A stretch of 64,000 nucleotides of DNA from Zootoca vivipara (taxonomy: Eukaryota): the NCBI RefSeq assembly GCF_963506605.1, contig NC_083280.1, positions 51,026,001 through 51,090,000 of the forward strand, given 5' to 3'. Below, one piece after another: positions 1-64,000 of the stretch (position 1 is its first letter; the number at the start of each line of letters is the position of its first letter). The position numbers and the translations under genes are program-made. A model generated the notes under the pieces. The model made no database searches and had not been told where the DNA came from. It worked only from the letters and a program-made list of their open reading frames with translations.

Positions 1-170
1 TAAGAGCTGTTCAACAGACTTCCATGAGAAGTAATGGACTCACCTTCCTTGGAGATTTTTAAGCAGAGGTTGGATGACCACCTGTCATGGATGCTTTAGT
101 TGAGATCCCTGCATTGCAGGGGGATGGACTTAGATGATCCCTTCCAAAACTACAATTCTATGATTCTATG
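1..170 (+). mobile_element. CR1 LINE 3'-end fragment (cut by window start)
   Basis: Resembles the end of CR1 ORF2 (..ttttaagcagaggttggatg..) and the 3' UTR (cctgcattgcagggg..ggac..gatcccttcc), ending in the (attctatg)2 tail. Confidence 0.8.
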
Positions 171-2665
171 ACTTGTGCCAGAAACAAGATTCTGTGTTTC
201 TGTGGTGATATTACAGAAGCATAAAATCTACACAACAGTGCTGCATTTTAATTTTTATATTTATTCTCCTCCCCTCTCTTTATTGTTATTAATCTAATGA
301 ACTAAGTAATCATCCCTATGCCAAGAATATTTTTTATGCTTCTTATTTTATCAGTTAGCATTCTCTAGTGAAGGTTTGCTTTTTGTTGTTGTTACCATCT
401 CTGGAAGATTTTATTTATCTGGCATTCTTTTCTTAATCAGAGGAGATGCTTTCTGTATTTTCCCCTCTTCTACATAGAGAGGTGTCCAGCCCCTTCCTGT
501 TAAATTTGCAAACTGTTGCTTATTCTTGCTATCCCCAGTGGTCTGGGAGTGAAGTCCCTTGATGGTGGTGATCTTGACTCTGAAAATATGGAGCTTATTT
601 CATTAAACTTTCCTATTAGGTGATACAAGACCCTGTCCTACATACTTCCAGGAGGCAGGTGAGCAGGTGGGCTTCAGAACTGCATGGACAGACCAGTGGA
701 TTTTGTCTGTTTGGCTGAGCTAAATGCAAAAGCTCTTTTATTTGAAATTCACTAACCCTGTGAAATGGAGAGAAAATGTGCCCTGTAGGGTTACTTGAAT
801 TAAGTATCATGTTTAAATTAGGTCTCTGGAGCGGCATGATACCATGTTAGCACCCTAGAAATCCACAGCTCTGGCACATGCTTCAGCAGTGTGCTAATGC
901 TGCATATGTAGGAACTAGCATACAAACAATAGCACAATTTAAGCATCCTGCTGGCTGTATGCAACCCCTCATAGATAACACTACTTTTACATAGCCTTGT
1001 CAGGTAGGAACTAAATTTAATCCAAGTGGAAACTAGGCTTGTTAGCATAGAAGGTGTAGAGGCTGCAGGTCTTCTCTATGCAGAATTAGTTGTCACACCT
1101 CCTCCTCTGCTCCACCATCTTTATATTGGGAACCATTCAAGTATATTATATTACATTATAAAATAAATTATATTCAAGAGCTGTAAGATTGTTTTCTGTG
1201 ATGCATGGCATGTTGCATGTTCTTCCAGCACTTTTCAGGAATAAAAGTGAAGACTGACAGTAAAATATTTCTTAAGGCTCAGGGATAGTTTTATGTGCAT
1301 AATAGATGGTTATACAGGTTTATTTTACTAAAGTATCGCCACTATTCCTTATAAAAGGTACTGTAGGATATGCATTTTCTTCATCTTCAGGGATAATTAA
1401 CTGCGTGCTCATACTTTCCCCCATCTCTTATAAAGACTGATACTTTGAATTTGTATGCTCTGAAGGTCTTTCTAAACATCTGAAACTGATTTATAGGCAG
1501 GGGTGCAATTCTTCCATTTCAAGAAGAATGTGAAGTGAGGAACATGGATCCCCAGGGAATGGTGTCAAGATCTTATTAAGATGACAGGTGCAGATTTCCT
1601 GAAAATAACTGCTGATTCTTAGGACATCTTTTGTTTTTCTTAGACATATGCAGCACAGAAGCATGGTTAGATTGGAATCTGAAACTGTGTTTCCAGAACC
1701 ACAGAGATAAGGTGGATTGGGGTCTTGACCTGAAAATTCACATTTTCCATTAAATGCAATTGTGTCAAAAGGTTGCTTGTATATAGTAAATGTGACATTC
1801 GTACTGAAGATTGAACAAATCAAATGGCATCCACTTACTTCAGTGGCTTGATAGAATAAGGAAAGGCCTTTTTTTGCACACTTATTGAACTGACTAATAC
1901 AGAGGTTGGTGTAAAAGGCAAATGTTAAATAATGGCTCCAGCTAGTGGGTTGGCTGAGGTTCCTTTTTTATAATTTATGTAAAGCCTGGCATGTAGGATT
2001 TGTGCAGTATGCTTGTTAAAGTAGTCATGTGCTTGTCCAACTCTTGACCATTAAGAGTAATATGTCATCTGCCAACATGTCATCTGCCAATGGTTCTAGT
2101 ATTATGAATGAGATGTGTTTTATCCAGAAACCAAAGAACAGAAGAAGTAAGCCATGGTGGATAAATAGTCATTTTTGCAAGGAAAAATTAATTCAAAGAT
2201 AGAATGTAATAAATCAAAAGATAATGGCCAATGAAATTCAGCCCAAGATATATAATGACAGTTTATAGGGTTGCCAGTTGCTTAAACTTTATCAAAAGCC
2301 AGTTTAAATGCAGAACTTCAGCATCTATATGAGATATACAATGGCCATTAAGATTCTGCAGCTTCACAGTGCTGGCTGAGGTAAATGGCTTCCCAGAAAT
2401 TCAAATGCCGTTTTCAAACCCCGAGAGTCTTGGGGACAATCTTCACATATACATGTTTTAGTGATTAAGAAGTTGAGCTACTCTAATCAGTTTCTTTGAT
2501 GAGACAGCACTCCAGCTATCTGTTTCTTTTTCTGTTTTGTTTTTTTAACCCTCCTTGTGTTTGTGCCTGCTTTATTTGGAAGCCTTGTATTTTGCTGTGT
2601 TTCAGCTTCAGTGCAGGCGCCATTTTTATCTTTGTAATTCTCTTTCTGGATGTAACCCTCTTCAG

Positions 2666-2953
2666 AGCAAGCTAAAGGGGCTGGCTTCAAAAGGCACAGG
2701 AAGCTTAATTACAGCAGACATGCTAAAAGGCCAAGATTACGTGGTGACAGATACAGGACAGTCTGTTCAGCCTGGAGAGATATCAAGTGGAGCGGATCAG
2801 GCAGAGAGAGCAAATGACCTTCCTCAGCAGGCAGATGACCTGTCCACAAGTCTAGATGAATTAAACGTCCCTTTGTCCCCTGAGGCTTTGGCTGCCCATC
2901 CACATGGCGACTATAATTTGGTGGATTCTCTACTCAATCTCACCAAAAGCCCG
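2666..2953 (+). CDS. FHIP2A: FHF complex subunit HOOK-interacting protein 2A (FAM160B1), internal coding exon; earlier exons lie outside the window
   Basis: ttcag|AGC..CCG|gtgag. Translates SKLKGLASKG..DYNLVDSLLNLTKSP, recognised as FAM160B1. 288 nt, phase 0. Confidence 0.9.
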
Positions 2954-3236
2954 GTGAGTGACTGGCAGAATTGTTTTTTATTTCAAGTGGGCATATGGGG
3001 GGCGGCTGAAGGAATTGTCAGCTGGGAGAGGCACTGAAGGCCTCTAAAAACACCATCAGCTTGCCCAAACACACATTTTTAATTCAGTGAATATACTTAA
3101 AATATCATTATGGTAAATGTGGTGGGTATGTTTTTCTACTCTTCTAGCACATACATAATAAATGTTGCTTTGTGTGAAATCATCTGGTTTTGGGAAAATT
3201 CTTCCCTGCCAGTTGTAAAATGTAATGGTCCCCACC

Positions 3237-3327
3237 CATAGCTGTCAACTTTTCCCTTTTCTCGCGAAGAATCCTATTCGGAATAAGGGAATTTCCCTTT
3301 AAAAAAGGGGGAAAGTTGACAGTTGTG
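3237..3327. mobile_element. ~90-bp hAT-type MITE
   Basis: Imperfect TIR catagctgtcaacttt../..aaagttgacagttgtg; 8-bp TSD tccccacc (3229-3236, 3328-3335). Confidence 0.85.
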
Positions 3328-3594
3328 TCCCCACCCCCACTGCCCTGCTAAGCATCCCAACCTGGTAAGTTGAGGACAGAACCTTGTATTGCAGGCTTCA
3401 GATGTTCAGAAAAACATTAGTATCACCAAAATTGTGAGGTGAGCTTTTATTTTTATTTAGTATAGCTTTTGTATGTCCTGTACTCATTTTTATGTGAGCT
3501 GATCTTCTACAGAAACTGATGTTTGTCAGTACAGTATGGCTTATTTGGGGATTGGTTCACTGGGTCGCTGAACTGTTGTCACTTTTCCTCCTTA

Positions 3595-3736
3595 TTCTGA
3601 AGTGTGCATGCATACGAAAGCTCATACCTATGACAAACTTAGTTGGTCTCTAAGGTGCTACTGGAAGGAATTTTTTGTTTTGTTTTGTTTTTTGTTTTGA
3701 CTACGTCAGACCAACACGGCTACCTACCTGTAACAA
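3595..3736 (+). mobile_element. Penelope-like element terminal-repeat fragment with decayed hammerhead core
   Basis: ctgaag-gtgtgcatgcatac-gaaagctc..tctctaaggtgctac..gaccaacacggctacc resembles reptile Penelope repeat ends. Flanked by the direct repeat cctcctta (3587-3594, 3737-3744). Confidence 0.65.
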
Positions 3737-4055
3737 CCTCCTTACTGTTATAATGCTTGCAGATTTATTTTTAACTGTTGCTCACAGGCTGTTAATAACT
3801 TGGTCATGGTCATGCCAAAAGTTGCTTAGTCTTGTTCTAAATAGCGTCTACTGAAATAAAGCAAACATATTGTTTTTGAAAGGGCCTTAGTGAAGATAAA
3901 GAAACTACAGCGGTAAAATAACTTTGTCAATTCATTAGGGTATATTATTATATATCTGTAATAATAGCCACATGAACCCTAATGTTCTTCCTCCCTATTT
4001 GAACTTGAGACATGAAGGAAAGCCTTACTGTATTCTGTTTTCTCTTGTGTAACAG

Positions 4056-4252
4056 GATGGCCGGATAGCTGTGAAAGCTTGTGAAGGCCTCATGCTCCTA
4101 GTGAGTTTGCCCGAGCCAGCAGCTGCCAAATGCTTAGCAGAGAGTACATGCTTGTGTGAACTGTTGACGGACAGGTTGGCCTCTCTCTACAAAGCTCTCC
4201 CTCAGTCGATGGATCCTTTAGATATTGAAACAGTGGAAGGAGTTAACTGGGG
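4056..4252 (+). CDS. FHIP2A: FHIP2A coding exon
   Basis: aacag|GAT..GG|gtaag. [30 protein letters not shown](G). Confidence 0.95.
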
Positions 4253-4452
4253 GTAAGAATATTGTCTCGACGCACCTTGAGCTACATTTTATGCCTTGTG
4301 TATGTTAAATAAAGCATTTCTAAAAAATACATTTATAGCACAACTTGTGCTTGAGGTGGCTCTCCAAAGAAGTAAAAACTTCAAAGCACCAAGCTACAAG
4401 CAATATCTAAATGCTTAGGTTAGTCATGGAACTTCTAGTTATGCTGTGATGA

Positions 4453-4623
<171 letters not shown>

Positions 4624-4732
4624 TGAGATGCCTACTTTAACCCTTTCCTATGTACAATCCAAAACAAGTTTAGAATATATTGTTATTTTTCCTAAGTTGG
4701 AAAGGGAGCATCACTGTGCCCTCTTATTTCAG

Positions 4733-4809
4733 ACAACAGCTGTTGCCATGGCAAGCTCGGTGCGAGAACGTTTTTTTGTTGGCGTAATGGAACCCCAGCT
4801 AATGCAAAC
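4733..4809 (+). CDS. FHIP2A: FHIP2A coding exon
   Basis: ttcag|ACA..AC|gtgag. TTAVAMASSVRERFFVGVMEPQLMQ(T). Confidence 0.93.
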
Positions 4810-4914
4810 GTGAGTAAGGCATTTATTGGAAAAAGAGAGAGGTCTCCCCTATTTTTATATGTACATAAAGGAGGAAACTATGTCACTTCCTTTAAAAATC
4901 CTTCTTGTGCTCAG

Positions 4915-5107
4915 TTCAGAGATGGGGATTCTCACGTCAACGGCCCTGTTGCATCGTATGGTTCGCCAAGTCACTTCAGATGCTTTAGTACATGAAATGG
5001 TCTGCTTTATCCTTGGGGAGCAAAGGGAACCAGAAAAACTGACAGACATCAACAGGCACCCATTGCGACATCGCCTCATTGAGCACTGTGATCACATTTC
5101 AGATGAG
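4915..5107 (+). CDS. FHIP2A: FHIP2A coding exon
   Basis: ctcag|T..GAG|gtaag. [35 protein letters not shown]. Confidence 0.95.
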
Positions 5108-5911
5108 GTAAGATGTTATAATACCGCATAAGTACAGGGGTGACTGCCAACATGCTATGACCAATGTCATTGCATTTGTAAACAACTTACTAATGAGTGG
5201 ATATTTCAAGTGTTAGACAACATTTAATTGAGCTTTTTGAAGCTGTTTGATTGAGTAGCTCATCTTCAGTGATCTGATATCAATAAACAAAATGTGTTGA
5301 AACGTATTGGGTGGCACTTCAGGTCCATCTTCCACTGCTGCTTCCTCTAGGTTTTTCCATTCCCAGTGAACTGGAAAATGCATTTTGAGAAGGTGTAGTC
5401 CACTAAATAGTGCTGAAAAATCTGAAAGTCCTGAGTTCAGTCTACTTCAACCACGAACTCTTGGGAAGAAAGGGGGGGGAGTTGCTACTTACCTGAGTCC
5501 AGGTGACAACATGTGCTCTCGAGGCTAATGCACTGGGGGTGGGAATGGCTCAGGACACTGTGAGGCCAGGTACTCTCCCATTCTGGTACTTCATTGGTTG
5601 AGCCACTACAGTTCATTATGGTCCCTGTCTCATCTGCCAAGGTTGAGACTTTAAAAATGTGTCAATTGGGAAGGGGAAGAACAGCCTGCCAGCAATTCCA
5701 GAAGGCTGCATTTAGGAGCAGGCAAACCAACCTGAGGCCTGTACTGGTTGAAAGATTAGAGGCAGGCAAGGAAAGGATAGCTACAGGTTTGCTGTAACTA
5801 TCACTTCCTTTCTGCTTCTACAGTGTGGACATGCTTTGGCCCTGGTCTCCATAACGAGTGAGGACATTACAAAGTTGAATGGACTCCAAAACCGCAAATC
5901 AGTCTCTCATT

Positions 5912-8510
5912 GTTGTTGTTGTTTAGTCGTTTAGTTGTGTCCGGCTCTTCGTGACCCCATGGACCAGAGCACGCCAGGCACTCCTGTCTTGCACTGCCTC
6001 CCGCAGTTTGGTCAAACTCATGTTCGTAGCTTCGAGAACACTGTCCAACCATCTTGTCCTCTGACGTCCCCTTCTCCTAGTGCCCTCAATCTTTCCCAAC
6101 ATCAGGGTCTTTTCCAAGGATTCTTCTCTTCTCATGAGGTGGCCAAAGTATTGGAGCCTCAGCTTCACGATCTGTCCTTCCAGGGAGCACTCAGGGCTGA
6201 TTTCCTTAAGAATGGATAGGTTTGATCTTCTTGCAGTCCATGGGACTCTCAAGAGTCTCCTCCAGCACCACAATTCAAAAGCATCAATTCTTCGGCGATC
6301 AGCCTTCTTTATGGTCCAGCTCTCACTTCCATACATCACTACTGGGAAAACCATAGCTTTAACTATACGGACCTTTGTCGGCAAGGTGATGTCTCTGCTT
6401 TTTAAGATGCTGTCTAGGTTTGTCATTGCTTTTCTCCCAAGAAGCAGGCGTCTTTTAATTTCGTGACTGCTGTCACCATCTGCAGTGATCAAGGAGCCCA
6501 AGAAGGTGAAATCTCTCACTGCCTCCATTTCTTCCCCTTCTATTTGCCAGGAGGTGATGGGACCAGTGGCCATGATCTTGGTTTTTTTGATGTTGAGCTT
6601 CAGACCATATTTTGCGCTCTCCTCTTTCACCCTCATTAAAAGGTTCTTTAATTCCTCCTCGCTTTCTGCCATCAAGGTTGTGTCATCTGCATATCTGAGG
6701 TTGTTGATATTTCTTCCGGCAATCTTAATTCCGGCTAGGGATTCATCTAGTCCAGCCTTTTGCATGATGAATTCTGCATATAAGTTAAATAAGCAGGGAG
6801 ACAATATACAACCTTGTCGTACTCCTTTCCCAATTTTGAACCACTCAGTTGTTACATATCCAGTTCTAACTGTAGCTTCTTGTCCCACATAGAGATTTCT
6901 CAGGAGACAGATGAGGTGATCAGGCACTCCCATTTCTTTAAGAACTTGCCATAGTTTGCTGTGGTCGACACAGTCAAAAGCTTTTGCATAGTCAATGAAG
7001 CAGAAGTAGACGTTTTTCTGGAACTCTCTAGCTTTCTCCATAATCCAGCTCATGCTTGCTATTTGGTCTCTGGTTCCTCTGCCCTTTCGAAATCCAGCTT
7101 GCACTTCTGGGAGTTCTCGGTCCACATACTGCTAAAGCCTGCCTTGTAGAATTTTAAGCATAACCTTGCTAGCGTGTGAAATGAGCGCAATTGTGCGGTA
7201 GTTGGAGCATTCTTTGGCACTGCCCTTCTTTGGAATTGGGATGTAGACTGATCTTCTCCAATCCTCTGGCCATTGCTGAGTTTTCCAAACTTGCTGGCAT
7301 ATTGGGTGTAGCACCTTAACAGCATCATCTTTTAAAATTTTAAATAGTTCAGCTGGAATATCATCACTTCCACTGGCCTTGTTATTAGCCGTGCTTTCTA
7401 AGGCCCATTTGACTTCACTCTCCAAGATGTCTGGCTCAAGGTCAGCAACCACACTACCTGGGGTGTACAAGACCTCCATATCTTTCTGGTATAATTCCTC
7501 TGTGTATTCTTGCCACCTCTTCTTGATGTCTTCTGCTTCTGTTAGGTCCTTACCACTTTTGTCCTTGATTATGGTAATCTTTGTACGAAATGTTCCTCTC
7601 ATGTCTCCAATTTTCTTGAACAGATCTCTGGTTTTCCCCATTCTATTGTTTTCCTCTATTTCTTTGCATTGCTCATTTAAGAAGACCCTCTTGTCTCTCC
7701 TTGCTGTTTTTTGGAAATCTGCATTCAGTTTCCTGTATCTTTCCCTTTCTCCCTTGCATTTTGCTTGCCTCCTCTCCTCCGCTATTTGTAAGGCCTCGTT
7801 GGACAGCCATTTTGCTTTCTTGCATTTCCTTTTCCTTGGGATGGTTTTCGTTGCTGCCTCCTGTATAATGTTACGAACCTCCATCCATAGTTCTTCAGGC
7901 ACTCTGTCCACCAAATCTAAATCCTTAAACCTGTTCCTCACTTCCACTGTGTATTCATAAGGGATTTGATTCAGATTGTATCTTACTGGCCCAGTGGTTT
8001 TTCCTACTTTCTTCAGTTTAAGCTGGAATTTTGCTATAAGAAGCTGATGATCTGAGTTACAGTCAGCTCCAGGTCTTGTTTTTGCTGACTGTATAGAGCT
8101 TCTCCATCTTTGGCTGCAGAGAATATAATCAATCTGATTTCAATGCTGCCCATTTGGTGATATCCATGTGTAGAGTCGTCTCTTGTGTTGTTGGAAGAGA
8201 GTGTTTGTGATGACCAGCTTGTTCTCTTGACAGAACTCTATTAGCCTTTGCCCTGCTTCATTTTGAACCCCCAGGCCAAACTTGCCAGTTGTTCCTTTTA
8301 TCTCTTGATTCCCTACTTTAGCATTCCAATCCCCTGTAATGAGAATAACATCCTTCTTTGGTGTCATTTCTAGAAGGTGTTGTAGGTCTTCATAGAATTG
8401 GTCAATTTCACTTCAGCTGGAATTCTTCAATTTCACTTTCTTCAATTTCACCTGGAGAAGGAACTGGCAAGCCACTCCAGTATCCCTGCCAAGAAAAACT
8501 CCATGGACAA
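5912..8510 (-). mobile_element. RTE-BovB LINE, 5'-truncated and rearranged, young
   Basis: One reading frame (8367 to 5923) encodes the end of the APE domain (GDWNAKVG) and RT (FIDYAKAFD, GVRQGCILSP, YADD) with two in-frame stops at 8140 and 7132. (caa)n tail at about 5912; 11-bp TSD agtctctcatt (5901-5911, 8511-8521). Confidence 0.95.
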
Positions 8511-8987
8511 AGTCTCTCATTATCTTATGCAATTGCTGTGAGGAGGAATGTATTATCAAGTACTATAGCAATAATATGTTATGGGGGCGGGGGCTTTATT
8601 TAAACTATGTGCTTTGCAGTGAAACCTTCATGGGTGTAGGACTTCAGAGTATTTCATTAGCACATCTATTTGAATAATAAAAAGTACTTCTCATGTGAAA
8701 CCTCTGAGTGCCCCAAACCATAGGTAATAGCTCTCTGACAAACCAGAGCCTCTTTTCCAAGTGTTGATTGCAATAGGTGAGGGCCATACGCATAGTTTGG
8801 GTTGATTCTTTTGTCTGTTACTATTGGTTACCAGCAGTTTATAGCACTTTGAAGGTATGTGTGTGTGAAAACATTTAATATACATTAAAGAAATGGAATA
8901 CTTTTTAATAGGTGCAACACTATAATAACATACTCAGAATCTCTGCTTTGTGGGAACCTGTTTTTATGTCTTTTTTATATATTGCAG

Positions 8988-9157
8988 ATCAGCATAATGA
9001 CACTCAGAATGTTTGAGCACCTTTTGCAAAAACCTGATGAGCACATTCTTTATAACTTGGTTCTTAGAAATTTAGAGGAGAGGAACTATACGGAGTATAA
9101 ACCACCCTGTCAAGAAGATAAAGATGTGGTGGAGAATGGCCAAATAGCAGGAGCTGT
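8988..9157 (+). CDS. FHIP2A: FHIP2A coding exon
   Basis: tgcag|ATC..GT|gtatg. [38 protein letters not shown](V). Confidence 0.95.
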
Positions 9158-10340
9158 GTATGTTCTTTTCTGTGACCCCCTTTTCTTCCTCTGTGTCATT
9201 GGAGAGTTCTGCAGTAGCTGAAATGTCTTTCAGCTGTTGTTATCAAAGCAAAGATTACATTTTAGGCCAGAGGGTGTGTGTATTTTAGTATACTGACATA
9301 ATGTTGAATCTAGATATAAAGTTACGGTGTTAGGCTTTATACTGCATATAGAACTGTTACATAACCCAGCATGTTAACAGTCTGCTGCTGTTTCACTTCT
9401 CCATGCATCTCAAGTTGCAATCCTAAATACACTTTCTAGAGTGTAAGCCCTATTGAATACAGTGGGACCTGCTTCTGAGTAAACAGTAAACACAACTCAG
9501 ATGTACCTCTACTCTTGTGGTAGTTGGCTTAAGGGGTCTATGGAGTAATTCCTTCATTTTTGCCTGACTCGTTTTTGTTTTTCCTGTGTTCAACACAAGA
9601 GTGTATCAAGTCCATCTTGCTGTCTATTATTTACACTGAAAATGACAGTGGCTCTCCAGAGCTTTAGACAAGACTTAAACACAAATTAGGCTATCCTCGC
9701 TTTTTGACTGATCAGCTTGATGTCTTGCTTAAGGATATGTAAGCCCATTTGTCTTTGTTTAGTATTGAAATTTGGGTAAGATTCAAACCATTTGTTGATT
9801 CACTTGTGTGGCTTTAGAACACCCAGAACTTGAATGTTGCCTTGGCTGATGCAGTATTATTCAACAATAGATCAAAAATTCATAAGCCCCTTTCATAAAA
9901 TTAGAATATATGTTTCCTTGTTTCATTCATCTATGCATTCTCAGTGAACACTAGTTCATGTTAATGTTCTCTAGTTCCAAGTCACGCCATCATTTCAGTA
10001 AATAAAAGTTGTTTAAAATAAAAGAACTAAGGCATGATCCAAGGAAGTGTGAAACTAGTTCTGCATGCCCATGTAAAAAAGCAGTCCTTAAGTTATATTG
10101 CTAGTTATTTTTTGAGACATGCTTTAAAGACAATTTGTGATTTGACATTATATTGAGGAGAGGGGTCCTGCAGTTGAAAGGGAAACAAGGCAAAAATCCT
10201 ACTTGATGCATGCAAGCCTAAAGCAGCTCTTTGGATCCTAGACATAGATTCAATAAATTCAGAAAGTGAATACATTTCAGTGCTTTTTAGAGAGTAAAAC
10301 AAAAAATGTTTCTCTCCCCTTTTTTGCTGCAAATTCACAG

Positions 10341-10484
10341 AGATCTAGAAGAAGATCCGTTATTTACGGATATTTCTCCTGATACCATGTTGTCAAACCA
10401 AGAGTGGCTCACTGCTTCTCCACCTGTCAGCCCAGATCATCCAAAAAATGATGGGAAGACGGAAGTTCATAAAATTGTAAATAG
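10341..10484 (+). CDS. FHIP2A: FHIP2A coding exon
   Basis: cacag|A..AG|gtaag. [26 protein letters not shown](S). Confidence 0.95.
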
Positions 10485-11201
10485 GTAAGGTGAACCTAAT
10501 ATTTTTTTGTAATAACTACAGTATAATTTTACTATTAATTCATCCTTGTACTGGCTATGCTGTGACACCACCCATTTAGCAAGCAGAGTTGTAAGGTTGA
10601 TGGAATGATCTCACTATACACTTCAATCCCATCTGGCATGGGGCTTATATTCCAGGGATAGCATGTATGTGCAAAAATGCATATATTTGAACTACCCCCT
10701 TGGAGCCATCCCCGCGTGAGCATCTTTACCTTTCTAGAGCAGTACACCGAGCCGACTCTCTGACCTGTTTGCCCCACAAGATCTCACAAGAGCATCCCAG
10801 CTCTTGTGAGATCTTGTGGGGCTGTCCAAGTTTCACAAGAGAATCCCAGAGCCCAGTAAGCAAGGTGGAGAGCTTAAAAGCTCTTTCCATGCCCAGAAAA
10901 CCATGAAGCAAATAGAGCTTTTAAGCTCTCTGCCTTCCAGGCATTTAATTTGTGTGATTTCAGCTGGTTGGCTTGAAATCACAGAAGTTAAATGTGTGCA
11001 AGATGAGATTGTACTGAACTATGCTAGTTGATATATAGCATTTTAGTTTCCCAGGAGTTCAAACAGGAATGTATAAAGGTGAGCAGATGAGTGATCACCA
11101 TCCTTCTCTGATGAAGATTGAGACCAGCGTCTTGTATGGGAGAGACACTGCCACTATTGTGGTGTATGAAAGAGGAAGAGAGAGAAAGGGGGGTGAGTAA
11201 G

Positions 11202-11625
11202 TGTGAGGGACAGGGGATATCGCGAAGTCCCTCCCCTCCTGAGTTCAAGCCCATCCCCGAGCGCAGGGGAAAGCAGGGAGAGTTCCGATTCCAGTGGGGA
11301 AGCAGGAAGTCGTGTCCGAGGCTCAGACAAGGTAGCGGAGCTAGGGTCCCAGGTGGGACAGGAAGGGGCAAGCAAGGGGGGCAGACCCATCCCCCCAACT
11401 CCGGAATTGCGCAGAAAGCGGAGAGGGAAGAGGATGGGTCTACCAAAGTTGTTATGTTGGAGAAAAACGCGCCAAACACCATTCAGAGGTTCTGATTCAA
11501 GCTGAGATGTGTCCTTGTAAATAGCATTGCCTTCAGCACTGTAAATACGCAGCACCAATAAAAGATAAAATGCAGAGCTGTGTAGAGTCGTTACTCTGAA
11601 GTAGCCCGCTCCGGCCACTGTGACA
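11202..11625 (+). mobile_element. Solo LTR, copy 1 (424 bp)
   Basis: TG..CA termini (tgtgaggg..ctgtgaca), internal AATAAA, 5-bp TSD gtaag. A second copy lies at 52788-53216. Confidence 0.88.
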
Positions 11626-12912
11626 GTAAGTGAGGAAAGTTTGTGAAGGTAGAGCAAGTGCAGTTGAACAGGCTAAATGTAATGTTATGATTCTGTTCCA
11701 CACGAAATATTTGACCTTGTGCCTAACCTTATTTCATACATTCAAAAATAGTTCTTCAATCTCAATATCTTAGCTTAATTAAGGAATAACTGTTGAGTTG
11801 TCATCGACTGCATCGTGAAATTTTTATAAAACTATGTGTGAGACGGGTTACTTTGTGTGCCAAAGAAAATATCTCAGTAGTGTATGAGAGACTACAAACT
11901 TAAGAGCTCGGAGAGAAACACTTGAGAGAAGAGAAATGTCATTAGGTGATGTTCCTTTCCTACAGTGTCCAGTGAGGAAAATCATCTCAAGGTTCGAGTT
12001 TTGTACATAGGTTTTGTTGCAAAAAAAGGCTTTGTTGCAAGATCACACTATTGTATTATGTGCAAAGCTAAAAGCAAGTTAGACTAAGAGAGTTGCTGCT
12101 TCTCTCCCCACCCCGCCCCCCATCCCCGATCGAGACCTGCTCTTCTCCTGTTCTGTTTACTCAGGCACAGTATTCATTAGGCTTGGCAAATATTGGAACA
12201 ACTATTAATTATGTTACGCAGAATTTTCCGATAAGAGACCTAAATTAGATATTAAGGCAGGGTTTCTACATATCTTAGTAATTAACTTGTGTAAACCAGA
12301 GTAAACAGTGAGATTTTCAAACAAAGGTGAAAATAGGCAAAAATGTTAAGAATATTAAATCACGCAATACTTTTATTTTTTTACAGTAACTTCGTGGAAG
12401 GGTCAAAATTAGGGTATTAGATATTGTTGGGTGGGTGAAATGCTAACCAATGATTTACAGTCATTAATGGTGCAGACTTTTTAATTTTGTTTATTTGTTA
12501 TTTTGTATATGCACTTTGGGGCCTAAAATGTTTCCACAAAATGACTTTATGTTTATTATCATTTTTTGGATTTCTTATCCACCCTTCTCTATAAGGTCTC
12601 AAAGCGGGTTGCAGGGCCAGAAAGAGCTGCACATTGTTGGAGGTGGGGCTACTAGACTGCCATTGCCAACCTTTCTACACACTCTTTCACACGAGTAATA
12701 CATGAAGGGGACTAGTATCTTGTAACTTTTCCCTGTTTGATTGAAGAACAGAAATGATGAGCGTGGCTGAAAACAAAATGAAAATAAGCTATATTTAGTG
12801 TAGCACTCCACTTGTTAGATGGAAGAATAGCAAGAAATGCAATAAGCACTCTATATTTTACTCATTGTTTCTAAAGTTATGATAAAATGAGAATTGTTTT
12901 TACCCCATACTG

Positions 12913-13434
12913 CAGGGGTCAGCAAACTAAGGCCCATGAGCTGGATGTGGCCCACTGGGGTTGTTAATCCGGCCCGCAAACCTTGCAGATCCTGCCGCCC
13001 ACTCAGTCAGTCCCCGCGCTAAACCGGCATGGCGCGGAGGCATCGCCGCGTGAGGACTGACTTCCGCAACGCTGGTGTGGCTTTGGATTGGCTGCAGGAT
13101 GCTCCTGCAGCCAATCCGAAGCCGCAGACGCCTCTGGGCAACGCCCCTTCTTTCCCACTGAGCTGGTCGCGTATGGCCAAGAGCTGAGCAGGAGGAAGCG
13201 GCAGTAGCAGGGAGGCTGCCTCCACCGCCCAGGCCAGTGGCATGGGCTCTGCGCCCCATGGACCCCTGGCCGAAGCAGAGGACGATGACACTGCCGAAGA
13301 TGCGGCGGCGGCATCTGTGGCCTGAGTCACGGCAGGGTGGGTCCTTTCAGGAGAGTGGGGGTTCATGTCTGGCCCCCCACAAGGTCTGAGGGACAGTAGA
13401 CCAGCCCCCTCCTGAAAAAGTTTGCTGATCCCTG
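12913..13434. mobile_element. Non-autonomous hAT element with GC/CpG-rich interior
   Basis: TIR caggggtcagcaaact / agtttgctgatccctg; 8-bp TSD ccatactg. Confidence 0.88.
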
Positions 13435-13644
13435 CCATACTGTGTCCTGCTACTGTGCCATCTGAAAGATGCTGGCGTCTTTAACAAGGCAGGGTTCTCT
13501 TGCAGTGAAAAATTTCAGCAGCCAGATTGACAGAAATGCCTCCACTGATTTTTTCATCTGTCTTCATTGCACAGAAGTCCACATAGCCGCTTATGTCAAG
13601 CGAGGGCTTAACAATGTTTGACATATCTATTGCTGCCATGATGA

Positions 13645-13827
<183 letters not shown>

Positions 13828-15624
13828 TGATGCAGTTGCAGATGAGGCAACGCCATTTTGCAGATAGACAGATAATAATATGTTATCACTCATCTGCTGA
13901 AATATAATACTCTCACTGAAGTGCCTTTCTATAAGAGAACACAAATGTAGCTCAGCTTCTCTGTTGTATTGTATTCAGGTGCTTAGCAACAGAACATCCT
14001 GTCTCTCATAATGCTTTCACTCCCATCATGTTCTAAAACATCCAAGCTCATTTCTACAGTTCTCTGGTCCATATGAAAGTTCATCGAAATTTAAAGTGGG
14101 AAACCAAGTATTGGCCATATATTATTCTCCAGTACAGTATGCTTAATGTTGATCTTTTTTTACCTATGCAGCACTGTGAACTATATAATAACACCCACCT
14201 GTTTTGGGAGGAGTGGGATGTGGAACCAAGTGGCAGAACAGAAATGTCTTTTTTTATAAATAATAGTAATCAACCCTATATTGTGTTCCATGTATGAGAG
14301 TCCTAACTTTGCTTTCCAAGTGATGTGTTGTGGTGTATTATTTTGGAGGGCATTGCATTTTTATATTGCTACTGTCTAAAAACAGAGAGATATTTTGAAG
14401 GATTGTAATCTTTCTGACAGTGTATTCAGACATGTGCTGCTAAAAGGGGGAATGTGTGTGGGATAATTCACAGGAAATAACTGTGTGTTGCATAGTTATT
14501 ACTGTGGTACAAATTGGATGTACATGGTGCAGTAATATTTTTATTGCAGTTAAGATAATCATACAAATTGGACACCTTTTTCTCTAAATTGCCTTTATAT
14601 TTATCTGTATTCTGTTGTAGCAAGGTCTTTGACAGAGGCAAGTGGCTGTGGAATAGCTATACGAGTTAACACAGCCATGATTTTAGAAATAAAAGCTTAG
14701 TGCAAGTACAGTAATGTGCAGCCTCAGGCATGCAGTTTTGAAGTGGATTATAGTGCTGAGAAACAGGAACTTTACTGTTCCTATTTAGAAACCTCAAACA
14801 CATTCCTCTTTCAATAGATATAGGTCTCCTTGGTCTGAAGACAAACGGAGCTTAATTGTAACCTTGTAAATAACATGCAAGTGCTCTGAGTAAATGTAAT
14901 GGGATGGTTAAGGGAGCTGAAAAAGACATGCAGTCACATAATATTCAGAAGGTTATACTCCCAGAAACAAGTGTAATATGTGCCCAGTCAAACATAAAAT
15001 ATGTCATTTTTATTCTGAGTTTGACTTTTTTGTCTTTCCAAATACTGATGGAAAAATATAAGTCAGATAAGGGAAGATCGACGAGTCATGAGCCTTTAGT
15101 ATGCTAAACTTGAGTGCACAAAAGTATATGTTGCTTCTTTGGTAGTGTATATTTGAACGAAAGAAGAAACCGAGTACCATCAGAATTGACTCAGATGCCA
15201 GTGGTCCCAGTATTTTCATACCTGCCCTGGCACTACTGGCAGGCTGTGGTTTGATGCAAACCAGGGAGGAAGGGAACTGCAGCTTGTATGGCAAGAAGGG
15301 AATGTATTAAGCTCAAGGGTCCTTTGAATTCATTCATGTAGCTGTTGAATTTATTCATCTACCTGTTTTCCATCTCTACATGTGAAACACTTGCAAAATT
15401 CTGCCTGCTATAAATGGGCACAAATGCAAGGCTGGATTGCAGATGAGCTTTGCAGTTTTGGTGAAACTTTTGTGTGCAGTAGGAGCTGTGCCTTTCTCTT
15501 CCATGCCAAACACAGGTCAGGTAGAGAGGCAGCAGAGGCAAATTTATTAAATGTGTACCTTTAATCCTTTTCTCCACTTTGAGAAGGGATTCAGTGAAGT
15601 GTTCACTGCCCTTCTAGTCTGTGT

Positions 15625-16040
15625 AAATCATCAAGCTGGACCATGTGCAGAGGAGGGCAACCAAAATGATCAAGGGTCTGGAGGCGAAGCCTTATGAGGG
15701 ACAATTGAGGGAGTTGGATACCAGCTGGAAAAGAAGACACTGAGATGGGGATATGGTAGCCATCTTCAAATATCTAAATGGCTGTCACATGGAAGATGTA
15801 GCAAGGTTGTTTTCCCCTGCTCTAGAGGATAGGACCTGAACCAGTTGTTACAAGAAAATAGATTCCGACTAAATATCAGGAAGAACTTTGACAGGAAGCA
15901 GTTTGACAGTGGAATAGACTCCCTTGGAATGTGTTAGAAGCAGAGGTTGGATGGCCATCTGCTATGGATGTTTTAGTTGAAATTTCTGCATTTGCAGGGG
16001 GTTGGACCTTGGAGCTCCCAACTCTACAATTCTATAATGA
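15625..16040 (+). mobile_element. Old CR1 3' fragment
   Basis: Decayed ORF2 C-terminal sequence (gtgcagaggagggcaaccaaaatgatcaagggtctgg) running to the ctctacaattctat tail. Confidence 0.8.
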
Positions 16041-16243
16041 AGCATAGTATTTCTACATGAAAAATGTTTCTGAATAAAATTCTACTTGGGATGGGATACT
16101 ACAAATCTCTGATATCTCTGTGAAAGGCAAAGCATTTAAAAGCATGTAACTTTGCCAGTGTACATTGCAATAAATACCCATTAAAACTGGACCTCTTACT
16201 TAGTTCATAAAGGAGTTAGCAATTTGTTTTCTGCTTTCTCTAG

Positions 16244-16387
16244 TTCCGAGATTATTGCGCCATATGCTTACGATGGGAATGGCCGGGCTCTCCCACGCCC
16301 TTGGAAAAGTGCAATTTAGAAGCTCCATTCTTCGAAGGATTTTTCCTAAAAGTTCTCTTTGATAGAATGGGCAGAATTCTCGATCAG
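16244..16387 (+). CDS. FHIP2A: FHIP2A coding exon
   Basis: tctag|TTC..CAG|gtaag. [28 protein letters not shown]. Confidence 0.95.
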
Positions 16388-19300
16388 GTAAGTCTGCAGC
16401 TCTAGATTATTTTGTTTCTGAACTAGATGGTTTTCATGAAGATGTCCATATGGCGGAAATCTGGCAGTATGAAGGTAAAGAGTAGGTGCAAGTGTGCACC
16501 ATGCTGGGTGGCTGTTAGCCTATTGCAGAGGTAGCCAACATGGTGCCTTCCAAATGCTCGTACAATGGGCCATGCTGGCTGGAGATGATTGGCGTTATAA
16601 CCCAAAACATATGGAGGGCACCAAGTTGGCTACCCTGGGGAAGGAAGCGAGCAGCCTACCTCTTCTTTCTTTTCATCCTAGACTCGTAAGGGGTACTCTA
16701 AACAGTAAAATTAAGAATGAAAAACACTTTAAAAAATAACCAAATAAATATGATGTGCTCCTCTGAACATTATTTATCACAGAAAAATGAGAAAATGTTT
16801 ATGCTTTCCTCCATCTGACTTCTAAAGCCCCTTTTGGTGTTACATTTTTTTGTTGCTGATTAGAAACTGGCCACAGAAGAAACTCTTTGTAATATAAGCA
16901 AGAGGCCCATGAGCAGTAAAGAAGGTGGCTTTGCATGTCTCATGAGTACATTTCATGTATGTTTTTACAATACATGAAATGTGCAGTGGATCTTAGGTAT
17001 ACATGATTATGAGAAAATAGATACATTCGAAACATACCTGATCACGTGTTCCCTTCCAGCTACTGTTCATCCAGTACTGGAACATGGTTGGCATGGAAAA
17101 CAGCCTGGATCGGGGGGCTACTGCTTTACACATTTGCAGCAGTCCCATAAACTTCGTGTTAGATCATGCGCTTTCTATGCAGCCTCTGTTGTGGGAATAC
17201 TTCCTAGAGCTAAACCATTTCCAGCAAAAACAAAGTCTAAAAAATGGTCAAGGAGCACATAGGTGGAGCCTATGTGTTTCCTACAGAAGATTGCAAGCTC
17301 AGTCTTGCTTCTTTAGTAAAAAAAAAAAAAAAAGTTGCGGTAGTAGGTGACAGGGAAGACCTCTGCTTGAAACGCAAGATTGCTGCTCTGAATCAGAGTA
17401 AACCCTGGACTACAGGGACAAATAGTTTGATCAGGCATAAGGCAGTTTCTTTGGTACCTGTGTTGTCCTGTGGCTTAAATAAATAGGTCTGCTGCTCTAG
17501 GACACATGGTCTGACTTCCACCAGACCACTCTTGTGGCATACAGATTTCAACCTGAAGCCAGCTTCTGTCTGGTTCTTTCATATCTTCACCAGGAAAATG
17601 TAACATTGAAGTAGCTTCCATTGAACACCCATTCTACCCATTCCTCATTTAAAATGAATATTGGATTTGAGGCTTAAAATCTGAGTCTCAACAGCTTTAT
17701 GAAAATTAATCTTCATACATATGAAAAACTGATCTAGGTGATGAGGCCCTAATAGTAAAGAGATGAAGGAAAAAAGTCCTTACCTAAAGATTGTCAGGGG
17801 AACAAGGTATCTAGTAGTATTGCAAAGAAAAAAGGCTATGGGTTATTGTGGTATGGTGTCAATTTGATATAGTACCTGTCAGAATGACAAAATTTCTGGA
17901 TCAGTCAAGCATGCTGCTGTTCTCTCTCCTGTGTCAAGGGCAATAGCTGATGCACAGAGAATTAAAATATGCAGTAGGATGGGGAAATTGCTAAACCCCT
18001 CATCTACTAAAAAAAATGTTGAGCTGAAATGATTTTCCGTCCTGTAGGGATAAATTGCTTGAAAATGCTAATGTATATCAGGAATAGAAGACTGTTGATC
18101 TAGTCAACTCAAATAAAAAATGGCAAAACTTGATGCCATTGTTATTAGTTAGCTTAACAATTATGCCACATACGGACCTTGATACAATTGAATATAATTT
18201 ATCTGGCACTGAATCCTGATTTTTCTGCAGGCTTTCTTAATGCTCCGTGGCATGTTTATAATGCACAGGCGACTTGGTTTGTACAAAATCAGTTTCTTCT
18301 GTTCCCTTATACATCCACAACTGCAATTCTGCAAATGAAGCCCCCAAATTACACAATAGTTCCATTAAAAGACATTGCCATTAAGTTGGCTAAAAGCCAC
18401 TTGCAGCCCTTGGGGTGAGATCCAACTAAGTAAAAGTAATATTCAAAGTAGACCCACTGAAATCACTGAACAACTTAAATTCAGTGTGTTTTCTCATACC
18501 AATGTTTTGATTACTGTGAGAGTAATATAGTAGTTAATTCTAGAGTGTCCGGATCTTGTTGGAGTTCTCTAATTTTTTTCCTTTCCCTTAAAAATCTTCT
18601 ACTTGGGCAGACCAGAAATTGTTCCATCCAATTTATAGAAAGCGATAAAAAACATTACAACAAAAAAGACTTGGCATAACAGCTATATTGCAGTGCCGTG
18701 GGCTGCCACTGGATGGCTTGACCACCTGCAAATGTCTATTTCACTTTGCTGAATGAAAGAAAATGAGAATATAAATGCAGTTAGAACCTTACTAGATGTG
18801 ATGGAGTAGACATGTGAACAGGATATTCAGGGGAGTGGGGATGAGATGAATTTGTTTAATGCTTTGTGCCATAATATCTTACACACACGTTTTTTGAGTA
18901 TGTCTTTGTTTCCTGACATGGGGAGGAGGATTCAAATTGGAAAACAGCAAGGGGGGAAGGATCTTTAAAAACAATGAACAGCATCCCCAACCACACCATG
19001 CAGTGGCTTTTAAATTTTTTAAGAATCATCACAGGAGATCTATGAACTGGATCTCCCATATTGTATGTAATTTCACTCTTCAAGTAGGATTTTATTACTT
19101 GTAGTCTTCTTTTCTTCACTCTGTTCTGCATTCATGGTTCTAATGTTCTTTTATGTGCAAGCACTAGGGCTGGTCCTGTTTGCTACACAGTAATTAGGGC
19201 GTCATAATTTCATCAGTTACATGAACTGTTCACAATCTTCGGTCAGTTATAGAGAAAGTGCACATAAATCAGATAGCAGGATTTCAAAAGGATGTTAATT

Positions 19301-20945
19301 ATTCTTAATTCAAGTATGTGACAAAAGCAGGCTTCACGAGTGTCATCTTAAGCAGAAGTATTATTCCTCTTCATCTCATGCAGCAGGAGGGAATGCCTCT
19401 TCTTGGGCTGTCTTTGCTGTAACATGCATGGATAATTGCTGGATAAAGAAATCGTGGTCCAGGTCACATGTAATGGCATATCATGCTTTTGGGAAATTTC
19501 TGGGTTATACGTATTTTATACTGTTGTCTGTTGTTGTCTGAATGACTTTTTGTGTATTGCTTGAAAATTTCTGGATATAAAGTGATTTTAAAATTATGTA
19601 AATAAATAGAAATAACCCATAGTTAATGGTTTACCATGAGCAGCGTGGAGATCGCTCCTGCTTCAATCCTTCTGTCTACCCGGTAGCAGTAACAAACCAC
19701 AATCCCTGTCTTAGCATTGCATGTGAATAGAGAATTGTGGTTCATTTCACTCCCAATAAACCATGATTGGTCAGCAAAGAGCAATACTTGGCTTGACATT
19801 ATGGACGGTCTAGAGCAAAGAGCCTAGAGAGCATGGCTTGTTGCTCCCACAGGCTAGAGGGCAGGAGCAAAACAGGAGCTTTTTGTGCACTCACGGCAAA
19901 CCATTAAATTGTGCTTCACTTTGATGTGTGAATGCTGCCAATGCCTGTTTCTTTGAAATGTTTATACTTTTATTTGATTAATGAATCCAAACTCCTATGA
20001 CTAATTAATAAAAATCTATTTACTTGGGTGATGGCCCTAAATACTACTTGCTGCTCTAGTAGACAAGGCCTAGTGCTGCTTTTACCCTCAGTAAGGCTGT
20101 ACCCAGAGGATGGTGCTTCATATTCTTGGTGGTTTTGGCTCAGTCAATCTGTAATTGTAACTATAAGTACATACCCTCCGGGAGCAATTATGTCTTTTTG
20201 GCTGCCGGGCAGCTCACAATCAACTTCTTCCTGTGTATTTGTTCCAGTATGGCTAATATTGATGGCCTTTTGCCAGTTGCTTTGTTTCAGCTCACCGTGC
20301 TGGTGATACGGTTCGGTAGGCTGTAAATAATCAGTTCACTACCACCCAGTCTGGGGAATTCTTCTTTCCATGTTTCTGGCATCAAATCACTCTGACACAT
20401 TATGGAGGTAGAGTAGGCAGTGAAATAACATGAAGAAACAATAAGCAGAAGAAAGTAAGAGAGAATTTGAAGGTCAGCTCACGAAAGGGCTTGTACATTT
20501 GGAAAACAGTTTTTTTTCCAGATTTTTAAACACCTTTTCCCCGCAAGATAAAAAAAATCTCCACTTTTAGCTGTAGGGCTTAAAATGGAGGAATGAGGTT
20601 GGGGAGCAGTCACAAGACACACTGGTCTCTCTGTGTTGGTCCCAATCTGTCATTTAGATTTCAGGAACTGAAATGACCACAATCACCAGTATGGTGTGCA
20701 GGTATCATGTATACTGAATTAGCATGCCCAACACACAAATAGCCCCTGTCTATAAAACAGTAGTCACAGCTTTTCCATCGCACACCTGCCTTCCCCTTTA
20801 TGTTTGCAGTTCGAGAACACATAAGATCGATAATTGTTCTAAACAAAAGAAACAGAAAACACAGCAATTGACTTTCCTAGGGTTATGTAATGGTTTTGGG
20901 GTTTGTGCAGGAAGCTTTGATATTGCTTGCACAAGATATTTCTAA

Positions 20946-21266
<321 letters not shown>

Positions 21267-21364
21267 TGACTGATTAACAAATGATGCCTAGACACCTTTC
21301 AGATGGCCGACCTATTTTTGTAATGCAGCTCCTCATCTTTCAGTTAGGGACCAGCAAAATCCAC

Positions 21365-21458
21365 TTGGGTGCAATCCTGTACCTCCCTACTCAGAAGTAG
21401 GTACCACTCAGTTCAATCGGACTTAGTCCCATGTAGGTGGGTATAGAATTGCAGCCTA
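21365..21458. mobile_element. Old short palindromic MITE-like repeat (relatives near 9412, 18405, 30160, 30640)
   Basis: gggtgcaatcct..actcagaagta..agaattgcagcc with inverted ends; similar fragments recur in the window. Confidence 0.5.
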
Positions 21459-21751
21459 TGCCTGCTTATGATATGTTTTCCTTGGAACAGCTGCAATCTA
21501 CAAGTAGAAAAAGTTAACATTTTATGAACCTTGTAGGAGAAAGCATTAGTTTTTCTTGCAACGAGTGAGCACTTGTTGCATGGTAATTACATCAAACACA
21601 TATCATACTTTATACTTCCTTTGACAGATATGATTATGTGAAAAAAATGTACGTAACATATTATGTGTTCCTGACCAGTGTGTGATGCAGGTTTTCTGGG
21701 AAATTTTTAGTTTTAAAATTTCCTGGGAAGTTTTCTGATGAGATAAATAGT

Positions 21752-21841
21752 CATAGCTGCCAAGTTATCCCTTTTTTTAAGGGATTTTCCCTTATGCTGA
21801 ATAGGCTTCCTCGCGAGAAAAGGGAAAACTTGGCAGCTATG
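21752..21841. mobile_element. 90-bp hAT-type MITE, same family as 3237-3327, opposite orientation
   Basis: TIR catagctgccaagtt / aacttggcagctatg; 8-bp TSD taaatagt. Confidence 0.9.
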
Positions 21842-22392
21842 TAAATAGTGTGTGATCTTATTTAGCATGTTTGTTTGACTTCTGTTTTGTAAACAAAGCT
21901 GAAAACACAGTCTCAGGTGAAATAAGAATTTTAGCTTTGGCTGTGCAGGTCAGATCAAACCAGTTAGAAGATGTATTTGTAGCTGCAGTTTTTGCTTGAT
22001 GATTATGTGTATTTGTGGTTTTATATTACTCACCTGTTTACAAAGTAATGAAACATTTATGTACTTTCTCGCACACTCTAGGGAAAGTAACCTGTAAAAC
22101 ATGCACTGACAGCTTTGAAACAAGCTTGCCTTATGTATTGCCATTCATTTATTGTTATTCATTAATTTTTTGAAACACTGAATTTTTAGAAATGGAATAT
22201 TTTCTGCAGAAAAATAAAGTCATGGAAAATGTTCCCTTTTGAAAAGTTTTTTTGCCCCACATCTCTGTTTCTGATAGTGTTTAGACTGCTAAACACTGAG
22301 CTGGCAGCCCTAGAGGCGAACGCCAATAGCTTCCAACACTAGCTTGCTCTTTGCTTCATTTTGTTCAACGCTCTCATATGTATGACATGCAG

Positions 22393-22496
22393 GTTGTTGC
22401 AGATCTCATGGTGAGGATCCAGCGCATACCCGACTTCACACCTAAATTGTTGCTGGTCAGGAAGCGTCTCCTTGGCTTAGAACCTGAAGGGCCCAT
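22393..22496 (+). CDS. FHIP2A: FHIP2A penultimate coding exon
   Basis: tgcag|GTT..AT|gtaag. [34 protein letters not shown](I). Confidence 0.95.
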
Positions 22497-22542
22497 GTAA
22501 GTATATCAATGACCAGCCTATTCCAAGACGTACCATGTGTGA

Positions 22543-22680
<138 letters not shown>

Positions 22681-23767
22681 AAAGCTGCTCTGAGCATCCT
22701 GGCTACGAGATTCAAGCAGAAAAGACTGCTAACTTCCCAGGCAGGAGAACAAAAAGGAAAGCCTTGGCATTCATTTGGAGGATTCATATGGGACACCTTC
22801 AAATTGAAATACTAAATTCATTGGTAGTGACCATATGGGAGAGGAAAATGGATGTTCAACCTACAACACAATCAATGGGATATCACAGATCACAACAAGC
22901 TTCATGCACACATGAAGACTTAAGTTTAAAGGTTTTCTTATTTTAATAACCTTCTAGGAGGTAGGAGTTTTTATATACTTTAGGGTGCCTAGGCTTTTAA
23001 ATAATACATTTGTTTCATAGCTGATGTGTGTTTTATCCATTTAAATGAAAACCAGTAAGTGATTAAAGCATTGTAAAGTATTTAAATAAGAAGTTGTAAA
23101 TGCACACACAGTTTAACAAATCATTTTTCTTTGTGTATCTTTCATGTTGAGTCCTGTTCATTGTGATGTTCCAGTTGATCACTGATTATTATTATTTTGT
23201 TACACAAAAAACAGGTGACCACAAGTATACACAAGTATTGGTTTTCCTTGAATCCTTGCTTATTCTCCTTTGTTATGCCGCATAACTTTATTTGCCTTCT
23301 ATTTTGTATTGGAGCCCTGGATTATTTGATCCAAATGCCCATTTACAAAAAATGCTAGTATTACAGGTCACTTTATATGGCTTTTAATATTCTTTTTATG
23401 ATTAGTTGGCTGAAGAGTATCCTGTGCCTTGAGTATTGGCAGTATCATTGTTTTGTGCTTTTCAGATATGTTATTCCTTGGCTAATTTGAATGACTGAAG
23501 CGTCCAAGCCAAGGGACAGCTGGGTCTGATACCAATTGTCATAGTGCATATAGGCTGAAATTCTCTGCAGGTTGTTGCATGCTTAGACTTCAGTTTTGTG
23601 ATCTTCCTGTTTGCAACAGGGATCCATTATAAGCCAAGGAGAAAACAAGATCCCTTCATTTTGCCATAGTCATAAAATAATTTCCTTGCCAGACAATCTG
23701 AGCTAGAAGATGAGTAAAAGGAAGGAGCAGTTGAACCACCTGATTCTGCCAATGGTCTCTCTCCTCT

Positions 23768-23769
23768 TT

Positions 23770-23831
<62 letters not shown>
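23768..23831. repeat. (TTTC)n microsatellite in the FHIP2A 3' UTR region
   Basis: About 16 perfect units. Confidence 0.95.
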
Positions 23832-23834
<3 letters not shown>

Positions 23835-26136
23835 TGACTCATCTCTGTCAGTTCTTCATAGGCTGAAAACTCCAAACAAACATGTTGTCTACCCTGGATT
23901 TAATATAGTTTTTCTATAATCTTTTTGTTCTCAATAGAAAACAAGAAGATGCAGATATAGGGTGGGAGTGCCCTTTCTCACCCATTTGCTGTTAATTGAC
24001 ATAATGCTATGGTATTAACAACACATAATTTGGTTCCTAAACAGTTGTTCCATTAATCTCATTCTTGGGTATTCAGTGTAATTTTTACAGGCTCATAACT
24101 TTTTAACATAATTGCTGCCTGCTTCAGATATTATCAGAGTTGCTGTAAGTGTGGTTGAATTTTGCTCCAGTGATGTAAACTCTGGTTTGTACCACAGGAA
24201 GTTCTAATGATACAGAAACTTGCTGAGCATGAAGGCCAAGTGTTGGAAAGTGGGATAATTTACCGGTAGTTATATCAGCAGGCCTCTGTGGTGGAAACAC
24301 AAACATCAAAAATTGTGGAGCAAAATTTTGAGCTGCCTTTATTATAAATGAGATATGGCCAAGGAGCTGCCTGACAGAGTATATTCATCTGCACTCTCTG
24401 ATAAAGATATTTGCCTCCCTAGTTGAATAATAGCACATTGATTTTTTAAAAATGTTTTTGCACCAAAGTTACTGAATACGACTCACAAATACAACTAACT
24501 AAACTACACATAAGATAAGGCTCAGAATTTTCTTCCTGAGAAGACAATTTTCAGATAGATATTGGGTAAGAAGTTATAAAATAAAGATTCATGGAAGTGG
24601 GCCTGAACAGTTTTTTTACATTTTTTGCATTGCAGGTAGCATTTTAGAGAAATCCTTTTGGAGTCCCACAGAAGTTGATGATGGTTCTCTAATGATACCC
24701 CAAAGTAAGTGGGAGGCAGACTTAAGTTTTGGTGTTCAAAAGTATAAGGGAAAAGGTTTAGTTAAGCTAACTGTGTAATTAGCTATTCATGATAGCTAAA
24801 GTTATTCAAACGATGCTGGATCAAATTATAAAAATAAATAAATAAAAATGATACAGGATACATCTATTAGTGCAAGCAGGATATCTAACATTAAAGTTCA
24901 GTTTGCTTTTAGAAACATCAAGATCCAAGCTTGATTGTACATAGCCTGCATATTCAGGAAGTTCTCTTGTTTTCAGGATGTAACCCTGCTGATGTCATTG
25001 GAAGTCACCAACATTTTCCCATGCCCTTTTTGTCACAATACCTGGCACAAATTTAGGAAACACTTTAACTCTTTCTCTTGGCATCATAATTGTTCTCTTG
25101 AACCCATAAATTGATAGCAGCAACCTTTTTATTTTTGTAAAAACAATTGGATTTTCCTTCCCAAATGGAACTTGTTTAACGTCTTTATAACTTGTTTTCA
25201 TGCACTTTTATTTTAAAGCCTAGTTGGGCCCTTGTTTGAATTGGTTGAATCTATGCATGTCATAACTACCCCTATTCTGGTGTGTATGAGTGTGTTTATG
25301 TGCATGCATGTGTGCACACATGGAGATGCATGTGTGGTTATTTATTATCCGTCAGAAGAACATACAGCCTGTTCTCCAGAAGTAGTGAGCAGCCTCTGGT
25401 TATTAAGATGTTTGTGCTAACCATTGGGTTCTTGGTCCCATTACAGATAAAACAGTGTTTCTATATGAGAGTGGATGAGGAAAGCTAGAATTGTTTGATT
25501 CCAGGATACAGATCCAATTTCAGTTTTTACCCTGATGCACATTTATGTAAATAAAGGCACCTTTATATCATCTATTGTATCTATTTAATTTAGATTCTGA
25601 TGTTGAAAGTTTTGTAACAACATGAGACGTCTACTGGAATAGCCATTTCCTCTTAAGCTATTTTTGTTATAACTGTAGTTGTCTGCCTAGTAGTGTCATC
25701 TTTTAACTGTAGCTTTCTGATATAATGTATTCATCAGTGCAATATTGAAGCTGTGACACAAGTCACAGCTTCAGCCTGGTTGTACATCATCTGTTTACGT
25801 GTGTATATTTGTATACTAATGGACTGCAACCCAGCACTTGCTTGCGGTATTGCCGGTGCAAAGATTGTAACACTGTGTTCTACAGGGCACAGTAATCGTG
25901 GCATTCCTTTATAAATGCATGGCAGCTGCTCACCATGAGCTGCTGAATGCAGCAAAGCTTTCAAGTGTGAAATAACATCCTTATTTAACTTGGCACAAGA
26001 AACAGGATAGTACAATGCGGAAGCTACACATCCACTGTTCTCAATTGTGTGAGAAATTAAGATTAGCATCTCTCAACAAACACATCTGTATAACCATGAT
26101 TAATAATGCCTGTGCCCTGTTGCCTAGTGTTACAAG

Positions 26137-26382
26137 GTCTGTCTATCTATCAATATATACTCCTGGATTCTCCCCCCCCCCCCCCGTCTTGTTTACATTA
26201 AACAGAAGGTGTTCAGCAAACCTTTCCTATTGAACTTGGTGTAGTTCATTTGCTGACAATGTCTGTCTATCTATCAATATATACTCCTGGATTCTCCCCC
26301 CCCCCCCGTCTTGTTTACATTAAACAGAAGGTGTTCAGCAAACCTTTCCTATTGAACTTGGTGTAGTTCATTTGCTGACAAT
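26137..26382. repeat. Tandem duplication of about 123 bp
   Basis: 26137-26260 and 26261-26382 are identical except for a C run (14 vs 12). Confidence 0.92.
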
Positions 26383-39973: not shown

Positions 39974-40398
39974 CGGTGCCAGATTTACGTCTAAGCTAAA
40001 TAAGCTATAGTTTAGGGCCCCCAAAAAATTTAAAGAAAAAAAAAACCCCGGATGTACATTTTCAAAATATAAGATAAAAAACAAATAAAATAAAACATAC
40101 AGCAACAGTGTTTTGTGTTGTGTAGGCTCCTATGATGTAAGTAATGGGCCCCACCTGCTCCCTGAAATATCACTGGTTTGCTCATTTCTATATATAGGGT
40201 ACCTACATTCTGCATGGACTGGTTGCGTGGCAACGTGCAAATGGCTTTAGATACCTATTAGGTCCATAAATTACCATATAGCATATATTCAACACAAAAA
40301 ACAGCGACAATTTGTTGTTGACAAAGGACAGCTGGACATGTAAAGGGCCCCATTACCTTCAGTAGCTTAGGGCCTCATCAAACCTAAATCTGGTACTG
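39974..40398. mobile_element. Non-autonomous DNA transposon (hAT-like)
   Basis: Imperfect TIR cggtgccagattta / taaatctggtactg, subterminal ttagggcc motifs, flanking tttcct repeat. Confidence 0.65.
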
Positions 40399-43177
40399 TT
40401 TCCTATACACAGTGGTGCACTTTGGTCATTTTAGGCATTGGACAGTGGGGGTTGCTTCCCTTCAGGTAGTGCTCATTTCTTGTCCTTTCTTGCCCACTCC
40501 CCACCTCCATCCACCTAATTGCATTATTCACAACTGCTTCATTCCTACACTGGTATATTAATAATAATAATAATAATAACAGCAGTACCAACTGCTTGGC
40601 AACTCAGAAAATTACAAAGAAAGACCCTGATAATGCATAGTTTCTTGTCTTAATCTCTTTCATCCACTTCTGTTTTAAGCTCTTCTAAATGGTGTTTGTG
40701 CATGTATTTACATTGTTACCATAATAGGTTGTGATGGTGGATTTTTCGTTTCTTTTTCTGCCACATCTGTAATACAGATTTTCCAGAGTTAACTATGGCA
40801 TCCCTTCAAAGGAAAACCCAGTGGGGTTTTGTTTTTTGTTTTTTTATTGACAACTTTCCCATCCCACAGCTGTTGGCGGGGGCAGTGATCTGCCCATCAC
40901 CTTTGTTCTCCCCTCCTGCAGTCTGTCTGCCATTCTCAACACTACCCCCTGGGGAAAAACGAAAAGCTTTTTTTGTAGGGGTTCTTTGATGGTATGGAAC
41001 TGGAGGTGAGGGAACACACCAGGACACAATGTGGAGTACACCAAATGCTGGTCTGATCCTGCTGGCATAGCAGTGTGTTTGCTGAGCATGTTCAAGTTCT
41101 GGTTGGCTCTGGCCTGCCACCTCTTTGGTCCTCCCATGATGCAGTCAGTAACCAGCCTCAAACAAGGGGACTGACGAATGGAGCACAAGAAAAAATGACC
41201 ATACTGGGTGTTGTACTGATGGGTGTTGTACTGATGACCTACCTGTTTCCCACCACCACTGTGTTGTCCATTGCGATGTGGGGCCTTGGACTTGGGCCCA
41301 AATTCTGTGGGTTCCATTGCCTACGCAAACAGATGCAAAGAACAAATGTTTCCACACTTTATCTGGTCTTCCAACATAATCCATGGGAGTCTGACTTGAT
41401 GGATAGCATTTCCCACTTCACATTTATGTCAAGAGTGCTGATATGGTTCCCCTGTTGCAATTAACTCAGATGCAGAAAGGAATTATTCCTTTAAAAAAGC
41501 ATCCTAACCAAACGATTTTCTAACCAAACAATTGTGTAGCTTCTGGGCTTTTTTTTATATTGTCAACATGCCTAATTTGGAGCTGAATTTGGGATTTTGG
41601 TGGTTCTAGAGTTGGGACCATTTGTATCTTTGCATGAGTATGTAAGGTGGGTAACTTGTATTTGGATGTTCTTGTTGAGCGAGAGGCGGGAGCTTATATA
41701 TGTCCTAAAATATCCAAATAGTGTTCTCCAATGAGAAGCCAGTTTTTATAGGGACATGGCCACATATGCACACTCCTTGTCATATTAGTTGCCTTGCTGG
41801 AAAGAGAAAGTTACTTCTCTAACCAAGGTACCAACGTATTTTAGCAAAATTTATGAATTATTTGCAATCTAGCTTCGTTTCTGGATTTATCACCATTTCT
41901 GAGCACTAAGTTTCTTTGTATGTACTGGGCCCATTGATTTAAATGGGGATGGCAAGCATGTGCTCACACTTGGTTTGTAGGAAATACAAAATGGACCAAT
42001 AGCAGGTAATAGTTAACAGCTTCTATGAAGTATTCATTACCAAAGCACAGATTCAATTTCACTTATTCAGTTTCAGATGCATCAGTTTTTATTGTGATTA
42101 TTTTATTGGATAATATACTACTTAATGACCAAGCGAGCTACTAAGTGGTTTACAAAGTATAAAAGCCAAATACACAAAAACCAATTAAAAAAACAAAATT
42201 AAAATACACAACAAAGCAGTATCATAAAAAAGAAGATCCAGGTCAGGAAAATGCTTGTGTAAACATATGCATCTTCAAGAGCCAGTGGAATGTCAGTATA
42301 GGTGGCCTCTGTATTTTGCCTTTCTTCCAATGCATTTGGAGCAGGGTTTTAAACACACAGCAATTTAAAAAAAACCACACAAGCACTTGGTTAAAGTTTG
42401 CACCTGGGCTTTGCACCTGTAGATCCGCTCCAGATCCACCTTTTCCAACCTGGTACCCTCCTGGTGTTCTGAACTACAATTACAGTACCATGCTGGCTGT
42501 GGCCGATAGGAGCTGTAATCCAAAATAGCTGGAGGGTACCAGGTTGGGGGAGACTGGGTTAGCTACCGTACTGCATCCCCTGACTTGGAGCACCACATTG
42601 CCATCTGCTCGCAACTCTGTAGCTGGGAATGCAAGTGCAGGCAGGGCTTTCACAGTGTTATCTACACAACAGTGTGCAATCTTATATCGTTTCTTTCCAT
42701 AGCCAGCAAGGGACTTGGTTGTGCATGTAGTCTGCTGGATCCAAACCATTATATGTAATTAAATGTGGGAAACCATATTGAGAGACTGCTGTGCACTGTT
42801 GACAACATTGGAAAAATTCTGTGACTGTTGCTAGTTATGGTTTTATTACTGTAACAAATCAGTAAATGTGATGCTTCTTGTACGTTGTTGGGGAAAATAA
42901 TGCACCCTATCTGTTAACTATTAAAATTATTAATTATCTGGTGCCAGCTGATTGTAGAGATGAGAACAAGCTCTAGGTAAGCTATTTGTTTTATGATACA
43001 GCAAATCCTAGGATTCTGGTTCACATTTTTCCTCCCTCCTTGGGATTAAACTGTTTCCATTAAATTAGTTGTGCCACTTTGGTACCTTTCAATGTGAACG
43101 GCAGATTTATGTGCCTTGTTTGTTATTTTCATGAATTTCTATGAAGCTTTTTATCCTTTGGGATCTTATTTTTTCAG

Positions 43178-43273
43178 AAACCGGTATGCCAAAGCCTAGT
43201 AGAAGGAAGAGGAATAAAATGTTAAAGATTGGACATGGTGGGATTCTGGATAGCAGTGCTGCAGGAGTGCTAG
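43178..43273 (+). CDS. TRUB1: TRUB1 exon 2 (catalytic Asp motif)
   Basis: ttcag|AA..G|gtaat. (E)TGMPKPSRRKRNKMLKIGHGGILDSSAAGVL. Confidence 0.93.
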
Positions 43274-44117
43274 GTAATATGCATATTAGCAGTCATTTAT
43301 TTATTTGCAATGTCCTTAGAGAACTCTCTCCCATTGGAGATAACATATCTGCCACATTACCAGCTTTTCCGTGTGAAATTTAGATGTACTTTTTCTTCAG
43401 TCCTGTGCAGATGGCTGGTTTAAATAACTGGTTCCTCTGCTCCTGGACTGCCATTTTATGATGTCCATTGATTTTATGGTTTTTATGTCATATTTTCTGA
43501 GGTTCTAGTCCAGCTGTGGTTTGTTTACCTGTTCACTCCAAAGCAGAAGTGCTTGGACTGAGTACACCAGCCTGTAGCTTGTGCCCAGTACAAAAGCATA
43601 CTTAAAGGCCCAGCATTGCATGTGAACTAAGGTCCCAGGGTGGGTTGCAACATTATGCAACATTAAAAACAGTTTAAAACAACTTAACAGTAATAGAAAT
43701 AAAGCAGGTCCTTATTTCTGTTATTGTAAGCTGGGCAAATAAGCTGAATTATTTTGTCTTTGCTGGCATTCCTTCTTTTTTAAGGCACTGATGGAGAAAT
43801 GAGTACTGCTTGCTCAGTCATAAATACTGCAGACCCTTTAAAATAGCTCGGAAGGACCCCAATGTAGATTGATGCACTTGTGTGCATTGCTTCTCATCAC
43901 ACCCCACCCTGACATACTGAAAAATGGAAAGCACCAGAGTATTTTTCCCCCTCCTAAAATTTCTTCTGTCATCATTTTCAATCAATTGACCCTGTTAATG
44001 GAAAGTGTCAGAATTGTGTGAAATAATATTTGTTACTGGCATCATGTTTTACATACAGCAGTAGTGAATACAGAGGTGACGGGCAGTTGTTGAAGTAATG
44101 TTTCTCTTTGTTAACAG

Positions 44118-44173
44118 TGGTTGGCATTGGAAAAGGAACTAAAATGCTGACCAGCTTGCTGGCAGGTTCTAAG
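44118..44173 (+). CDS. TRUB1: TRUB1 exon 3
   Basis: aacag|TG..AAG|gtaag. (V)VGIGKGTKMLTSLLAGSK. Confidence 0.93.
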
Positions 44174-45923
44174 GTAAGGAAAAATGGGGTACTTCTTGTT
44201 TTCCGTATGTTTTCCACCTTCTGTAAATTAACTATGAATAGGGAGGTGAGGGCATACACTATTTTCAGATAGCAAAGACTGGGAATCATACTGATCTTTA
44301 AATTGCTTTGACAAAACAAGTCTGTCTAAAAGAAGTGAGGCCTTGAGGCTTAACCTACATTGGAATCCTGGCTGTGCACATTCTAGGTTAATGCTTTAAC
44401 GGTTATTGCTTTATCGGCTTCCTTGGCTTGGATCCTAATATAACTTAAGGAAGTTCACAGCGGGAAAGTCTCCTGTCACTTCCTTCCCTTCTGCAACACT
44501 CCATGCTCCATTCCATGCTTTTTGTGATGCTCCCCCAACCTTCTGAGATGTTTTTAGGGGAAGAAAAAGATGTGAAACTGCTTCCATTAACTTATTTTAA
44601 GTCAAAATATCTGATAGGAAGCCCATAAGAAAGGGCAGCAACAGAGGTTGGTCCGTTAGGGTGGATTGGGGCACTGTCCCACTAACTTCAACCTGCCATC
44701 AGCCAGCCTTTCCCCCAGCTTAATTTCTCACTTGCATTCAGTCCAGGGGGAGCAGTGTCTTACTGACTTCTCCTTTCTTAGCCTCGGTGTTGCCCTTGTA
44801 GAACTGAGCAGGGAGGAGGATGGGGCAAAACTAGAATGAGTTGGCTCTCCTTTCATTGGTTCTGCCTCTGCCTCCTGTGGACCTTGCTGACTTCCACCCT
44901 ACCAACCCCAATAGACACTAGGCACCACTTCTTGAGTGGAATTCTGTATGTAGTTGATGATCTGTGGTATGGAGGCTTCTCAGCTTCGTATTCACTGTTG
45001 GCAGTAGCCATAAACTTGCAGGGTGCAGAAATAGTGCAATTAATGTGCATAATGTGTCAAGGGAGGAAAAGCATAACATAATGTAATCTGCATGAACACG
45101 TTGGACGCAGCTGGAGGACATGTTACACTTCCTCTTTGATACAGCGTATGAAATTTCTGGTGTGAGATTAGAAATGGCAGTTCCTTGGTTGTTTTGGAAA
45201 TTATGCTTGGTGAATTGAGATCTCAATTTATACACACTGGTGAGCTTTAGTACTTACCCGCAAATATATGTACTGACATAAGAGAGAGCTTAGTCCTCCA
45301 GGGCTCAAGAAATAAAATTAGAACTTGGTGATCATTGGGGGTTGTATCCCACATACTGCTAAGTGAAAGAGAATTAGCACGGAATTTGTTTTACTAGAGG
45401 TTCATCTTGTGAAAGAGGTTCCACAACCATATAGCTTTGTATATAGAGAGGATAGGAGCATAAAAAGGTAGTTTAATGAGACTTCAAACTAGCACAAGCT
45501 CTTGCACAATGGCTCCATCAATGCTTTTGCTGTGTTGGATTCATCTGCCCAGCATGGAGAAATGGACCTGTTCAAGCACAGGGCTTGCTGAATGACAATG
45601 TTGGATGCAACCATGGGTATAGCTCAGCTTCAAAAGTGGAGCAAAGAGCCGCTTAACCTTGAACTCCTACACTATCATCTTGCACCTATCTGCTTGAAAG
45701 TAAGTGGGTGATATTGGGTGTTTCAGCCCTAAAGGTGATCTGTTTATTAAAATTCACCTTTGTTAAAGCTGGCTAGTAAATATGCTTTCTGGCTCTGGAG
45801 GTGCAAATGGTTGTTAATATGCTTTAATTGCTGCTGAATAGGTTGAAATGCTCTTAGCTTCCATGTCCCAAATTTATTATCCCAGGACACCTGTTTACCT
45901 TTTTTTGTGGTGTTGCCCTATAT

Positions 45924-46059
45924 CAGGCATCCCCAAACTTCGGCCTTCCAGATGTTTTGGACTACAATTCCCATCTTCCCCAACCACTGATCCTGTTAGC
46001 TAGGGATCATGTGAGTTGTAGACCAAAACATCTGGAGGGCCACAGTTTGGGGGTGCCTG
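45924..46059. mobile_element. 136-bp hairpin hAT MITE
   Basis: TIR caggcatccccaaact / agtttgggggtgcctg; TSD ccctatat. Confidence 0.9.
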
Positions 46060-46724
46060 CCCTATATTCTCTGACAACAGAGATACCTCATATCTGGCAA
46101 AGCTAGCTGTTGTCGGTGTTAGCTATGATGAGATACAGTGGTGCAGATTCCTGCTACTTCATACCATCTGTGTGGATTCATTTGATTGCATTGTGCATTA
46201 TCCAGTTGTAGTTTCTTCCATATAACAGTAGCTCTACTTCCCTCAAGTAGGTCAGATGAGAGTGATTTCACTTTCCCCTGGGAATGAGAGGCTCAGTGTG
46301 AATAATCTGTACTGTGATCTCCAATGCACTAACTAGTTGAAAATCCGCTCTTTTAAAATGGGCACTCCTAGGCTAGCTGTTTTTTATCTGAATCCCCAGG
46401 AGCTTCACTGACTTGCAGAAGATTAGAATTGACTCCCCTGCATTAATTGCAGCTTCTTGTTTAAGCAATAGGTGAATGAGCGTTTGATCTCAAAGGTTGT
46501 CATCTCTCTCCAGAGAGAACCGTTATCAAAATGTCACCCGGATAACATCAAATCCAGGCTCCCAGTGGCCTCAGAGGTTAGGAAGGAAAAAGATGAACAG
46601 AACAAGGGGTATACTGAGCTTGCTGTGGTCTTAGAATCATAGAATCATAGAATCATAGAATCATAGAGTTGGAAGAGACCACAAGGGCCATCCAGTCCAA
46701 CCCCCTGCCAAGCAGGAAACACCA

Positions 46725-49646
46725 TCAAAGCATTCCTGACAGATGGCTGTCAAGCCTCTGCTTAAAGACCTCCAAAGAAGGAGACTCCACCACACTCCTT
46801 GGCAGCAAATTCCACTGCCGAACAGCTCTTACTGTCAGGAAGTTCTTCCTAATGTTTAGGTGGAATTTTCTTTCTTGTAGTTTGAATCCGTTGCTCCGTG
46901 TCCGCTTCTCTGGAGCAGCAGAAAACAACCTTTCTCCCTCCTTTATATGACATCCTTTTATATATTTGAACATGGTTATCATATCACCCCTTAACCTTCT
47001 CTTCTCCAGGCTAAACATACCCAGCTCCCTAAGCCGTTCCTCATAAGGCATCGTTTCCAGGCCTTTGACCATTTTGGTTGCCCTCTTCTGGACACGTTCC
47101 AGCTTATCAGTATCCTTCTTGAACTGTGGTGCCCAGAACTGGACACAATACTCCAGGTGAGGTCTGACCAGAGCAGAATACAGTGGTACTATTACTTCCC
47201 TTGATCTAGATGCTATACTCCTATTGATGCAGCCCAGAATTGCATTGGCTTTTTTAGCTGCTGCATCACACTGCTGACTCATGTCAAGTTTGTGGTCAAC
47301 CAAAACTCCTAGATCCTTTTCACATGTACTGCTCTCAAGCCAGGTGTCTCCCATCCTGTATCTGTGCCTTTCATTTTTTTTGCCCAAGTGTAGTACTTTA
47401 CATTTCTCCTTGTTAAAATTCATCTTGTTTGCTTTGGCCCAGTTGTCTAATCTGTTAAGGTCATTCTGAAGTGTGATCCTGTCCTCTGGGGTGTTAGCCA
47501 CCCCTCCCAACTTGGTGTCATCTGCAAACTTGCTCAGGATTCCCTCAAGCCCATCATCCAAGTCATTGATAAAGATGTTGAACAAGACTGGGCCCAAGAC
47601 AGAACCCTGTGGCACCCCACTAGTCACTACTCTCCAGGATGAGGAGGAGCCATTGATGAGCACCCTTTGGGTTCGGTCAGTAAGCCAGCTACAAATCCAC
47701 TGAATGGTAGCATTGTCTAGCCCACATTTTACCAGCTTCTTTACAAGAATATCATGGGGCACCTTGTCAAAGGCCTTGCTGAAATCAAGATAGGCTACAT
47801 CCACAGCGTTCCCTTCATCTACCAGGCTTGTAATTCTGTCAAAAAATGAGATCAGATTAGTCTGACATGACTTATTTTTCAGGAACCCATGCTGACTTTT
47901 AGTGATCACAGAGTTTCTTTCTAGGTGCTCACAGACTGTTTGCTTAATGATCTGCTCTAGAATCTTTCCTGGTATTGATGTCAGGCTGACTGGGCGGTAA
48001 TTGTTTGGGTCCTCTCTTTTCCCCTTTTTGAAAATAGGGACAACATTTGCCCTCCTCCAGTCTGCTGGAACTTCGCCTGTTCTCCAGGAATTTTCAAAGA
48101 TTATTGCCAGTGGTTCTGAAATCACCTCTGCCAGTTCTTTTAATACTCTTGGATGTAGTTCATCTGGCCCTGGAGACTTGAATACATCTAAACTAGCCAA
48201 GTATTCTTGTACTACCTCCTTACTTATTCTGGGCTGTGTTTCCCCTGCTGAATCATCTGCTCCATATTCTTCAGGTCGGGCGTTGTTTTCTTTCTTGGAG
48301 AAGACTGAGGCAAAGAAGGCATTGAGGAGTTCTGCCCTTTCTCTGTCCCCTGTTTGCATTTCACCATCTTCTCCTCTGAGTGACCCCACTGTTTCCTTGT
48401 TTTTCCTTTTGCTACGGACATACCCATAAAAGCCCTTTTTGTTGCTTTTAACCTCTCTGGCGAGCCTGAGTTCATTCTGTGCTTTAGCTTTTCTGACTTT
48501 GTCTCTACACGTGCTGGCTATATGTTTGAATTCCTCTCTGGAGATTTCCCCCCTTTTCCATTTTTTGTACATATCCCTTTTAAATCTTAACTCAGTCAAA
48601 AGTTCTTTAGATAGCCAGCCTGGCTTCTTTAGGCACCTTCCATGTTTCCGTCTCATTGGTATTGCCTGAAGTTGTGCTTTTAATATCTCCCTTTTAACAA
48701 ACTCCCAACCATCATGAACTCCCTTCCCTTTTAGTATTACTGTCCATGGGATTTCACCCAGCTTTTCCCTAAGTTTTCTGAAGTCGGCTTTTTTAAAGTC
48801 TAGAATTTGGACCTTAGTATGCTTGGTTGCTCCTTTCCGCTGGATAATAAACTCCAGAAGAGCATGGTCACTCCCACCTAATGATCCTGCCACTTCTACC
48901 CCACTAACCAAGTCATCACCATTGGTTAGGACCAGATCTAAAATGGCTGATCCTCTTGTTGCTTCTCCCACTTTCTGGACAATGAAGTTGTCTGCAAGGC
49001 CAGTGAGGAATCTGTTCGACCTTATGCTCTTGGCTGAGTTTGACATCCAACAAATATCAGGATAGTTGAAATCCCCCATTACTACTATCTCACTTCCTTT
49101 GGAATGCTTGGCCATCTGTTCCAGGAAGGCATCATCTGTGTCCTCAGTTTGGCTTGGGGATCTATAGTAAACTCCCACAATGAGGTCACTGTTGTTTTTC
49201 TCTCCCTTAATTTTGACCCAGATACTCTCAATTTGGCTTTGAAGTTTTAAATCCTGGATCTCTTCACAGGTATACATATCCCTAACATATAAAGCTACTC
49301 CTCCTCCTTTCCTGTTTGGTCTATTTCTCTTAAATAGATTGTATCCCTCTATTACTACATTCCAGTCATGAGACTCATCCCACCAGGTTTCAGTGATGCC
49401 TATTATGTCATATTTAGTTTGCTGTACCAAGAGCTCAAGTTCATCTTGTTTATTTCCCATGCTCTGTGCATTAGTATACAGACATTGAAGACCGTTGATC
49501 ATTCCCCCATGTCTCTTATTTAAGGATATTTTCGTCCCACCACTAGGTCTGCATGCTGCTTGCTCCATTTGGTCCTTGACATTTGGATGATCATCTTCAG
49601 CATTTGATAGACTCCTACCTTCAGGACCACTGTCTCCCTCCCCCAC
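46725..49646 (-). CDS. CR1 ORF2: APE endonuclease plus reverse transcriptase (start uncertain; the track start is GTG)
   Basis: 973-aa open frame. EN motifs YTNAQS, ITETW, GDFN, LDL, SDH; RT motifs [23 protein letters not shown]. Confidence 0.95.
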
Positions 49647-49651
49647 ATAAG

Positions 49652-50692
49652 TCAGTTTAAAGCCCTCCTGATGAGGTTTTTGAGTTTTGTGGCAAAAACA
49701 TTCCTCCCAACTTTTGTGAGGTGCAGTCCATCACTTGCCAGAAGTCCATCTTCAAGAAACTGCAGACCGTGATCTAGGAATCCAAACCGTTCCTGTTTGC
49801 ACCATTTGCGAAGCCAGTTGTTCACTTCCCCTATTTTTCCCTCTCTCCCTGGGCCATGTCGTTCAACTGGGAGGACAGAAGAGATGACAATTTGTGCATC
49901 TAATTGCTTCAACTTCCTGCCCAGAGCCTCATAATCATTTTTGATCTTCTGTAAGCTATGGCTTGCAGTGTCATTGGTTCCCACATGCACCAAAAGGAAG
50001 GGGTATTTGTCGGTGGGTTTTATGATTCCTTGCAGCCGTTCTGTTACATCTTTGATCTTGGCCCCAGGTAGACAGCACACCTCTCGAGACATCTTGTCAG
50101 GCCCACAGATCACTGCTTCTGTACCCCTCAGTAGGGAATCCCCAATCACCACTACACGCCTCTTCATGGGCTTGGTTGGGATACTTCTATGTGCTGTCCC
50201 TTCCAAGGTTACCTGCATATTTCCAGAGGACTGACTTGGTTGCTCGTCTTCATATTCCTCATCAACTGTGATGAGGGAGAGATCCTCAGGTGGAGTCTGT
50301 TCCTCGTCTTCCATGAGCACTTCAAAACGGTTGTGTAATTCTAAGCACTCAGAGCGATCCCTGGGCCTTCTACTTCTATGAGTCACGTTCCTCCATACAT
50401 CTGGCTGCTGTGTTGGGGAACTGACCTCCTCCTCAGGGAGATCCCCTGTCTCCTCCTTGGTGCAGACAGTGTGCTCTGCTGCATCCAAGAAAAGCTCCAG
50501 TTCTTTAATTCTCTGGAGCGTAGATACACGCCCCTGAAGCTGCTGCACCTTCTCTTCCAGAAGGGCAACCTTGTTTTCTAGTAGGGCAACCAACTTACAA
50601 TTGTTGCAGGTGTAGCTACCCACATCCTTTGGCAAGAAAACAAACATTGCACAGGAATTGCAGGTGACAATGGTTGTTCCCTCCACCTCCAT
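49652..50692 (-). CDS. CR1 ORF1: zinc finger/leucine zipper plus SGNH esterase-like domain
   Basis: CxxC..CxxC, heptad leucines, GDS..HVGTND..DGLH motifs; strong Kozak context aagATGG. Confidence 0.93.
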
Positions 50693-50769
50693 CTTGAAAA
50701 CCTTGAGGTCAAGGGGGAAAGAGGAAGAGGCCTAGGTCCCCCCTAACAAACGTATGAGACTTGCTGCTA

Positions 50770-52487
50770 TCCAAGCTCTGACTAGCTCCGCCCACAGCTA
50801 ATCACCTGAACTTCCTGACTCACACTTCTAGGTGAAAGGTCACAGCCAGAAACAAACAAGGTCACAGCCAGAAACAAACACCCACACAAGCCTGGACAGT
50901 CACCCAAATCCAAGAGGCAGCAGCCCTAGAAAACCAGCACAAGCACACAAACAAGTAAGAAAACAAATAAGCACACAAACTTACTCACACACAGCCCCAA
51001 AAGACAAAACCACAAAACCTACAGAGTGTCTCCCAAGCTCAGCTCACCTTCTGCTCCTTCCTCAGTCACTGCACTCCAAGCTCTGACTAGCTCCGCCCAC
51101 AGCTAATCACCTGAACTTCCTGACTCACACTTCTAGGTGAAAGGTCACAGCCAGAAACAAACAAGGTCACAGCCAGAAACAAACACCCACACAAGCCTGG
51201 ACAGTCACCCAAATCCAAGAGGCAGCAGCCCTAGAAAACCAGCACAAGCACACAAACAAGTAAGAAAACAAATAAGCACACAAACTTACTCACACACAGC
51301 CCCAAAAGACAAAACCACAAAACCTACAGAGTGTCTCCCAAGCTCAGCTCACCTTCTGCTCCTTCCTCAGTCACTGCACTCCAAGCTCTGACTAGCTCCG
51401 CCCACAGCTAATCACCTGAACTTCCTGACTCACACTTCTAGGTGAAAGGTCACAGCCAGAAACAAACAAGGTCACAGCCAGAAACAAACACCCACACAAG
51501 CCTGGACAGTCACCCAAATCCAAGAGGCAGCAGCCCTAGAAAACCAGCACAAGCACACAAACAAGTAAGAAAACAAATAAGCACACAAACTTACTCACAC
51601 ACAGCCCCAAAAGACAAAACCACAAAACCTACAGAGTGTCTCCCAAGCTCAGCTCACCTTCTGCTCCTTCCTCAGTCACTGCACTCCAAGCTCTGACTAG
51701 CTCCGCCCACAGCTAATCACCTGAACTTCCTGACTCACACTTCTAGGTGAAAGGTTACAGCCAGAAACAAACAAGGTCACAGCCAGAAACAAACACCCAC
51801 ACAAGCCTGGACAGTCACCCAAATCCAAGAGGCAGCAGCCCTAGAAAACCAGCACAAGCACACAAACAAGTAAGAAAACAAATAAGCACACAAACTTACT
51901 CACACACAGCCCCAAAAGACAAAACCACAAAACCTACAGAGTGTCTCCCAAGCTCAGCTCACCTTCTGCTCCTTCCTCAGTCACTGCACTCCAAGCTCTG
52001 ACTAGCTCCGCCCACAGCTAATCACCTGAACTTCCTGACTCACACTTCTAGGTGAAAGGTCACAGCCAGAAACAAACAAGGTCACAGCCAGAAACAAACA
52101 CCCACACAAGCCTGGACAGTCACCCAAATCCAAGAGGCAGCAGCCCTAGAAAACCAGCACAAGCACACAAACAAGTAAGAAAACAAATAAGCACACAAAC
52201 TTACTCACACACAGCCCCAAAAGACAAAACCACAAAACCTACAGAGTGTCTCCCAAGCTCAGCTCACCTTCTGCTCCTTCCTCAGTCACTGCACTCCAAG
52301 CTCTGACTAGCTCCGCCCACAGCTAATCACCTGAACTTCCTGACTCACACTTCTAGGTGAAAGGTCACAGCCAGAAACAAACAAGGTCACAGCCAGAAAC
52401 AAACACCCACACAAGCCTGGACAGTCACCCAAATCCAAGAGGCAGCAGCCCTTCTGCTCCTTCCTCAGTCACTGCACTCCAAGCTCT
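50770..52487 (-). repeat. Tandem array in the CR1 5' UTR: five 305-bp units plus one 183-bp internally deleted unit
   Basis: Period 305 (50770, 51075, 51380, 51685, 51990, 52295). The only substitution noticed is C>T at 51756. The terminal unit lacks 122 nt. Confidence 0.97.
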
Positions 52488-52787
52488 TGAACAACTCAGA
52501 TATTTTTTTAATAGTCAGTTGAATTTCCCAGGGATCCCCAAATGGGTAATGGAAGCCACTCTAATTAGTTGTCTGAAATGGAACTGTTCTGTTTTACTCT
52601 GACATAGGCTTGCTGTCAGAGGGGCTCGAGGAGGATAATGGCTAATTTCCCTCTAGACTGAGACTATTGCTGGGTTATAGGTTTTTTGTGGTGTCCTTCC
52701 CTGGTTGCTTTTTTTTCTTTGCATTTTTTAAAAGCAGAATTCACCTAACACCCCTTGACAAGTAGTGCATGTATTTTGTACTCAGGT

Positions 52788-53216
52788 TGTGAGGGACAGG
52801 GGATATCACGAAGTCCCTCCCCTCCTGAGTTCAAGCCCATCCCCGAGCACAGGGGAAAGCAGAGAGAGTTCCGATTCCAGTGGGGAAGCAGGAAGTCGTG
52901 TCCGAGGCTCAGGCAAGGTAGAGGAGCCAGGGTCCCAGGTGGGACAGGAAGGGGCAAATAAGGGGGGGGAGACCCATCCCCCCAACTCCGGAATTACGCA
53001 GAAAGAGGAGGGGAAAGAGGATGGGTCTGCCAAAGCTTTTGTGTTGGAGAAAGACGCGCCAAAAGCCATTCGGAGGTTCTGAAACCGAATGACCACATCG
53101 CTCCGTGTAAATAGCAATGACTTCAGCACTGTAAATACGCAGCACCAATAAAAGAATAAAATGCAGAGCTGTGTAGCGTCGTTACTCTGAAGTAGCCTGC
53201 TCCGGCCACTGTGACA
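52788..53216 (+). mobile_element. Solo LTR, copy 2 (429 bp)
   Basis: TG..CA termini, AATAAA, 5-bp TSD caggt; colinear with 11202-11625. Confidence 0.88.
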
Positions 53217-53376
53217 CAGGTACACAGAAAGATTAGAATTAATCCAAAGGTCAAAGAGCTATTTTTCACAAGACATTTAAACCGGTGTGGCAAAATCAGC
53301 TTGGATGCTGCATGGAAGTAGAGACTTAAATGATGAGCAACTTTCTGGTTGGCAATCTTGACTTTGTATGAAAAAC

Positions 53377-53765
53377 AGAATCATAGAATTGTAGAGTTGG
53401 AAGGAATCCAGAGGGTCATCTAGTCCAGCCCCCTGCAATGCAGGAATCTCAGCTAAAGATCCATCACAGATGGCCATTCAACCTCTGCTTAAAGAACTCC
53501 AATGAAGGAGAGTCCACTACCTTCCAAGGGAGTCCATTCCACTGTCAAACAGATCTTACCATCAGAAAGTTCTTCCGGATGTTTAGTCGGAATCTCCTTT
53601 ATTGTAACTTGAATCCACTGCTTTGCATCCTAGCCTCCAGAGCGGGAGAAAATAAGCTTACTGTATCACACTGTTGACTCATGTGTAGCTTGTGGTCCAC
53701 CAAGACCCCTGGATCTTTTTCACATGTACTGCTGGCAAGCCAGGTGGGCCTATCTTATATTTGTG
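53377..53765 (-). mobile_element. Older CR1 3' fragment with an internal deletion
   Basis: agaatcatagaattgtag tail; homologous to 46660-46930, then jumps to sequence homologous to about 47265-47365. Confidence 0.82.
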
Positions 53766-54361
53766 AAGTATTAACTCGTTCTCAGGTGTACAGTTGAAGC
53801 AATACTGAAAGTCTGTGGAATCTCTTTGTAAAGCTCCTGAAAAAAAACCATTGATGTGTGGAAGACAAGCATTGTAAGCATGGCTTAGAAAAAGTATAAT
53901 GAATGTCATGTTTTTTAATTTTCTCTTTGTTTCTTACTCCATTACAGGTGGGATTTAATATCTGGAACAGTTGTAGGGAACCTGTGGTCCTTCAGATGTT
54001 GTTAAACTTCAACTCGCATAAGTCCTAACTGGCATGGCCAACAGTGAAGGCTCCTCTTTGGGGCAAAGTGGAATAGAGCCCATCCAAGATTCTGAGCCCC
54101 CGCCCCCAGACCTCCACATCTATAGTCTAGCTTTCTCCTGTCACCCACAGTCATTATTAACATATTTCCACTGATTGAGAGGCTTCCTAGATGCTTCTGC
54201 CCATCTCATCTGTCTAGCCAGTCAAAATAATACTACCAGCAAGTCCCATCTCTGAGTTCAGCAACTCTCTCCCATAGAATGCCTTGAGTAGGGCAGTGTG
54301 ATTCTGTGGGTGTAGATTGCCATTCTAAATCAAGGTTAGACATGTTTCAGTTTAGTTAGCC

Positions 54362-54497
54362 AATGTTTCTCAAACTTAGGTCTCCAGCTGCTGTTAGGCT
54401 ACATCTCCCATCATCCTTGACCGCTGGTCCTGCTAGCTATGGATGATGGGAGTTGTAGTCCAACAATAGCTGGGGACCCAACATTTGAAAAACACTG
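54362..54497. mobile_element. 136-bp hairpin hAT MITE with variant TIRs
   Basis: caatgtttctcaaa / tttgaaaaacactg; same core as the other 136-bp MITEs; TSD agttagcc/agttagac. Confidence 0.8.
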
Positions 54498-57186
54498 AGT
54501 TAGACGCTACGTTCTTACACAATTGCAATTCTTTTGTGTCCGCACCTTTGCAGGGTGGGAAAATGGGAAGAAAACCAGAACAAATTTGGCCCTTCCCATG
54601 TTCCCACCCATGTTACCTTATTGGCCCTGCCTACATAACCTTGGCTGCCCCCACCAGGTTCAGGGGCTATCAGCCACCACTAATGACCATCTGGAGAGGC
54701 ACAGGTTTCTCACTCCTAATCTAGAGCTATGGGAGTCTGTAGCTCAGTAGACAGGTTTGTGTGTCTCCCACAAGACCTTCAGGAAATAGATCCATGCTTA
54801 TGAAACAGGATTACTGTGGAAGGGGACACTTTTATGGTGCCTGTTATATATTTAATGGGAGTAACTGGTAAGAGTTAGTAATGCATTTGATGGCTTCCTC
54901 TAAAAAAAATTATGTTGCTTTGGGTAATTGCTAGCTTTTGGTATTCTTCTGGACACACTGCATATACAGGGAAGTTCACTTTTGCTAACCATTCTTAACA
55001 CAATCAGCTATTTGTTCTAATGGAAATCCTAATTGATGGCAAAGATGTATATTTTAGAAAGAGGCAGTTTTACTGATGCTTGGGCAAAGTAGTCTTTCCT
55101 GGAACCCATTAAACACCTGTAGTGTGCAAGTAATTATTGTAAATGATGATAAACAATTTCAAATTAGATCTGAGTTTCCATGAATGTATTTAAATAAATC
55201 TGCAGAATAGCTTTGCTGAACAAATTAAGATTTAAGGATACTTTATCTGGGTGACTTGCTGCTCTGTGGTATGTAAAGCTGAATTAGCCTTTCTCCCCCT
55301 CCTTATTGCACTCAGTGCTCTATTTTCAGCCCTGTTCAGCTGATGGTTAAATCTTCCCATAAGGAGTGAGATTTATGATCATGCTGCCTGCTGATAGTCT
55401 TTTACAAATGACAGCAGCTGACATGAAAGTTTTTTCTGTAGTGTTAGTTTGATGATGGTTCAATTTGTTCATACTAGTCATTGTCCATTGTTGCAGTCAT
55501 CAAGGGATAATACACATATGTGAACAAATCATGAAAGTACCATTATCCATTGGGTGTCTAGGAGGAATACTGATGCCATGACTTACAAACAAAAAGCATT
55601 CAGGCTGCGAACCTATACTGTACACATTTTCCTTGGAATAAGCATCATTTAAAAACACAGAAATAATTCTGAATAAACACGGATAGCTACTTGTCCAGCT
55701 ACTTTTATTGGTGCTGCTGTGATAAAGCAAACTGGAATCACTTTCATGTTGCTAACAATGGAGCTCATTGTAGGCACAGGCTTCTGGGTTTGAAAAGAAT
55801 GCTTCAGGAAAACCTGAAATTTTGTATAACAGGTGTAGGGTGATACAAGAGTTGTGAAGATCCCCCATGGTCCACTGATTTTTCAAAGCAAGGAGCAGCT
55901 AGTATGTTAAGTGAATGTTCCCTCTTGCTTAAAAATGTATGGCATGCCCTGCTGAATCACATCAAATTCTACTTAGGCAAGCATCCTTTGCAAAATACAT
56001 GGTACTAAGTGGTCCACCAGAAGTTGGCCAATGTCCTATTCATGGACCGCAACCTATCTTGACTCTGCTTTGGAGACATGAAACTTTTGTACATGTAAGG
56101 TTCCAAAAGCTATAGAACACATTATAATTGCCACAAAAATATCTCCAAAAACATCCTTCCTATAGCAATTCATTTTTTGCTCTGTCAGTAGTGTTGAGAG
56201 ATTTGGAATTCACATCCTTCAGTAAATGTATTTTCATTCACTGGAAGGGCAAGATACAAATTTATTAAACAGATTAACAGAGATTCTGTTAACACAGAGA
56301 AAGAGAAAGACACCATGCAGATGCATTAGCAAACCATAGCTTTCTCTTACCCGTACAAACAGCAGCAAACTTTGAGTTTGTGTATGTGAAGAGAGTATGT
56401 GAAGACAGTAGATTAGAATATTTCCACATTAGGGTAGCAACAACAATAACTTGCCATTGTATCTGAATGTGCACAGAACGAGTTTACACCATGAAAGATC
56501 CCTAAAACGAGATATCTAGAATTAAAGTGAAAAATAATGAAGCTAAGCTAACTAATGTATAACCATAATTAAATACTCAAAGAAAATAACTAAATAACTC
56601 AAAGAAACCTTTAAATATCTCAAAGAAACCTTAACAAGTTGCCGGCTAAAAATCTCGTTTCACTGTAAATGATCTATCAGTTTCCTCAGATGGGAAAAGA
56701 AACTTATTACATTCATAAAGACTCAAGGTCACTTCTCAACGATTCAAAATTTGGGGGGGGGGGTTTATGAACCTTAAGGAAAACTGAAATCTCCCAGGCA
56801 GTAAGGGGTAAATTACCCAAAATTAAAAGTCCAGTTTTGCTTAAATCAAAAGGTAAAAAACCTATAAGAAGATTCAAAGCCAAGCTATCATAGCTTGTGG
56901 AGAAGATTCAGCAAAGGGCTATGTAAGCTCTCATAGTCTCATTGGTACAAAGCTATTGCAAGGACTGCTCATTGTATCTGAATGTGGCAGCTTATGGTTT
57001 GTTGCTCATAAGCCAGGATCTCAGAACTAAAGTCAGGATCCTAATTTGTCATTAAATAAGGATCAATAATTCAGAACTTATTACTTCCCCCTCATACAGG
57101 AGAAGGGAGGTTCACTTCCACTAATGCATGTCGTGGAAAACCATGTTTTGTTGCATCTCAATGTAATTTTTTGTATCATGAATTTT

Positions 57187-57585
57187 TGGCATTCATCTGT
57201 CTTGAGAGACAATGGAGTGTGCCTCCAGGAGTGAAGTCAAACCCTTGCATTAGCAGCACTGAAGTGACCCCCCTGAGGTGCAAACCTGGGCAGTGTGTAT
57301 GGAGGTTCTGGGCTGCCCAGACGACAAGACACGCCTCTTGGACTCTCTGATGTGGTACAGAAAGCAGAGCAATATGTTTGGTAACAGCTTGGCTGCAGAA
57401 GTTGCCAGAAGGAAATGTACAAGACGCCATTCAACCATCTTAGGGACTCCACTCCAAGTTTGTGTAGGGCTTTACTCCATAGCCTTTTCTTCTCCTGAGA
57501 TTTCCTGCAAATCAGCAGAGGTTTAGGATCAGAGTTTTTCCTCTCCTAGATGTGCTACCTTACCAGGTTGATGAGCCCCATCTGC
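57187..57585 (-). mobile_element. RTE-derived non-autonomous retroelement (related pieces near 36365-36445 and 37095-37235)
   Basis: The minus strand starts with an RTE 5'-UTR-like gggctcatcaacctggtaaggtagcacatctaggagaggaaaaactctg and ends with an RTE-tail-like ccattgtctctcaagacagatg..gcc. Family assignment is from memory. Confidence 0.5.
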
Positions 57586-58356
57586 CACTGTCATGGATTA
57601 TACACCAAGGAATAAGTGTATTGGATAGATCCAGGTCTAGTTCTTGCACTGTTGCAATTTTAGCATGCAGCTGTAGTGCTAAAAATCTAGTAAGAGTTTA
57701 TCTGTTTAATAGTATAAATAATAAAAACCTTGCTAATAGTATAAATTAAAGTGTTCAGCTTCATATTATCCTCACACAGTTGCTGTGCTCAAGCTTTCCA
57801 ATGTCCTATGGATATGAACATCTTGGACCCAGTGCAATTATCTGCAAATTTTCCTGTTAAATATTAAGGACTCTTGCCTGCCTCACTGGAAGTCAGGTCA
57901 CCCTGTGAGTTAATCTAGTCACAAAGTAGAGGTGGATATACAGGGTCAAATGATCCAGCTACACTTGTAGTTCTTCAGCAGTGACAGAACAATTACAGCA
58001 TCTTGCAGTAAAAGAAATTTAGTGCAGTGTTAGTACAAAGTCAGCTTTTTCTCTCCAGAGAAAAATTATTCTAGAAGAGAATTGTAATGTTTCTTGGTAT
58101 TAAGACATCATGTTGACTATTCGTTAAATTTAAATTTGCTCTGTTGTCTATACTTGCTCTTGGCTTTAAGGTTTTACTCTTTGGGTTTGACTTTCTGGAT
58201 GCTTCAATTTTCATTATCTAATCTTCATTTTAAAAAAATACTTTAATGGTGTTATTGAGATGGAATGATTTCTGTAGTCTCCCTTTTCGTATCTTATGTA
58301 GAGAGGGGTTTTTATTTTGAGTTTGTGTTACAGTATCTTGGATAAGAGAGTAGATG

Positions 58357-59196
58357 AATAATTATTATTTATTTATTTATACCCCGCCCATCTGGCTGGG
58401 TTTCCCCAGCCACTCTGGGCGGCTTCCAACCGAATATTAAAAACAGTACAGCATCAAACATAAAAAACTTCCCTAAACAGGGCTGTCTTCAGTTGTCTTC
58501 TGTAAAAGTAAAATAGTTGCTTATTGCCTTGACATCTGCTGGGAGGGCGTTCCACAGGGCGGGTGCCACTACCGAGAAGACCCTGTCTGGTTCCCTGTAA
58601 CCTCACTTCTCGCAATGAGAGAACTGCCAGAAGGCCCTTGGTGCTGGATCTCAGTGTCCGGGCTGAATGATGGGTGTGGAGACGCTCCTTCAGGTATACA
58701 GGACCGAGGCTGTTTAGGGCTTTAAAGGTCAGTACCAACACTTTGAATTGTGCTTGGAAACATACTGGGAGCCAGTGTAGATCTCTCAGGACCGGTGTTA
58801 TGTGGTCCCGGTGGCCACTCCCAGTCACTAGTCTAGCTACCGCATTCTGGGTTAATTGCAGTTTCCGGGTCACCTTCAAAGGTAGCCCCACGTAGAGTGC
58901 ATTGCAGTAGTCCAAGCAGGAGATAACCAGAGCATACACCACTCTGGCGAGACAGTCTGCAGGCAGGTAGGGTCTCAGCCTGCGTACCAGATGGAGCTGG
59001 TAGACAGCCGCCCTGGACACAGAATTAACCTGTGCCTCCATGGACAGCTGTGAGTCCAAAATGACTCCCAGGCTGCACACCTGGTCCTTCAGGGGCACAG
59101 TTACCCCATTCAGAACCAGGGAGTCCTCCACACCTGCCTGCCTCCTGTCCCCCACAAACAGTACTTTTGTCTTGTCAGGATTCAACCTCAATCCTG
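58357..59196 (-). mobile_element. L2-clade LINE 3' fragment
   Basis: ORF 58454-59218 has LRLNPDKTKVL, LDYCNALYVGLP and HITPVLRDLHWLPV; same family as 33405-34455. Confidence 0.9.
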
Positions 59197-61600
59197 TTGT
59201 TATAATAATATAACACACTTATTATTTAGGAGTAAATGGTATTTTTGTGGGATAAATAAATCATCCTGAAATTATATACTTTGTCCATAATCACTTGCTT
59301 ACATAGTGTAGATGGAGGATAATCTAACATCACATGTGAGCTTATCATTTTCTGAGAATTTTTAGCTATGCCGGATTCCCAAACTCATTTGGTTAATTGG
59401 TGCTGCTCAGAAATACTTTCTAAGCAGCTGTACTACATAGTCCAGGAGAGCCCCCCCCCCCCAATATACCTTGCAATGTTGAGAGGCAACTCTTGGATCT
59501 CTCTCTTTTTAATCATTAGCATCCCTAAAATAATGCTGATCCCAGGGAACAGTCTGGGTTGCTTTAGCAGTTGCGGACAGCTGGTTAATTTTCCTCATTA
59601 ACTGTGGCTTGTTTCTTACTTGCTAGTGACTGAGATCTTGTGTTCATAAAATCTAAGGTCACACCTGATTATGTTCAATGCAACCCAGAGTAAGATTATG
59701 GTGGAAGTATGTGAAATTCTGTACCATGACTAGGTAATCTAATAGTTTTCTGCACTCTGATTCTATGATTCCTTGCAGGAACTCTGAGCACATGGAGTTC
59801 TTGTGTCTTCAAGGTCCTCTCCATTCAGTGATGGTTGATGTTTTCTTCAAAGAAGCTCAGGGCTTCCTAACTGAAGGCTATCAGCTTTTTTCCTCACAAC
59901 AACCCCATGGGGTACATTAGGTTCAGTGAGATAGTGATTGGTCCAAGGTTGCCTAGGGAGCTTCACCAGTGATTGAGGATTGGCATCCAAGTGTCCCTAG
60001 TTCAAGTTCAGCATACTATCTACTATACTAGATTCTGTGGAAGGGACAGATAGATGGGAAGTGTGTATGCATGAATTTTTTCCATCTTCAGACTTGAATT
60101 ATATCTAAACATCCCTCTTAATTCTGTGGTTTAAATATGCTTACTTAGACATCAGAGCAGCATTTTGTCTATTCATTAACCAATGCATTCTGGGAAATCT
60201 TTTTTACTATCTTATTTACTTCAAATATGCTTGTCCTGGCTTTCCCCGTTTACTGCATGGGAACTGCATGTTTAGCAGCACAAAGGACTATCTTAGCATA
60301 CCTCATCTTGCATAAGGGTTTGGTTCCAAGGGTTATATGTATACGTACATGGAAAGCAGATACACTGTATAACAAACTCCTGAAGCCTCCTACAAGGCTA
60401 GCCAGCCTGACCTATAAGGTAGCTGATAAGGGAGAGAGCATCCCCAGTGCTCCCAGTGGGCCTTGCTCAGCAAGGAAGGCTGAGAGCTAAAAGCTTTTCA
60501 TGCCAGGTCTGCTTGGGGTTACCCAATGCAAAAAGAGGTTTTAAGTTCTTGGCCTTGACTCTTGGGCAGAGCCTGCTCAGCACACCAACTCTGGGAGTGT
60601 TAGGGATGCTTTTGCAAGATCTTGCAGAACAATCTGACTTCCTGGGAGATCTTGTGAGAATATCCTCACCACTGCTAGAGCCGGCACTTAGCAGGCCTTG
60701 CCTGGAAGCAAAGTAAGAGATCTTAAAAGCTTTATTCACACCACGTCTTCTTGAGGCTACCTTCATGCTACACTTGCAAGGATTTGGGGTGGAATGTGCA
60801 TGCCCAGCAGCAGAACCAGCACATCAAGTTCCATCCCTCTACCTGCTTTGGTTTTCATGTATCCAACCGAATGCCTGGGCTACTACACTTGTGTACATAA
60901 ATGTGCGCACACACATATAATACACACATGTGCATATACTTACTAAAATTGTGATGCAAAATCTTTTTGTGTGTCTTGATTCTAAATATGTCGTAAGCTT
61001 TTGTAAAAACTGTAAAAACAACAACAACAAACAGGCAAATGTGGCAAGCAGTGCTCAGTTTGACTGAAAGCTCTGTGCCTCAGTTTCAATTTAGAGCTAA
61101 TATTCTTCCACTTTTCCTTGTCTGTATTGCTGCCTGTGCTGTTTCCTTTTCTCTTTCCAGAGGTGATAGCATTCACAAAGGGAACTGAAGTCATCTCCAT
61201 CTCTCTTTCTTTCTCTCAGTTTTTTCTTTTTTATAATCTGATTTTATAGCATTGTGCAATCCTTCTTGATGACAGGCTCACCAAAGCTGATTGAGTGCAT
61301 TCCTGTTTTATATCTACCCTTGATTTCACTAAAATATTCTAACATTTAGTATTCTTTCATGGTTGTGACTTACACTTTTTATAATATCCAATTAGTTTAC
61401 TTCTGTTTTTATGAGTACTCTAAATCAGAATGGGAATGTGCATGTACAGGAATAGATTTGTTCATCTCCATAATTGTTCCTTTTTCTGAATTGTCTAGCT
61501 TGGTGGCATGGTATAAACTCAAGATGCTGGTGGTATTTTTCATTAAACCTCTGTTGCCCTCCACTCTCTGTTTCACACTAATTATTTTCTTCCCTTACAG

Positions 61601-61682
61601 AAATACACAGCTGTTGGGGAATTGGGAAAGGCAACTGACACATTTGATTCTACAGGCAAAGTAACAGAAGAAAAACCTTACG
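61601..61682 (+). CDS. TRUB1: TRUB1 exon 4 (gene continues beyond the window)
   Basis: tacag|AAA..G|gtaaa. [27 protein letters not shown]. Confidence 0.93.
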
Positions 61683-62475
61683 GTAAAGAATCACGTAATG
61701 TGTTCTGTTCTGACTGTTTGACTGCAGTGCTTTGTTTAGATTGCAGCAAAGATGGTGTCAGGCTCAGGTTTGTAGCTTATTTTTAAAGGAGTTATGTTAG
61801 TCTAGCTGACAGATTAAATGGTTTGCAACATCTTGGAAAAGGGGATTCTTTGTCAGCTTTTAAGATGACGTCTGAGAAACTAAACTCAACACTTGAAGGT
61901 CATATAAATCCATAGACCCCTAGTTACTGAGCCCATCACCATAATTAATCAGCAGGCATTTAGGAACTAACTCTCTGCATATGTTAGACTCCAGCTCCCA
62001 ATATGCCTGACTGTTGGCTATACTTAATAGGTCTAATGGGAGATGTGGCCCTCCAGATGTTGAACTCCCCAGTTTCCCATCCCTGGCTTAAATGGGCAGT
62101 TGGTGGGAGTGGCACTACTCTCTAGCTGCTTAGTTTCCATTTCAGCTTGGTCCGTTTCCAGAAACCACCAGTGGATTGTGATTGATATTGCTTCTTTTTT
62201 AGATCAGGAGTTGGAAGGACCCTAAGCTCACTGATAGAGTGCATGCAAAGGCTCAGTCCCTGGCATCTGAGCTAGGGTCTGAAGCTGTGGAGAGCCAATT
62301 CCAGTTAGCATGAACAAGAGTGATCTGGATGGTTTAGTGCTCTGACTCAGTAGAAGTGAGCTTTCCATATTTCCTACCTCTGTCTCCACATGCATGTGGT
62401 AGGGATGTAATGGGCATTTGTGCTTTTAAAAGGTGGTATGTTGTGTGCAGGTTTCCCTTGACTAAACTTTCAGAG

Positions 62476-62627
62476 ATCACAGAATCACAGACTTGTAGAG
62501 TTGGAAGTGACCATGAGGATCATCTAGTCCAACCCCCTGCAATGCAGGAATCTTTCACCCAACCTGGGACTCAAACTCACAACCCTGAGATTAAGAGCTT
62601 CACGTTCTACCAACTGAGCTATCCCCT
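62476..62627 (-). mobile_element. SINE with a tRNA-Lys(CTT)-derived head and a CR1 3' tail
   Basis: Minus strand gatagctcagttggtagaacgtgaagctCTTaatctcagggttgtgagtttgagtccc.., then gattcctgcattgcagggggttggactagatg..(attctgtg)n. Confidence 0.8.
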
Positions 62628-62779
62628 CCTGAGCTGTGTTGGGATAGCGTGCACTGCCTGAATATCCCCAAGCTTGTGCATGCACATCCTTGGTGTGTCT
62701 CAACTTGACTTGCACAGAGTATGAGTATGGTGTCATGTTTTCTTCTGAACTGACGCTCTGCAATCAAAGTACTACTATG

Positions 62780-63032
62780 AGAGCCAGTGTGGTGCAGTGG
62801 TTAAGAGCAGTAGACTCGTAATCAGGGGAACCGGGTTCGCATCTCCGCTCCTCCACATGCAGCTGCTGTGTGACCTTGGGCTAGTCACACTTCTCTGAAG
62901 TCTCTCAGCCCCACCCACCTCACAGGGTGTCTGTTGTGGGGGAGGAGGGGAAAGGAGAATGTTAGCCGCTTTGAGACTCCTTCGGGTAGTGATAAAGCGG
63001 GATATCAAATCCAAACTCTTCTTCTTCTTCTT
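62780..63032 (+). mobile_element. Young tRNA-derived squamate SINE (Squam3-like) with (CTT)n tail
   Basis: A box tggtgcagtgg, B box ggttcgcatct, gtgaccttgggctagtcac body, (ctt)n tail, TSD ctatg. Confidence 0.8.
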
Positions 63033-63219
63033 CTATGTGTGCTTTTAATGAAGCAAGAAAGAAAAAGCATGTAAGTAGTATGTTGGGTGTAGAGGAATTG
63101 GGGTTGTAATCACTTAAAGTTCCTGCTGTGGGTATATAAGTATTTGTGATGCCTATTTGTGAGGTGATACCCATAAGGCTTCTTGCTCCACTAACAATAG
63201 CCATAATCATAGCATAGTG

Positions 63220-63355
63220 CAGACACCCCCAAACTTCGGCCCTCTATATGTTTTGGACTACAATTCCCATCTTCCCCGACCACTGGTCCTGTTAGCTAGG
63301 GATCATGGGAGTTGTAGGCCAAAACATCTGGAGGGCCGCAGTTTGGGGATGCCTG
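63220..63355. mobile_element. 136-bp hairpin hAT MITE
   Basis: Same family as 45924-46059; TSD gcatagtg/gcataatg. Confidence 0.88.
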
Positions 63356-64000
63356 GCATAATGGGTTGTCCATGACTTATCTGTCGATTGTAAATGTTTT
63401 CTTTCATTCCACCCACCCTAGGAGATGATCCTGTGGTTGATAATGCAACGGGGGAAGTTTCCAGTTCTTACTACTTCCTCAAAGTAGACCCTTCTCTTCA
63501 GATCTTTCTATCACCTCTCAGTGCTGTTTTACATTTTAGACAAACAGCTAAATCAACAAATTCATCCAAGGAGTAGAACAAGAGCCTTTTAAATAGCTGG
63601 AATGGTTGCTAGGCTTCTGCTTTGTTGTTTGCCTTGCTTTTGGTCATATGCAAAGATGCATCTCTCCTGTGCTTCTGAGAAATAACATGCCACTAATTGC
63701 GGAGCAAACTTGCTACTACTCTCATTAATTCCTTCACAACTTAAAGAGAACAGAGCTATAGATAGCTGGTCTCCTAGCAACTGCTATGCAACCCTCTGTA
63801 TTTATAATACCCAGTAACAGGTAACCATGATAAATTATCTTCTGTTGCCTTGTGGTGATAAAGGAGGTCTCTGTGGATTTTTTCCCTTTACTCCTGTTCC
63901 TTGCATGCAATATGTTCTCACTTTTCCTACACCTCTTAAAATACTATATTGCCTCACAACTTATACTTCCTCACAGACCTACCTTCATTTTAATTCATGT

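Follow-up and report, generated by a model that had tools for sequence, protein, structure and literature searches.

How the second open reading frame of a LINE is translated is a long-standing question to which, as far as we know, L1, SART1 and a small number of other elements alone have given an answer, namely reinitiation. The question arises again at a locus of the lizard Zootoca vivipara, within a stretch of 64,000 nucleotides (GCF_963506605.1 NC_083280.1:51026001-51090000; hereafter, the window), where the first ORF of a CR1 element ends on what looks like a viral slippery site. CR1 is the dominant LINE of birds, with more than 410,000 fragments in chicken (PMC11835228).

A full-length CR1 element with an esterase ORF1

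The window holds a full-length, intact LINE on the minus strand, running from about 52490 to 46632, with the following parts (all on the minus strand):

50770..52452: 5' UTR, a 305-bp unit in 5.5 tandem copies with 99% matches (repeat analysis)
49652..50692: ORF1, 346 aa, ending A-L-N-stop, with a CX2CX14CX2C motif, a coiled-coil-like stretch and an SGNH/GDSL esterase
49655..49661: slippery heptamer T TTA AAC, X XXY YYZ in the phase of ORF1 (read from the sequence)
49652..49654: ORF1 stop TGA, directly 3' of the heptamer (TAG or TAA in relatives)
49640..49644: G5 run starting 10 nt past the heptamer, a candidate unpaired stimulator (nucleotide-level conservation)
46725..49661: ORF2, 978 aa from the TTT of the heptamer, in the -1 frame, which is open over 49730-46725
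49566..49568: first in-frame AUG of ORF2, aa 32, ahead of the endonuclease motif
49502-49500: second in-frame AUG of ORF2, aa 54, also ahead of the endonuclease motif
46632..46667: 3' tail, 8-bp repeats in 4.5 copies (repeat analysis)

The tandem 305-bp units of the 5' UTR parallel the promoter monomers of mouse L1, and we take the 8-bp repeat tail to be the CR1-type 3' end. The ORF1 frame extends from stop to stop over 50731-49652; its esterase was assigned to PF13472 by a domain search (E 2.4e-9), and its zinc-finger motif was read off the translation. ORF2 encodes an APE endonuclease (aa 64-266, PF03372) and a reverse transcriptase (RT; aa 546-762, PF00078). By its zinc finger and SGNH esterase, its APE and RT domains and its octamer tail, the element is a CR1 LINE with an esterase ORF1, and its best protein match, 99% identical, is labelled Zootoca vivipara. 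The same layout of both ORFs characterizes the esterase-ORF1 subgroup described in the main texts on CR1_7 and type IVB elements (Metcalfe and Casane, 2014, PMC4120745; Schneider et al., 2013, PMC3905857), in which a zinc-finger/leucine-zipper and esterase ORF1 precedes an APE and RT ORF2. Reads from two raw RNA runs labelled as this species fall in each of the 30 bins and span the junction in both orientations at a depth of 5-21, and such thin cover gives no indication of full-length transcripts or translation.

Two further observations concern the flanks of ORF1 and of the element. Directly before the ORF1 ATG, a pyrimidine tract is followed by AG dinucleotides (50693-50730, minus strand), a possible splice acceptor, and just past the 5' end of the element lie two opposite-strand open frames, of 107 and 150 codons (52759-53258).

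The window's CR1 family is young and abundant. Among 783 candidates, the best 40 match the window at every one of 451 bases spanning the junction, and a pattern with free wobble positions recovered at least 432 copies from the lizard's own genome, the 100 listed all reading TTTAAAC TGA; a pattern requiring a non-T ahead of the Leu codon matched 3 copies. Copies this young are uninformative on selection, and the informative comparison is that across families. A second family in the same genome, sought with a pattern free at all synonymous sites, gave 31 matches, of which 26 read TTTAAAC and one TTTAAAT, two differ and two are chance-like. In a third, old family, with about 70% identity between copies, the site is present in 10 of the 19 loci that reach the ORF1 end, and most loci without it look like decayed forms. 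At G000:C2:118167122-118180623, four junction matches on one strand recur at a constant interval of 4,490 bp, which makes them a tandem array of nearly full-length elements joined head to tail.

Conservation of the junction heptamer

ORF1 ends GCT TTA AAC TGA with a phased heptamer at 49661-49655, exactly as an earlier note on this DNA had described, and the note was also right that ORF2 passes through the heptamer in the -1 frame. TTTAAAC alone occurs 16 times in the window, counting both strands; what lifts the junction heptamer above chance is its place, phase and conservation, not its mere presence.

A metagenome scan with an ORF1 alignment yielded 55 loci, of which 33 end before the ORF1 end and 22 reach it. 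Fifteen of the latter carry [T/G]TTAAAC followed by a stop, three have the heptamer with a mutated stop, one has a single mismatch and three, which belong to one related set and show no endonuclease further on, have no site. The esterase-like ORF relatives of L069, L079 and L082 (26-28% identity) lack the heptamer, no endonuclease turned up downstream of them, and they probably represent another element type. From these sources we assembled 19 representative junctions (the window, three of family 2, three of family 3 and 12 metagenome loci), picked among loci showing a recognisable junction and hence not an unbiased sample; the ten with at least 100 open ORF1 codons, whose ORF1 proteins are 20-72% identical, made up a codon test.

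In all ten families the final Leu is encoded by TTA, which elsewhere accounts for 23 of 168 Leu codons, and the final Asn by AAC, elsewhere used for 21 of 51 Asn codons. Other invariant Leu columns use four to five codons and the other invariant Asn column is split 5:5 among the ten families, while four-fold sites of the window agree with those of the other nine at 60 of 194 positions, near saturation. The codon ahead of the final Leu specifies seven different residues (A, L, C, S, H, Y, F), yet it ends in T in 18 of the 19 junctions; the lone exception, L059, reads G TTA AAC, and a G TTA AAC (GUU) form is listed as tolerated for equine arteritis virus (PMC3542737). A stop adjoins the heptamer in 19/19. 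The comparison indicates that the heptamer is conserved as nucleotides beyond protein need: its predicted invariance, wobble positions included, held across divergent families, and the terminal 'LN*' proved to be constrained at the nucleotide level.

A tree of the endonucleases, drawn with database relatives of which none is a named CR1 reference, groups L031, L036 and L041 with bird proteins and sets L056, L057 and L059 on a separate supported branch, 33-35% identical to the window. ORF2 lies in the -1 frame in all relatives with an intact stretch from junction to endonuclease, in agreement with the constant relation proposed earlier; decayed copies, which carry indels, lack this relation. 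Moreover, the -1 frame is shut one to three codons upstream of the heptamer in 6 of the 19 junctions, so that ORF2 is unable to begin earlier there.

Traces of the signal in ORF1 and ORF2 proteins

Among 247 listed ORF1 relatives, 144 have their last catalytic motif 18-45 residues from the end, that is, a complete last helix, and 105 of these end in LN and 7 in GN. LN ends occur in named lizards, a snake, turtles, an alligator, birds, frogs, a coelacanth, sharks and rays, the shark, turtle, crocodilian, frog and coelacanth elements being known here from their protein ends. Dereplication left 52 ORF1 tails (20 LN, 6 GN, 26 neither). The residues E, K, Q, M and W, which have no codon ending in T, precede LN in none of the 20 dereplicated tails, whereas positions nearby have them in 31 of 140 cases (p = 0.01). 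Exceptions are three proteins ending ELN, which is incompatible with T TTA AAC; they were collapsed during dereplication.

All seven GN ends are QGN (P0275, P0293, P0294, P0310, P0312, P0334, P0359), and five tails have S/R/T-K-N near the end (P0307, P0335, P0345, P0353, P0363). Both groups are distant esterase ORF1s, and the slippery sites that their ends would allow are G GGA AAC for the first and A AAA AAC for the second; U_UUA_AAC, G_GGA_AAC and A_AAA_AAC are named together among the shiftiest heptamers in a review (PMC5009743). No usable relatives were found in viral and prokaryote collections.

The ORF2 side can be read in the same manner, since LN-stop in one frame combined with FKL in the -1 frame forces TTTAAAY. 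F-K-L lies upstream of the endonuclease in 23 of 129 ORF2-frame proteins examined, from six named species belonging to a lizard (Podarcis), four birds (Theristicus, Mycteria, Anas, Limosa) and a stingray (Hypanus), with many of the rows coming from one stork family. Most of the remaining proteins begin at a later Met, and F-K-L cannot appear in them. Natural in-frame ORF1-ORF2 fusions were not evident among nine long matches, a weak negative with 7,999 candidates scored; by their domain lists, the nine are gene-model chimeras.

A fixed G run and no shared structure downstream

Canonical frameshift sites are followed by RNA structure, and the earlier note had pointed to a G-rich stretch with possible pairings. 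The run consists of five Gs (49644-49640) rather than four, and the pairings did not survive comparison with shuffled sequence (z = +0.93, with 167 of 200 shuffles folding as well); pseudoknot prediction downstream of the junction, run as had been proposed, supported neither a hairpin nor a pseudoknot stimulator. For the 95 nt that follow the heptamer in the window, predicted folding is matched by shuffled sequence (z of about +0.8 to +0.93). The fold z-score falls below -2 in only 2 of the 19 junctions, and just three of them have a stem, beginning 3-12 nt past the heptamer, that outperforms almost every shuffle, with no common pseudoknot. A shared pseudoknot or hairpin stimulator was rejected, the stem surpassing shuffles only in family 3 (L156, L160) and L051. 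Long-range pairing of the G run was likewise discarded (the best partners differ in place among 10 loci, and none is common), as was a three-tier G-quadruplex, since no more than 2 of the 19 junctions contain four G3 runs in a span of 70 nt. With no conserved structure downstream, the junction departs in this respect from a canonical pseudoknot-type site.

In L156 and L160 of family 3, the G run sits 7 nt past the heptamer and can pair with a C-rich stretch some 45 nt further on, forming a stem better than 59-60 of 60 shuffles. A structure-type stimulator is possibly present in lizard family 3 only.

What is shared downstream is the G run itself, which starts 10 nt past the heptamer in 15 of the 19 junctions (9 where an extra G precedes it); in family 3 and L059 the spacer is about one codon shorter. 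Across those 15 junctions, codon 6 of the -1 frame has G as its third letter without exception, although six different residues occur there, and 14 have GGG as codon 7, as against 30 of 112 Gly codons further on. An invariably G-ending codon 6 next to a mostly GGG codon 7 shows that the run is kept as nucleotides. Linear 3' stimulators located at 11-15 nt are described as tied to trans-acting factors, and an umbravirus site is described as needing a nearby stop for shifting (PMC5009743). In CR1 the pause might come from the adjacent stop and the unpaired G run instead of a pseudoknot, most likely by way of a protein bound there or of a contact with the ribosome where the mRNA enters; we hold this to be slightly less likely than not. 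The stop and G run would then stand in for the pseudoknot, the weakest step in the account that follows.

Frameshifting and its rivals

A phased heptamer, a stop and a G run kept together in distant families make it likely that the ORF2 product comes from ribosomes slipping back one base, and we are fairly confident that this CR1 element uses U UUA AAC for programmed -1 ribosomal frameshifting and so makes its endonuclease and RT as part of an ORF1-ORF2 fusion. Most ribosomes would stop at the end of ORF1 and release ORF1p, and in a minority the Leu and Asn tRNAs on UUA AAC would re-pair on UUU AAA and continue into ORF2. The product of this tandem slippage is predicted to be 1,322 aa long, matching the fusion of about 1320 aa that the earlier note had proposed, and a low ORF2p:ORF1p ratio would thereby be set; the heptamer without a stimulator may give a low shift rate. 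Counting against frameshifting are the lack of a conserved stem or pseudoknot, the AUGs ahead of the endonuclease in the window copy, the 26 of 52 dereplicated tails that end in neither LN nor GN, the ELN proteins and, out of the 22 metagenome loci extending to the end of ORF1, the three that have no site. A broader version is tentative and, taken whole, doubtful: reptile, bird and cartilaginous-fish CR1s with esterase ORF1s, together with those of a distant non-vertebrate-clade branch, might all produce a Gag-Pol-like fusion by an ancient -1 shift. The stimulator would then be of a new type, in which a trans-acting protein, perhaps ORF1p acting as feedback, recognizes the stop plus unpaired Gs set at a fixed distance of 10 nt, and some lineages would have swapped to G GGA AAC or A AAA AAC.

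Reinitiation is the route described for SART1 and L1 (PMC5972666), and CR1 ribosomes could similarly terminate and restart at a nearby AUG or near-cognate codon, the conserved letters being a cis restart signal; candidate starts in the window are a CUG overlapping the UGA, a GUG, or the AUG at aa 32. (A GTG start and a later AUG at the 5' boundary of ORF2 had been noted correctly, but this AUG lies 26, not 25, codons past the GTG.) Stop-start overlaps such as AUGA would also yield the -1 phase, one UGGGA lies 55 nt upstream of the stop in the window, and the AUGs ahead of the endonuclease in the window copy, like those 2 nt past the stop and in frame in the bird-like loci L031, L032 and L036, mean that reinitiation could serve some families, alone or beside the shift. 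However, an in-frame AUG overlapping or near the stop exists in only 4 of the 19 junctions, the window not among them, and an upstream UGGGA in only two (the window at -55, L156 at -60); in 13/15 junctions codon 3 reads CUA, which is no near-cognate start codon, and codon 5 takes eight forms. In L056, with an open ORF1 end and a 963-aa open ORF2, no AUG occurs ahead of the conserved Asn in the first endonuclease motif, as is true of L057, L051 and two Limosa proteins, and in L056 and L057 the first Met comes 14 residues past that Asn. Reinitiation would also leave unexplained the fixation of precisely an X XXY YYZ in phase, and we judge it unlikely.

Still less probable is that TTTAAAC-stop-N7-GGGGG is a non-translational cis element, such as a splice, RNA-binding or DNA signal, whose match to a frameshift site is coincidental. 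The lack of RNA structure downstream and a G run resembling a linear binding site would suit such an element, and in TAG families the CTAG might pass for a splice acceptor, but families with TGA and TAA have no AG there, and none of the 15 joints listed of 35 in the two RNA runs (depth 5-21) skips the junction. The block is, moreover, always tied to the ORF1 stop and the -1 phase, while the stretch separating it from the endonuclease can be as short as about 35 codons or as long as about 100. The least probable reading, with hardly any weight left to it, is that a Leu-Asn C-terminus is required by the esterase, with the heptamer arising merely from this protein constraint. N346 is indeed invariant in 41 of 41 aligned ORF1 proteins, which were selected as full-length, but protein constraint cannot account for the choice of TTA from the six codons for Leu, for AAC over its one synonym, or for the T at the wobble position of a residue that varies, and LN stays last although the length of the tail past the last helix varies; the ten-family codon test largely refutes it.

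Relation to known systems

The CR1 junction resembles ORF1a/1b of coronaviruses and arteriviruses and retroviral gag-pol in placing X XXY YYZ at the end of the upstream ORF with the polymerase in the -1 frame, but its host is a non-LTR retrotransposon and it has no conserved stem-loop or pseudoknot 5-9 nt downstream. The trans-activated shifts of arteriviruses (nsp1beta and PCBP acting on CCCANCUCC) and cardioviruses share with it a short linear motif at a longer fixed spacing, which is 11 nt in PRRSV (PMC5009743) and 10 nt in CR1; the CR1 motif, however, is G-rich, and the likeness is one of spacing only. Closer in element type are Dictyostelium TRE5-A and TRE3-A, APE-type LINEs of another clade with an unrelated ORF1, for which a -1 frameshift is stated to be required for ORF2 in a review figure legend that gives neither slippery site nor experiment (PMC5911963). 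L1 and SART1 likewise have a bicistronic LINE RNA and a low ORF2 output, but the CR1 junction shows neither the 63-nt spacer of L1 nor the UAAUG overlap of SART1 (PMC5972666), and the CR1 product would be a fusion.

The LINE coverage of the available text of that reinitiation review is confined to SART1 and L1; the available text of a 2016 frameshifting review ascribes L1 ORF2 to a form of initiation and does not mention CR1, and the word frameshift is absent from the main texts of PMC4120745 and PMC3905857. Our literature search found no paper on CR1 frameshifting, with the classic CR1 papers and supplements outside its reach and an earlier mention possible there.

Implications for CR1 biology

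Cumulatively, the comparisons show that an otherwise ordinary copy of CR1 carries a real signal of the recoding type, conserved over great distances, and a frameshift route for CR1 ORF2 is likely on sequence grounds. If this is true, the N-terminal part of the CR1 replicase consists of the zinc finger and esterase of ORF1, and the Met from which ORF2 is usually annotated is the wrong one; several large ORF2 protein clusters start inside the endonuclease. Constructs for CR1 retrotransposition assays would have to retain the native junction, and CR1 would constitute a large cellular-genome case of -1 recoding with an apparently structure-free stimulator.

What the first reader, a model, noticed from the sequence alone, without database searches (positions are those of the whole stretch)
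52305..52487. Spliced intron preserved in DNA: only the 5'-terminal unit of the CR1 5'-UTR array has lost a GT-AG intron
Seen: on the element (minus) strand each full 305-bp unit reads ..agcagAAG|GTGAGC..122 nt..cttAc..ttgtgctggttttCTAG|Ggctgc.. (for example 51047 to 50926). It has a consensus donor, a CTTAC branch-point candidate about 30 nt upstream of the AG, and a U-rich acceptor. The outermost unit reads agcagAAG|Ggctgc (junction 52450/52451), so exactly these 122 nt are missing, while the five inner units keep them. Known: LINE copies are made from RNA, so a spliced intron is lost in the new copy; cap-proximal donors are favoured through cap-binding complex/U1. Inference: this CR1 family carries a real spliceosomal intron and keeps it through retrotransposition because only the first donor is used, while downstream units store unspliced spares. 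The same junction would result from splicing donor 1 to any later acceptor, which would shorten the array. I know of no description of this arrangement in CR1.
Basis: partly seen in the sequence, partly recalled or inferred. Interest (0 to 1): 0.95.

Follow-up and report, generated by a model that had tools for sequence, protein, structure and literature searches.

The report
Spliced-out intron fossil in CR1 leader
One repeat unit at the head of an intact CR1 jumping gene lacks exactly the 122 bases that look like a normal intron, most likely because a spliced RNA was copied back into DNA, as is already known for human and mouse L1 elements.

Summary
A full-length, ORF-intact CR1 LINE lies on the minus strand (52486-46632). 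Its 5'UTR has one outer 183-bp unit and five 305-bp units. The outer unit equals the inner ones minus exactly 122 nt. The missing piece is bounded by the best donor in the unit (AAG|GTGAGC) and by the AG with the best pyrimidine tract. About 2% of random deletions fit GT..AG, and about 5e-5 fit it this well.

It is not a one-off. The junction-specific contig has depth 2237 where single-copy depth is about 26. That is about 86 copies, or 11% of units. In a second organism the joined and intron-bearing forms are about equal. Six RNA reads carry the junction.

Best reading (about 0.7): a weakly spliced intron was removed from CR1 RNA and fixed by retrotransposition, as in human SpIREs and spliced mouse L1 monomer arrays.

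The idea that only the first donor is used and inner units store spares rests on one locus. One RNA read with monomer tail upstream of a joined unit weakens it, as does the 1:1 ratio in organism B.

The scan noted a 1708-letter CR1 array elsewhere in this genome (5x305+183), unchecked. No other assembled copies could be fetched.

The parts
52304..52486 (-). Outermost 183-bp 5'UTR unit. It is the 305-bp unit without the 122-nt intron-like piece, with the junction at 52451/52450.
50779..52303 (-). Five 305-bp units, 99.7-100% identical. Each holds the 122-nt GT..AG piece (52267-52146, 51962-51841, 51657-51536, 51352-51231, 51047-50926).
50926..51047 (-). Example intron: AAG|GTGAGC donor, CTTAC with its A at -31, pyrimidine-rich tract and TAG|G acceptor. 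Reads and contigs skip exactly this piece.
50693..50778 (-). 9-nt partial unit (GAGCTTGGA) followed by the unique leader up to the ORF1 ATG.
49652..50692 (-). ORF1, 346 aa, open. CxxC motifs at the N-terminus and a GDSL-type esterase domain.
46725..49646 (-). ORF2, 973 aa, open. Apurinic-type endonuclease plus reverse transcriptase.
46632..46703 (-). 3' hairpin (GGUUGGA...UCCAAC) followed by (TGATTCTA)x4.5, the CR1-type 3' end.

Best explanation
The element is a young, full-length CR1-type LINE. Its 5'UTR is a tandem array of 305-bp promoter-like monomers, and each monomer contains a weak but genuine-looking U2-type intron of 122 nt, 36 nt downstream of the unit start. In some CR1 transcripts this intron is removed. 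Reverse transcription of such an RNA writes the 183-bp exon-exon form into DNA, which is the SpIRE mechanism. The 183-bp unit at this locus records such an event. The event happened either in the RNA that made this insertion or in an ancestor whose array was then copied. Shown here: the exact 122-nt loss, the signal quality, the multi-copy presence of the junction in DNA and its presence in RNA. Inferred: that splicing rather than DNA deletion made it, that splicing is inefficient (five of six introns are kept here and about 89% of units genome-wide), and that the copy may stay promoter-competent because the other monomers are untouched.
For: The loss is exactly 122 nt with no other change. 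It is bounded by the top-scoring donor of the unit (10.8 bits; the next best scores 8.6) and by the AG with the highest pyrimidine fraction (0.71) of 26 AGs. Only 5e-5 of random deletions are as good. A CTTAC branch candidate lies at -31. The orientation matches the element's sense strand; one junction-specific contig in organism A has depth 2237, against about 26 for single-copy contigs and about 18,000 for intron-bearing units. In organism B the junction contig has depth 46 and the intron-bearing contig 43.4. The joint is seen in 1 read of X23 and 5 reads (3 starts) of X24, all with the first mate on +, the same direction as most 5'UTR reads. The intron is not a duplicate of the exonic part, so unequal recombination is not a ready alternative. 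Precedent: SpIREs make up about 2% of full-length L1PA1-6 (PMC5860796). Cryptic donors in mouse L1 monomers are linked to 22 genomic copies (PMC9022269).
Against: Joined units exist in DNA, so the six RNA reads could be plain transcripts of such units. The joined share is high in X24 (5 against a sense intron depth of about 2.4) but low in X23 (1 against about 21). Pooled enrichment over the DNA share of 11% is therefore weak. No other assembled copy could be read, so independent recurrence, constancy of the breakpoint and position in the array are unknown. The donor PWM was written from memory and is approximate. Five identical introns stayed unspliced in the same molecule, which needs low splicing efficiency.
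Confidence: 0.7

Rival explanations
1. The family maintains a functional intron because only the cap-proximal donor is used (CBC/U1 effect). Every new full-length copy therefore loses just the first intron, and the inner units act as unspliced spares.
For: At this locus the only joined unit is the outermost one, and the insertion begins at the unit start, which gives a 36-nt first exon. A DNA share of about 11% joined units fits roughly one joined unit per array of several units. Cap-proximal 5' splice sites are favoured through the cap-binding complex (established knowledge, not tested here).
Against: There is only one array. A joined RNA read in X24 has at least 51 letters on both sides while exon 1 is 36 nt, so monomer tail lies upstream of a joined unit. 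Organism B has joined and unjoined units at about 1:1. A copy whose first unit is already joined would lose its next intron in the next round, so spares do not explain long-term retention.
Confidence: 0.15
2. A DNA-level deletion by microhomology (AGG) or replication slippage happened once in a source element and was spread by later retrotransposition. The GT..AG ends are coincidence.
For: A 3-nt microhomology sits at the breakpoints. Once in DNA the form is heritable, so multi-copy presence does not by itself need splicing.
Against: Only 2% of random deletions fit GT..AG, and 5e-5 match the best donor together with the best acceptor. AG|G microhomology is itself part of the splice consensus. 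The ends fit the sense strand, not the antisense strand.
Confidence: 0.1
3. The 183-bp form is ancestral. The 122 nt are an insertion (AGG as a 3-nt target duplication) that spread through the array, and the outer unit is an unconverted edge unit.
For: Edge units of tandem arrays often escape homogenisation. In organism B both forms are equally common.
Against: The outer unit is 100% identical to the inner ones over all 183 shared bases, so it is not an older, diverged edge unit. The array in a fresh LINE insertion comes from one RNA, not from local array evolution. The insertion model does not explain the splice-signal quality.
Confidence: 0.05

Closest known systems
Human L1 SpIREs (spliced integrated retrotransposed elements; Larson et al. 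2018, PMC5860796)
   Same: An intra-5'UTR GT..AG intron is removed from LINE RNA and the spliced form is fixed in DNA. Otherwise the copy is full-length with normal hallmarks. Spliced copies are a minority of the family (about 2% of full-length L1PA1-6).
   Different: The clade is CR1, not L1. The intron sits inside a repeated monomer and only one of six identical introns is gone. The promoter-like module of the unit and five intact units remain, so the copy need not be the promoter-dead end that human SpIREs are (inference). The joined share, about 11% of units, is higher.
Mouse L1 Tf_I monomer arrays with cryptic splice sites (PMC9022269, citing Belancio et al. 2006, NAR 34:1512)
   Same: The 5'UTR is a tandem monomer array, donors sit at the same position in successive monomers, and genomic copies (22 in mouse) are attributed to spliced RNAs.
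   Different: In mouse the acceptors are reported in monomer 1 and the tether, so splicing removes several monomers. Here donor and acceptor lie within one unit and a short 122-nt intron is removed. Belancio 2006 itself was not held in the library.
Penelope-like elements that retain spliceosomal introns (mentioned in PMC4209133)
   Same: A retroelement family whose genomic copies carry spliceosomal-type introns.
   Different: It is a different class of element. I did not compare further.

Membership tests
CR1-clade LINE | ORF2 with an apurinic-type endonuclease followed by a reverse transcriptase | tested here: met
   Pfam Exo_endo_phos 1.1e-17 and RVT_1 4.8e-35
CR1-clade LINE | ORF1 with an esterase (GDSL/SGNH-type) domain | tested here: met
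   Lipase_GDSL_2 2.4e-09, above the cut-off
CR1-clade LINE | 3' end with a hairpin followed by an 8-nt microsatellite, without poly(A) | tested here: met
   (TGATTCTA)x4.5. The GGUUGGA...UCCAAC stem is in the MFE fold, although its z-score is only -1.3. That this is the CR1 signature is from my own knowledge.
CR1-clade LINE | The RT groups with CR1 in a phylogeny | not tested
   No tree was built.
SpIRE-type spliced LINE copy | The deletion ends fall exactly on a GT donor and an AG acceptor that are present in unspliced family members | tested here: met
SpIRE-type spliced LINE copy | The copy otherwise has the hallmarks of retrotransposition | tested here: met
   It is full-length from the unit start to the 3' microsatellite and both ORFs are open. 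No clear target-site duplication was found, which is usual for CR1 (own knowledge).
SpIRE-type spliced LINE copy | The same junction occurs in several independent insertions | tested here: inconclusive
   Junction contig depth is 2237 against about 26 for single copy, and the junction is present in a second organism. No loci could be read, so independent events cannot be told from inheritance.
SpIRE-type spliced LINE copy | The spliced RNA is detectable | tested here: inconclusive
   Six joined reads in two RNA runs, but DNA copies of the joined form could give the same reads.
U2-type spliceosomal intron | GT..AG ends, donor consensus, branch point and pyrimidine tract | tested here: met
   AAG|GTGAGC, CTTAC at -31, 71% pyrimidines at -20..-4 and TAG|G. 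The PWM is approximate.
U2-type spliceosomal intron | Removed from transcripts of intron-bearing templates | not testable with these tools
   This needs per-locus long RNA reads or a minigene.
Rodent-L1-style monomer promoter | Tandem monomers upstream of a unique tether, with the insertion starting in monomer phase | tested here: met
Rodent-L1-style monomer promoter | The monomers drive transcription | not testable with these tools
   There is only a sense-biased read depth over the monomers.

The most novel reading that the evidence does not exclude
This CR1 lineage carries a true, deliberately weak spliceosomal intron in every promoter monomer. Spliced and unspliced monomers co-propagate. 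Because the promoter modules are redundant, spliced copies stay active, unlike human SpIREs. Splicing, perhaps favoured next to the cap, then acts as a built-in control of array length and expression.
Probability: 0.25. Interest if true: 0.65.

Novelty: new variant of a known kind. Interest (0 to 1): 0.45.

Why it matters
It extends the SpIRE phenomenon from mammalian L1 to a reptile- or bird-type CR1 element, whose 5' ends and transcription are poorly known. It also offers a natural test case. The array holds identical introns in series, and only some are removed in the molecules that succeed in retrotransposing. That could show how LINE RNAs escape or tolerate splicing. It could also show whether promoter redundancy rescues spliced copies from being dead ends. 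For annotation, it warns that 183-bp and 305-bp units are one family.

Tried and rejected
- An exact-pattern scan of metagenome contigs gave five chance matches with unrelated flanks. The scan of genome contigs gave none.
- A protein search used the antisense ORF that crosses the junction. I hoped for called ORFs from other copies that would show what lies upstream of joined units. It found nothing, which shows no absence.
- The search of earlier findings by sequence was blank.
It was rerun by reference.
- The intron as an internal duplicate of the exonic part was rejected: local alignment scored 22 against shuffles of 20 +/- 3.
- Special RNA structure over exon 1 and the intron was rejected (z = +1.3).
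- Belancio 2006 is not held.
- The organism names are coded, and I did not try to uncover them.

Full report
**What is there**

On the minus strand the window holds a complete CR1-type LINE.
- The 5'UTR array spans 52486-50779. It is followed by a 9-nt partial unit and a unique leader.
- ORF1 is 50692-49652 (346 aa). It has CxxC motifs and a GDSL-type esterase domain.
- ORF2 is 49646-46725 (973 aa), with endonuclease and reverse transcriptase.
- The 3' end has a hairpin and (TGATTCTA)x4.5, ending at 46632.
- These rest. Both ORFs are open.

The five 305-bp units differ by a single base in total, so the copy is young.

**The observation**

Unit 1 (52486-52304) is 183 nt. It equals unit 2 with exactly 122 nt removed and has no other difference. 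Four cut positions are equivalent because of an AGG microhomology. One of them reads AAG|GTGAGC...TTTTCTAG|GGC.

The junction sequence is unique in the window, and the donor sequence occurs five times.

**Is it more than chance?**

I scored every GT and AG of the unit. I used a donor matrix written from memory, so it is approximate, and the pyrimidine fraction at -20..-4.
- The deleted piece starts at the best donor (10.8 bits; the next best, CAG|GTGATT, scores 8.6).
- It ends at the AG with the best pyrimidine tract (0.71) among 26 AGs.
- CTTAC lies with its A 31 nt before the intron end.
- Of 81,130 possible deletions of 20-285 nt, 2.0% fit a sense-strand GT..AG, 0.56% fit an antisense one, and only 4 (5e-5) are as good on both sides.

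The 122 nt are U/G-rich and are not a diverged duplicate of the exonic part. Homologous recombination inside the unit is therefore not a ready alternative.

**Is it a one-off?**

I laid one unit plus the body of the element (window:46600-51170) on four runs: two raw RNA runs and one contig set of organism A, and one contig set of organism B. A joint that skips exactly 122 nt appears in all four runs. It runs 50924 to 51047 (cut +1) with ends CT..AC on the + strand, which is GT..AG on the element strand.

*Organism A DNA.* The joint is carried by one short contig with 26 letters on the shorter side.
- That is the size expected for a unitig made only of junction-specific 31-mers, so its depth of 2237 measures the joined form itself.
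- Contigs with unique joints have depth 23-28.
- The joined form is therefore present about 86 times.
- Solving the bin sums gives about 18,000 for intron-bearing units. About 11% of units are therefore joined.

*Organism B DNA.* The depths are:
- junction contig: 46;
- intron-bearing contig (50898-51067): 43.4;
- exon-2 contig: 97.2.

The ratio of joined to intron-bearing units is therefore about 1:1.

**RNA**

X23 has 1 joined read. X24 has 5, with 3 different starts. All have the first mate on +, as do most reads over the monomers. In the usual stranded protocol this means element-sense RNA, but the convention of this library is not known to me.

Compared with the sense depth over the intron, the joined share is high in X24 (5 against about 2.4) and low in X23 (1 against about 21). 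Nine of ten intron reads in X23 carry the 51009 variant and so probably come from few loci.

Because joined units exist in DNA, these reads prove that the joined form is in RNA. They do not prove active splicing.

**Position in the array**

In X24 the best joined read has at least 51 letters on both sides of the joint. Exon 1 is only 36 nt (51083-51048). That read therefore runs at least about 11-15 nt into sequence matching the tail of a preceding monomer. This is my inference from the tool's definition of 'side'.

The flank at this locus does not resemble that tail. So somewhere a joined unit follows another monomer in the RNA. Either an internal 183-bp unit exists in DNA, or an internal intron was spliced.

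At this locus, one joined unit out of six would be the first by chance 1 time in 6. The general claim that only the first donor is used therefore has no support beyond this one array. This read and the 1:1 ratio in organism B both count against it.

The model also has a logical gap. A copy whose first unit is already joined would lose the next intron in the next cycle.

**Mechanism**

The best reading is a SpIRE-type event. A weak intron in the CR1 5'UTR is removed from some transcripts, and the spliced RNA is reverse transcribed. I cannot tell whether that happened in the RNA that made this insertion or in an ancestor.

Retention of five identical introns in the same molecule, and of about 89% of units genome-wide, implies low splicing efficiency. 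Alternatively, unspliced RNA may be used preferentially.

The GC-box and start-site region at the end of each unit lies in the exonic part. The joined unit and the five full units therefore keep it. The copy may remain transcribable, unlike human SpIREs. This is inference.

**What is known**

- Human SpIREs make up about 2% of annotated full-length L1PA1-6. They are described as evolutionary dead ends with reduced promoter activity (PMC5860796).
- For mouse L1 Tf_I, cryptic donors at the cognate position of monomers M8 and M7 and acceptors in M1 and the tether are predicted. Twenty-two genomic copies are attributed to such splicing (PMC9022269, citing Belancio 2006).
- My literature searches found no description of this in CR1. 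The searches were limited.

The kind of event is therefore known. New here are the clade and the arrangement of a short intron wholly inside each monomer, of which one of six is removed.

**Limits**

- Collection scans and a protein search through the antisense ORF gave no other copies.
- The distribution of 183-bp units across arrays is the decisive datum, and I could not get it.
- An earlier, unchecked note of the scan reports a CR1 monomer array of 1708 letters on another piece of this genome. That equals 5x305+183, a lead that the same architecture recurs.

**Verdict**

A splicing origin is likely (0.7). The cap-proximal 'spare store' model is unproven and somewhat weakened. This is a new variant of a known kind, of moderate interest.

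Noticed in passing
window 50767 (X1 loose end; X13 contig 14): In contigs of both organisms the leader continues upstream of 50767 into sequence unlike the monomer. X1 has a loose end there, and X13's leader contig has 26 unaligned letters at the same place. Some family members seem to have a different 5' end joined at the array/leader border.
   Followed up: no
window 51009: A variant inside the intron (A>G on the + strand) holds about 44% of the DNA depth in organism A. It is in 9 of 10 sense reads of X23 but in none of the five units here, so there are at least two monomer subfamilies and a different one is expressed.
   Followed up: no
window 50731-51170 against 50425-50730: RNA depth over the monomers is 10-20 times that over the leader and the start of ORF1, while the DNA depth ratio is only about 2. 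Transcripts may end, or be spliced away, soon after the array.
   Followed up: no
each unit, for example window 50805-50797 (27 nt upstream of the next unit start): The second-best donor-like site, CAG|GTGATT (8.6 bits), lies just upstream of the GC box. No joint using it was listed.
   Followed up: partly
X13 contigs 11, 12 and 14: Contigs of organism B match this copy with 2 differences in 1150 nt and 3 in 813 nt. The two organisms are therefore very close relatives, or the subfamily was shared very recently.
   Followed up: no
window 52788-53216 and 11202-11625: Another interspersed repeat (86-96% identical pieces) lies about 300 nt upstream of the CR1 5' end.
   Followed up: no
window 46799-46844: 38 reads of X24 show a 46-nt 'goes back' joint with 14 extra letters in the CR1 3' region. 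This is an expressed variant copy with a small duplication.
   Followed up: no

What the first reader, a model, noticed from the sequence alone, without database searches (positions are those of the whole stretch)
50770..52487. Stack of expendable promoters: each unit ends in a promoter-like module, and the insertion begins exactly at its initiator
Seen: on the element strand the last ~45 nt of every unit are gTGAGTCAGGAAGTtCAGGTGattagctgtGGGCGGagctagtc. These are an AP-1 site overlapping an ETS core, an E-box and a GC box. They are followed by gtc|Aga, which fits the BBCABW initiator, and its A starts the next unit. The 5' end of the insertion (52487) is that A (Agagcttgga), and the unique leader before ORF1 (50779) begins with the same 10 nt. 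The whole ~1.8-kb leader has no AUG before ORF1, and each unit has only one CpG. Known: mouse L1 uses tandem ~200-bp monomers, and Drosophila HeT-A uses a 3' promoter to drive its downstream neighbour; CR1 is generally described with a short, non-repeated 5' UTR. Inference: unit n drives transcription from unit n+1, so each retrotransposition uses up at least one promoter unless the array re-expands. The low CpG content may make it a poor target for methylation silencing.
Basis: partly seen in the sequence, partly recalled or inferred. Interest (0 to 1): 0.88.

Follow-up and report, generated by a model that had tools for sequence, protein, structure and literature searches.

The report
Lizard CR1 with tandem monomer leader
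A young, intact CR1 jumping gene of a lacertid lizard carries a leader of six tandem 305-bp units that looks and behaves like the stacked "monomer" promoter of mouse L1, but promoter activity itself is still inferred, not shown.

Summary
On the minus strand, 52487-50780 holds six head-to-tail units. Five are 305 nt, with one difference among them. All six end in the same 43-nt AP-1/ETS/E-box/GC-box cluster. An 87-nt unique leader follows, then intact ORF1 and ORF2 and a CR1 3' end.

ORF1 is 99% identical to Zootoca vivipara proteins annotated on three chromosomes.

New support:
- The 5'-terminal unit lacks exactly 122 nt, bounded by the best splice donor and acceptor of the unit. At least part of the array therefore passed through a sense Pol II transcript.
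- The same junction occurs in RNA reads.
- In a DNA run, units are about four times as abundant as the unique leader, so arrays are a family trait and not a local duplication.
- The insertion starts at one of only two initiator matches in 305 positions.

Weaker than claimed:
- Absence of AUG is not significant (P=0.155 with dinucleotide shuffles), and neither is the low CpG content against the genome background.
- No pile-up of read starts was seen.
- "Unit n drives unit n+1" is untested.
- Promoter loss at each jump is already the mouse L1 model.

I found no earlier description for CR1. The scan noted a similar CR1 array on another piece of this genome (s1-853978, unchecked).

The parts
52305..52487 (-). 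5'-terminal monomer, 183 nt. A 37-nt mini-exon (52487-52451) is joined directly to unit positions 160-305, so the 122-nt intron is missing. The first base, A at 52487, is the 5' end of the insertion.
50780..52304 (-). Five complete 305-nt monomers (starts 52304, 51999, 51694, 51389, 51084), identical except G>A at position 244 of the unit starting at 51999.
52305..52347 (-). Promoter-like module 1 (AP-1/ETS/E-box/GC box, ending in GTC before the next unit's A).
52000..52042 (-). Promoter-like module 2.
51695..51737 (-). Promoter-like module 3.
51390..51432 (-). Promoter-like module 4.
51085..51127 (-). Promoter-like module 5.
50780..50822 (-). Promoter-like module 6, directly upstream of the unique leader.
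52146..52267 (-). 122-nt GT-AG intron of monomer 2 (AAG|GTGAGC ... TTTTCTAG|GG), retained in the DNA.
51841..51962 (-). Intron of monomer 3.
51536..51657 (-). Intron of monomer 4.
51231..51352 (-). Intron of monomer 5.
50926..51047 (-). Intron of monomer 6. RNA reads and contigs skip exactly this segment.
50693..50779 (-). Unique 87-nt leader ('tether'). Its first 10 nt repeat the monomer start. It has no ATG and one CpG.
49652..50692 (-). ORF1, 346 aa, intact. It has an N-terminal Cys motif, a coiled coil and an SGNH/GDSL esterase domain. It is 99% identical to Zootoca vivipara XP_060129222.
46725..49646 (-). ORF2, 973 aa, intact: apurinic-type endonuclease plus reverse transcriptase.
46633..46724 (-). 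CR1 3' UTR: a hairpin followed by the (ATTCTATG)4 microsatellite. There is no poly(A).

Best explanation
This is the 5' untranslated region of a young, coding-intact CR1 LINE of a lacertid lizard (Zootoca vivipara or a very close relative). It is built like the monomer promoter of mouse L1.

Each 305-nt monomer has three parts:
- a 37-nt mini-exon that begins with an initiator-like A;
- a 122-nt functional GT-AG intron;
- a 146-nt segment that ends in a dense cluster of AP-1, ETS, E-box and GC-box sites, 9-43 nt upstream of the next monomer's A.

RNA polymerase II most likely starts at these A residues, driven by the cluster just upstream and possibly helped by the other monomers. The RNA that made this copy began at such an A. 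Its cap-proximal intron was spliced, or its first donor was joined to a later acceptor. It was then reverse-transcribed to its very 5' end.

Shown: the structure, the RNA passage and splicing, the family-wide abundance of the unit, and sense transcripts. Inferred: promoter activity, the exact start site, which monomer drives which start, and loss and regrowth of monomers.
For: - Structure: six units with exact modules.
- Splicing: the deletion in unit 1 coincides with the joint-best donor (AAG|GTGAGC, 8/9 to consensus) and the best acceptor of the unit. The same 122-nt skip is seen in 5 RNA reads of run X24 (3 distinct starts), where intron depth is 0-1 against 6-9 on the exons. It is also in an RNA? 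contig of X16. In DNA contigs of X13 it has depth 405 against about 1e5 for the unspliced form, so it is strongly enriched in RNA.
- Strand: all junction reads have the first mate on +. With GT-AG on the minus strand, this shows element-sense RNA.
- Tandem junction reads ('goes back 305') occur in X23 RNA.
- Abundance: 480 DNA contigs of X13 match one unit. Summed depth is about 1.4e5 for the unit against about 3.6e4 for the unique leader.
- The 5' end lies on one of only 2 BBCABW matches in 305 positions. It is within 10-16 nt of the phase at which the array meets the leader.
- In X24, sense depth falls from 7.6 on the mini-exon to 1 over the upstream module.
- All four motifs fell within 45 nt in 0 of 5000 shuffles, though this test is post hoc.
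- The family is young and multi-copy: at least 4 intact ORF1 genes on 3 chromosomes of Z. vivipara.
- Mouse L1 precedent.
Against: - No pile-up of read starts at any A was reported, though depth was very low because only about 6% of each RNA run was read (table 6).
- At least one spliced read extends 14 nt upstream of the A.
- A GC box at -14..-9 and the absence of a TATA box are unusual promoter geometry.
- The variant most expressed in X23 has GGAAGTT changed to GGAGGGA, which destroys the ETS core.
- Many X23 reads stem from a unit fragment embedded in unrelated sequence (loose ends at 50955 and 50832).
- The 5' border is not confirmed by a target-site duplication.
- Only one copy could be read directly.
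Confidence: 0.55

Rival explanations
1. Internal promoter. Each monomer carries what it needs downstream of its own first base, as in human L1 or Drosophila jockey-type elements. The motif cluster acts as an orientation- and distance-tolerant enhancer.
For: - LINEs in general rely on internal promoters (for L1).
- The spliced junction is present in DNA contigs in at least three sequence variants: one joint with depth 405 plus two loose-end contigs at 51047. This is easier to explain if spliced units are copied on.
- Chicken CR1-B 5' UTR alone drives a reporter (PMC2734521).
Against: - The recognisable factor sites are concentrated upstream of the A, not downstream.
- The first 37 nt plus the GT-rich intron hold no obvious site cluster.
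- Recurrent independent splicing would also give several DNA variants.
Confidence: 0.2
2. Passive repeated leader. The array is a tandemly duplicated piece of 5' UTR, possibly captured host or foreign sequence, with no promoter role. Transcription starts elsewhere (in the flank, or driven by the unique leader or the start of ORF1). The 5' end at the unit boundary is chance 5' truncation.
For: - No direct evidence for a start site.
- The ATG and CpG statistics are not significant.
- Motif matching is post hoc.
- Chicken CR1 subfamilies are known to swap 5' UTRs (Haas et al. 2001, as cited).
Against: - The chance of truncation at an initiator match is 2/305.
- The chance of falling within 16 nt of the junction phase is about 5%.
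- A 37-nt first exon followed by a used donor fits a true RNA 5' end.
- About four units per leader genome-wide suggests that arrays are maintained.
Confidence: 0.15
3. The number of units at this locus (not their existence) is a local post-insertion expansion or an assembly error in a run of five nearly identical 305-nt copies.
For: - Units 2-6 differ at a single base.
- Short-read contigs collapse the array (table 8: no piece spans it).
Against: - A very young insertion from a homogenised source gives the same picture.
- Another array of almost the same length (1708 letters) was noted elsewhere in this genome (s1-853978; unchecked).
- This rival does not touch the splice or start-site evidence.
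Confidence: 0.07

Closest known systems
Mouse and rat L1 monomer promoters (A, Gf and Tf monomers, about 200 bp; tether; ORF1)
   Same: Head-to-tail monomers lie upstream of a short non-repeated tether and ORF1. Factor sites sit in every monomer. Starts inside the array mean daughters lose 5' monomers, and regrowth by template switching or recombination has been proposed.
   Different: The LINE clade is different (CR1, with esterase-type ORF1 and a microsatellite 3' end). The monomers are 305 nt, GT-rich and carry one CpG instead of forming a CpG island. Each monomer holds a functional intron. The 5' end lies exactly on the monomer border. Activity is untested here.
5' UTRs of vertebrate CR1 elements (chicken CR1-B and CR1-F, turtle PsCR1, pufferfish Maui)
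   Same: Same clade. E boxes are described as a recurrent feature. AP-1 sites occur in CR1-F. 32-bp direct repeats occur in turtle and pufferfish. The 5' UTR acts as promoter in chicken CR1-B (PMC2734521).
   Different: Those 5' UTRs are about 240 bp, with short repeats at most. Here there is a 1.8-kb array of six long units, each with an intron. No sequence comparison was possible with the tools at hand.
Spliced integrated retrotransposed elements (SpIREs) of human L1 (PMC5860796)
   Same: A DNA copy lacks a segment bounded by a splice donor and acceptor inside the LINE's own 5' region. This proves that a spliced RNA was retrotransposed.
   Different: In human L1 the splice removes promoter sequence and cripples the copy. 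Here only the intron of the terminal monomer is gone, and all six modules are kept.
Drosophila HeT-A telomeric element
   Same: The logic is the same: a promoter at the end of one repeat drives the next repeat downstream.
   Different: The HeT-A promoter is in the 3' end of a whole upstream element in a telomeric array. Here the repeats are sub-units within one element's 5' leader. This comparison rests on general knowledge and was not tested.

Membership tests
CR1-clade LINE | ORF2 with an apurinic-type endonuclease followed by a reverse transcriptase | tested here: met
   Exo_endo_phos E=1.1e-17 at residues 59-261 and RVT_1 E=4.8e-35 at residues 541-757.
CR1-clade LINE | ORF1 of the CR1 type (zinc-finger-like N-terminus, SGNH/GDSL esterase) | tested here: met
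   Lipase_GDSL_2 E=2.4e-09, above the curated cut-off. Relatives are named SGNH esterase-domain proteins in lizards, turtles and birds.
CR1-clade LINE | 3' end with a hairpin plus an 8-nt microsatellite, and no poly(A) | tested here: met
   (ATTCTATG)4 at 46632-46667. A stem GGGUUGGA...UCCAACUC lies just upstream, with a modest z-score of -1.3.
Monomer-type LINE promoter (mouse L1 kind) | Tandem head-to-tail monomers upstream of a non-repeated tether and ORF1 | tested here: met
   Six units plus an 87-nt tether.
Monomer-type LINE promoter (mouse L1 kind) | Arrays present, and variable in number, across copies of the family | tested here: inconclusive
   The unit-to-leader depth ratio is about 4 in DNA contigs, and tandem junctions occur in RNA. 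Individual other copies could not be read.
Monomer-type LINE promoter (mouse L1 kind) | Transcription starts inside the monomers | tested here: inconclusive
   The 5' end lies on an initiator match (2/305). Depth drops upstream of the A in X24, but no pile-up of starts was reported at the depth available.
Monomer-type LINE promoter (mouse L1 kind) | Each monomer adds promoter activity | not testable with these tools
   This needs reporter assays.
Monomer-type LINE promoter (mouse L1 kind) | Monomers are CpG islands, silenced by methylation | tested here: not met
   One CpG per 305 nt, o/e 0.07.
Spliced retrotransposed copy (SpIRE-like) | Deletion bounded by a canonical donor and acceptor, and the same junction found in RNA | tested here: met
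   AAG|GTGAGC...TTTTCTAG|GG are the top-scoring sites of the unit. The 122-nt skip is seen in X24 RNA reads.
HeT-A-type 3' promoter | Promoter located in the 3' end of the element, driving a separate downstream element | tested here: not met
   The modules lie only in the 5' leader, and none lies in the 3' UTR.

The most novel reading that the evidence does not exclude
A CR1 lineage has independently invented a stacked promoter in which every monomer is a complete small transcription unit: a factor-site cluster, an initiator, a 37-nt exon and an intron.

Monomer borders coincide with RNA 5' ends because arrays regrow when reverse transcriptase, on reaching the cap end of one RNA, jumps onto another CR1 RNA. 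The array would therefore be both consumed (by starts inside it) and rebuilt (by template jumps).

Being nearly free of CpG, it would escape the CpG-methylation route that silences mammalian L1 monomers.
Probability: 0.3. Interest if true: 0.65.

Novelty: new variant of a known kind. Interest (0 to 1): 0.5.

Why it matters
- LINEs lose everything upstream of their start site at each jump, and how they keep a promoter is a basic problem. Monomer stacks were known as the rodent L1 answer. A second, independent case in the CR1 clade of a reptile would show that this solution is convergent. It differs in composition (almost no CpG) and has an intron in every monomer.
- It would give a natural contrast for testing how such promoters are silenced without CpG islands.
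- The spliced terminal monomer is a built-in marker of the RNA's 5' end, which makes the start-site question answerable by a simple genome survey.
- The element is coding-intact and belongs to a family with near-identical copies on several chromosomes. It is therefore a candidate for ongoing CR1 activity and insertion polymorphism in lacertids.

Tried and rejected
Exact-pattern scans of metagenome and viral contigs with the first 29 nt of the unit gave 0 hits. An ORF1-based scan of metagenome contigs gave no relative.
- Rfam on 46500-52700: no match at E<=0.1.
- Other copies of the leader in the window: none, only old CR1 3' fragments.
- Target-site duplication: none found, only 6-nt chance matches at the wrong distance.
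- 'No AUG' as a sign of selection: dropped, because P=0.155 under dinucleotide shuffles and the antisense strand also has no ATG.
- Low CpG as a special feature: not significant against the window's background.
- Loose ends of RNA reads at 50955 (unit position 130) and 50832 (position 253) were considered as alternative splice sites or lariat reads. This was rejected because there is no AG or GT at those positions and the orientation is wrong for a lariat. They look like a unit fragment embedded in other transcribed sequence.
- Literature: four full-text searches found no description of a monomer array in a CR1 element.

Full report
**What is there**

Read on the minus strand, the window holds a complete non-LTR retrotransposon from 52487 to 46633. 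Its parts, in order:
- Six head-to-tail units (52487-50780).
- An 87-nt unique leader (50779-50693).
- ORF1, 346 aa (50692-49652).
- ORF2, 973 aa (49646-46725).
- A 92-nt 3' UTR that ends in (ATTCTATG)4 without poly(A).

ORF1 has an SGNH/GDSL esterase domain. ORF2 has an apurinic-type endonuclease and a reverse transcriptase. A hairpin sits just before the microsatellite. These are the defining features of the CR1 clade.

ORF1 is 342/346 identical to Zootoca vivipara XP_060129222 and differs by one residue from another annotated protein. At least four intact ORF1 genes of this cluster lie on three Z. vivipara chromosomes. The next relatives are from Podarcis muralis (80%) and Lacerta agilis. 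The window therefore comes from Z. vivipara or a very close relative, and the family is young and multi-copy.

**Check of the observation**

Tandem Repeats Finder gives a period of 305, 5.5 copies and 99% matches. The string AGAGCTTGGA marks seven starts: 52487, 52304, 51999, 51694, 51389, 51084 and 50779. The last one opens the unique leader. Units 2-6 are 305 nt and differ at a single base.

The 43-nt module occurs six times without a mismatch, against 0 expected. Counted from the next unit's first A, the motifs lie at:
- TGAGTCA: -43..-37
- CAGGAAGT: -38..-31
- CAGGTG: -29..-24
- GGGCGG: -14..-9

GTCAGA fits BBCABW, and only two of the 305 positions of a unit do so, positions 1 and 15. In 5000 dinucleotide-preserving shuffles of a unit, the four motifs never fell within 45 nt of each other. 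This is a post hoc test.

The leader of 1795 nt has no ATG, and each unit has one CpG. All statements of fact in the finding hold.

- Absence of ATG is not beyond composition. The unit has only three AT dinucleotides. Dinucleotide shuffles give zero ATG in 15.5% of trials, and the antisense strand has none either.
- CpG o/e is 0.07 in the unit, 0.16-0.25 in the ORFs and 0.23 in the rest of the window. That is one CpG where about 3.4 are expected, which is not significant.
- No target-site duplication confirms the 5' border.
- The claim that CR1 leaders are short and unrepeated needs a qualifier. Turtle and pufferfish CR1 elements are reported to have 32-bp direct repeats. E boxes are called a recurrent CR1 feature, and chicken CR1-F has AP-1 sites (PMC2734521).

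**The spliced terminal unit**

Unit 1 is 183 nt. It lacks unit positions 38-159. Of the four placements allowed by a 3-nt overlap, one is AAG|GTGAGC...TTTTCTAG|GG. Within the unit this donor is one of two with 8/9 matches to MAG|GTRAGT, and the acceptor shares the highest pyrimidine score. A CTTAC branch-point candidate lies 30 nt upstream of the acceptor (read).

The first-stage reader noted this separately (s1-854790), and I confirm it. It matters for the present finding. It shows that at least the first unit and an acceptor-bearing unit were in the RNA template, that the RNA was element-sense, and that it was a Pol II transcript seen by the spliceosome. The array is thus not purely a duplication made after insertion. 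Either the cap-proximal intron was removed, or the first donor was joined to the acceptor of a later unit, which would delete whole units. The DNA product is the same in both cases.

**Evidence from public reads (one call allowed; stretch 50560-51135 = module 5, unit 6, leader, start of ORF1)**

DNA contigs of run X13:
- 480 contigs match the stretch.
- Summed depth is 0.6-2.6e5 over the unit, 2.3-4.7e4 over the unique leader and 2.9-6.2e4 over the start of ORF1.
- The tool warns that this is a poor copy-number measure. Even so, a ratio of about four units per leader is not what a single local expansion would give.

RNA:
- Only about 6% of each raw-read run was read, giving 70 reads (X23) and 25 reads (X24).
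- X23 has five reads across a unit-to-unit junction ('goes back 305').
- X24 has five reads (three start places) that skip exactly 122 nt with CT..AC ends on the plus strand, which is GT..AG on the element strand.
- Depth in X24 is 6-9 on both exons and 0-1 in the intron.
- The same joint is in an RNA? contig (X16). In DNA contigs it has depth 405, about 0.4% of the unspliced form. Two further DNA contigs show a variant of it.
- The spliced form is therefore rare in DNA and dominant in one RNA sample. This argues for real splicing, although expression of a copy that is already intron-less cannot be excluded.
- All junction reads have the first mate on +, so that class is element-sense. It dominates in both runs.

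Start site:
- The tool reports no place where five or more molecules begin.
- In X24, sense depth falls from 7.6 on the mini-exon to 3.7 and then 1 over the upstream module. In X23 it falls from 9.9 to 4.
- One spliced read reaches 14 nt upstream of the A.
- This is compatible with starts near the unit border plus some read-through, but it is too thin to count as a test.

**Things that complicate the picture**

- The bin that spans the junction between array and leader (50760-50779) has only about 6e3 depth in DNA. One DNA contig and two RNA reads show another junction: unit positions 1-16, then 36 nt that include CGGCGCGCGC, then the leader from 50767. Most family members therefore seem to have a slightly longer leader with a CpG-rich block, which this copy lacks.
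- All 11 X23 reads over the module carry GGAAGTT changed to GGAGGGA. This removes the ETS core, and the variant is almost absent from the DNA contigs.
- Much of the X23 signal comes from a unit fragment (positions 130-253) flanked by unrelated sequence.
- At unit positions 17 and 76, most genomic units differ from those of this copy, so this copy belongs to a minority subfamily.

**How it most likely works**

Three indirect facts point to the boundary A as a transcription start:
- The insertion begins there, and that base is one of 2/305 initiator matches.
- A 37-nt first exon followed by a donor that was used fits a capped 5' end.
- The array meets the unique leader 10 nt (this copy) or 16 nt (the other form) after such an A. 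The period of the array is therefore in phase with the element's 5' terminus. The chance of this is about 3-7%.

The last point also suggests how arrays grow. If reverse transcriptase reaches the 5' end of one RNA and continues on a second CR1 RNA, the joint falls exactly at a start site. This is the template-switch route discussed for mouse L1. It is an inference.

However, the GC box at -14..-9 is unusually close, and there is no TATA box.

I put 0.55 on a monomer promoter with starts at the boundary A. I put 0.2 on an internal-promoter version, 0.15 on a passive repeated leader, and less than 0.1 on the local unit number being an artefact.

**Comparison with what is known**

- In function and layout the closest system is the rodent L1 monomer array with its tether. 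The 'each jump uses up a promoter' idea is the published monomer-loss model for mouse L1 (bioRxiv 10.1101/2022.08.06.500894).
- It is not a member of that family. The element is CR1, the monomers are unrelated in kind (GT-rich, one CpG, no CpG island), and each has an intron.
- The intron-less terminal unit is the CR1 counterpart of human L1 SpIREs (PMC5860796), except that here no module is lost.
- HeT-A shares only the logic of a repeat that drives its downstream neighbour.
- Four full-text searches found no description of long monomer arrays in CR1. Boissinot and Sookdeo report no tandem duplication in lizard L1 5' UTRs.
- The scan itself noted a 'CR1 LINE with a rodent-L1-style tandem monomer promoter' on another piece of this genome (s1-853978) and an L2 with a monomer promoter (s1-853145). 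Both are unchecked.

**Verdict**

It is a genuine family feature and most probably a convergent monomer-type promoter, that is, a new variant of a known kind. The mechanism is plausible but unproven.

**Limits**

Noticed in passing
window 50836-50880 and the same place in every unit (unit positions about 205-250): Each unit holds a perfect 22-nt tandem duplication (GTTTGTTTCTGGCTGTGACCTT x2). It places two AGGTCA nuclear-receptor half-sites on the antisense strand 22 nt apart, one of them as CAAGGTCA. No test of meaning was made.
   Followed up: partly
window 50767-50779 (junction of array and leader): Reads show another junction form in other copies: unit positions 1-16, then 36 nt that include CGGCGCGCGC, then the leader. 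DNA depth over this copy's own junction is only about one sixth of that of the leader, so this copy seems to be a deletion variant.
   Followed up: partly
window 50809-50812 (module 6): All 11 RNA reads of run X23 over the module carry three changes that turn GGAAGTT into GGAGGGA and destroy the ETS core. The variant is nearly absent from the DNA contigs of X13. It probably comes from one expressed locus.
   Followed up: no
window 50801-50809 and the same place in every module (unit position 279|280): The E-box CAGGTG is at the same time a strong splice-donor candidate, CAG|GTGATT, with 8/9 matches to consensus. That equals the donor that was actually used. Whether it is used is unknown.
   Followed up: no
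window 50832 and 50955: RNA reads in two runs break off at unit positions 253 and 130 into unrelated sequence, with different partners in the two runs. There is no splice signal at these places. They are probably unit fragments embedded in other transcripts.
   Followed up: partly
window 35-171, 15633-15933, 53377-53765, 62476-62550: Old, 72-83% similar fragments of CR1 3' ends lie on both strands. One is only about 900 bp upstream of the young insertion.
   Followed up: no
window 50597, 51009, 51068: At these places this copy carries the minority base. All or most DNA contigs of X13 have G (plus strand) instead. This marks the copy as a member of a small subfamily.
   Followed up: no
window 46633-52487: Another first-stage note says the element lies antisense within TRUB1 (s1-854937). 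I did not verify the host gene.
   Followed up: no
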